Under the pieces are notes generated by a model that did no database searches, was not told the DNA's origin, and worked only from the letters and a program-made list of their open reading frames with translations. The position numbers and the translations under genes are program-made. Below, piece by piece: positions 1-64,000 of a stretch of DNA of 64,000 nt. This stretch comes from Styela clava (lineage: Eukaryota). Positions within the stretch are counted from its first letter, which is position 1, and each line of letters begins with the position of its first letter. Location: positions 10,912,001 to 10,976,000 of the forward strand of contig NC_135263.1 of NCBI RefSeq assembly GCF_964204865.1, given 5' to 3'.

Positions 1-17
1 ACCACACCCTATTTTAC

Positions 18-3000
18 CTTTCCGGAATTATTTCTCTTTAAAATTGCAATTCTTGATATTGCATCTTTTGTTTTTTGATTTCCATGGTAATGAGCCGATG
101 TATCACTGCTAACACTAATGCTTCGAGCTGAATTTGAAATATACAAGAGTCATGAAACGCACAAGGTACATGAATGACAGCGATTAACATGTTAGACTCA
201 ACTGTGTTAGCATCGCAAATTACCAAACCGAAAAGCGTGAATATGAGTCGTAAAAAATGCTAAATTAATCGTTGAAAGAATATATAGGCCTAACTGGCTA
301 AACCCTCACAAAAGAATCTCAAACAATTTTCTCATTCTTCTATTAAATTTCATGTTATTAATTCCCACGATAGTGACCCAAAGCCTCTGACAAAATCCAG
401 TCAGATAAATGTAAATGAAAAGGCTGATAAGTCAATAATCCCTCATCAATAAAATAAAAAGTTACATCAATAGAAAGTGCTTCAAATTTCTGGGGAGACC
501 ATCAACAAAAATATTTACCATGGCATGTTGTCTGCTTCCAATTAGTTCCCATGACATCATCAGGTGACACAAGTTGCAGCATCGGACTGGCAGCTCTAAA
601 ATCATATGTAGCGTTAATGAATTGATGGATATGAGGCTACAATTTCGAATTAGCAAGTTACAAATTTGTCAATAACATAAAATGTTTTATATATATCCCC
701 ACAACTGCGAATTACAATTTCTTCTATGCCGTTTGTACATTGAAACACTGAATCTGCTATTGAAATTGAACAGTGTTCCAAGCATACTCCTGAGACAAGT
801 CAGATGATACTTCTCATAAATTTCAACCAAAACAGAAAAGATAGAGACACCAGATAATGATTTACCTACCTTCCATCTACTACGCATCTGATTGCTTCTT
901 TCTTTGGAGTAACATTTGAATTTCTCTTCTGAGGACTAGGCTGCAATTTTCTCAGTGAGAGAGGACTCGGAGATTTGCTTTGAAAATTTTACACAAAAAA
1001 AAACGAATTTATTATTTACATAAACATAAATCTAGCATAATGAGAGAGTCACAGAGTACCTAAAACATCATGTTATTTGAAACCATTTGCAAACAATCCA
1101 AAAAATACTAATGTCATGTCCACACATTTGGAGATGTTACTGATTCATGTGGTAAATCAAGCCGACCATATCTATTTGTAGAAGGATGTCCAACAATAGT
1201 AGTTCAAGCAACTGCGCTCATATAAGGCCTCCCCCCATTCAAATCCACACATCTTGAGCGATAAACCAAACGACTCTATTATATTGAATATTTACCATTT
1301 GACTGGTTGAAACTGCGATAACTCTCCACTATCTTGAGCACCAATTGGATCGATAGGCCGTAATGCTGAGAAGCGTGATCCGCTTAAAAGAAATGTTCGA
1401 CTTGGTGCTGAACTTGGACGAGTGAAAATATCTCGATCACTTTGAGATAATTTTGTAGTTGTTATTCTTGAACTTCCAGCTTCGATTACCGATGATGAAA
1501 CTAGTAAATGATAAGCAAAGTACGAATATACATCATTGCATTGGTACAATACACATATTTTAGAATGATCACGATTTATCCTTAAGAGGAAACCTGATAA
1601 TATTCTAAATCTTCTGGTTCCCAGTCCCAAGTCTGTTAAGTATTTAAAACTTGAGCATAAGTGAGAGACCAATAACTGAAGAAATAAAAAAAATAGTTGC
1701 CACTTACCTTCACGTCTTAATGATGGAACTTGCTTCTTGTGAATATTTTGATCAGATTGATAATGTCCACTACTTAATATTGGGTTTGATGACATTTCAT
1801 TTAATTCATTTGAACCAAATAACAAGTTCTCATCATTTCTCAACACTGATTGTGGTCGAAGAAATCTAAGCTCATCATGACTTCTACTTGAATCTATGAA
1901 ATATATCCAAAAATAGTTTTAACCTTTGTAACCTATAATTATGTTGTTGTCATTTTAATTATGAACACGTGCTATTTGCCCTGGGCTGTGGATTTGGGAA
2001 AAAACTTAAGACTGACACAAAACTTTACTAAAAAGACAACCGGTGCACTTCCAAACCCACGTTGACAAAAAGTTTGATTTTGATTCTAGTTCTCCACTTG
2101 ATCTTACTTGGGTTTTAGTCAAATACCGCAAATCTGATCATCAGCACCATTGCAAGTGAGAAACTATTGCAACTTGGGAAAGTTAAAGTTGGGATAAATT
2201 AGGATCACTTATTATTTATATATATGAGAACAACTTCTGACGGGCCAGGCTGATGTTTGTAAAGGTATTACAGTATTGAATTTTCCATAATTTTCCTGAA
2301 AATTAAGCTATAAACCAGTGGTTCCCAACCCTTCATGGCTCGTGACACTCGTTCACAACATCAAAAAATTTAAAAGTCTATTATTGATTTACCACTTTTT
2401 ATGGTATATAAAAACAAACCAAGGCCAAAAGTCGAAGGGGTTTAATATACAACCAATTACCGTACTTCGAATTCGCAGAGCACCAAACACCAAAGTATTT
2501 ATGTTGTTAATTTTATTACGATCATACAATTCATGAATAAGAAAGTGAAAACGCCCTGTATCAGCTATGAATGAAACTACAAAAATGGGAACAAGAACAG
2601 GAAATTTTTTTCTGAAGGGAAAAGTATGCAAATCGAATCTCATTATAATTAATTTGACGCATATAGCATTGAGGCCCTCCGGCTGGGATCCACTGATGGA
2701 AATATCTGCCTCCTCTCAACACTGTTTATCATATTTTTACTTCAAAATAAACGATAATTTTCTCATTTAAAGCAATAAGGCTAAGAGTATGCTCCACCAA
2801 TCATCAATATCCAGCTCAATGCAACATCACTATTTTTACCTCGTTCATGTTCAACGGATTGAATGCTATCTTCATTATGCAACATCATCATAATTTCATC
2901 ACCACAGCTGCTTCCAGTGTTTTCTTCCAAAAGCTTTAAGTCAAACGTTTCACCTCTGCTTCCTGAAAAGCAAGCAAAAGACACAATATGAGGTATGGTT

Positions 3001-6000
3001 TTCTTACATTAAATAGAAAATATGACAGAGTGAATCACAATTATTCTTAATAGATCATGATGGGTTATATTGAAATATTGACAACCAAATTCTATTTTGA
3101 AACAAGTATTGCTCCTTAATGGATGTCATAACAAGTTGATGATCTTTTTTCTGGCAAGTGCATAAATGTAAATATGATTCGATGGCTTGTCCTGATTCCG
3201 ACACAACTATAAAAGTGGTTTAGGTAAATCTATGAATTCAAGTTCACCGAAAAATCGATTTTTCAGCCAAAAGCAACTAACACTCCGCTAAGTAATAATG
3301 CCAAGCTATTGATGTTGCTTAACACATCACCGATCAAGTTAGCATTCTCGGCCTCTATGAACAATATAAAAATGAATTGGGAATTACTAATATACCTGTC
3401 AGCATATTGTCATCAAAAGTTAATTTTCTGCTGAATGAATGGATTTGTCCTGGTGCTGGTGAGCTTGATGATCTTGTGATAGGATGAAGCAAGTTATCCT
3501 AAAACAGCAAAGCATGATGAATAAATTGGGATTTACGAGGAAAATAGGGATGACGAGTCAGAGTCAAATCCTTCATGTTGGGAGTTGAAAATTCAGACTT
3601 CTAATCATGATAACACAAGTTAAAAATTCCAAAAAAGGGCTCCCAACAGACAATTAAAGAATGCCTGCATATGGCAAATTTTTTGCTGTGAAATACGTTT
3701 TTCTCAGAGTTCGGAGCCGGAGTCAAAATTTTCTCATTCACATGAAGCAGAGGACAAGATTAATAGTCAAAATACTTGTTAACAAGGAATCAATTTTTAA
3801 ATGGCTCGGAATTCGAAGTCTGGTATACATTTTTCAATTTCACACCCCTGATAGAATCTCAATTCACCTGAATTTGTTCAAGTTTCTCTTTGTAATCAGG
3901 ACTCTCCACAGGTGGCATTGTATGTGCAGTAAAACTTCTGACTCTAGAATCGTGTTCTCTAATGGGCAGATGTTGTTGTTGTTGTTGAATTTCTTGTGAA
4001 GTATTTTCAGGTATTGAAGGTAAGTTTTCAATTTGCACTTTAGTTATATTTGTCTCCTCTGAAATAATTGATTGCATATTCTGCGGAGTTCCAAGATTCA
4101 ATCTACTGAATTTCGTCGATGGTGTAAAAGGACTTTTGGTGTTTTCCAGTTGGCTGAGAAATAAACTTTGATCGACAGAATTTTCATTCAACGTTACATT
4201 AAAAGCTTGAGAAACTAAATCATCTGGCAAGATGTTTTCAATTGTGTATGTGTCAGCTGAATCCGTAACATCTGTCCCAGTAGGTGGACACTGAAAATCA
4301 CTTATATTCAGATCAGTACCAGTATAATCATGTCCAGACAAATACACAAAACTAGGGTCTATGGTACTATCTGTAGGTTTGTTTCCAATATCTTTTAATG
4401 TAACCACTTCGGTCTCTGATTGTTGTTTGCCTTGAAATGCACTGCAGGAACAAGTCCTTAATTTCTCTTGCAAACTTTCTGTGAATGTGTCACTCTTTTC
4501 CAATGCCTTGTTTAATTGTGCTATCTGTTTCTCATAAGTTTCTATCCTTGATTCAAGTGTGGCCACAGTTAGACGTCCAAACCTAAACAAGCGTGAATAT
4601 TTAATTGAATATGCTTTAAATAATGTACATATGAATCAATAATAGTAGTCAATGACTAGAAAAAACCCCAATTGGAAATAGTGCTAATAGTTGAAAATAT
4701 TGACTCCCTCACTTGATAATGATAAACCTAAAATTCCAACTTCAAAAACTTTGAAATTGAAACCAGATTCTGATAAGTTTGTAAATATTATTTAGACATT
4801 GCCACACGTATAAATGCACAAGAATAAATGCATGAATATACTCACTTCATTGGAGATCTCGTTAGAAGCTCTTCTTTCACTGATGTATTTTGTCTCTTGA
4901 GATCATCATAATCTTTAACAAGCTTTTCATTTGTCTGTGAACAGTTTAGTATTGAAAGTTTTGGAAAGACGATACTATCCACATATGAAATAGCAAATAC
5001 TAATTACACATAAATTTATTTATTTGGTGTCTGATGAAAACCTTACAATTTCATGTAAATATATTCGAATATCAGATCTATGATAAAATTAGCCGAAATT
5101 GAAAACTTGGAACATTGAATATTACTGAATCTTGAATATATTTACTGTAAATGTCCTATACATTTATTCTGTTCAGCAATGATACAAATTTTCGCAACCA
5201 AGTTTTAACTATCTACATTTTTTACTATTTAACCTTTCTTAATTGTATGTTTTCTTCTTTCATATGCTCAAAAGTTTTGGTTGCTTCCTGTAGATTTTTT
5301 GCCATTTCAAGCATAGAATCTAAATCTTGCATGTTTCCACATCTCGAACATTTCTTCTTCGTCTTGATATTGACACCGGCTGAATTTTTTTGTTCTTCTT
5401 CTGATAATTTTGTTCTCAGGTCATCATTAGAATGTTTGAGACAAGCAACCTCTCTTTGAAGTTCACTTATTTCATCCTTTCAAATTAGAAAATGTCAGTA
5501 TCTAATACCTTGCAAGTTGCCACAAGAAGATAAAATATGCCAGGTACAAAAAAGAAAAATACAGAGGAAAAATGATTGGGAAGCATTTCAGACAAGTAAG
5601 AATGATATGAAATATTAAATAAAAGTCTTGGAAGTTTGATCTAGAAGAGGCAGATCTTAGGTAAGGCAGAAGGTCATGTGAGGTCAATCACCCCAATACG
5701 CATGGCTGTTGAAACCTTAGCACAATTAAAGAAAAGTGTACTAAACGCACAGTGGAGAGTTACAGCGAAACAACTAAAACAATCTAAAATCTTTCATTGG
5801 CCGATTTCAACGGCAATTCAATGTAACACAGTAACACAATGTTGATTATTTTACTGTGTGTCACTATAAAACCAAACTTTTACCATTTACAAGACCCTTA
5901 GTGAATAACAAAAGCAGAGTATAACATATTATCATCATTTCTATTGTATTTAATTTTAGCATCTAACATTCATTGGACATTAAACCCCCAAAAAATTTAA

Positions 6001-9000
6001 TTTTCAGATATGATTGGTATTTTATAAAATAGGAAGAGTATAGGACTAACAAACATACCCTGGGGTATGCCACAAATAAAACAATAACTAAATAAAAATC
6101 TGTTGTTTTGACTTATACAATGCAGACACATAGACTCATAGGTAAACATAGTGAAGAAAGTAGCCTTGGAAACTTTGAGAGATTCTCAACTAGGAAAAAA
6201 AATAACCTTATATCAATAAGTCACAGACTGATCAACCAATTGTTGGATTGTGACTTAAGCCAAACCTTAAGGCAAATCTCTCAAATTTTCCAACAATATT
6301 TTATCGAGCATGTATTACTATCATGCCTTGCATGATGCTTCTTCTGCTATATCGTGAATTAGACGAGGTGTGTGCAACCTGGGGCCAGATACAAATAAAT
6401 GGATGAAACTGCAGGCCGCAAATTTATTCAACATTGGCTTTCTATTAATTGCAGGCACAAAAAAAGTTTCTTTTGTAATTATCTTATGGCATTATTAGGG
6501 GACCTTGCAGAAATGAGAGATGTATAAATTTCTGAAGAAAACTGCTATTCAAATTTATTGTTACACCAACTTCAAGCGAATTCAGTGAAATATTTGCGGC
6601 TGTTTTCTTTTCCCAATCACATTTTTTCAAATTTGCTTTAATGGAAATGGGTTGCACACCCCTGGATTATATAAATAAGCTAAATTAATCACAAAAGTTT
6701 ACTGATAATATTTATCCTGTCTGTCAAAATTATGTCTCAAGTAAGTGCATTCACCTTTGCGAACTCTTCAAATTTCATTTACTATATGAAATGCCAGATT
6801 TAAAAAAAATAAAAGATACTGTCTTTCACTCACTTTGTTTTGATTTCAATGAATTTATTTTGCAAAAAAATTCCCTTTCTCTATGTAAAGTTCCAAGTAA
6901 TCGAGCCAAAAAATTAAATACTATTTTGAAAATGTTCAATAATTTCTAAGACTTTCAAACATGTTCATTTTCATAGCAAGCTTAGAATTACAATTAGTGT
7001 TCAATGTCCATGTCCAAGATTTCCCTACCAGTGGGAAATACCAGAAAAATCACACGCTAGTGCTTTTCTTATTTGCATCGAGCCTAAGATATTACTGAGA
7101 ATATGATGTCAATCAGCAAGGTGCGATAAAAATTGAAAACAAGAGAGCTACGCCCAAATATATGGACACGTCTGTTCGCAGTACAGTACGATTTACCGTA
7201 CCATCAGATCACAGTCTACAAATATATTCACACCAAGCGAAGCAGTACAGTAGGACAAAAATAGCGTCCGATGTCCGGAGAATGTTTAATGACGTCATAG
7301 CAAACAAAAACAAATCTCACAGAGCTAATAGAAATATTTAAAATGAATAAAAGTAATAGCCTTTTGGGGAAAAATTTTATCTTCAATCACTGAAAATTTC
7401 AAAGCAATTGGTCCAGTATTCGAAGAGAAAAGCGTTTTTTTAATATTTCCACTAGGTGTGTTATTATTTGTCAAACAACAAGAACAACATAATATTGAAA
7501 CGATCGTTACGTCCACTACGTGTCCAATAACAGAAAAGTTACGAGACTGAATTGAACAAAATATTCATGCTTTTGTATCAAATATAACATCAATAATTTC
7601 TTTCAAGTTAATCAAAATTATGGTACATAGTTTATATGTGTATGTGGATCAATTTCTAGCTTATGGTATGACTGACAAAGGTGCAATTTTAAATATTTGC
7701 TGTAACATAAAGTTTTGTATATATGAAAGTGACTGGGTCTGAATGAAGTGAGTTTATCTGTCTAAAACTGTACAGAGTTGCAGTCAAATGGTTCACAGTG
7801 TTTATACCTTTGGGCCTGCGACAGACTTGTATATCTATTTCCCTGCTATTCAATTGTCATATTATGAAAGCAAAATTAATATGTGTTAGTGACCACAATC
7901 ATCGGTTAGCGTCGTGTATGTAAGAATGTTATAAAGTTGAAAATAATCATATAGGATCAACACAAGTGAAGCTGCGAGATTGCATAACATTCATTTAATA
8001 GCATCAATCAATGTTGGATCACAATACATAACCTGAAATAAAATAACTTAAAATCAAGTCTCAGGTACCTCATAGTCTCTGAAAAGCAATTCCATCCGTG
8101 CTCGTCTCATATGCTTGGTAGTTCTTGGTGATCTGATTTCTTGACTCTGTGACTGGGGAACTCCGCCTGAAAAAATTTAAAAAAATTATAAAATGAATAT
8201 AATATAACCAACAAGAAAAATAACAAAAAATCAGAGGCCTATAGGAGCGGCAAATGCTCCACTGAAATAAGACTTGTTATCAACATTTTTATGAAAAAAT
8301 GTAATAATAATACTACCGATTCCAATGTTCTTACCAATAATTTTTCGAATTGGACTCTGTGGAGTTATATCTACTCTGCATGTTGGACATTGTTTGTTTC
8401 TCTCCAACCAAACTTCCATACACAAACTGCAGAAAACATGTTGGTTTGGACATGTCACTGGTTCTTTAACCTAAAAACGTGAAGCAGGTTGGTTTTTACA
8501 TACTGACGATATTCCTCTAAATATGAGGCCAGGTATTCAACTGAGGGTAAATTCGACTTGCATTGGGGAAAACAATCAAGACGATACATAACCAAATGTA
8601 GCTGATAACCATATACAGACATAGTAGATTACAATGTTATTGGCAACATCCTATGTCGTATATTAGATGTCATTAAATTATCTTTTTACAAAGACCATTT
8701 AATACCCTTGTCATGCTTGTGTAACTTTTTTATATTTCACATACAAGACGAAAGGAATAGACGGACTACACAATTCGGGCAGTAAGTTTTTCTTTTAAAA
8801 TTTGTCAAGGGATAAACGAGAGAACAAAGGTTGAGAATCCTTCTTGATATAAGGGCTTGATTCTCACAGATCGCATTATTTTTATACCAGCTGCCATGTT
8901 CTTTAAGGTTTGGTATCAGCAAATCATGGCTTGGCTGATGTATTATTTATTGATAAAGCAGAGCAATGATGTTATCTTTTTAATGATAAGGTCTCCGGGC

Positions 9001-9454
9001 ATTGGTTTTCATTCAGTCATTAGAAATTGGCATTTGAATTATATTCAAACCATCAATTACTTCAGAATTGTTTTTCTTGCAACTCATCCCAAATAAACTA
9101 AAGTGATTAGCAAAGCAGGATCACAATGCTAGAAGCTAATTTCTCTAAAATAGGACCATTATACATGATTTTTATTTAGAAAATCTCAGAAGGTAAATTT
9201 GTTAAAAAACGTGGATATCATGAACAATAAAATCACAGATGCGTTTATTAAAAGGAATTGTTGAATATATAGTGTCAAATAGTAAACAAAATGTCCATTA
9301 AGTATTATTTTAGTCGATTCTGTACCTTTTCCAAACATATTTGACAAGAAATCGGCAATGTAAAAGAAAGCTTTGTCGACGAAATTTTCCCGCCACCAGA
9401 CATCTCTCGATCAACGCGATGAATGAACTCTCGTTTACTACGACGCGATGCCAT
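18..9454 (-). CDS. OBI1: ORC ubiquitin ligase 1 / RING finger protein 219; 13 coding exons visible, 3' end lies beyond the window
   Basis: Phase-consistent GT-AG exons: 9326-9454, 8335-8470, 8069-8166, 5234-5476, 4846-4934, 3868-4582, 3396-3498, 2840-2962, 1708-1893, 1296-1500, 870-977, 519-595, 18-127 (774 codons, still open). The N-terminus LSFTLPISCQICLEKVKEPVTCPNQHVFCSLCMEVWLERNKQCPTCRVDITP, RARMELLFRDYEDEI and FGRLTVATLESRIETYE match the RNF219 RING and coiled-coil. The last exons are low-complexity and rest on splice and phase evidence only. Confidence 0.9.
6365..6664. mobile_element. hAT-like MITE in an OBI1 intron
   Basis: Imperfect 15-bp TIRs GAGGTGTGTGCAACC / GGTTGCACACCCCTG; the 8-bp flanks match at only 5 of 8 positions. 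Confidence 0.45.
7138..7530 (+). mobile_element. Possible non-autonomous Helentron-like element
   Basis: Begins AACAAGAG, has subterminal inverted GGACACG / CGTGTCC near the two ends, and an internal AAATTTCAAAGCAATTGGTCCAGTA motif reminiscent of marine-invertebrate Helentron derivatives. Confidence 0.35.
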
Positions 9455-9906
9455 CTGACTTGCGACTGTCAACAAAACGAGAGTTCATGACACTTTAATT
9501 ATGACGTCATACAAATATCAATAATCGCATATCAATGACATTTCATAACGTATTATATTTTAAAAATATATATGAGTTCAAAATTCATTTTTTACACTTA
9601 TTAATTACTTCAGGAATGATGAAAATTTTCATATAAATTAAGATTTTATGACAATCCACGCACGGTTTCAATGGTTGAATGATCACGGACTGTTACGTTT
9701 ACGTTCTGTCAGCTGATTGACGGAGCGCCGGGCTTGAATGTTTACGTTAAGCATTGACGTGGAATTTCGCCCACGTTTTTATCATTTTTTTTATTTATTC
9801 AATGTTTTATTGAGTTTACTTGAGTATTTTGCAAAATCTGATGCATTGGTTTAAAACCACTTCAGGACGAAAAGGTGTACCATATCCCTCAGTATCCAGG
9901 ATTGTG
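9455..9906. promoter_or_regulatory. Bidirectional promoter shared by OBI1 and SLC10A7
   Basis: Head-to-head start codons 390-450 bp apart, locally CpG-richer, with a perfect CRE palindrome TGACGTCA at 9502-9509. Confidence 0.65.
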
Positions 9907-14300
<4,394 letters not shown>

Positions 14301-14629
14301 AGCGTGAAATTTCGATGCAGTTATTGTGTTTTAACATGTTTTATTTCTTTTATATAGCTTTAATCTTTTTTATTAATTCTGTGCACTTAGCAAATTAATA
14401 AACAAGCAATAATTCTATATCTAGATAGCACAATTATTCAGTTTGTTTATGTTAATGTAATCTATTTGAGATTTTATTATTGAATTTATTAGTGTAATTT
14501 AAATCTCTCCTTGGGTGTTTTTCACTTTTACAAATGTTGGTGATCTATGCTGAGACTATCACATCACCTTTTCATGCTTTTTATGCTATTATATGGTGGC
14601 TATAATAATGCTCTACATTTAGTACTCTT

Positions 14630-14663
14630 CACACACACACACACACACACAAAAAAAAAAAAA
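14630..14663 (+). repeat. (CA)n microsatellite followed by an A-tract
   Basis: About 10 CA units then 13 A, directly visible downstream of the SLC10A7 stop. Confidence 0.9.
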
Positions 14664-15379
14664 CATTATTTGGCAAATGGCTATGAATTTTTGATTTGAT
14701 TTCTCTTTAAAAAATGTATCCAACACCACCTTCATTACCACTGTACATTGTATCATTGTCTATCAATTACACCTGTACATTTTATTGGCTAAAGCTTTGT
14801 GACCAACACTCAACACTCATTCAAACTTCAATTAATGGAGTATGCTATGCGAAGACCTCTTCTAATAAATTTTCTATTCGTCCAATGTTGCGCTTATATA
14901 TTTGTAGGAATATGGAGGAGACTTGACCTGGCGAAGCAAGTATTTTCGACCTATCATAAGCATGATTCTTTATGTCGTCTAATATAATCAAGTACTAAAT
15001 GCGCAGTATTCATTTCAGATTTTTATTCGGAAGGATTTGGATGACTGTATGTGGTTACAGATAGAATACAATGTGCAAAATTTTGGTGATAATGCTTTTG
15101 ATTATCTATCATCGAGCGGCCTCACCACAAAAAAAACTTTATTTGGTTAATTGATGATATCCGTTGTGAAGGGTATTTAATATAATATTATAAGTGGAGT
15201 GAATTTAACTTTTGGCGCATAGTTGATGGATCTATAACGAATTAGTGGAGTGTTCATGAAATCCACTGGCTTAAGTTGAATATGATTCTTTATTTCTTGC
15301 ATAATGTCATGAACTTTAATTGCATCGTATATTGTTTCCGCGCGATCCAAGAGCACCCACTTTGTGGCGAAAATATTAC

Positions 15380-15420
15380 TGCTCCATAGTGACACCTAGA
15401 TCAGCCGTTACCATGGTTAT
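15380..15420. promoter_or_regulatory. Two RFX X-box-like motifs upstream of TTC29
   Basis: TGCTCCATAGTGAC (15380-15393) and GTTACCATGGTTAT (15407-15420), 105-145 bp upstream of the ATG of a motile-cilia gene. Confidence 0.55.
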
Positions 15421-15524
15421 GCTACCTTGCGTCACGGTTCGTCGATTGCGTTGGATGCTCATTCTTAGGTTTTCCGACTAAAATCGAGCAGGTATTTCGC
15501 AGTTTTGAGGCACATAAAATCACA

Positions 15525-18500
15525 ATGACGAGTTTACCTTCAATTAGACAGGGCAAAAGGATGTCAGGATTGCCATCAAAATCTTTAAATCAGCCATCAT
15601 CACCCAACAAGATGGACAAGGCGGCGAGAACAACTCCAGGCAAGTCATACTGTAAAAAATGCTATACCGGTACCGTAGCGCTGTTCCGATACTGTAAATG
15701 TTATTGTTGCTTGATTGCTATTCCGATGACTTGCTGTTGAGTCACATTCTAAAATTTCGCTAATTGAGAGTCCTATCATATTTTTTATATTGTTTTTCTT
15801 TTTGAATTTCATTCATACTACAATAATAATAATAAAACACTTTGTTTTCATAAAGTGAGTCCTTATAGAAGACAAACAAGATTTCTGACACAAGCAGAAC
15901 AAGAACAGTTGAAAGCTGAGAGAATCCGAAAGAAAGAACCCCCACTGAATAAGTTCGAAACTGCATAGTAAGTAGGCCTATAAGCCTTTTACTGTTTATT
16001 AGTCTTAATGCTTAAGGAAATTATTTTGCCAGCTATTGAAAATCAGTTCAAATGCACTGCATCTGTTTATGTAATACCAGCCCTTATTTATGACATATTG
16101 TTTTTGTTATAATGAGTTTATAAATAATATTATTGACCGCAGGACTTTTCCAACCTATAGTTTTAATTCTACAGAAATATATTCGATAGTATATTTACTC
16201 ATTTCCCAATTATAAAGTATATACATGACATTCAGATTATTTAAACCCCTTCGAATATTTTTCATTTGTCAGTGATATTTTGAAGAATAATCATGGCTTT
16301 TGCTCTAGGCAAGGCCATGTATAGGCAGCCACTGATATTTAACGATATGTACGAAGCTATTATGTCTGGAAGGACTTACCAATTTATTACACTCTGGGAG
16401 AGGTGGTGGGTATGGGATTTGAAATGAGTTTTTATGCTCATTGAGTAGCATGAAACATATAATTTTTGTATAATATAAGCCACCTAAACAAACTATAATG
16501 AAAATGTCTGGTAAATGATCTATTAGGTATATTAAAATATTTATTATTTGTAGGGTAATGAATGTTTTTTTCCTTGCATGAACAGTTATAGAAACAGTTA
16601 TATTCACAATCTATGTGTGAAAATGTTAAAAGAAGGTTATCATCAATCGTTTGATGAACTTTTTTCTCTGAATTCGAAAAGAAAGCAAGAAAGAATTGAC
16701 GCTGGACCAGACTCGATTCTATGGGAGGTAAATGAATTTCCGTAACGAATTTTGAAACTTTTTTAATGATGCAAATAGTTATTTGTATAAAAAAATATTT
16801 TTGTTTTCTGAGTTTTTATTTTTTAAAAATCCCAAGCTTAATTGTCGCTCTTTAAATTTCTTGTGTTTATAAATTTTATTGAACAATGATATTCCATCTC
16901 TCTCATTTTTGTTTCAGGAACAACCATTAGAAGATCAACATGAAAAACTTGATGAAATTTGTAGTTTCCTGACAAAAGGAGAATATGCAGCTCGACTTGG
17001 TATGTTCTTATAAATTTGAATGTAATAGTTTTTGATAGCGTTTCAAACATAAAGGAAATGTGCTTCTAAACTCAGCGATAATTTTGGATATGCAGTTGAT
17101 ATATTATTGGTACATATGATCTGAATGATAGCGTCTGTCATTTGTGTTAAAATTGTTTCAATGAGTTGTACAGCTAATGGCACATTTCTAGAGGAAAGGC
17201 ATATTCATTGAAATTGAACAAGTATGTATAGATTATGCAAAAAAATGAAAGAACACCACCAGAATACTGTTCAAATGAACGAAGAGCTTATTGATAAAAG
17301 AAAAAGTTTAATTTGGAGAGTGGAGACATTCGGATGAAATACATTCAAATCTGCTGAAATTATTATAATTTATGTTGGATTAGCATAATCAGTTACTTCA
17401 ATTGATTTCGTAACTTTTGTGATTTTTAATAAATAGAAGAAAAAAAATGGAAATTTATATTCAGGCAAATGGGATGATGTATACGCTTGTCGTCATGCTC
17501 TTGCACAATATTTTCTGGAATGTGGAGATTTATGGTTGTCTGATCATTTCTTCCAAACTGCTCTGCAAATAAGTCTCAACATAAAACTTGATGGAAGAAG
17601 AAGAGAATCAGAAGCACATTGTCATATGGCTCTTGCCTGTGAAAGGAGGGGTAAGAAAAGATAGTCTTTGAGTGACTAGATGAATCATTATGCTATTCGC
17701 TGTCAGCCTATGAGTATGAGTATGGCCTCTAGGGCTTGAGTATGAGTATGGCCTGTAGGGCTTGCAGAAGAATTTTCTAGTTTCAAAAATTAACTTCGTA
17801 TAGTCAGTAAATCTATGTTTTTGTTTGTTGCCAGTAATAGAGTTAGAACTGTAATCATATTTTTGAATTCACTGGAGACAGAGTGAAAATTTAGTATCCT
17901 TTTAGTCAACGTTTCAAAGATTGCACAATAGGATAGAATTATTATATTTATCCTGGGAGAGAGAGGACCCGTTATGGAAGCTTAATCATATAGCAAACCA
18001 CGGCCTCTCGTCCATGTCTGGCATAGGATTAGCTAGCAAGTTATTTGGTTCAGATGCATTGACTTGATAACGGAGGAAGCCTTAAATTTGTATGTGAACC
18101 ACCCTACAGCGACGAGAAGTCCAGCAATCCTCTCGCACACAAATATCCTACCACAGGATTCGAACCTGTGAATCCATGCATGGTAATCAGCATTGAAATT
18201 ATTGCTTACTTCTTATCTAATCTCTTACACGTTTATAGGGGAGCATGAAGAAGCATGTCGTCAGATGCAAGAATTTTATCAACTGACGTTAGGAAGATTA
18301 TGGGCTGATGAAAATGATATAAATCTGCATCATATATCATGCAGACATTTATGCAGGTTCGATATGCTTAAATATAATATATATTTTTGTCTAAAGTGTG
18401 CAGGATATATTGTTATGAAACAAAGTGTTGAGTTGAAAAAATATTTATTCTTCGAAAGATTCCTTGAAAATAATTTTGTCAGGTGTTTTAAAGCTTTGCA

Positions 18501-21197
18501 CTGAAAGAACTAGTACTCACTGATATGTTTGGAGTTAATAAGTTTTTATAGAACTAGAATCTCACTGATTTGGCATATTTTGACCTAATGTATCACACCC
18601 TGTAGGAGATAATTGACATAGGGTTTACTGCACAGTTGAGTTCACAGTATGGGGTTTAAAATTGAGTCATTCTGCATTTATGATAGAGTATGATCAAAAA
18701 TGTCTGCGAAGTCTGCTACAGACATGTGTATGTGTAAGTTGATAGCAAAGTCATCATATACAGTGATAACTACTTAGACACTCATTCTTATTCTTGATAC
18801 TTCTATCAATTTATACAGTATGATTAAGTCTCAAAAAACTTGAATATTACATTATTATTATGATATATTTGAATGCATATTATCATTTTTCAATATTTTT
18901 TCAGGATATATACAACTCTTGCAGATCACACAACAAATAAACCAGAAATTCATGAATATTTGAATAAAGCCTTTGAAATGTCTAAAGAAGGAGAAGATAG
19001 ATTACAAGAAGGTGAAGCAGCTTATAGACTTGGCTGTGCATACGAGACATCACATGATTCAGAGACAGCTATTGAGGTATTTTCTGTTATATATACCTTA
19101 CCTTTTTATATAATATGTCTCAGAAATTTTTACTTTCTTGAAAGAAATAGTTTGATAGCGTTTGATTGGTAGGACAGGTTATGATAAATTTTAAACTACA
19201 ACTATCCATTTGTTGTTTGCCAGTCCCAGTTGCTACTTGTAATTAGTGACTTACCTTGTTTAATATATATGGGTTGATGAGAAGATATTTTTAACAAAGT
19301 AATTGAATGCTTTGCTATGAATGAGACTTTGAACATAAACTACATTTTTTAAACTACGAGTTTTTATGCTTGCAAATAATGTAGTTTTTTTGTTTCGCAT
19401 GGCCTAACCTATCTTCTGTAGTCCCAATCCTGGACTTACCGCGGGACCATTTGGCAAGATTGCCCAGTTGTTATCTAAGGTCATCATGAGACCTCCACCG
19501 CGAAGACTAGAAAATTACTGAACAATTCTTAATCAGAAATTTCGTTATTTAGTATCTTAACCAGTGTCTGACAACAGCAACAGAATGCAAGGAAAATGAA
19601 TTAATAGGAAAGGCATGTGAAGCTCTTGCGAAATCTCATCAAACTTTGGGTGGGATTCCAAAATCTATCGAGTTTTTGGAAATATTTGCAGCAACTTCTA
19701 AAAACAGTGGAAGAAAGACGGAACTTGTTGATGCGTGTAACTGTCTCGGAATCATCTACAATACATTGGTAAGATTTATGTAATTGTCATGTAGTTGTGA
19801 TAGGGGATTGACGCCATTTTTATTTGCAATCTACTACCATAAATGATTTTTTTTAAATTATAGAAAAGTATGATTTGTAGACTTTGGATATATATATATT
19901 ATATTGAGTTGTATTTTAACTCATTTGTCAATGGAGTTTATTTCATTCCTGGAGGGTTTAACTATTGTTAGTTGTTACTATAGCAAAAGGGTGTTTCATA
20001 TACTTTTTTGACCAATAGTAAAAAAAAACGAAATTCATTTGACAACAATGGAGGCAAATATTTTCACAAAACCTTTTTTGTCCAAATTTGTCAATTATTT
20101 TTTATGTTTACTCTAAATAATACCTTTTTTACCACAATTGCTCCATTTTATTTGAGCTAGTGTGGCCAAAAATGTTGGATGAAAAATACACATTTTTATT
20201 TTTACAGGGTAAATATGAACAATCCATCTCTCATTTCAATGATTCTTACAATGTTTCACAAGAACTCCAAGAACAAGAGGAAGAGAATCCTCTTCCAGAT
20301 GACATGATGCAGGATACTAATAGACCTGCTCTGGAGGAATGTGCTTCTCAACTAGGAATTGCAAAGGGAAACAAACTTCTTGAAACTTTTTCATCAAATA
20401 TGGAAATAATTGAGAGGGTGATGATGGAAAGAATCGTAGCGTGGAAAGATGAAAGATCGGATGAATTTGGACAGCCATTACCTCAACCGAGTGAGTTTTT
20501 CTCTCAAACTAAAATTTAAATTTTCTTTTCCAACTCAGGGGAGAGAGTCTATAAAATAGCTCAATCACAATGGTAAATCAAACCCCTATGTCATCCAGTT
20601 TCTTCTCATGATAGAGAAGAATGTAAATGATAGATGATTATGTGAACAACCTCCCAAAAAGCTGCAGCAAGTCTCTCAATCTTGCCAGCTTTATCTTTCG
20701 TCAAGCCGCACCTCTCATTCCTGAATAGATAATTATTTACACTTTTTATATGCATAAACGTAGCTGGTGAAGGAAGCATCCAATGAAATATCATTTCAGT
20801 TTTGTTAGGATGTTTTCTGATCAAGATGTAAATGCAGATTTTGATTCTAATCCTGCTTTCAGTATATATAATTATTTGTACTTGCATCCGAAATCGGTTA
20901 CATCAAACCACTACTTCTGGTGTAAAAAGTATAATATAAACGAACGTCCTGAAGTATGCGCACCAAGATGGCGAACAACCTGAACTCAGGTTGTGTACCA
21001 GGTTAGGGTTCTGGTTACGCGACATCTTGGTACGCATACTTCAGGAGCCCCATATAAACATATTTTTTGTTACAGAACTACCAACCCCGCCACCTTCACC
21101 AGAGAAAGTTCCAGATCCTACAGAGCCTTTCACTGATGCGGAAAGACAAAGACGACAGTCTGGGTCACGTGCTTCAGAAGCCGGGAGTACTTCTTGA
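15525..21197 (+). CDS. TTC29: Tetratricopeptide repeat protein 29 (about 515 aa)
   Basis: Exons 15525-15639 (GC donor, uncertain), 15856-15967, 16586-16727, 16918-16999, 17465-17650, 18239-18356, 18905-19076, 19553-19768, 20208-20490, 21076-21197. Motifs MTSLP, YRNSYIHNLCVKMLKEGYHQSFDELF, PLEDQHEKLD, IKLDGRRRESEAH and FYQLTLGRLWADE match TTC29. Confidence 0.9.
17950..18195 (-). mobile_element. tRNA-derived SINE-like repeat in a TTC29 intron
   Basis: B-box GGTTCGAATCC on the minus strand; its 3' part is homologous to 63895-64000 (shared CGAGAGGCCGTGGTTTGCYATATGATTAAGC). Confidence 0.55.
20941..21050. mobile_element. About 110-bp palindromic MITE-like repeat, copy 1
   Basis: Inverted arms TCCTGAAGTATGCGCACCAAGATG / CATCTTGGTACGCATACTTCAGGA around a TGTGTACCAGGTTAGGGTT core; second copy at 49707-49816. 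Confidence 0.75.
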
Positions 21198-24100
21198 TCA
21201 ACATGCTTGAAATTTTTTGTTCATACATTTTATTACAAATATATATTTTCATTTGAGCCTTTATCTTCACTGCTGGACATTTTTCTTTAAGTTGTATCAG
21301 TAAACTTGAACACAAACTATTATGTTTAATTTCGATTGATGTTAAATCCAAGAAAGGAATCATTGCAAAGCTTAAACTTGTGTCGCTTACATGACAACGA
21401 AATATCTTAAGGAATATAAGGATCTTTTATACAAGCCAAGACTACGGTATGATGAATAGCTTTTACAAGCCCTATGGTGAATGAATATCATCTGCGAGAT
21501 CGTGAAGAGTATAGAACGACCGAGCGGTGGCGCCAAAGGTCTAACTGTAATCGGCGCCCTGCTCTCGCCATCACACCAACGAAAGACGTTTATTCGCGAT
21601 TTGGCCATATTCTAAAGAAATTTCTTGACTACATAACATATAGTACCGGCATATGAGCCCAAAGACATAAAGAAAGAAGACAGTAACAAATGCGGCCGCA
21701 CAATTTTTCAATAATCTAAAGCAGTTTATGTTTCTAACATAAGGTCATTATAATAAAACTAAATGAATATTCTGCTTCGCATGAACAATCTTCAGTCTTG
21801 ATTTTTTGGCAAGAGTTGCACCTAATAGATGGTCTTGTATAACTGCTATTGTTGTTGAAACAAAAATTCGTTTTGATATATTTATGGCTTGCTCTCTTTT
21901 TGGAATTATCCAAGAGAAAATTATATGCACGCAGCTGCAACTCATCCGGGTCATACAAGGTAATCAACACCGGATCACCTGGAATGAATATTTCATGCAA
22001 ACGCATTTTAAATTCCCTCTTGCATTATTAATCAAACCAATTGAACTCTTATCGTTCTCGTCGAGTTGTAATAAGTATTTGCGCACCAATATTATGTAGT
22101 GAATCTCTCAAACTAGATAGAACGATATATAACCTAAAAACACGCGTTTTAAAAAACTGTCGATTTTAAGTGAAAATTGTATATTTATTTGTGTTTGTCA
22201 GAAAATCAACAGATTCATTTTAAAACATTTTTTCAAATTTTTTTGTTGTTTTTATATTTTCTAGGTAAACTATTTTCGAGTGGCTCCACAGCCGCCATAT
22301 TTGTTATGTTGGGTAATACTAATTAGGTATCATAATAAGCTGAAAAAAATGGGAAAAAATTGAATTAGAAATGTTGAAAACATAAATCAAATATTCAAAA
22401 ATAATTTTTCGAGTATTTTTTTTCGAAAAACTCCAAATATATATGAGATCTACTCATCATTATTGCGTCTCTAAATCCATGAAGAAAAGTTTTATACGAA
22501 AAAAAATTAGCCTCGGTATAAAAATATGGAAGCGCCAGAACTTTCAGTGAAATTACAATATAAAAACAAAACAGTATTCTGTTCAGTATTCAGTATAACC
22601 TTGAAAGTTTATGTAGAATTTGATAAAAATTCGTTCGCCACGATTTCATAAAACTAGAAACAATAATTTATGCAATTGACGAATCAATTCGGCGGTTCAG
22701 AAAGGAGCAACAGTATTATTTTCGAAAAACTCACTCACTCAGCCTAATTACCGCTGCTGTTTGTAAAATACTTTATATAAGTTTCAGACATGACTTAAAC
22801 AGAATTTTGTACAAAGTTTTGATACAATAAATTTTGCCGCTAGATGTCAATAGTGAATTCGATACCTATCGTCCAGCAAATTTATTCTTCATCGGAGAAA
22901 TATGTGCCTCAGATTGATTCAAAAATCAACATCTTGTTATTTGTTTCTTTATGTTACTCCAGGAAGCTGGCAGGACTTAACTAACTGCGATTTTCATTAC
23001 AGTTTACACACAACTTGGCGCTTTTGAATCCTTTTATTCCTCCAACGTCAGAAATTTTGATTTAATTTAATAAAGGAATTTAATCCTCCAATGAGCAGAG
23101 TCTGTTACAACAAGCTCTGATAAGCACTGAAAATTCAATCAAATTTTAATCTCGAGCTCCCTGTTACATAATTTGAAATAAATTTTTATTTGAAATGTGA
23201 AAATTGAATAAGTATATTACATCAGTCAAGGCAACTGAGAGAATCAAAATATCAATCGCCGTTTTATCAATGTTTTTTTTTTTTTTTCATTTTGAATATG
23301 GTGAACATTACTTTAGATTAGACTATGTTTATGCAAACATTCATGCAAATCAAGCACTCAAAAAGCAAGCACTTACTCATAAAAATATTGGAAATTTTCA
23401 ATATATATCAGTATACTACATAACATACTCTCCCATAGCCACAAGAATAGTCTTAATTATCTTCTTTCTAAACCCAAAAAAGATAATATAATAACATTAT
23501 ATTGCTGATACTCTGTCAGCATATCAGAAATTTGAACTAAAAATTGGTGAAAAAGAAAATTACTATTGAAAGCATAATCGACGGAATAAAAACCGCGCTT
23601 AAAGTAAATCTCTACATACAGACCACGCCAGTTTTTCCGAATACATGTAGGCTATTTGTCAATAAAATCAAGTAGTTGAAATACATCGCTTCGCCTAGAC
23701 TTAGATGAATTGGTTCCATCGTGAAAAATCCATTAAGTTCTTCTAAAACCCAAGGGTCGAAGGTGTTTGGTAATGGCGTGACTGTAGAAGAGAGTAAATA
23801 AAATTTATAAGAAAATGCATCATCGATAACTTTTAAATTCAACATAGGATTTGTATTTCACACAACAATGATTGTATTTTTTCAACGTATTTTTCTGAAT
23901 TTATTCGAGTTTTTTTTTAATCGTTATTATATAAAGAATCAATGTTTCTTTATATATAACGAGCCATAAAAGTGATGTCAAGGGTCAACAGTCAAAGTTG
24001 AATGTCAGCTGTATTGCAGTGAAGACACAGTGTCTATTTCAGGAAGCTGCTTTTTGTAATTCTTGTTGTCAAGCGAGGACCACATCTAAATCCAACCTTT

Positions 24101-24459
24101 AGCGCCTTAAGTTATATATACATCGTGCTTGCATGTGAATAAGAAAGTAAACTTAGTGCTCTACTCTCGGGGCCTTTTGGGGGATTTTATTGATAAATCA
24201 TTTTGGGATCGTGAATAATTTATGATTTTGCAACTTACTATAACTTTTGCTCCAAAAGTTCGTCGCAAGCGTTAAAAGTCGAAATCAACTTTTTCTCTAA
24301 TTCATAAATCATTTTTTCGTGCATTCATTTTCATCGTGTATAGTGATGTAATGTTGGCAAGTACTGAACGATTGTATTGTTAATCCAAATATAAATCATC
24401 TTGTGTATTTCGATTATCATTCAAAGGATGTAGTGGTTCTGCATTTGAATCTATGTTGC

Positions 24460-24545
24460 TACCGTGTTTCCCCGAAAATAAGACCTAGCCTGAATTTTAA
24501 AAACGATTTTAATATAAGCCCTCTCTTTCAAATAATACCAAGTCA
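24460..24545 (+). mobile_element. Relic end of a Tc1/mariner (pogo-like) element
   Basis: TA followed by CCGTGTTTCCCCGAAAATAAGAC is a typical terminus; no partner end found. Confidence 0.4.
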
Positions 24546-27500
24546 ATAACGAGAATTTTTTTTGTCTAGTGGATAGCAAAAAAATTGTCCTACACGTTTT
24601 AAATGATTAATAATCTATGTTTTGCAGTTATTTTGAATAAAAACGTGTAAAAAGATTTTTGAAAATTCCGCAATTGTCAACTTTGTAATTTTTTTTTTTG
24701 ATAAATGTAAATATACCAAATTCTTTGCTAATAGTAATAAAACACATGGCAGATGAGTAAAATACAATCATAAGATTGTAATGCAAGGCCAGAGTATGTA
24801 TTTTGCACGTTAATATTTGCAATCACAAAAAGAAAGCCAATATATTGGCTAATAAAATAATATATTAATGAAACCAGTAACCGTATCCTTTTGATATCCT
24901 ACCACTTAGCCTTTCTTATCATTGAATAAAAGGTATAATTGTAAAAATATCATCATAGAATATTTAGACATTTAAACGTATTTCGGTATCATTTTCAGAA
25001 CTCGTCTGCCAGTGTCGCATCTCCAGCTTTGAATTTGAAATTTAGTTCCAGGCACCTGATTGGTTAGTCACTACATTTAAAATCTGGGCTACCACGTGAG
25101 CATATATCAAAAAATACGCAACACTTTCTCGGTACCGCATATATAATTTTAATTAGTCTTGCTTGGTAAAATATTGCTTTAGTTCGAAGTAAATATAAGA
25201 AAAAATAAGTTAAATTTCATCTATATTTTCACTGATCTAAATAATAGGTCATGTCATTGTTTACTTCTGACCTAGAAAAACTAATCAAAAATTCATTTTG
25301 TCGAGATCATAGAAGACTTTAAAAATAAACAAATTACTTTTCACTAAGAAATAACTGACACGATAAACATTCTAGATAACGAAAAACATGTTATATACCT
25401 ATCTAGCACCTATCTATTCAACAATACAACCAAAACATAGTATTCTCTTATTTATCTAATCATCGGTGAGAGTACTTCGTTCGGACAAAAAGACCTTAAT
25501 AATTAATTACGATTTGAAACATTAATTGAGGTTTTAATATTAATGAAATATCTAATGGGAAGACAGCGATGAAATTGACATGAAATCGTGTTTATTTCAA
25601 AGGTTGAAATTGATATTGGTTGTTCATTATTCACGAACTTATTTCAATAATTGATTCAAATCCCTAAAAACATTTTCCATCTACCACCTTGCATTTTGGA
25701 TTTAAAGTTTGGATGAAAAAATTAAAACAAAATGATCAGCTTTTGCAAATGACGGAAGCAAAACTTACATAGGTTTATGTTAACAACGTTAAAACACACA
25801 CATTCATTTGAGACACAGTATAGTATTTACTTGCATATTTAGGTCTAAAATCATAATGTTAGTTTACCCAAAACATATCTGAGAATTCTTTGAGGTGTTT
25901 CATATTAACATTTCAATCAAAACTATTTTTTGAAAGCACTGATAGAAAATAAGAAGCATATTACAAGGTGGACTTATGTTTTTGTGGTCAATATTGGTAA
26001 AAAATCCACTTGCCAGATTTATTTCTTGTAAATATCGCAAAATTTGAATTTAAGCATGTTGTTTGATCTAGGTTTTTATGCTAATTCCATAACATTGAAA
26101 CGTTGTTTGGGGTTGTCGCGTCTTACTAGTTCTGTAGGTATGAGGCGGAAATTCTGCTTTTATGCATAAAAATTAGGCTGTTTAATATTTATTGAAGTTG
26201 AAATGGCACCGTGCATTTAAAATGAGCGAATTCGGTACGTACAACTAAATATTTTATACATGAATACGCATATGGTAGACTGCCCCGTCCCATGTGACCC
26301 ATTTGATAATTCAGTCAACGAATTTATTTCTGACAAGCATGGGCCGTAAATTATAAACTTAATTTAAATATTTAACATACTTGATTATGCATGACACAAA
26401 ACAAATTGTCCACCTGGGGAATCGGACCCACATTAAAATTACAACACAGTATGTGGTATCGAAGGCGAAAATAATGAATAAGAAATAAGACAGCATGCAT
26501 GGTATAGCACATATACAAAGAATCCAATATTTTACTGATAAAAAATTAAAGGGGCCCATCCCCCATGGAATGCAAAATTCAGACGTAGAGCTAGAATATG
26601 AAATGTGCAACTAAATATTTAAATACACGACGCCATCCTGCATATTGCATTAAAAAGGACCAATTCACCAGTCGGATTTTTATTTGGTTCTAGTGCTTGA
26701 TGAAGAAACCAAGTATAAATGATATATTATCAAGTTTATATATTTGGATGTGAACTCATGTTTGAATCGCTTTAAAAAAAAGAAGAATGTAATTGACGCT
26801 GGCAAAGGAGTAAACGATTACTGAAATGGAATATATATAACTTTAATAATATCAAAAAAAAATTCGGATCTACAATGCGGGCAAAATAATGTATAGATAA
26901 TTTTTACAAACGTTGATAATGGGCGACCTGTTGGAATACAGCCATGAAAAAATTTATTACAGTGGAATATATGCTGAAGAGGGATACGTACTGAAAGCGT
27001 GCTATTGAAATTGCTACAAAAGAAATGCATAGCAATATGTTCAGTAGGGGAGGTATGTGGATGTACTGTTTTTTATTTTATTTAAGAATATATCCATTTC
27101 TACTGATAACGTCGTCTCCATATTTCAAAAATCGATGGTGTAAAAACATCATACATATATATAGCATTATTTTGAAGCTTATCAGTCAAAATCACCAAAA
27201 TGTAAAATCGCTTTGCTTTCCGTGTTTGTTATTTCTTTGTTTATTCAACAGTCAACCCCAATTAAGTTGCACATATGGATGTCAATGTCTCTTGATGTCA
27301 GTTGTTTGGTAAAAAATCGCTCTCGTGGCGACTGTAAAGACTGCAAAGCGGCATCCGTGGCTTCCCAAAGGGATATACAGATTTGGTAAATCGATGGTAA
27401 TGGACCTTTGATCGGTTGGAACGGTAAACAAAAAAAATCGAAACTCGTTATCACAGAAAAGAGTCAACATCAATGGCCAATATGTCGCGAGAGATGCCGC

Positions 27501-30500
27501 GTTGGTTAGATATGTTATTCCTGTCTAATTTGCATTTTAAAAGCTAAGTCATCAACAGTCTATATATATCGTGATTTGTTCATGAATATTATTACTCGGG
27601 TCACGTAAGGTCAACGACTATTTGTGATAGAACGAATGCGCATGAAATCTAAATCGTTTTACGGGTTGTTCAACAAACCAAACAATTTTGATATCGATAC
27701 TTTCGAATTGACTATTGCAAGAAAATGCACTACTGACGAATTTCAACTTGACTGTCTTTAACTTAAGTGTAAAAGCCAAATTAGTCGCGTTGCGCACAAT
27801 GTTTGATATTAAATAGCGGGTACTGTCACGTGACATTACCCTCCGGCTATTTGTCATGTGCAGCTAAATAATCAAAACAAATAATGTAGTAGCTCCCAAA
27901 GTTTAGGTATGCAGGAAACGCGGAATGAATCAATCAACTGTTTGGCGACTGAAATAACCTATATTTTTTGTAATTTTGTCAAACACAATCTAAAGAAAAT
28001 TTTGGGTCAAGCTTCAGTCGGATTCGGATACCCGTCCTGCGCGTCTCGCCAATATCATAAATAAACAGACTCTCTTTCCAATTCGAGTACGACGCGGCAA
28101 AAATCACCTCAGTCTTGTTTGTGGTCTCGGAAATCGCCACCAACAAGGATGAAGAAGCAAATTGCCGGTATATTTTGTTATTGAACCAATAAACAGTTCA
28201 AAGTAGCAACTGCCCCGTCATTATTATCCAATTCAATGAATGAATATAACCACCAATCAGACTTCACGTCACGAATCAGTTACCCAGGCAAGTATTCAGA
28301 ACAAATCCTTCGCTATTTAAATGTTTCATGAAAGAGACACCCCAATCCCAATAATTGAATAACAAGATACGTGTCGCAAGAAAAGCGTATCTAAAAAGTC
28401 TTTCTTTAAACACAGACCACGCATGGCAATCAACAGCCGATCTGAATTGAATGAAACTTTATTATGCGAATTTGTTATAACGATCAGCAAAATTACCGGG
28501 TAGTACATATCGTACAAAGGTAAAATTCCAATATTATTAATACCAGGCTTACAAGTCAAGCAGATATATTTTGTCCATATAATTGCAACCTTCAATTCAA
28601 TTAAAGGATAAAAAGACAATGTAATGGTGTAGCAATAACGTAATATGTAACCTTTTTGATGGGGGTCGAAATCCAGTAGAAAACGCGTGGGGCGAATGAT
28701 GATTAAAGACGTTCGCGTGTTATTGGGCACCAATTACTTGTAGTTATGTCCCCAAGCTTCTCATTATGGATTTGTTTACCCTCTTCTCCCCATTTAGGGA
28801 TATTTTCGTGATATTGTGAAATGAATTAAATTGTAATGTCATAAAAAAGTAAAATTACACAGTATATATATGAAAGAAGAAAAATGTGATTTTTTAATGG
28901 AAAAGGTTGTATTATCCTAGTACTTTATATGTTTCATCTAATGCCCCGTTGATCTTGTAGTGCAAATATTACCAAAATTGTACAGAATCTGGATATATAA
29001 TGCATTTTTATATCACCAGAAAAGCGCCTGTTGAAAAGTGAATCAGATAATCAGTATATAGTAAAAATATGCCAGATAGTCGTATATTGTTACCGACTCA
29101 AAAACACCGAATTTGTTTGGAATACCATAATCATTTCGGGTTTGCGCACACGACTAAAAAGAAGCAGATGTGAAGGATTAGAATGAAACGCAAACGCCCT
29201 CTTCAATGTATTCATTCCTCAATGTATTCACGATCAAGATTAGTAAAGAGTTTTAAGCCGGTTCAAGTCGGACTTGATTCTAAAAACATCGAATCCGATT
29301 TTATAAAATTGATTCATGTTTTCCAAGTAATTGTTAACAAAAACAGTGCATCTACTTTGGACATGAAAAATGAATCCTTAACTTTTTGATTACCCTAATT
29401 GAAGTATCTTACAGTAACGTTATTCAACACATTCATGGTCTCAATACAAATATAGTTTTAAAACAATAAAAGTTGTCAACTTGTATAATTATACACATTA
29501 TATGGTATGTAGGAATTCGAAATTCCTTGGTCACAGGACAATTTTTGATCTCATAATGTGCTCAGCCAAATACGCATTTGACGACCTAATGATAGATTAG
29601 TCACGGTACCAGACACGCGCCTGTTGTGTATCGGGTGGATGTTGGAGTATGTAATAAAGAAACAAGGAGACGAAAGTAGGGTGAGGCAAAATTGATCGAT
29701 TAATCCACAGCCTACATGCATAGCCAATTTTTCGTTTTAGAAATTGTGCAGTGTTTTTTATATAGAAAGTTTTGATTCACATTACACATATGGGGTTGTG
29801 ACAGTAGTCTCTGAACTGCATAGGCTTTCTACACAACAGTACGCAATATTTGAAAGTTACAAACAGTGAACGGCCATTGTGCTGAAATCGTTTCTTGTTG
29901 ATTTAGTATATTGTGACCATAAAATCTTGCATGGATTGATGATATCAAGCCGTTGCCCCTTTTGTAATGATATGATTACGTCATCCCCCTGGTGAAATTG
30001 GCAGCAACCATTACCGAATTTCGTTGCATTAAGTAGCGGCTGACTGCACGAGATCGATGCTAATGTTTTTTCTTTTCTTCCCACATCTAGACTGACGATC
30101 CAATGTGACACCACGGAAAAGCACAGTCAGGAACACAATCTAGCGACAAAATCTTTGTGACAGAAGCTTTTAAAAACAAAATATTGAAATGCTAACTTGG
30201 ATAAACAACGTTACAATTCAGCAAGCGTGATGTTTCATGAAAACAGCTTCATGCTGTACCACGCAGTCATACATCCCCGTCTGAAACAAAATGGCGACAC
30301 TAGACATGCAAGAAATCACCTCAAGCGTAAAGGTTGACGATAACGGGTCTCGATGTCATGAAAAAAAGAACTCACCTCGGGTCCATGCTAATAATTTGAG
30401 CTTCAAACGAGACTGTGCCCCGCCGCGAAATTTGAGCCTGGCTCCGGAAAAAGCCTGCCTTCCTTTAGCTAGAGCTAGTCTATCTATCCATTCCCGGATA

Positions 30501-33500
30501 AATAAGTAATGAGGACTCGGCATAAATCTTCTGAATATTTCATACGTTTTCGTCGGCCCAGGACCTTCCTCCCAACGTCATCCAATCGTCCCCACCCGAC
30601 AGGATAATAGGGAAAGGACAAAAGTAATGCAGAAATATACAGACACTTCATGAATAAATCACACGAACGGTTAATTTTAAAGACCCGGCTGAGTACGTGT
30701 GAATTTGCGATATGCCTTTGAATATTCATGACCGGGGTCTTGTTACAAAGGTAAACCATGAGATACGGCTGTTCCGGCACTTAAGTTGATTAGAAACTCT
30801 TGAATTTTTCATTTAGTTGTCCGAATTTAGGCTTTCGTCAGTATGTAAGTTGCCTCGTATGACATTTTGACCGCCCAAAATTGCTATTTCACGATATCAA
30901 TCGTTGAGAGAATATGAAAAATATTTCACTCAGTAATGTGTAATGCGTGTCAGGTGCTCCTAACAATTTGGCGCCAGGAAATATCTATTATTCAACAGTA
31001 AACATTCACCACGCCATTCGAATGATGCATTCTCGTTATGTTATGCAAGAAACAATATTTTATGGCACAACCAAAAAGCTGGTGATAACCATTTTAGGAG
31101 TGTGATATAAGTTAAAATATTTGTGATTCAATGTCATTTAAAATAAATGAATAAAAAGTAAATGCAAAAAGTTTGGCACTATTATGATGGGAGTAAAGAA
31201 GCCTTGCCATGCCTCGGGACTTCTCCTTATTTGATAGTTTTACCTGAAAGGTACATGCGACGACAACTTGGTTGGTTACTTGCTTTCACGTAAGCAAGGT
31301 TTTCTGTCGACGTTTGGTTCTAAACTAAAAAGTTATTCAACAATGTCTTTATCGACCTGACTAGAAGTTAATGAATGGTGTCGTTTCAAATCCTGTTGTA
31401 ATATATTGAGCTAAACTCATTGCAAAAATATATATTAGGGTTAGTCTGATCCAATTTTTATAAGTTTGTTGCGGTATTTTAGTTCACAGCGAAAAGGAAA
31501 AAAATATTGGCGTATACAGGTACACCGGGGGAATGCGAATGTTGCGATCGAAATGTAACGACCGAATGTCATCTGGCGCACATCGTATAACGACGCTAAT
31601 TGTCGGGCAAATCTGATGGGCGTGAAATTTCTCGTCTAAGAACAAATGGTCATCAAAAAAAGATTTTTTTGAGAGAAATTACGAAAGACGGTGCTTCAAA
31701 GGGCACCCAACCCACGACTTGGGGAAATAATATTGTACCGAGATAACAAATAGACTGTAGTTGATTCAGATCCGATCTTATCTGAAAATTGTAAGCATCA
31801 CGTAAAAGCTCCGATTTCAACAGCGGTTCGTTCGCTCGGCAACTGTGCGTCAGCTTGAAGAGGCGGCAGTCAACTGCTGGTGTATGGGCTGCTGCCATGT
31901 GACCCGCCGGCAGAATGCCCTCGGGCCCCGATTCGGGCTATGGTGCGTTCGCCAGAAGGTCTATATATCGTAATTTTGATCTTTACTTGTGTCTACATTT
32001 TGGCATCATAAAGAAATCTAGTTGTAAATGACATTGGGCCAGCAAAAACAAAAATATTTAGCAATAATTCAAAGGTAATCTTATACCAATAAATACCAAT
32101 GAACTAAAACACGTCAAATTCATTCCATCATCATTAAACTATTGTTTTCGCTAGAGCAAAAATTCAGAATTCAAATTTGAAATTCTACCTGTCTAGTTTC
32201 GCTGTAGCAGAATAGCGTTTTTTCAACCTGATTTCTCACTTTTCTCGTTGCCAGCAGTACGTCATCACAAGCCCAAAAAAAATCCGTGCTGTTTGGTTTT
32301 CAACATTTTATTGTATATTGCCTCGGCCACGATATTATATTAAAATCACACTCATCATAAATCAAATCGAAAAGGGAATGTAAAACAAGAAATACAAAAA
32401 TATCGGAACTGTAAAACTAAAATATCATAATAATAATAATAACAATAATAAAAAGGACTTTAAAAGTGGACCCAGGTAGAAGAAAGGCAAAACATCTCTC
32501 AGTTAATGCTGAATGGTCGACTAAATAAATCAACATAAATTATTTTGATCCCAGTGAATAATAGAATGGAATACTTTACCATACCATTACCTTCAGCATA
32601 CTTTTTTTAATTTGCCTCATTAATTCAAGTGACATGCTCCAATCAATAAATCCAAGATTTTTTGAATTGGACCAAGAGAAGTTTAGCTACAATAAAATGA
32701 ACCACCGTGCACTACGACTCAAGTCACCGTTTGTTTGCAGTACAAAACATTTGGTATATGAATGGATGAAAAGGTAATCGTTGAGAATCAAAATAACAAG
32801 AAAAATAAAATAAATAAAATGAAACGCAAGAATAACTTTGGATAACAAAAATAAACTTTTGTTTTGGAGATAACCAAAGAGTTAGTTAGTGGTTGAAGTT
32901 TGCAGTTTCAAACAGTTTTTCAAGATAATCCCAAAACAATAAAAAAAAAGCGTAAAAGCTGGTAAATTTATCGTAAATTAAACGGATCTTAGATTGTTGA
33001 AATAGTGTATCACAGGGTTCATCAGTTATTTTCTTGATTATTTTTTAACATTATAAAAATTGAGCCGCTGATGAAATTCTATTACCTTCTACGCTTGTTC
33101 AAAAAACAATTATATATCACAAAAACAAATAATAATAAAGACTGTTTGGTATTATCCTAAATACGATTTTGGTTAATGATATTATTAAAAAAAAAATATA
33201 AGTCCAATTCGGGCAAATTGAGTCGTTTTATGTTTGATTGAACTTGCTGTTGTGAATTTATCAAATATTTTTGTGAATCCTTGTTTTGAAAACACGGAGT
33301 CAAGAAAGTGCGTCGTAGATATATTCATAGTCAACGCAATTATTCTTCTTTATTCTCAGGCGGCTTTAATTTTGTCGAGATGTGGCAACGGTTAAACCCA
33401 GTTTTATCGTTTTTTAGTTCGCTCACTCAGTGACTAAGTAACTTGCTGTTCATGAACCTTCATGGTATAACCGCCAAATAGAGCGACTATTCCGAACAGC

Positions 33501-33604
33501 TATCGATCGCTGGCAATGACGTTGCCTTGTACCAAGCAACACGAAGTTGACAGCCTGTGTTTTGCTGACGCATTCCAGTCGTTTGAACTTTTCTTTATAA
33601 AAAG

Positions 33605-36600
33605 TTACATCATGTTTTCCTACAAAATGAAAAGATTTTTTGAATTTCAGTACTAACAAAAACACAAAGAAAGTTTTAAGTTTATATCAGGGAATCAACC
33701 CGACTTTTTTTGTATAGGTAGCTGATATTCAGCAAAATGTAGACGAAACTCAACCATTAATTGGGAGCATAACCCCATATTTGTTATTTTAAGGTGCTCA
33801 GAAATGATATGAATAAAATAAATATATATAATATTTGGAAATTTCAAATTACCATTTATCTTTAAAATATACCGCGAAACAAAAGTGTTACTCACCCCAT
33901 TGAATGCAGAGAACTTCATTCGCTTTTGTTTTTGCCTCTGATTGCAAAACCAAACTCGGACGACATTCTTTTTTAAATCCAATTTGTCGGCGATTGCGGC
34001 AATTTTTTCTGACGACGGTCTTGGCTGAAAATGAAAAATGAAGCGTTATATACGTGTGATATAACAGTAGAAGCTTCGTAATATCCTTTGTACAATAACG
34101 TTCGCTCAAACAATATCGAACCGATATTGTATATTCAAATGACAAATTTATAAAAATATGCGTTTTAAAATAAAATTGTTTCATGTAAAGGCCAAGAAAG
34201 ATTTAGCAACAAGCGAGTTGCCTTGTTTGACACAAAAATGGATGATTCCGAAGCGCTATTAGTGATATATATATATGTTAAAAAAATCAAAAATGGCGGA
34301 ATTTAGAATCTAATATTTACATTAAAATGATTAGAAACATGACAGAAAATGTCTCAAAATGGTGGAATACAAACATTATTATTGTATGGCAAACAAACCT
34401 GCAAAGAAAAATATGCTTCAAGTGATCTTTTTTCCGGGGCCGCAATTGAAGTACGTTTGCGTTTCTTTTCAGCTAAACCCGATTCTTCCATTTTTCTGCG
34501 ATATTCGGCTTCAGCTTGCTCAAGCCAAGTCATTAAAATTGGCTTCAACGCAACCATGTTGTTATGACTCAGGGTTAATGACTCAAACCTGAAAGAAGGA
34601 AAAATTTGTTTACATTGTTTGTTACATTTTCATTTCGATATATATATCGTTTCAACTGACTTTGGAATGACTTACCTACAAATTGTGCTTTGGCTTAATG
34701 ACCCAACTCCAGGTAACTTCAATTTTGCGAGTGCTTGTCCAACATCACATTGTGTTACTCCTAATTTGATTCTCCTTTGCTTGAATCTGTTTGTAATGTT
34801 ATAGAAATTATGTTAGAGACGAAGGTATTAAAACTATGTATATTGCGAAAAGGGATTCAAACCACAATAAAAACAGAGGTATAAGTTTGACATTTTTTAG
34901 AATATATCACAGAATATTTTGAAACTCAAATTCATTCTGCTATTTTCATACAACATGTAGATACTAACCGTTCAGCGAAAGCTTCAAGTTCACGAGGATC
35001 TGTGTCATAGTCGCCTACCGGTAGCGATGGGTGTGTGATAGGCGGGGAACAAGCTTTAAAAACAAAGAAATCTGTTATGCATAACTAGTAAAACTCAATA
35101 TATATATATATTTCGATTGTTAACGTATGAAAAATTCAAGCAACTTACCTCCGTTATGTTGTTGGGAGTGCATATCAGAAGAGGCTGATGAAGCAGGAGT
35201 AGCCATGGCCACACCGGGATGAAACGCCATTGAAGACGGTGGTTGTGTGTTAAAACCTGGCAACCCGCTTTCTGATGTCGGCATCATTCCTGATGACGCG
35301 CTGAAGGAAGGTGGTTGGTAGGTCGAAAACGAAGAACTATCAAAAGAAATATAAAAAATCACAAAATGTATATATTAAAAAATAAGAACTTTAGAGAGTC
35401 ATATATGTACTTACCAATGAGATGGATTGCTCAGTTGCTCCATCAAATCTGCGCCAGAATCTGTGATGCTGAGAGGACCTTGTGTGAGTGGACCTTGGTG
35501 CATAGTGTGAAGCGGAGATGGGTGGTGTATTCCGGGTGGAGGTGGCATAGCTCCATATACTAAATAAAAAACGTTTGTCAGTTGTTGTTATCTCTACCTG
35601 TGCTATTCACTTTACACGTATCTCAGACAAGAACATTATGCGCATACCCATGAACTAGTTAATCGCAGAATGAATTTATAGCGAATACTTGTTACGATAA
35701 TGAATGAAAGTTTGTTATACCTGGAGGCGGGTGTACAGATCCAGGTCCCATGCCCATTCCTGCGTGGTGTGCTTGTGGTGGCATATGGTGTGGCGGTGGT
35801 GCGCCCATTGGGTAATAACCTGACACAGTCGATTCTGGTTTGAATTGATTTTTTCCGGGGTAGTCTACAGCAGCCAGTGCTTCAGCTCTAGCTAGGAATG
35901 TTTCATCAAACCCGGCAAATAAATTTCCCTAGAAAAAAAAACATTTCAAATTAAATAACGTGGGAACATTGTGTGATATAATTGCGAAAGTTGTCAAGCT
36001 AATTTAAGAGAAAAGAGGGGTTGTTAGAGCTTTGTATGTTAATTGGCATATTCATAGTGACCATGCAATAATTCATACATCCTCTTTTTCCGTATGGAAC
36101 ATGCCCTTCGCTTAATTCGATTCGTTACGCTCTAATATGTTTCCGTAACAATGGAGCTCAAAGCGGACTTTTTAAAACAGGCCGAGGACGCCATTTTCCG
36201 TAATATCGAAGCTCGCTCGATCTGGAGGCGTGAAATTGCGTACACAAAACGACCCGCTTCAACATATGTCTCGAACATTATTTCTATATTATAAGGAAAG
36301 ACAAAATACGATCACATTAGATATTATTGAATTAGGGAAATCGCATTCTAGGGTATTTGGTTGTAACTATCGACTGATACTTAGTCTATTTGAACAATCC
36401 AACAAAATTTTCTAATTATATTTCTTACTGGGATTAAACTTGTAAAAGTGGGGTTATCTTGCCAAAAAAAAACGATTTTTCACTGAAAAAGCCAAGCGCG
36501 ATTAAACTATGGCTCGCAACTGCTTTCGCAACTATATTTTGCAAAATATCCCAGTTTTTGATGCGCGCCTTATCGACAACAATTTCGCAGCAAGATGGAA

Positions 36601-37243
36601 CTATATGGGAACTAGTTGAGCACAACCTTATACTGTAAAATATATTTATTTTAAGACAAAATATAACTCAGTATAATTTATACGAAATAAAATATTGTTA
36701 AATTATAACAGGAACTACATTTTGTCGTCTTTAGTTCTCTCTGCCAGTAATTAGCCAATACACCATGTTTGATTTGGAAATGAAAAATCGATTGTCATTT
36801 TAAGTCCCATTTGATGCACCCGTGAGTTTTCCCAAAGCGTAGTCATCCGAGCTTAAAATCGATGTTTCGCTTTTATAAAGGAATCATTACCACATCAAAG
36901 ACATGCTCGCGAGGTTCTTTATAATTAACCGAAACTAAATGGTTATTTGCATAAAGAGATGACACTAAATCCTCAACAAGTGGACAAAACAATTTAAAAC
37001 TTTGCTCAAAAAGTCCAGTGAAAGTTAAGAATAAAATTGTAAGACAACACTCACGGAATATGTTACTGGTGAAGGCATACAGTGACGTCTCATGGCATCG
37101 GCCGCATTGTGAAGGGGCGCGTATTTTTGCTCCGGTGGAGATCCCGTGCTTGGCGGTGATCCAGCGATTGAAGACGCTGAGAGACCACCCATTGGGGACC
37201 CAGGTCTATGATGATGATGGTGTGTCAGCATGTTTGTGAACAT
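33605..37243 (-). CDS. POU4: POU class 4 (Brn3/Unc-86) homeobox transcription factor, about 419 aa
   Basis: Exons 37055-37243, 35721-35928, 35415-35559, 35149-35336, 34969-35053, 34676-34786, 34399-34588, 33896-34024, 33605-33619. POU-IV box [22 protein letters not shown]; POU-specific domain [25 protein letters not shown]...[19 protein letters not shown]; homeodomain [20 protein letters not shown]...[17 protein letters not shown]. The terminal 15-nt exon (ENMM*) is less certain. Confidence 0.96.
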
Positions 37244-40200
37244 TTTGCTGGTTGCTTGATCTTGAAGAAGTATATCCCAAGAAGCTTTTGATATATAATA
37301 TCTTAAATATCGAAGAAAACGATTTTCTGAAAACAAAATAATATATATATATATAACGTATTCTGATTGATTATAACACGAAATGCAATTCATAAAACAT
37401 TTATCTATTCTCTAAGAATTTATAGGATAATATAATATCGTCTACTATACTACAGCTCCCGATGTAATGTAATAACTAACTGACTACACCTTTTCTTTAT
37501 GTATATAAATTTTTAATTTTGTCTCTTTTTGCGGCTTTAGGCTAAATTTGCTATCTACCACCGAATTTTACCACCTAGAAGCGACAAACGCCCGCTTGGG
37601 ACCGGATGATTTTAATATTAGATGAGATATTTATTATTCATCACTGAACTTCAAGAACCTAAAATCACGGCCAAAAATGAAGAGACTTCCAATTTACCAC
37701 GGGAAAATCCGTATTGAACTCAAACCTTGATGATTTCTCCATTCTATCCATATCGTTTGATATTTAAAATTGAAAACCTTCAACTCACAGCTTGTGGAAT
37801 AGCTAGCTTGTATTAACCATGCACACCCTAATCTACATAGTTCTGAAAGACGCAGCATTATTTGATTGGGCACCGTTTTATCCCAGCCCGTCCCTCGATG
37901 ACGAACACGACTTCCTTTTTCTCTCTTTGTTACTTTTTCTAATTTTTCGTTTCGTCGTTCCGACGACGACGCACGCGTTCGCGGCACAAATCTATTACCA
38001 TTCGCTTTCGACTCACTCTTTAGCTGGCTACGTATCTCCCCCTTCCATTTAAACGTAATATTTCCTTCCTTGTTTTCTCTCGCTTTATCTTCCATCGGCT
38101 ATCATCGCAGTCAAAACACTGGAATGCACCTGTCCCACCGTAAATCCTCGTCCCATCGTGTACGCCCTCCTTCAATTACATCGTAATGCAAATTCTGGAT
38201 TAAAAAAACACCTGACGCATGCCACAAATGAACTTATGGAAAACGCCGTTTAAAAACATTTTATTCTTTACAATATGAATCATATATAGCAAAGTCATAT
38301 TTTATTATATATACTAACAAATAAATCCTCGTTGTGTTAAATTTGTTGGTTTGCTCAAAAACAGTTGACAATTTTTTTGGGCGTGGAAAATGAATAAATG
38401 ATAATTTTATTCCAGTGATTCATAATTTATCAAGTCCCACAATCATGACCATACTAGTAAGTTGTATATATAGAAATTTTCTGTCTTATAACCTTATGCC
38501 AAGATGCAAATCAAAGTTTGGGCAACGGAAATCAGTGTTTTCGATAAAGTTCGCTGCCCGTTTAAAATCAAACGCTAAAATATTTAAATGCAAATGAGTA
38601 ACAAATAAATAAACAAATCAAGAAAGTTTTATATATGCTTCATAATATGGGTGCTTAAGTATGTGAGTTTTTAAACAAACAATAAAATATCCAGTGTTGA
38701 TAATACAATAATTAACGATAGTAAAATTACTTTGTTATTGCTTTATGAGTTTCTTTATGGAGCATATGTCGCTGGCTCATTAAGAAACTCCGCTAATTTA
38801 AAATCTATTCATTATACTTGTTTTAATGATAACTGGCAATTATCATATTTCGCTAACAGCGTAAAGTTTTTTTATCGATAATGCTCTGCATTCTGCATAC
38901 CCATGCAATATGGCGTTTATTTCTTATATTTCAGCTTTTTGCTTGATACATAACCTAAACGCATATGTTTGACTGGTATTTCACCTAGCTTTGTGTCCAT
39001 GCCAAAAAATGAATGCATTGCCTTTTTGTTCCCATTCAGCACGTTGTACGATCTAAAATGCTGACGCCATATGATAAATTTCAGTTCATGAGTAGACTCT
39101 CCTGCCTTGATAAACTTTGTAGATTTGAAATGATTTTGTGTGAATTGCAAGGCTGCCTTTCAATGAGAACAAGTGTTGGAATTGAACAAGCATGTGATCG
39201 TAGAATGGAGACATTATTACGCTGGATACTCTTGCTTGGCCACTTTGAATAAGTGTTTTTCTCATCATTCGAAACATAACGAATATGCACGACCAGGCGA
39301 TACGCAATATACTCATTAACGTAATGATTAGTTTTTGTAAAGGGATGATTGCCAAAATGAAACACTCACTGAGTGAGTATTTTTCTCAACGTGCTGAACA
39401 TACCGGATACACGCGACCAGGTGACACGCGATATAATACACATCAACATAATGAGTATTTTTTAAGTGGATGATCGCATTCGGATGTCGATTACTGGTAA
39501 TTACAAAATGCTATGGGCCGTGAAACAGAACCCAACCCAATGTCACAAACGGAGCCGGAAAGGCTCATTTAATAAATTTGTTTCCGAGATTCACTTTCTA
39601 TGTAAGTCCATTTAAAGCGGAAGAAAGGGTATCCGCTGTGACATGTGTTGCGCGCACTCGCTCTTAATTGGCGAGAGATAGTGTTTCAGTCAATGAACTA
39701 TTATACGGATTACGGAAATACACATAAAGGGATTGATATTAATCTTCAAGAGTAGGATTATATGCAATAAATTATAATCAGTGTTTTTATTTATATTGCC
39801 AAGTGGACTACGCATATCAAATTTCTTCCAGACGTCGAAAAATTCAATGTCGCAACGTCTAAATACAATTTTTGACGCTTTGCTAAAATACACATTATCC
39901 TCAAAACGGCGTTAGTTCAATAAGGCGCAATGCGTTCTATACGTAAACGTTCGCGGATTGGCTTGACTTGCTGATCTTTCTTAGAGGAAAGATATAAACT
40001 TGTTTAAAATGAAGACTCCGTCATGTCTGTGAAAAGTATTGAATGCAAGTTATGGGCGAGGCTTCCAGGCGACGTCCGAAATTTGACGTGAAGTGCATAA
40101 GTCTTAGCCAATAGGCTCTAGAATTGGTTTAATGCAAATTTACCAATGTAATGATTCGAATTATATATATGCATCGACGGATATTAACCAGTAAATACAT

Positions 40201-40830
40201 CACAGATTGTAATTAAAAAAGGTATCGAATCTGAAAATCTAATTTTGCCGCCACCTTAAAATTAACTATAGTTCACTTTAACTTGCAAATGCACTGCCGT
40301 TGTACGCAGAATTGTTAAAAAGATTACGTTTGTACAATAAACAATGCTGGATTGGCAGCACGGGGTCAGAAAATGCATAGATCAGAAGAATGACAGAAAT
40401 TCTCGGGGGATTCCAGTAAATACGGACGAATTTTTCACAAATAATTACGTAGCTGTTTGGAGAAAACGTCATTTATTTGATAAATTACACTGAAAAAAAA
40501 TTTCAGCATTTCTTGCAAAAATAATAGGGTGTAGCATGACCGGGGATTGCGTGATTTACAGAAATCCTTTTGTTTTTGTCTTACTACACGCTAACAGTTC
40601 TGGACGCGGTGCAGAACGGACTAATTTTCCAGTAAGTTGATGGAGTAAACCCAAGTGTAAAATTGAGTGAAACGAAATCACATTACCAGTCCCTGAACAG
40701 GAGTGGCGCGAGCGCGAGGAAGCCACGCGTCTCTCGTGCTCTGACAGATGCGTGTTTGATTATGACGTCACATTATGAAATTATTTCTCAGCGGGAAAAG
40801 AGCTATAATCGCGAGATGACACCGCAATCT
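37244..40830 (-). promoter_or_regulatory. Pou4 5' regulatory region
   Basis: No credible ORF; CpG-richer patches with octamers (38186, 38504, 38588, 40132), CTCATTAA sites (38775, 39311), E-boxes (38127, 38209, 39418, 40745) and CACGCG sites (39410, 39425, 40724). Confidence 0.5.
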
Positions 40831-43800
40831 CGTTAGGTGGTAAATTTTAAATGTATTTGTCTACTTTTTGTATGGTCACAGTATGAATACATATGGTGTA
40901 ACCATTTTCACAACTCCTTTGAATGAGAAGTCAGCACTTCAGCAGAGATTTCACGATTACACAAAAAGTTAGAAGTTATAGGTATAAATGATTAATATAT
41001 TATAGATCTTAGTTTATTCGATGAATACCGTTTGAACAGCCCTAATTGATTTTAATTAATTTCACACCAAAGCTTTTGTTACAATATACTTTGAAACAAT
41101 AGATCTATTTTTGTTCTCACCTTAAATATCTGACTGACTAAGACTAAACTGACTAGATCACAAGCTTGATTTCTACCGTATGCGAATAATGCTAATTACT
41201 TCTGCAAAGGTTTTATTTTTAACGCCGATAATAATTCACGAATTGTTCCTATGTTAAACCTTACAATAACAAAAATTGTATTTTCTGTAGCTAGAATATA
41301 GCCTTCATACTCAGATTAGCGAGCATCAATTTAACAATGGGTGACCAAAGCATGAGTTTTAACAATATATATACTGAATATCTGCAAAAGAACAATTATT
41401 CGTTTACGATCTTTTACGCCCTATTTTTAATTCATCGTTTATTTTCTTTGACGATATCTATTTTGATTAGTCTAATTCTTTCATCTCAGTTATTCCAGAA
41501 TATGTCTTTCAAGTAAAGCTTGAATTCACACATCTCTCACTAAAATTTCCAAAAATAGTATGACACCTAAAGCAGAGTTGCGTTTGTGAATGGGAAAATA
41601 TTCACAGAAAAAAATTCCACATCGATATCCCGAAAACGATATTACAATCGACTAAACGGAGAGTTGTAGAATATTAATGAGAACAAAATTCATGTATCGA
41701 CTATTAAATCCGAATTACTATTGTTCCGGGTCTTTATTGCATTGAATTTGAGTTTAATTCGATTAGGATTTTCTTATCATCATAGACAGATTAATTCGGT
41801 TATGCTTTGCAATAAACGTTGCCACTGTCTGTAAATAGTTAAAATACGCAAATCTGATAAAAAAAAATGTTTTCTGACTACTTATTATGCTATGCAGATA
41901 TTATGATTAGTATTGGTGACGGAATGCAACTTGTATGCATTGGGTGGTTGTTTACAATCGTGAATGTTACATACATCAGCGGAAAAATGAGAGTGAAATA
42001 TATGATATTAATCAAGCAGATTGTTTTTTCTGCTCCGGCAGATATTGAACATAAAGTTGGTTGATGGTGCCACTGTGAAACGTAGATGTTTTGTTGGTCA
42101 CTCCTGAAATGCAATTTAAAAAAAACGAGTTGGAAATCAATATACTGAAAACGAATAATCTTTTCTCAAGGATAAGTGATCAATGACCATGTGATCTATG
42201 TTATTTGCACGTCATGAGCGTTTTGGGGTAAATTATTCATGACAAAATATTGTTTGCATCGTTGAAACATATGGTTTGCACATGGTTTTCGTCACCATTT
42301 TTATTGCACATCGTATGCCTTTCGTCTTATATATAATCGTCCTCTTAACAGGTGGTTTGCCAATACCAATATTGCACATCCCTCCTAGCTTTATAAACAC
42401 TTTTGTATTTTACGGTATCTCATCCACGCACATACTTTTTGCAAATGCCGGCTCATTGCAAATGTGAAATATTTTTATTACTGAGATATAACATTAAATT
42501 ATACACATTAGTGAGAGATGTCTGTATGGCAGACCAATATTACCTGCCACACAGTCATTAAATTTTTAGACCAATGGGTGTGATAATTGGTATCAATCTC
42601 ACCACAATAAAACATAGTTTAAAAACATGTTAGATAATTACGACGAAATAATTTCCATAAACATTATTGAGGGAAAAGGACGATGGCAATAGGGACAATA
42701 GAGGTTGGTGTCGATAATCACAAGTTATTTCTAAACTTCTCCCCGACAGAGCATGATGTTACGTCTCATCAACCGTCTGTTCTGAACGGTGCAATTTCGC
42801 TGTCGGTTTACCACATGTCCAGTGAACACCTGACGAGTTCGATTATAACGTTAACTAATCACCAAATGAATGGTTCGAGACGTTGTGGCAATTATTGTCA
42901 AATAAAACTTCCTTTTCCACTTTTAAAATATACACTCCAAACAAACATATATACAATGTGCGTGATTGTCGGAAAGGCAGTCTATTTATACGAATTAGTA
43001 CATAGTACATATACTATAAGTCAAATTTTCAGTTATTGAAATGATGCGCATATTTACCTGATATCATTGCTGCACACGCTTTCCCATAACCCTTGCAATT
43101 TAACCATTGGTAATAATCCAAATCGCATAACATTAATTGAAAAACTAGGCAAAATTTCAATTGAAAACCAGACCTCAAGTACAATAAATTGGGCAAGTTT
43201 TAGCAAAGAGTCGCAGGTGATTCTTTTTTTATTGAACAATTCCAAAAACAAATCTTCATTCGATCTCCCGATAGATAAATGAACAATATGAGAACAATAT
43301 CCTCCGATATTTATATCTTTCATTCGAGACAAATAACTCAACTTTTGGTACATTATAAGCTTGCAATTTGAACAAAGTCATGAATGAAAAAATACTTATT
43401 AAAAATTAAAATAGTTCCCACGATAGGTCCCGGCCTACTACACCCTATCTATATTTAATGAAGTCTTTAATGTCGAATGGAATTTTCAATATAAATGTAC
43501 CGCAGTCCCAAAAGACCATTAAAACTTGTACATAATTTAGCAAAATTCTCACCTCACACGGATTTGGGGCTTATAGTACATCCCCATAAAAATAAAATTC
43601 TGACGTATCCTGAATATCAGATGAGCTCTCTAACGCCACCATGTCCACATTATAAACCCGCCATTTTTGTTGTTATTTATACTTGATATTAAGTGCGAGG
43701 CTATATTTTAGAAATTTCTGTCAGCATAAAATATTCCTAAAAAATTGCAAGACATATCGCACCATCAATAATCAACAGCCGTCTTCCGATAAATGTCTAA

Positions 43801-44075
43801 TTTCACCAACAGGAGGGAGTTCTGTTGATTGGTAGCCCATATCAAAAAATTTCCCTTCATTTTTACTTTATCAATCACGAAGAAGCTTCATACACATATA
43901 GGTAGATACTGAATTTACATCCTAAAGATGTTTTATCCAGGAGCTTGTGTCCCAAGTGTTTACTCTAGAGTAGTATATAGTCAAGTATACATACATATAC
44001 AGAAACAAATCTGGACTAAATATCTGCATCGATTCAATTGAGTCAATTGTCCATTAAAAATACCATAGGCTACTT

Positions 44076-44078
<3 letters not shown>

Positions 44079-44108
<30 letters not shown>
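44079..44108. repeat. (AT)n microsatellite
   Basis: About 15 AT units, directly visible. Confidence 0.9.
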
Positions 44109-44111
<3 letters not shown>

Positions 44112-45729
44112 CATGCGTAGCCAATACATTACTATTATGATAAGCTGGTAAAAATTTAAAATACTTATAATGTTTTACTTATTTTACTGAGCTCCAGGAG
44201 TGACAAGATATTGGGAAGGTTGCATGGTCAGAAGGAAATTAGTTGCATGCTGAAAAACCTCACATATTTTTAAAATGTTATCAGAATGTGTTGTCCTAAA
44301 AGACTTTAATACTGAAATAATTTGAGTGGTTCAAATGATAGTCTTTTGAGTGTATGTTTGTGAGCCCCCGTGAGTATGATATGTCTATATCTATATGTAA
44401 GTTTTACTTTCACGTGTTAATAATGGATTTTTCTGATATTTCTAGCAGTGTGTTCTGTTCGTGCAACCCTGTTAAATAATTGATGAATTCCCATTTTCGC
44501 TCCTCCTTTCTCTTTCAATGAGTAACATCGCGCGTTCGATCCATTTTTCAATAGAAGAAATTGTCAGCCAACGAAGATGTAAAAAGCAACAAAAATATTC
44601 ACAACTAGGAACTGTGACACGCTATTCATTAGGGATCTCCATCTCGTTTTAAAATAATAATAATAAGCAGTCCAGTTTGCAAAATTAGAGGTATGCATAG
44701 GTTTACTAAATAAGAGATCAGAAGGGAAACAATAAGATCGTCGTCCAAAAAATCCATTAATCGTGAACTTCCCAACCTAAACATTCTTAAAGCTCTCATG
44801 TTTTCTCTTTCATTTCGTTTACTGAGCTCACGAGATATAGAATATATATGAAAAATGTTTGAATCCTCACAAAGTCAACCATGTTTTAATCTCGTTCTTT
44901 TTGAATGAAACGAATTCAAGTCGAAAAATGTCACAATACATGAAACATAAACAACATAATATATTACACCACACCCACAGATATAATGAATGCGGTTCAA
45001 ATCTTTAGAGAAATTGCAGATATAAAATTTTTGAATCGTTGTACATGATTATGCCAAGGGTACACATTGCGGGCGCGATTCTCCGATAAGTATATGGAAG
45101 TAAAAATCGATGTAAACCTCATATAAATTGTAGCCATGTTCCCCAGAGTGCAAACCAGAGAATGTGCGCTCTTCAGTACATTTTTTGAGGTTTTACGTTA
45201 ATCCAGTGCAAGAATGAACATTCCCCTTTCTCGCTAAATTAGGTAAGTAAAGCTATACCAGACAGACCTCTCAGAACTTAACATTTTTTGTTGTATTAAT
45301 ACAAGGATTCTACCTGTTTACAAACTAACTTTATTATTTTTGCACTAATAATTCAAGATTCCAGCGATCAGATTATGAAAATAAATTGCCAAAATTTGGA
45401 CGTCAATTCAATATGATTACCACATTATTTTGGATTTTTAACCGTTAAAAATGTCGCGACTAAAATTAAGTTTTTTAATTAATAAAAGTTTTAAGTAATA
45501 TTGTGATATAATTTTAAGATTATAAGTTGAAATTCTTTTTTTTTTTTTGACAAAATAAAATTCATCCATTTGGGGAAATTTCTTCCAGCCATGAAGGCAA
45601 AGTTTCTTAAAAGCTTCTATGACGTAATAAAAGATATGGTAATTATTTCCAAACAATTAGAATATCGCATCAAAAATAAAATTCAATTAATTTTAAATAA
45701 AAATTCACTATATTGGCGAAGTGTTGACG

Positions 45730-49458
<3,729 letters not shown>

Positions 49459-49706
49459 AATACTTTCCGTTTAATCATAACTACGACCGCGTTCAAGCAC
49501 CAGAAGCAGCACGATATTTTATATCCAGTGAATTTTTATCCGGCCATTACAATTTCAATGAACATAAATTTTCAAATAAAATACAAAATGGGGTGTTACT
49601 TGTACCAGATTTACGCCGATTGGTATTGGATATGACAAATAATGTGTGTCGTAGTTATTTTGGCGAGTGAGTATTATTCGATGTTAATTGCAAGTCCACA
49701 AACGTC

Positions 49707-49816
49707 GGGCCTCCAGAAGTATGTGCACCAAGATGGTACACAACCTGAACATAGTATGTGTACCAGGTTAGGGTTTAGGCTGTGCGCCATATTATACACA
49801 TACTTCGGAAACGCCC
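49707..49816. mobile_element. About 110-bp palindromic MITE-like repeat, copy 2
   Basis: GAAGTATGTGCACCAAGATGG...CAACCTGAAC...TGTGTACCAGGTTAGGGTT...CATACTTC is homologous to 20941-21050. Confidence 0.75.
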
Positions 49817-51785
49817 AAACGTCTATGGACAATATACCAGAATAGGGTGTCAAAGATAAATGCGATTAGAACATTCACAACAAAGACATACTAAAACCTC
49901 AGTTAGGTTGGAATGTAAAACACCGGTATGGTTACCTTACTCCTGATTTAAGAGTGGGACTCGCTGTTATTTTTCAACAAAAGATCGGGCTTTGCCATTC
50001 CATATTTGCACAATCTGGCAACTCAAGCTGACCTCTGCACTTACCATGCAATGTTTATTAGGTTGTCGCCTAGAGTCGAAATCTATTAGGTTTCTTGAAA
50101 TATATCAGTATGAAAAGTAAATTTATAATTCTCAGATCAAAAATCTACAGAGACGAACGGTAATTAGTAGAGAAGTGTGGCGATAAAACTTGCCACGGGC
50201 GCATGCATCCAACTGTATCTTTAACTGCATCGACTTGTTGTTTACTTACTAAACATCAAAGTGACTATTTGCTTAAGATTGGCTAATCAATAAGATGTAA
50301 ATGTGACGTAACAATGGACATTTTAGCGGCCTCCCAGACACTTTTGTCACTCAGATAGATTTTCAAGCATGCATGGTTGTAAACATTACCTCGTATTTGC
50401 GTTGATGCACGCTATTTGTTAGTTGTGCATATCTACAAATAGCTGTGATAGACTAGGCTTACTGAAATTTTCTATCGTTGTTTTTAAATGATAGGTTGTT
50501 GAATATTGTGAATGAAATTGATCGTTTGAAACACTCGCGAAACTTCTTTTTAAATGAGCACCAAAAATGTTATGGTAAAGAATAGGTAGAATTTCCCCGA
50601 GGTCAAAGATCGTGGAAACATCCATTGTAGAGGCACGTTGGTATGTCTCGAAAAAATCTCTGGGCGTACAAGTTTAATTACGATTATGCTTTACTTCTGG
50701 AACTCGTTCTTGGCACGTTTCAGGTTTATCGTTTTAACGTTTTGAACCACGTGTTTTGATTTGCTATTGACCTTTGTACGCACACAACTTTAATGCATTC
50801 ACTCGTGCTGCTGAGAGGGCTGGTACGTTCGAATCTTGTGTAGGCGAGAGAATTGTGGGTACGCTCCTCGCGCAAGTGCTGGTCGGTTACGACCGCCACC
50901 CAAATAAAGCGACCAACCAACTTGCTTTTGCCAAGACTGATGTCGAGAACACGTGACTAGCCGAATGACAACATGTTCTTATAGGCTTTCTCTGCTGAAA
51001 CGAGTGTGAAAAAATAACCAATCCTATTTTAAAAACGGATGAGGAAGTCGTTCTGCAAACACTAGTATTTGGAGACTACAACGAAAGACGGGTGTCCTAA
51101 ATATCTGGTGTCTATATATGGACACACATTTTAGTGACATCCCCTAAAGACAACAACACATTGATTGTGCCTTTAGTTCCATTCCAATATATAAAATTCT
51201 GTGTCATTCCTGGCATAGGGATTTACATAACGTGGCACGTGACCTCAAGAGAATTTGTTTATGATAATCAAAGTACACCACAATCAGACCGCACTGTCCG
51301 CAGCTAATTGAATAATAGCATTGTTGCTTATATACTTTTTCTATGGCTGAACTATCAAATAATAGAGTCCAGGCAACCGGAACTGCTGGTTTCTATATCA
51401 ACATTGGTGAAGCAATTATAAAATGGATGCAAAATCTCTGCTCCAAGATGCTCTTTAATATCAGAAGCACAGAGGAACTCCTCATATAAAAATAGAAAAA
51501 CCCCTAGAATATCTCATTATTAAGTACAGTACATCCTCCCTAGAGTTTATGTTATGTGACCATTTTACCTGTATGAGAAAAATCTTCTCTTGTATACATC
51601 AGTACTTGGTTTCAAACTATTATTTTGTCTTTACCATCACTCATGCTGTTTTTCAATGATTGCAGTATTAAAATTCATGCAGCCTTCATATAATTTGGAC
51701 CCCAGACATTTAGAACTGGAACTGAACAATCCAGCAAGGCTGCACTTTGCTCTTAATCGATGAAATTTGTTTCATTTATTCATCA

Positions 51786-52447
<662 letters not shown>

Positions 52448-52829
52448 GACAGAAATTTACAAAGAAATTATAAAGTATATAAATATTTTATCTGGATAAA
52501 TATAAGATATCATCTTCAATGCCATTTTGTGGCATAATTTAGGACTTAAATAACTTTATTTCTACAATGGGAAACAAGCATGGCAGAAAAAGGGTTCAAT
52601 TGGACTAACTATAACACAATCAAGCATTTTTCACTGTTCGTCAAGTAAACAAAATTCAAAATAGAAAATCCAATAAAAAATTCTGCATGCAAAAAAATGA
52701 ATGTAATGTAGTTCTAAACTGATACCATACATCTTTCACAAAATTGCTATATTTGTGAGGTAGTTTTCCACTGAGAAGACCTGTCCCACCAGTACTGTAA
52801 TTTATGAAATATCCAACATGCAGAATACT

Positions 52830-53846
52830 TTAATCGCTTTTTGCAAAATAATCTTCTTCTTTAGTTAATCCAGTCATTTGTTCACATACTTTCCAAAGTT
52901 TCAGACCAGTTTCTGAATCTGTTGCAACTGCTTTTAATTGTCTCATCCTCATATTTGAGAAATACCCTCCACTTTTTTCCTTGAGTCCTTTTTGAAGGCA
53001 ACAGTACAAAATGGTTTGGCAGCCATAAAAAAGTGGACGCATGAAGCAAGCTTTTAGTATCAAGTGGCCAACCTTCATCAAGGTATTATGGATTGCTCCT
53101 GTACCAAGTTCACTGGCAATCACACCAGGATGAAGAGCATAGGTTGATATAGAACTGTTTTCTGGATCCTCGGATCTCAGTCTTTTATTCAGTTCTGTTG
53201 TAAAATATACATTCATCAATTTTGTATTTGAATATTGTTGAATTATCTGCTGATAAGGGCTTTCCTTGGTAAGTCCTAAATTTATATTACCAAAGTCAAT
53301 TTTTCCAATTGTATATAAATCAGCACTGACATTTACTATTCGAACATGTTGGGAATCTGATGAACTTTTCAAAAGTGGAATTAAAAGATTAGTTAAAAGA
53401 AAAGGTCCGAGTTGATTTGTTGCTAAAATAATATCATTCCCATCATTTGTCATTCCAGGAACAGCAACACCTGCATTGTTTATTAAAATGTCCAGCCTAG
53501 GTTCTGTATCAATGAAATTCCTCACAAATCTTCTTACATCCGCAAAATCTGATAAATCCAGCTTCATGTAGTGCACCATATCGTTTCCACTCTGGCTCTT
53601 GATATCAAAAATAGCTTCTGACGCACGCTGTTCATTTCTACTGGCGATAATTACCCGTGCCTTGCGTTTTGCAAGTTGTAGAGCTGTCTCTTTTCCTATT
53701 CCATAACTTCCACCGGTAATAAGGACAGTTTTTCCGTCAATTTCCAAATCATTCTTGAATACGGGTCCTGTTTTGACAAACTTCATCCACGCATAAGTTA
53801 TGATAATGAGTAAACAACTCAGCGCTACCAATAGACCACCATCCAT
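52830..53846 (-). CDS. Intronless short-chain dehydrogenase/reductase, retinol dehydrogenase 11-14-like (338 aa; ORF extends to an ATG at 53885 inside the Academ TIR)
   Basis: N-terminal hydrophobic anchor, TGGSYGIG cofactor motif, LDILINNAG, NQLGPFLLTNLL, catalytic YSNTK, LHPGVI, SGGYFS. Confidence 0.92.
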   Translation of the reverse strand: MDGGLLVALSCLLIIITYAWMKFVKTGPVFKNDLEIDGKTVLITGGSYGIGKETALQLAKRKARVIIASRNEQRASEAIFDIKSQSGNDMVHYMKLDLSDFADVRRFVRNFIDTEPRLDILINNAGVAVPGMTNDGNDIILATNQLGPFLLTNLLIPLLKSSSDSQHVRIVNVSADLYTIGKIDFGNINLGLTKESPYQQIIQQYSNTKLMNVYFTTELNKRLRSEDPENSSISTYALHPGVIASELGTGAIHNTLMKVGHLILKACFMRPLFYGCQTILYCCLQKGLKEKSGGYFSNMRMRQLKAVATDSETGLKLWKVCEQMTGLTKEEDYFAKSD

Positions 53847-54512
53847 TGCATTCGGGAATCCATATAGGCCGCGAGCCGAGGCCATTTATCTTTCAGTTTC
53901 GTAGCGCACATCAGGTAACTACCTGAAAATGATTTTAAAATGTTCCTTAGAAATTTAGTAACAAATATTGCCTTGTTCCCACTTCCAAAAGTTGCACGTT
54001 TTACAGAAAAGACGCTTTTACTACAATAAATATGTGTTACCATCTGTCCTATTTTCTCTGCTTTTCCGGTATCATGGGCCAATGAACGCAGACTTCTGCA
54101 CGACGTAACAGTCAAGTTAGTCAGCTGTAGGTGGATCCCCAGTGGTCGGATGAATATCAGATGTACTCAACTGCTCGCTTTTGCGTTGAGTAGCCTTTCC
54201 ATAGTTTTTTTCAGTTACCGGTAATATTAGTCCAGTTATTCTAAGGAGGTGTTGAAAAGTATAGGTAAGATATTAAACACTTGTATATCCTTGCCATAAA
54301 TAGCAATTTTAGTTGAGCACTAGCTCATAAGACGTTGTTAAATAGGTACCGTACGGTGCGGTAACTCCAAGGAAGGCTAGACCTAGAATAATATGTCACA
54401 AACAACGATATTTTCTGGCTTGCATGAAATGTTTATGATTAATTTAATGACTCTTCTTGACTATTCAGCAGACTTATACTACTATATAGGCCACAGCATA
54501 TTTGGAAATAGA

Positions 54513-55610
54513 AATGAATGGCTGTTTCTGTAATGCACGGTTGTGTGAAAGAGAAGAAATTAATCAATTTTACTAATGTCGGTTGGTCTAAATCTAAATT
54601 CATAGAGTCGACAAGAACCTGGGAAGCAATGATAAGTTATGCCGGAGTGGAAAGAAAGGTAGCATTGGAAATGATTGAGAGGTGAGAAATGAAGTTGTAG
54701 ACAAACAGTTGATGTTTCAAAATATAGTCTATAGTCCATACTCATACTGTCATAGGACATTTCAGACTGTGATATATCAAAATTTAGTGTAGATATAGTC
54801 TAGTAATGGTATGCAAACACTGCTGGACTGTAGAACATGCAATGAGCATATATACGCTCATTTAGTACATCAGATAAAATGCATTATGTATTCAAGGTAT
54901 TAGTTAGTATTTAGGGGTATTTTTAAAATCATGCTGCTCCAAATATTATTTTCTTCCTTATTTTAGATACTGTACTACAAAAGAAAACGGCAATGTTCCA
55001 CCAATCCGACCTAACGCAGGCTCTGATCCCTGCTGCTATCAGTGCTATAAAATGGATTAAACAAGAAGTCTTGAAGCTTAAAGGTATATGAGAATCATAA
55101 TAGTTGCAAACAGCTTAGATGGGCTATTCATATTGAAATACTTTAGCACTTTTCTGCAATTGGAACTGCCCATCAAATTCATGTTGGAGACTTCATTGAG
55201 ATTTTCAATTCATTTTTTTCCCTCGACTATGAAGATCTTTTGAGGTTAACGAGGTATTAATAAATAAAGCTGAGGAATTTGAAGAGGATATGAAGAATGT
55301 AAATGATACCAGGGCACGTCTATTTAACACTGTCAAACATAAGGATTATACTCTCCACCCAACAATGATTCACTGAAGAAGCATGTGGCCCTCAAATCAG
55401 TTCTTGAGTTGGCAAACTGCAAAGAAAAATAGTCAAAATAATTTATGAAAGTGTGGCAAAATCAACTTAAATTGCACAGATTTTTGTTTTTGTATTGACT
55501 GCAGAAATCACAGTACACCTATAGAGGAAAAGTCGAATTTTGAGATAGTGGATTTCGAAAACAATTCAGAAGAAAGTGAATTAGATATTACAGTTGATTT
55601 AATAAGTATC
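54513..55610 (+). pseudogene. Remnants of an Academ transposase (N-terminal part, XPG-like C-terminal part, Cys8/CXC finger)
   Basis: Frameshifted, stop-containing fragments: KLINFTNVGWSK..., PNAGSDPCCYQCY, VNDTRARLF...PPNNDSLKKHV, SVLELANCK, and KCGKINLNCTDFCFCIDCRN followed by an acidic tail. Most of the central region is deleted. Confidence 0.65.
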
Positions 55611-56588
55611 ATACATTTGTTTTTTTTTTCGGACATTTGTTAGTGTCGTAGTCCTGTTTCTAGAAATATTATTGCCTTTGTTCAAATACATAACCACATA
55701 AACTAAAAAAAGATTAATTGTAAATTGTAATATTTCTGTTCACTATGTTATGTACATATTGTACATTCATTTAATTTTCTTGACTTTTGCGGTAAATTTC
55801 TAAGTGAGAAATAACTGATTTATTTGTGTTTTCGTGCTCACGATGTTAATTTGTGACTTCATTGCTTAAAAATAAATACGTTTGATACTTGATAGCTTCT
55901 ATAAAATGGATGTAGCTTTTTATGCTGTTCTTGTTGTAAACTGCTTGTGGTTATTACATAAAATTTATTCTCAAATGTGAATCAGCGTTGTTGGTGTCGC
56001 TGCTTTCGAGGTCACTCCCGACTCCTGTCACACAATTAAAGTATTTTTTGTTGTTGGTTACATGTATGCCATATTTTTCGTAATCTACCTAATAAATTAT
56101 GATTGACTGAGGAAGTCCGATTTTGGTCAGGCAAAACATTACAGGAATACATTTGTGTTAGTGTGCTGTAGGGCTCTCGAATTGTATAGTTCTTATGTAT
56201 GCGTTGTAAACTTATGGTTATTGAATTTCCGGGAACCTCTTATATTCAATTTCGCACCAGGATTGTGGAACAAGCTGTAATGCGTTCATTATGTTCGTTT
56301 TCACACAAAACTGAAGAATTTATTTAGTTACCAGATGTGCGCTACGAAACTCATTTTCTGGGCGTTTTCATGGTTTCGTCTCACGGCCCATATCCGTGGT
56401 AAGGATCTACAAGTGTTTAATAATTTACTTATACATTTTTCAACAACGTCTTAGCATAACTTAACTAATAATAACTAAACAGGGCTATGGAAAGCCTGCC
56501 CAACTCAGCGCAAGGTCGAGCAGAAATAACTAATATTCATCCGCTCGCTAACAGCTGGTTTAATTCAATTGTTACGTCATGCAGAAGT

Positions 56589-57402
56589 TGTAGAGTTAAG
56601 AGGTTCTACAGGTCCTATTTCTGATTATTGGGCTGTCTTGTCAATCTACTTCCGTAGCTAACTCTCGACACAGTAGTAACGCACACATAAACACATCCAA
56701 CTTGTATGAAAGAACTTGTAATGAAAGTATATTTACAGTATATACAAGTCACAGTCCAGTAAAATTCCACAATCAGGTTAAAAGTTCCACAGTAGATAGA
56801 TAAATTTCCACAGCAAGTATAACGGCAGTGTAACACAGTGAATGTCAAAACTTGATGTCTGTATGTAAATGTATTGTATGTGTATTGTATGATGTGTTGT
56901 ATGATGTGGTTACAATATATTTGTGTCTCCAGCCCAACAACAGTACTTAAATTTAGCTACAAGACACAAAAACAATAAAAGAGTATAATTAGCCTTCGAC
57001 ATACAACTCAATTAGAACCTATATTACTAAATAACCCTAAACATCCTAACAATCCTAAATTAGCATAATCAAAACCCTACAATTTGCAACTCAATGCCGC
57101 AAAGTAATCGCAGCTACTAACAAAGAAATTCATGTGACCAGGCCTCATTGCACTGTCTCCCACACTAATAAATAGGACATTTAGTATAATACAATAAGAA
57201 AAACAAGGGCATGAATACAAATCAGCTGATATAAGAGAGTATTGCACCATCATTGCCAAGACTTCAAACTTTCTCTCGGTCAGTGACGCTTAATATAAAT
57301 AAACAAATAAATAAACGAGAGCAAGTCTGAACATGTTTATCGGGACCAGAATAACTAAAACTAATAGGTTAGTTCACGAAAGTTAAATTTCTGCCTGTAA
57401 CA
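56589..57402 (-). repeat. 3' LTR of the BEL/Pao element
   Basis: Direct repeat of 61310-62123; no difference found by eye and the small ORFs inside translate identically. Confidence 0.97.
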
Positions 57403-57540
57403 TTCCGGCCTCTAAGTAACTCTGGGAAAACAGAGTTAATTATAAATAATTCAAATTACAGGCAACAGGAAATTTCAACTTCAATATTAAACATAATAAA
57501 ACATGAAATGTTCACTAGTAATTAAAATTATTAAACAGCT

Positions 57541-60500
57541 TCAAGATGACACTGTAAATAGGTAACTGCATTGTACAATCACCATATTTGGAGCCCTTGA
57601 ACCATCTTGGCATAGAAACTCTTTTTCAGGAAGTTGAACCATCCACTTTTTCCATAAATCAATAGCTTTATCAGGTAACTGTTGATCCCAGGTAAAATTC
57701 TCTGCACATAATTGTTGAAGTAATCTCTTCATAGGTAACAAAAAAGGACCCAAAATACCAAGAGGATCAAAAATCTGTGCTTGCATCGCTAACAATCCAC
57801 GTCTTGTATATGGTTTTTGCTCAATATTGACTTCGAAACGAAATGCATCAGTAGATACATCCCACAGTAAACCCAATGCCTTCTGTGACATATTTTCTTC
57901 AAAATTAAAACTTATTGTAGTAGGTGATCTATCTGCTTCAGAGATAGTTTCCAAAACTTCAGGTTGAGAACTCAAAAACTTAGTAAGATGAAATCCCGAA
58001 CCATCAAGAAGACAGGACAAATCCTTTATACGATGAACTGCATCTTCCACGGTTGGCTCTGACCGAAGCAAATCATCGACGTAAAAATTTTCATTAATTG
58101 CACTTAAAGTTTCCTTGTCCATGTGATCTCGATTGTCGACAGCAACTTTCCTCAGGGCATAACAGCATACACTAGGAGCCCAAGAGCCACCAAAAATGTG
58201 AACATTCCAACGATACTCTGCAACTGGTTGATTGTAATCTCCATCTTGCCACCAAAGGAACCGCAGAGAATCTCTGTCTTCCGGTGCAACCAAAACTTGA
58301 TGATACATTGCAGAAATATCACCAATGATCAGAACTTTCTCTTCGCGACATCTTGTAAGGACACCAAACAAACTACTTGTTTCCGGTGGTCCGCTTAAAA
58401 CATTGTCATTCAATGATATATCGTTACACTTGGCAGACGCGTCAAAAACAATTCGAAATTTTCCTCCAACCCCATGGTGAGGAATATACCATGTATTTTT
58501 CTTGTGTATCAAATCTTGGTCTTCAATTTTACTAGCATATCCTTTAGAGATGTATTCATCCATCTTGGCTTTATATTTTTCATAATATCCAGAATCTTTG
58601 ACACAACGTCTCTGTAAATTCTCAAATCTTCTTTCAGCAACTTGCTTATTATCAGGCAACTCGATATCAGATGACCTCCATGGAATCTTGACTTGATATC
58701 TTCCATTCACTTTACAAATTGAATCATTCATGATCTTTAAAGCCTGTTTGTCTTCAATAGATGGTAAAGTGTCAAATCCACTGACATTAGAATCCTTTAA
58801 TTCATTCCGAAAAGCTTGCTCCATCTGAACATGCAATTCTTCATTATCCAAATGAATCCAATCAAGATGTTTTACACTTGGTTGATGAAATTTACCATCC
58901 GGCCCGAATAATGCCCATCCAAGACCAGTATGTACAGCAAATGGCTCTGAATTACTCCCACGTCGCATTCCATAACACGCATGAGCTTCAGGCACATCTA
59001 CACCAATCAGGACTTCAACTTTTGCATTCTTTGCATTTGGAAAATTGATATCTTTCAAGTATTCGTATTTCGCCATCGCACTATTAGACGGTATGTTGCA
59101 TTCCAAATCCGAGGGAAGATCGTCCAACACTCGAACTCCATGCATCTGAATAATCCTAGTTTCATTGAGTCCTTGAATATTCAGTGACACTTCAGGACTT
59201 GATTTATGTTCAATTTTTCCACCCAACGTCTTAATTACGAGTGGGTCGCTGTTGCCATGTAAACCAAGTTTCTTCATAAGCTCAGTTTTTATAATGCTAA
59301 CATTACTGCCATCATCAATGAATCCATATGTGTCGTATGATTGATTATCGGTTCCCCATACTCGCACAGGAACCACCTTTCTTCTTATAAAGGTGGCAGG
59401 TTTAACTTCAGTAGCACACAACTGAGTCGAAGTTACACCGGCCTCATTGGCGGTCGTAGCTCCGGCCTCATTAGACCTCACATCTTGAGGTGATTGCACA
59501 TCTGTACTACCATTTGGTTTCACTGAATCAGGCTTCTTATTAACGTGCAACAGTGTGTGATGTCTTCTATTGCAACCTGGTGCTCTACAATGATAATTTG
59601 ACTTGCACTGGCTTGCAAAATGATCTGGAAGCAAACAATTGAAACACAACTTGTTCCTGGAAACAATCTCGAACATCTCTTTGGCTTTCCTTTTCTTAAA
59701 TTCTTCACACCTCCACAACTGATGATCAGATTTGCACACAACGCACTCTCGTAGTGGTTTTCTCAACGTGGCATTACTCAACTTAGGATCAGCTGTGGGT
59801 GCTTTAGAAGATGACTCTTCAGAAATAAGAAATGATGACACACTGCGGTTGCCCCGCTGACTCGGACTGTCAACATATTTCTTTCCTTTATGTGTCTCAA
59901 GTGCAAGCTTACCAAATCCAGATCTATTCACATTTGAAACTGTCTCCATAAATGTAAGAAGAGTATCAAAATTGACAATATCTCCATTGGTGTACTTCTC
60001 ATTAGCAATGTGAGCAAATTTCCATAAATGTTGTATTGGAAATCTCTTTACAATCTTTCTTAATGTAGTTAAATCATCCAAACTACATCTGGCATCATAT
60101 TCCTTGAATACAATGAGGCAATTCCGTGCCTGGGTGACCAATTCATCCCATGCATTAACATCATTTGCCTTTATTGAGGGACCTTCAGTAAGTAATTGCA
60201 TATGTGCATCAATTATGAGATGCCTCTGACCATAATTTCGATGCAAAATACTTCGTGCCAGTTCATAACCTCTTTCTGCAGGTAAAGAACCACATGACAA
60301 TATTGCTTCTTTAGCAGAACCTTCACAATTGGAAATCAAACAATTCAATTTCTGAGCAACATCCAATTGACTCGAACCAATAAAAGTATTGAACTCTCGA
60401 ACAAACTCTGTATATTTAAGAATTTCTCCTTTAAATGTTGTCATCTTAATATGAGGGAACATCAAACCTTGCTTAATGATATTTGCTACATTCAGCATTC

Positions 60501-61254
60501 CTCCCTGTAAAGCTTGCGTCAGCTGCGCCATCGCATGAACAGTGTGATCCGGCATACCATATTCCATCTTAGCATGGCTTCTTATAGTACCCGGTGACTC
60601 AATCTTAATTTCATGGGCTGCTGACCTGTTTACAGGTTCAACATTCGGCACTTCAGTGGGAATCAAGCGAATGAGATGCTGATTTGTACTGGCATCAAAT
60701 CTATGATCATGCATAATATCACTCACCAAATTCTTCGCAGGTGATGGAATTTGATTCTCATTTGATATGAATGGAACGTTCGGATCCAACATACATCCTT
60801 TGTCATCCTTTGCCATAGGAGTAAAAATTTGCCGCAAGATTCTATTTGCTTTCTCTGGATCAAAGTCCGACACATTTGATGGTTTCATAGGAGGCGGAAG
60901 TGACGTATCAGCCACATCATCTTGACTTAATAACTTCAAATGATCAGTAATCGGAGTTGACTTGACAACTTTCTCAGAACTAGATTGAGCCTCAAATCCA
61001 TAAAATGTTGACCCGTCAACAACTGAACCTTGTCTTGAATGGCTAGCACTTGACAGCATATCATACTCAATTTGAGCTTCTTCAGCATCTGCTTCGGCTG
61101 CTAAAGTTTGAGAATCTAATTCAAGTTGCTTACGTTTCAACTCAGCTTGCTTCAGAATTTGTTGCTTTCTCAGATTTGCAAGTCGCAATCTCTTCTCTGC
61201 CTTTGCTCTTTCAGACATACATGACTTAGTAGTTGATCCAGAAACAGTTGACAT
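57541..61254 (-). CDS. BEL/Pao Gag-protease-reverse transcriptase polyprotein, truncated before RNase H and integrase
   Basis: Triple Cys-His knuckles CVVCKSDHQLWRC, CFNCLLPDHFASQC, CRAPGCNRRHHTLLH; protease FIDDGSNVS; RT motifs WYIPHH, RIVFDASA, GDISAMYHQV, FYVDD; Pao tether IFDPLG...WDQQLP. First ATG at 61254. Confidence 0.93.
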   Translation of the reverse strand: MSTVSGSTTKSCMSERAKAEKRLRLANLRKQQILKQAELKRKQLELDSQTLAAEADAEEAQIEYDMLSSASHSRQGSVVDGSTFYGFEAQSSSEKVVKSTPITDHLKLLSQDDVADTSLPPPMKPSNVSDFDPEKANRILRQIFTPMAKDDKGCMLDPNVPFISNENQIPSPAKNLVSDIMHDHRFDASTNQHLIRLIPTEVPNVEPVNRSAAHEIKIESPGTIRSHAKMEYGMPDHTVHAMAQLTQALQGGMLNVANIIKQGLMFPHIKMTTFKGEILKYTEFVREFNTFIGSSQLDVAQKLNCLISNCEGSAKEAILSCGSLPAERGYELARSILHRNYGQRHLIIDAHMQLLTEGPSIKANDVNAWDELVTQARNCLIVFKEYDARCSLDDLTTLRKIVKRFPIQHLWKFAHIANEKYTNGDIVNFDTLLTFMETVSNVNRSGFGKLALETHKGKKYVDSPSQRGNRSVSSFLISEESSSKAPTADPKLSNATLRKPLRECVVCKSDHQLWRCEEFKKRKAKEMFEIVSRNKLCFNCLLPDHFASQCKSNYHCRAPGCNRRHHTLLHVNKKPDSVKPNGSTDVQSPQDVRSNEAGATTANEAGVTSTQLCATEVKPATFIRRKVVPVRVWGTDNQSYDTYGFIDDGSNVSIIKTELMKKLGLHGNSDPLVIKTLGGKIEHKSSPEVSLNIQGLNETRIIQMHGVRVLDDLPSDLECNIPSNSAMAKYEYLKDINFPNAKNAKVEVLIGVDVPEAHACYGMRRGSNSEPFAVHTGLGWALFGPDGKFHQPSVKHLDWIHLDNEELHVQMEQAFRNELKDSNVSGFDTLPSIEDKQALKIMNDSICKVNGRYQVKIPWRSSDIELPDNKQVAERRFENLQRRCVKDSGYYEKYKAKMDEYISKGYASKIEDQDLIHKKNTWYIPHHGVGGKFRIVFDASAKCNDISLNDNVLSGPPETSSLFGVLTRCREEKVLIIGDISAMYHQVLVAPEDRDSLRFLWWQDGDYNQPVAEYRWNVHIFGGSWAPSVCCYALRKVAVDNRDHMDKETLSAINENFYVDDLLRSEPTVEDAVHRIKDLSCLLDGSGFHLTKFLSSQPEVLETISEADRSPTTISFNFEENMSQKALGLLWDVSTDAFRFEVNIEQKPYTRRGLLAMQAQIFDPLGILGPFLLPMKRLLQQLCAENFTWDQQLPDKAIDLWKKWMVQLPEKEFLCQDGSRAPNMVIVQCSYLFTVSS

Positions 61255-61309
61255 CTTCACTTGACTTTAAACTTTCAAGACAACAGTCGAGACATATATT
61301 GTAACTTAA

Positions 61310-62123
61310 TGTAGAGTTAAGAGGTTCTACAGGTCCTATTTCTGATTATTGGGCTGTCTTGTCAATCTACTTCCGTAGCTAACTCTCGACACAGTAGTAA
61401 CGCACACATAAACACATCCAACTTGTATGAAAGAACTTGTAATGAAAGTATATTTACAGTATATACAAGTCACAGTCCAGTAAAATTCCACAATCAGGTT
61501 AAAAGTTCCACAGTAGATAGATAAATTTCCACAGCAAGTATAACGGCAGTGTAACACAGTGAATGTCAAAACTTGATGTCTGTATGTAAATGTATTGTAT
61601 GTGTATTGTATGATGTGTTGTATGATGTGGTTACAATATATTTGTGTCTCCAGCCCAACAACAGTACTTAAATTTAGCTACAAGACACAAAAACAATAAA
61701 AGAGTATAATTAGCCTTCGACATACAACTCAATTAGAACCTATATTACTAAATAACCCTAAACATCCTAACAATCCTAAATTAGCATAATCAAAACCCTA
61801 CAATTTGCAACTCAATGCCGCAAAGTAATCGCAGCTACTAACAAAGAAATTCATGTGACCAGGCCTCATTGCACTGTCTCCCACACTAATAAATAGGACA
61901 TTTAGTATAATACAATAAGAAAAACAAGGGCATGAATACAAATCAGCTGATATAAGAGAGTATTGCACCATCATTGCCAAGACTTCAAACTTTCTCTCGG
62001 TCAGTGACGCTTAATATAAATAAACAAATAAATAAACGAGAGCAAGTCTGAACATGTTTATCGGGACCAGAATAACTAAAACTAATAGGTTAGTTCACGA
62101 AAGTTAAATTTCTGCCTGTAACA
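61310..62123 (-). repeat. 5' LTR of the BEL/Pao element
   Basis: Direct repeat of 56589-57402, upstream of gag on the minus strand. Confidence 0.97.
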
Positions 62124-62416
62124 GAAGTCATTGTTCAGTGCCGACAATGTAGAGAATATAGGACAGATCGTAGCACATATTTCTTGTAGTAAAAGCGTCT
62201 TTTCCGTAAAACGTGCAACTTTTGGACGTGGGAACAAGGCAATATTTGTTACTAAATTTTTAAGGAACATTTTAAAATCATTTTCAGGTAGTTACCTGAT
62301 GTGCGCTACGAAACTCATTTTCTAGGCGTTTTTCAGGGCCTCGGCTCGCGGCCTAATATGTTAATGAAGATTGCAACTGGATTGAAAATATTACGCGGAA
62401 ATAATAAGTGCGCACA

Positions 62417-63600
62417 GATAGATAGATAGATAGTTTATTTCGAAAACTTCATAGCAAACCTAAATTTAAAATGGAGAATTCTGGAGGGCAAGCAAAACCT
62501 GCAAAAAAGTTTAAAACATGAAGTATCTCATGTGCCTGCCCACCAGCACGCACACAAAAACACAAGCCCAATTAAATGAAGCTTGGGCCAAACTTAAAAA
62601 ACAAAATACACGATAGTAATAAACTTTCGGGCTGTTGTACTCTCTTTCAACAATTACGTTGATAATGACCAATACCTACAACCTCATGCAAAGATAATGT
62701 GGGGAGTGGAATGTAATAAATTTGCGACGATAGTCATACTCATGAAGCCATGAAAGCTTTGGGAAAAACCAAGCCACGAAAAACTACACTGATTGCTAGA
62801 TTGGGCATTGCAGAAAAGGTGATAAGTGGTTTCATATACAAACAAACGCAAAACCATGGCGGCAAATTCGGTGTGCGGACACTCATAAAAGCAATTATTA
62901 GGAAAAACACTAATCACACATGAGCAGGTCTGTAGCCTAATTGATACATTGACGTGGCCAACATTGTTAAAACAGTACCGGTATACACACAGAGAGAACA
63001 AATCAAAAATATGCCACTAAATGAATGTTTAAAAATGTTACACTGTAAGTTACACTGCAAACTATTTACACATATATAGTTGAATACTCGGTATTCAAGC
63101 GGAATTTCTAGAAATAGCAGTATATCATACTCTTTGTCACAAAATAAAATATCTGAATCAATCCCTGTTGTATTCATCTTTCGATTTTGTTATGATGTCC
63201 GTATGTTGTCTCAGTTTTCGTATCAGATTGAAATTTCATATTTATACAGTTGGGAAAGGGAGTTAATAAAACAGCGATAAAGTTGGAGTTTTTATAACAT
63301 TTATAAAATATTTTTGTTTTTTCTTCTAATTGATGATTGTTTAAAAACATTAGTTTCAGTTTACAGTATTCGTTCCACAATTTTAACCGCGTAGGATTTG
63401 ATTTAAAACATGGTACATACAACCTGACAATTGCGTTTGCTTAAAATTATTTATGTTGGTACGATCAGGTGGTGTTGAAGTATTAAAATAAAGCTAATAT
63501 TTCAAAAAAACTTCTCTTTACATGCTATATTTAAATGTTAATAATATAACAGTACTTTACTGTTAAAATTGTAAAAATTATGGTGATTATTATTTTATGT
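62417..63600 (-). mobile_element. Probable decayed 3' end of a LINE (CR1/L2-group)
   Basis: Minus strand ends in AATAAA followed by a (CTAT)n tail (62417-62440); the peptide RLYVPCFKSN..LKLWNE...FYKCYK (about 63290-63430) resembles the RT C-terminal KLWN motif. The 5' boundary is a guess. Confidence 0.4.
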
Positions 63601-63692
63601 TCTTTTTCCATTAAATAAAATAAAGCGAATGAAAAATCAAATAGCCTAAGACTGTTTCTGTGTTTCGACTTCTTTAAAAATAGCACTAGCAT

Positions 63693-63809
63693 ATGAAGAT
63701 GCCTGGTCAGAATGCAGATGATCCAATCCTCGAAGTTTGGGCATCAAATGTTGACGAAGAATTCAAAAAAATTAGGAAGTTGATTCATCATTATCCTTAT
63801 GTTTCTATG
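63693..63809 (+). CDS. CNOT7: First coding exon of the CCR4-NOT deadenylase subunit CAF1 (CNOT7/8)
   Basis: PILEVWASNVDEEFKKIRKLIHHYPYVSM followed by a GTAAG donor exactly before the expected DTEFPG motif; the gene continues beyond the window. Confidence 0.88.
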
Positions 63810-63894
63810 GTAAGCGTTTTATCATATTGCAACAGGCTGGATGATTACCGGTACAATAATCCATTTTACTGTTATATAATGTTGTATTTTTTAT

Positions 63895-64000
63895 ATCCAA
63901 GCTTCTGAAAACTAATACCTGGCTAACTAACCCCATACCTGACATGAACTGGTCACCGTTCGAGAGGCCGTGGTTTGCCATATGATTAAGCCGTCTTATC
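63895..64000 (+). mobile_element. Partial copy of the SINE-like repeat in CNOT7 intron 1
   Basis: Reverse-complement homology to 17975-18070. Confidence 0.6.

Follow-up and report, generated by a model that had tools for sequence, protein, structure and literature searches.

Results

Structure of the element

The window, a 64,000-nucleotide stretch of Styela clava DNA (NC_135263.1, positions 10,912,001 to 10,976,000), contained a BEL/Pao retrotransposon on the minus strand. Two LTRs of 814 bp, the 5' LTR at 61310..62123 (-) and the 3' LTR at 56589..57402 (-), were 100% identical and ran TGTTACA...TCTACA; other copies and solo LTRs in the genome ended at the same base. The element was flanked by a 5-bp target-site duplication, ACTTC, with the upstream copy at 62124..62128 (-) and the downstream copy at 56584..56588 (-). 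A polypurine-type tract, AGAGGCCGGAA, abutted the 3' LTR at 57403..57413 (-); the motif GGGGCCGG(A/T)A followed by TGT recurred in the other families and in metagenomic relatives. One open frame (61260-57541) lay between the LTRs, with the ATG at 61254-61252 and about 1237 aa from it. Pfam searches of this truncated gag-pol frame (57541..61254 (-)) found the gag domain DUF1759 (PF03564, 1e-8) and Peptidase_A17 (PF05380, 6e-14), and full-length relatives of this family (family A) and of its sister family B additionally carried Integrase_H2C2 (PF17921) and DUF5641 (PF18701) downstream. The preliminary description, which had assigned the element to BEL/Pao, was therefore right on this point.

The frame stopped soon after the junction of an internal deletion of about 2 kb (57552..57553 (-)) that removed the rest of pol, including the integrase. 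Full-length copies aligned only to the last 150 nt before the 3' LTR, and the LTR spacing was 4.7 kb, compared with 6.3-6.7 kb in other copies of family A, whose open frames reached about 1900 aa. A second copy on another chromosome (contig C10) shared the junction, showing that the deleted form has been copied by retrotransposition, presumably with proteins supplied in trans.

Complementarity between the post-LTR site and the LTR

The 5' LTR ended ...CTCTACA at 61310 and was followed by the spacer TTAA (61306..61309 (-)), by GTTACAATATAT (61294..61305 (-)) and by GTCTC (61289..61293 (-)). No TGG was present in the first 30 nt after the LTR. GTTACAATATAT was the exact complement of ATATATTGTAAC inside the LTR (61630..61641 (-)), at LTR position 483-494 and 332 nt before the LTR end. 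Upstream of this segment were ACAA (61642-61645), GAGAC (61646..61650 (-)) and a TATA-like sequence, TAAATTTAAG (61667..61676 (-)), 35 nt before the paired segment; its role as a promoter is inferred. The same 12-mer was present in the 3' LTR at 56909..56920 (-). The letters and positions given in the preliminary description were thus confirmed, with one correction. Five of the seven other family A copies that kept the 5' junction had A instead of T at the 12th position (GTTACAATATAAGTCTC), indicating that the pairing typical of the family is 11 nt and that the window copy happens to have 12. The proposed extension of the pairing through GAGAC/GTCTC across the 4-nt bulge ACAA exists, and GTCTC was kept in all 8 copies that have the 5' junction, but a 5-bp second helix was not significant on its own (P about 0.26).

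The LTR 12-mer was unchanged in 28 of 29 LTR copies, including copies of 77-87% identity. It and the stretch of more than 50 nt upstream, in which the TATA-like sequence lies, were nearly invariant, whereas the CA-rich stretch just downstream varied freely. A 12-nt exact complement between the first 20 nt after the LTR and the LTR occurred in 0.15-0.35% of shuffles. Foreign BEL/Pao LTRs never gave 12 nt or more (0 of 210 pairs), and other 20-nt windows of the same leader gave only 7 nt. Copies of this family with long open frames carried the same non-TGG site, showing that this copy did not lose a tRNA primer-binding site.

Covariation across BEL/Pao families of S. clava

The genome held many BEL/Pao families with long open frames. 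Ten of them (A, B, C, D, E, G, J, L, M and Q; 35-59% amino-acid identity) were compared after the LTR ends had been fixed without reference to the pairing, either from the ends of solo and 3' LTR matches or by aligning a 5' piece against a 3' piece of the same element. No TGG followed the LTR in any of the ten. In eight families, a site after the 5' LTR was the exact complement of a segment inside that family's own LTR, and this segment always lay 258-355 nt before the LTR end. In family A, GTTACAATATAT followed the spacer TTAA and paired with ATATATTGTAAC over 12 nt. In B, GTTGCTAAA followed TTT and paired with TTTAGCAAC over 9 nt; in C, ATTACAAATA followed CA and paired with TATTTGTAAT over 10 nt; in D (=F), TTTAAAGAATTTTT followed TCG and paired with its complement over 14 nt; in E (=N), ATAAATTGACTG followed TCGAA and paired with CAGTCAATTTAT over 12 nt; in G (=P, H), ATTTAAAAATAGT followed TC and paired with its complement over 13 nt; and in Q (=I), ATTAACAACG followed TTAA and paired with CGTTGTTAAT over 10 nt. 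In M, CGATAATAT followed a conserved spacer of 9-10 nt and paired with ATATTATCG over 9 nt. All the sequences differed, and each of the first nine pair positions showed 2-4 different Watson-Crick pair types. Family A and its sister B (59% amino-acid identity) paired at the homologous LTR place, ...GTTGGG(C/T)TGG...xxxAAC followed by a CA-rich tract, and differed by two compensatory double changes.

Own-LTR matches in the ten families, in the order given above, were 12, 9, 10, 14, 12, 13, 7, 6, 9 and 10 nt. By contrast, pairing each site with a foreign LTR gave a mean of 6.9 nt and a maximum of 11, with 9 nt or more in 20 and 10 nt or more in 8 of 210 pairs; six of ten families reaching 10 nt or more has a binomial tail of about 5e-7. 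Per-family shuffle P values were 0.0005-0.02 for six families (A, C, D, E, G and Q) and 0.04-0.09 for B and M. Shifted windows in the same leaders gave 5-9 nt, except in the ambiguous family J, where one gave 11. Duplex free energy against shuffled sites did not discriminate, as AT-rich perfect helices were no more stable than imperfect GC- and GU-rich ones, and exact-match length was used instead. Two clean Ty3/gypsy controls from the same genome gave best complements of 4 and 5 nt, and one of them had a canonical TGGCGACGAGGA site. Of the other Ty3/gypsy controls, two were confounded by tandem repeats, one had no LTR pair in the pieces examined and one was incomplete.

Families J, K, L and M were weaker. 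They shared a conserved spacer, AAGTT(T/A)TCGA, also given as T(A/T)(A/G)AAGTT(A/T)T, followed by only 6-9 nt (10 with one G-U pair in J) complementary to a homologous LTR site, xxxCG-GTA(T/A)G. A shared host primer is not excluded for that clade.

Leader folding and LTR layout

In thermodynamic folds of the R-U5 leader, the long-range helix had a pair probability of 0.7-0.99 in A, C, D, E and L071 (a metagenomic BEL/Pao contig, see below), with 0.9 for the paired LTR segment of the window copy, and of 0.5-0.9 in G. It was close to zero in B and M, showing that the 9-bp helix of these two families is not favoured in folding. AT-rich or TATA-like sequence lay 35-50 nt upstream of the LTR segment, and AATAAA lay 63-108 nt downstream of it in D, E and G, as expected if the segment is near the start of R. 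Smaller adjacent helices occurred in A (GAGAC/GTCTC), C (GAATCT/AGATTC) and Q (TGTAC/GTACA), but when a second helix was tested in all families, it was significant only in the metagenomic contig L118.

Metagenomic relatives from other hosts

A scan of metagenome contigs with a BEL/Pao profile gave 80 loci. Six had complete LTR pairs, of which one (L095) had non-canonical ends, and none showed TGG after the LTR. L071 had an 11-nt self-complement starting 3 nt after the LTR (P 0.002). L064 and L107 had 8 nt and 7 (+2) nt at offsets 0 and 3, while L084 and L125 had nothing convincing, and neither did L095. The clearest case was L118, which had the tract GGGGGGCCGGGA followed by TGTTGG, and a canonical TATAAAA box. 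Its LTR segment TGTTCCCCGGCATA, downstream of this box, was complementary to CCA-TA-TATGCCGGGGAACA over 14 bp, and the 11 nt just upstream of the segment (CTTGTCTTGGC) paired with GCCAAGACAAG, which lies 13 nt after the site (P<0.0005). A scan that did not rely on LTR ends found 11 nt or more only in L071 and L118 among about 35 metagenomic loci, and most metagenomic relatives showed no exact self-complement of 9 nt or more, indicating that the design exists beyond S. clava but is not universal. Contig starts showed no usable 5'-end signal and did not serve as proxies for transcripts.

Search for an alternative primer

No Rfam family or tRNA was found in the element. The complement of the site plus its spacer occurred in the genome only at element copies plus one further place, which is no more than the control pattern gave. 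The full set of host tRNAs, with its halves and fragments, could not be assembled.

Discussion

The element is best explained as a recently inserted, internally deleted BEL/Pao (Belpaoviridae) retrotransposon that probably starts minus-strand DNA synthesis with a piece of its own RNA instead of a tRNA, as the preliminary description had proposed. The complementarity, its position, its polarity and its covariation across families were observed directly; in the absence of RNA data, the transcription start, the cleavage and the actual use of the segment as primer are inferred. In the proposed mechanism, transcription starts in the 5' LTR shortly before or at ATATATTGTAAC (61641-61630). This 5'-proximal segment would fold back over R-U5, about 330 nt, and pair with GTTACAATATA(T), which lies 4 nt after the LTR. 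The RNase H of the element would cut the RNA just 3' of the duplex, after 61630, and the new 3'-OH would be extended through the TTAA spacer into U5 and R. The start of R lost from the template would be recovered from the 3' LTR (56909..56920) after the first strand transfer. Plus-strand strong-stop DNA would then copy the primer, rewriting the primer-binding site from the LTR in every cycle and keeping the two sequences complementary as families diverge. Exact, G-U-free matches that differ in every family are what is expected from such copying, although this point is also an inference.

The geometry matches self-priming as defined for Tf1 and Tf2 of Schizosaccharomyces pombe and Tj1 of S. japonicus (Ty3/gypsy, Tf1/sushi chromoviruses), in which there is no tRNA site and a 5' segment of the element's own mRNA, about 11 nt long, anneals to the site next to U5 and is cut to give the primer (PMC4600332). 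The typical pairing in family A is also 11 nt, the 3' end of the LTR segment faces U5, and the 2-5-nt spacer corresponds to the usual gap between U5 and the primer site. However, the Pfam profile here is that of BEL/Pao, not Ty3/gypsy, R+U5 is long (258-355 nt), and some members have a second helix upstream of the paired segment. TATA-like boxes lie 35-50 nt upstream of the segment, not about 30, and in L118 the segment starts about 18 nt downstream of the start predicted from the TATAAAA box. The primer is therefore probably 5'-proximal with a short tail, rather than nucleotides 1-11 as in Tf1.

Self-priming has been demonstrated for Tf1 and proposed for Tj1, the Tf1/sushi and Tcn1 lineages (Ty3/gypsy) and TAR (Ty1/copia) (PMC4600332, PMC6317226, PMC2864245). 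In plant and fungal Ty3/gypsy and Ty1/copia lineages it was inferred in the same way as here, from complementarity between the site and the LTR in the absence of a tRNA match (PMC6317226), showing that the trait occurs outside Tf1/sushi; none of these is BEL/Pao or from a metazoan BEL/Pao host. In half-tRNA priming of copia-type elements (1/2 tRNA-Met, 1/2 tRNA-Ile), the site is likewise non-canonical and does not begin with TGG (PMC6317226), but those sites are conserved across families because the host tRNA is shared, whereas here the site differs in every family and tracks the family's own LTR. ICTV describes Belpaoviridae (genus Semotivirus) as primed by host tRNA-Arg or tRNA-Gly and calls their replication poorly understood (PMC8742986). 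The window element shares with this description the DUF1759 gag, Peptidase_A17, TG...CA LTR ends, the 5-bp target duplication and the polypurine tract, but it has no tRNA-type site. The latter is a descriptive feature of the family, not a phylogenetic one, so membership stands. The main BEL/Pao survey (PMC3118150) and the Sinbad paper (PMC554778) do not discuss primer sites, and no report of self-priming in BEL/Pao was found in the full-text literature searched, which did not extend to older subscription papers.

Among the alternatives, a conserved long-range RNA structure used for packaging, dimerisation, cyclisation or translational control, with a primer of another kind, is unlikely but survives best. 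The helix is predicted to be stable, L118 has a 25-bp bipartite duplex, and the LTR segment is also present near the 3' end of the RNA. However, the downstream arm sits exactly where a primer-binding site sits, 2-5 nt after U5, with the polarity needed for priming into U5, and no other candidate site exists, there being no TGG in any of the ten families. Perfect Watson-Crick matches without G-U pairs are what copying from a primer produces, rather than what structural selection alone gives. Somewhat less likely is an LTR-derived primer acting in trans or from a different end, such as a short LTR transcript, a degradation product or an RNA 3' end formed at the U3/R border of the 3' LTR that anneals to the site on another genomic RNA. 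The 3' LTR carries the same segment with its upstream GAGAC, and the deleted derivative is presumably mobilised in trans anyway. Nevertheless, nothing indicates RNA 3'-end formation at the segment, AATAAA lies 63-108 nt downstream of it in D, E and G, and the cis fold-back is sufficient and has a precedent in Tf1 (PMC4600332). Priming at 61309-61289 by a host tRNA, tRNA half, tRNA fragment or other small RNA, with the LTR match being secondary, is very unlikely. Such priming would agree with the ICTV description, with the tRNA-Tyr 3'-end site of the insect BEL/Pao element Achilles (PMC4580426) and with the conserved post-LTR motif of families J-M, but there is no TGG, each family has a different, very AT-rich site that matches its own LTR, and no host locus matched the complement of the site beyond chance, within the limits of the incomplete tRNA set. 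Chance complementarity in AT-rich sequence is effectively refuted: although AT-rich 9-10-mers do turn up between unrelated sequences, matches of 12-14 nt were never seen in 210 foreign pairs, and the same position and polarity recurred in eight families and in two contigs from other hosts.

A broader reading, about as likely as not, is that self-priming is the normal, inherited mode of replication of a large clade of BEL/Pao elements in tunicates and other marine invertebrates, using a duplex of 5' leader and primer site that is often bipartite. Under this reading Belpaoviridae are not uniformly tRNA-primed and self-priming occurs in all three LTR-retrotransposon superfamilies, which would also explain why primer-binding sites are so rarely annotated in BEL/Pao surveys. 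Independent evolution of the trait, as the preliminary description considered possible, is plausible.

How reverse transcription is primed is a defining trait of retroelement lineages, and it constrains how they evolve and how hosts can restrict them, for instance through tRNA-fragment-based defence. BEL/Pao is the least studied LTR superfamily, and its replication is assumed to be tRNA-primed (PMC8742986). The covarying self-priming signature found here, in many young families that look active in a chordate relative, suggests that the mechanism arose or was kept more than once, and it gives annotators a simple rule for finding the primer site in such elements, namely to search the element's own LTR and not the tRNA set.

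Sequence features around the proposed primer segment and the 3' LTR

The CA-rich tract (CACATCATACAA...) located right after the proposed primer segment (window positions 61560-61629, and the same place in copies L002-L030) was the most length-variable part of the LTR among copies. By contrast, the 50 nt before it were almost invariant. The tract before the 3' LTR was strikingly conserved across BEL/Pao families and hosts (loci L033-L049 and L130-L141, and the metagenomic loci L064, L084, L107 and L118); it read GGGGCCGG(A/T)A or GGGGGCGG directly before TGT, and was not a plain purine run. A conserved motif, T(A/T)(A/G)AAGTT(A/T)TC(G/A)A, followed the 5' LTR in a BEL/Pao sub-clade comprising families J, K, L and M (L039, L040, L041 and L042) and the metagenomic locus L084. 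In J and K, this motif sat inside 23-nt tandem repeats of the leader. It could be a shared primer site or a structural element. When an abundant Ty3/gypsy family was inspected (L146, at G000:C2:24187101-24189801; pol frame of 1306 aa, dozens of copies), TGGCGAGCACACGCC was observed starting 12 nt after the apparent LTR end, rather than directly after it. A tandem cluster of more than 30 near-identical tRNA genes, spaced every 0.3-5 kb, was observed in the genome at G000:C2:15882721-15941977; further tRNA genes recurred about every 45 kb on many small unplaced contigs.

Genomic context and mobilisation of the deleted copy

A 44-nt direct repeat (95% identical) was observed on both sides of the element at window positions 56325-56368 and 62289-62332, respectively about 220 nt beyond the 3' LTR and about 165 nt before the 5' LTR; the element seems to have landed inside or between copies of another dispersed or tandem repeat. 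The family Q/I copy at L038/L141 (G000:C13:21733874-21743479) was embedded in a satellite with a period of about 72 nt (units such as GGTTGTATTAAGATG...) on both sides. The same internal deletion of about 2 kb of pol, with its junction at window position 57552, was present in two copies on different chromosomes, the second being located at G000:C10:4323603-4328756 (L006/L009); this is a non-autonomous derivative that has been mobilised.
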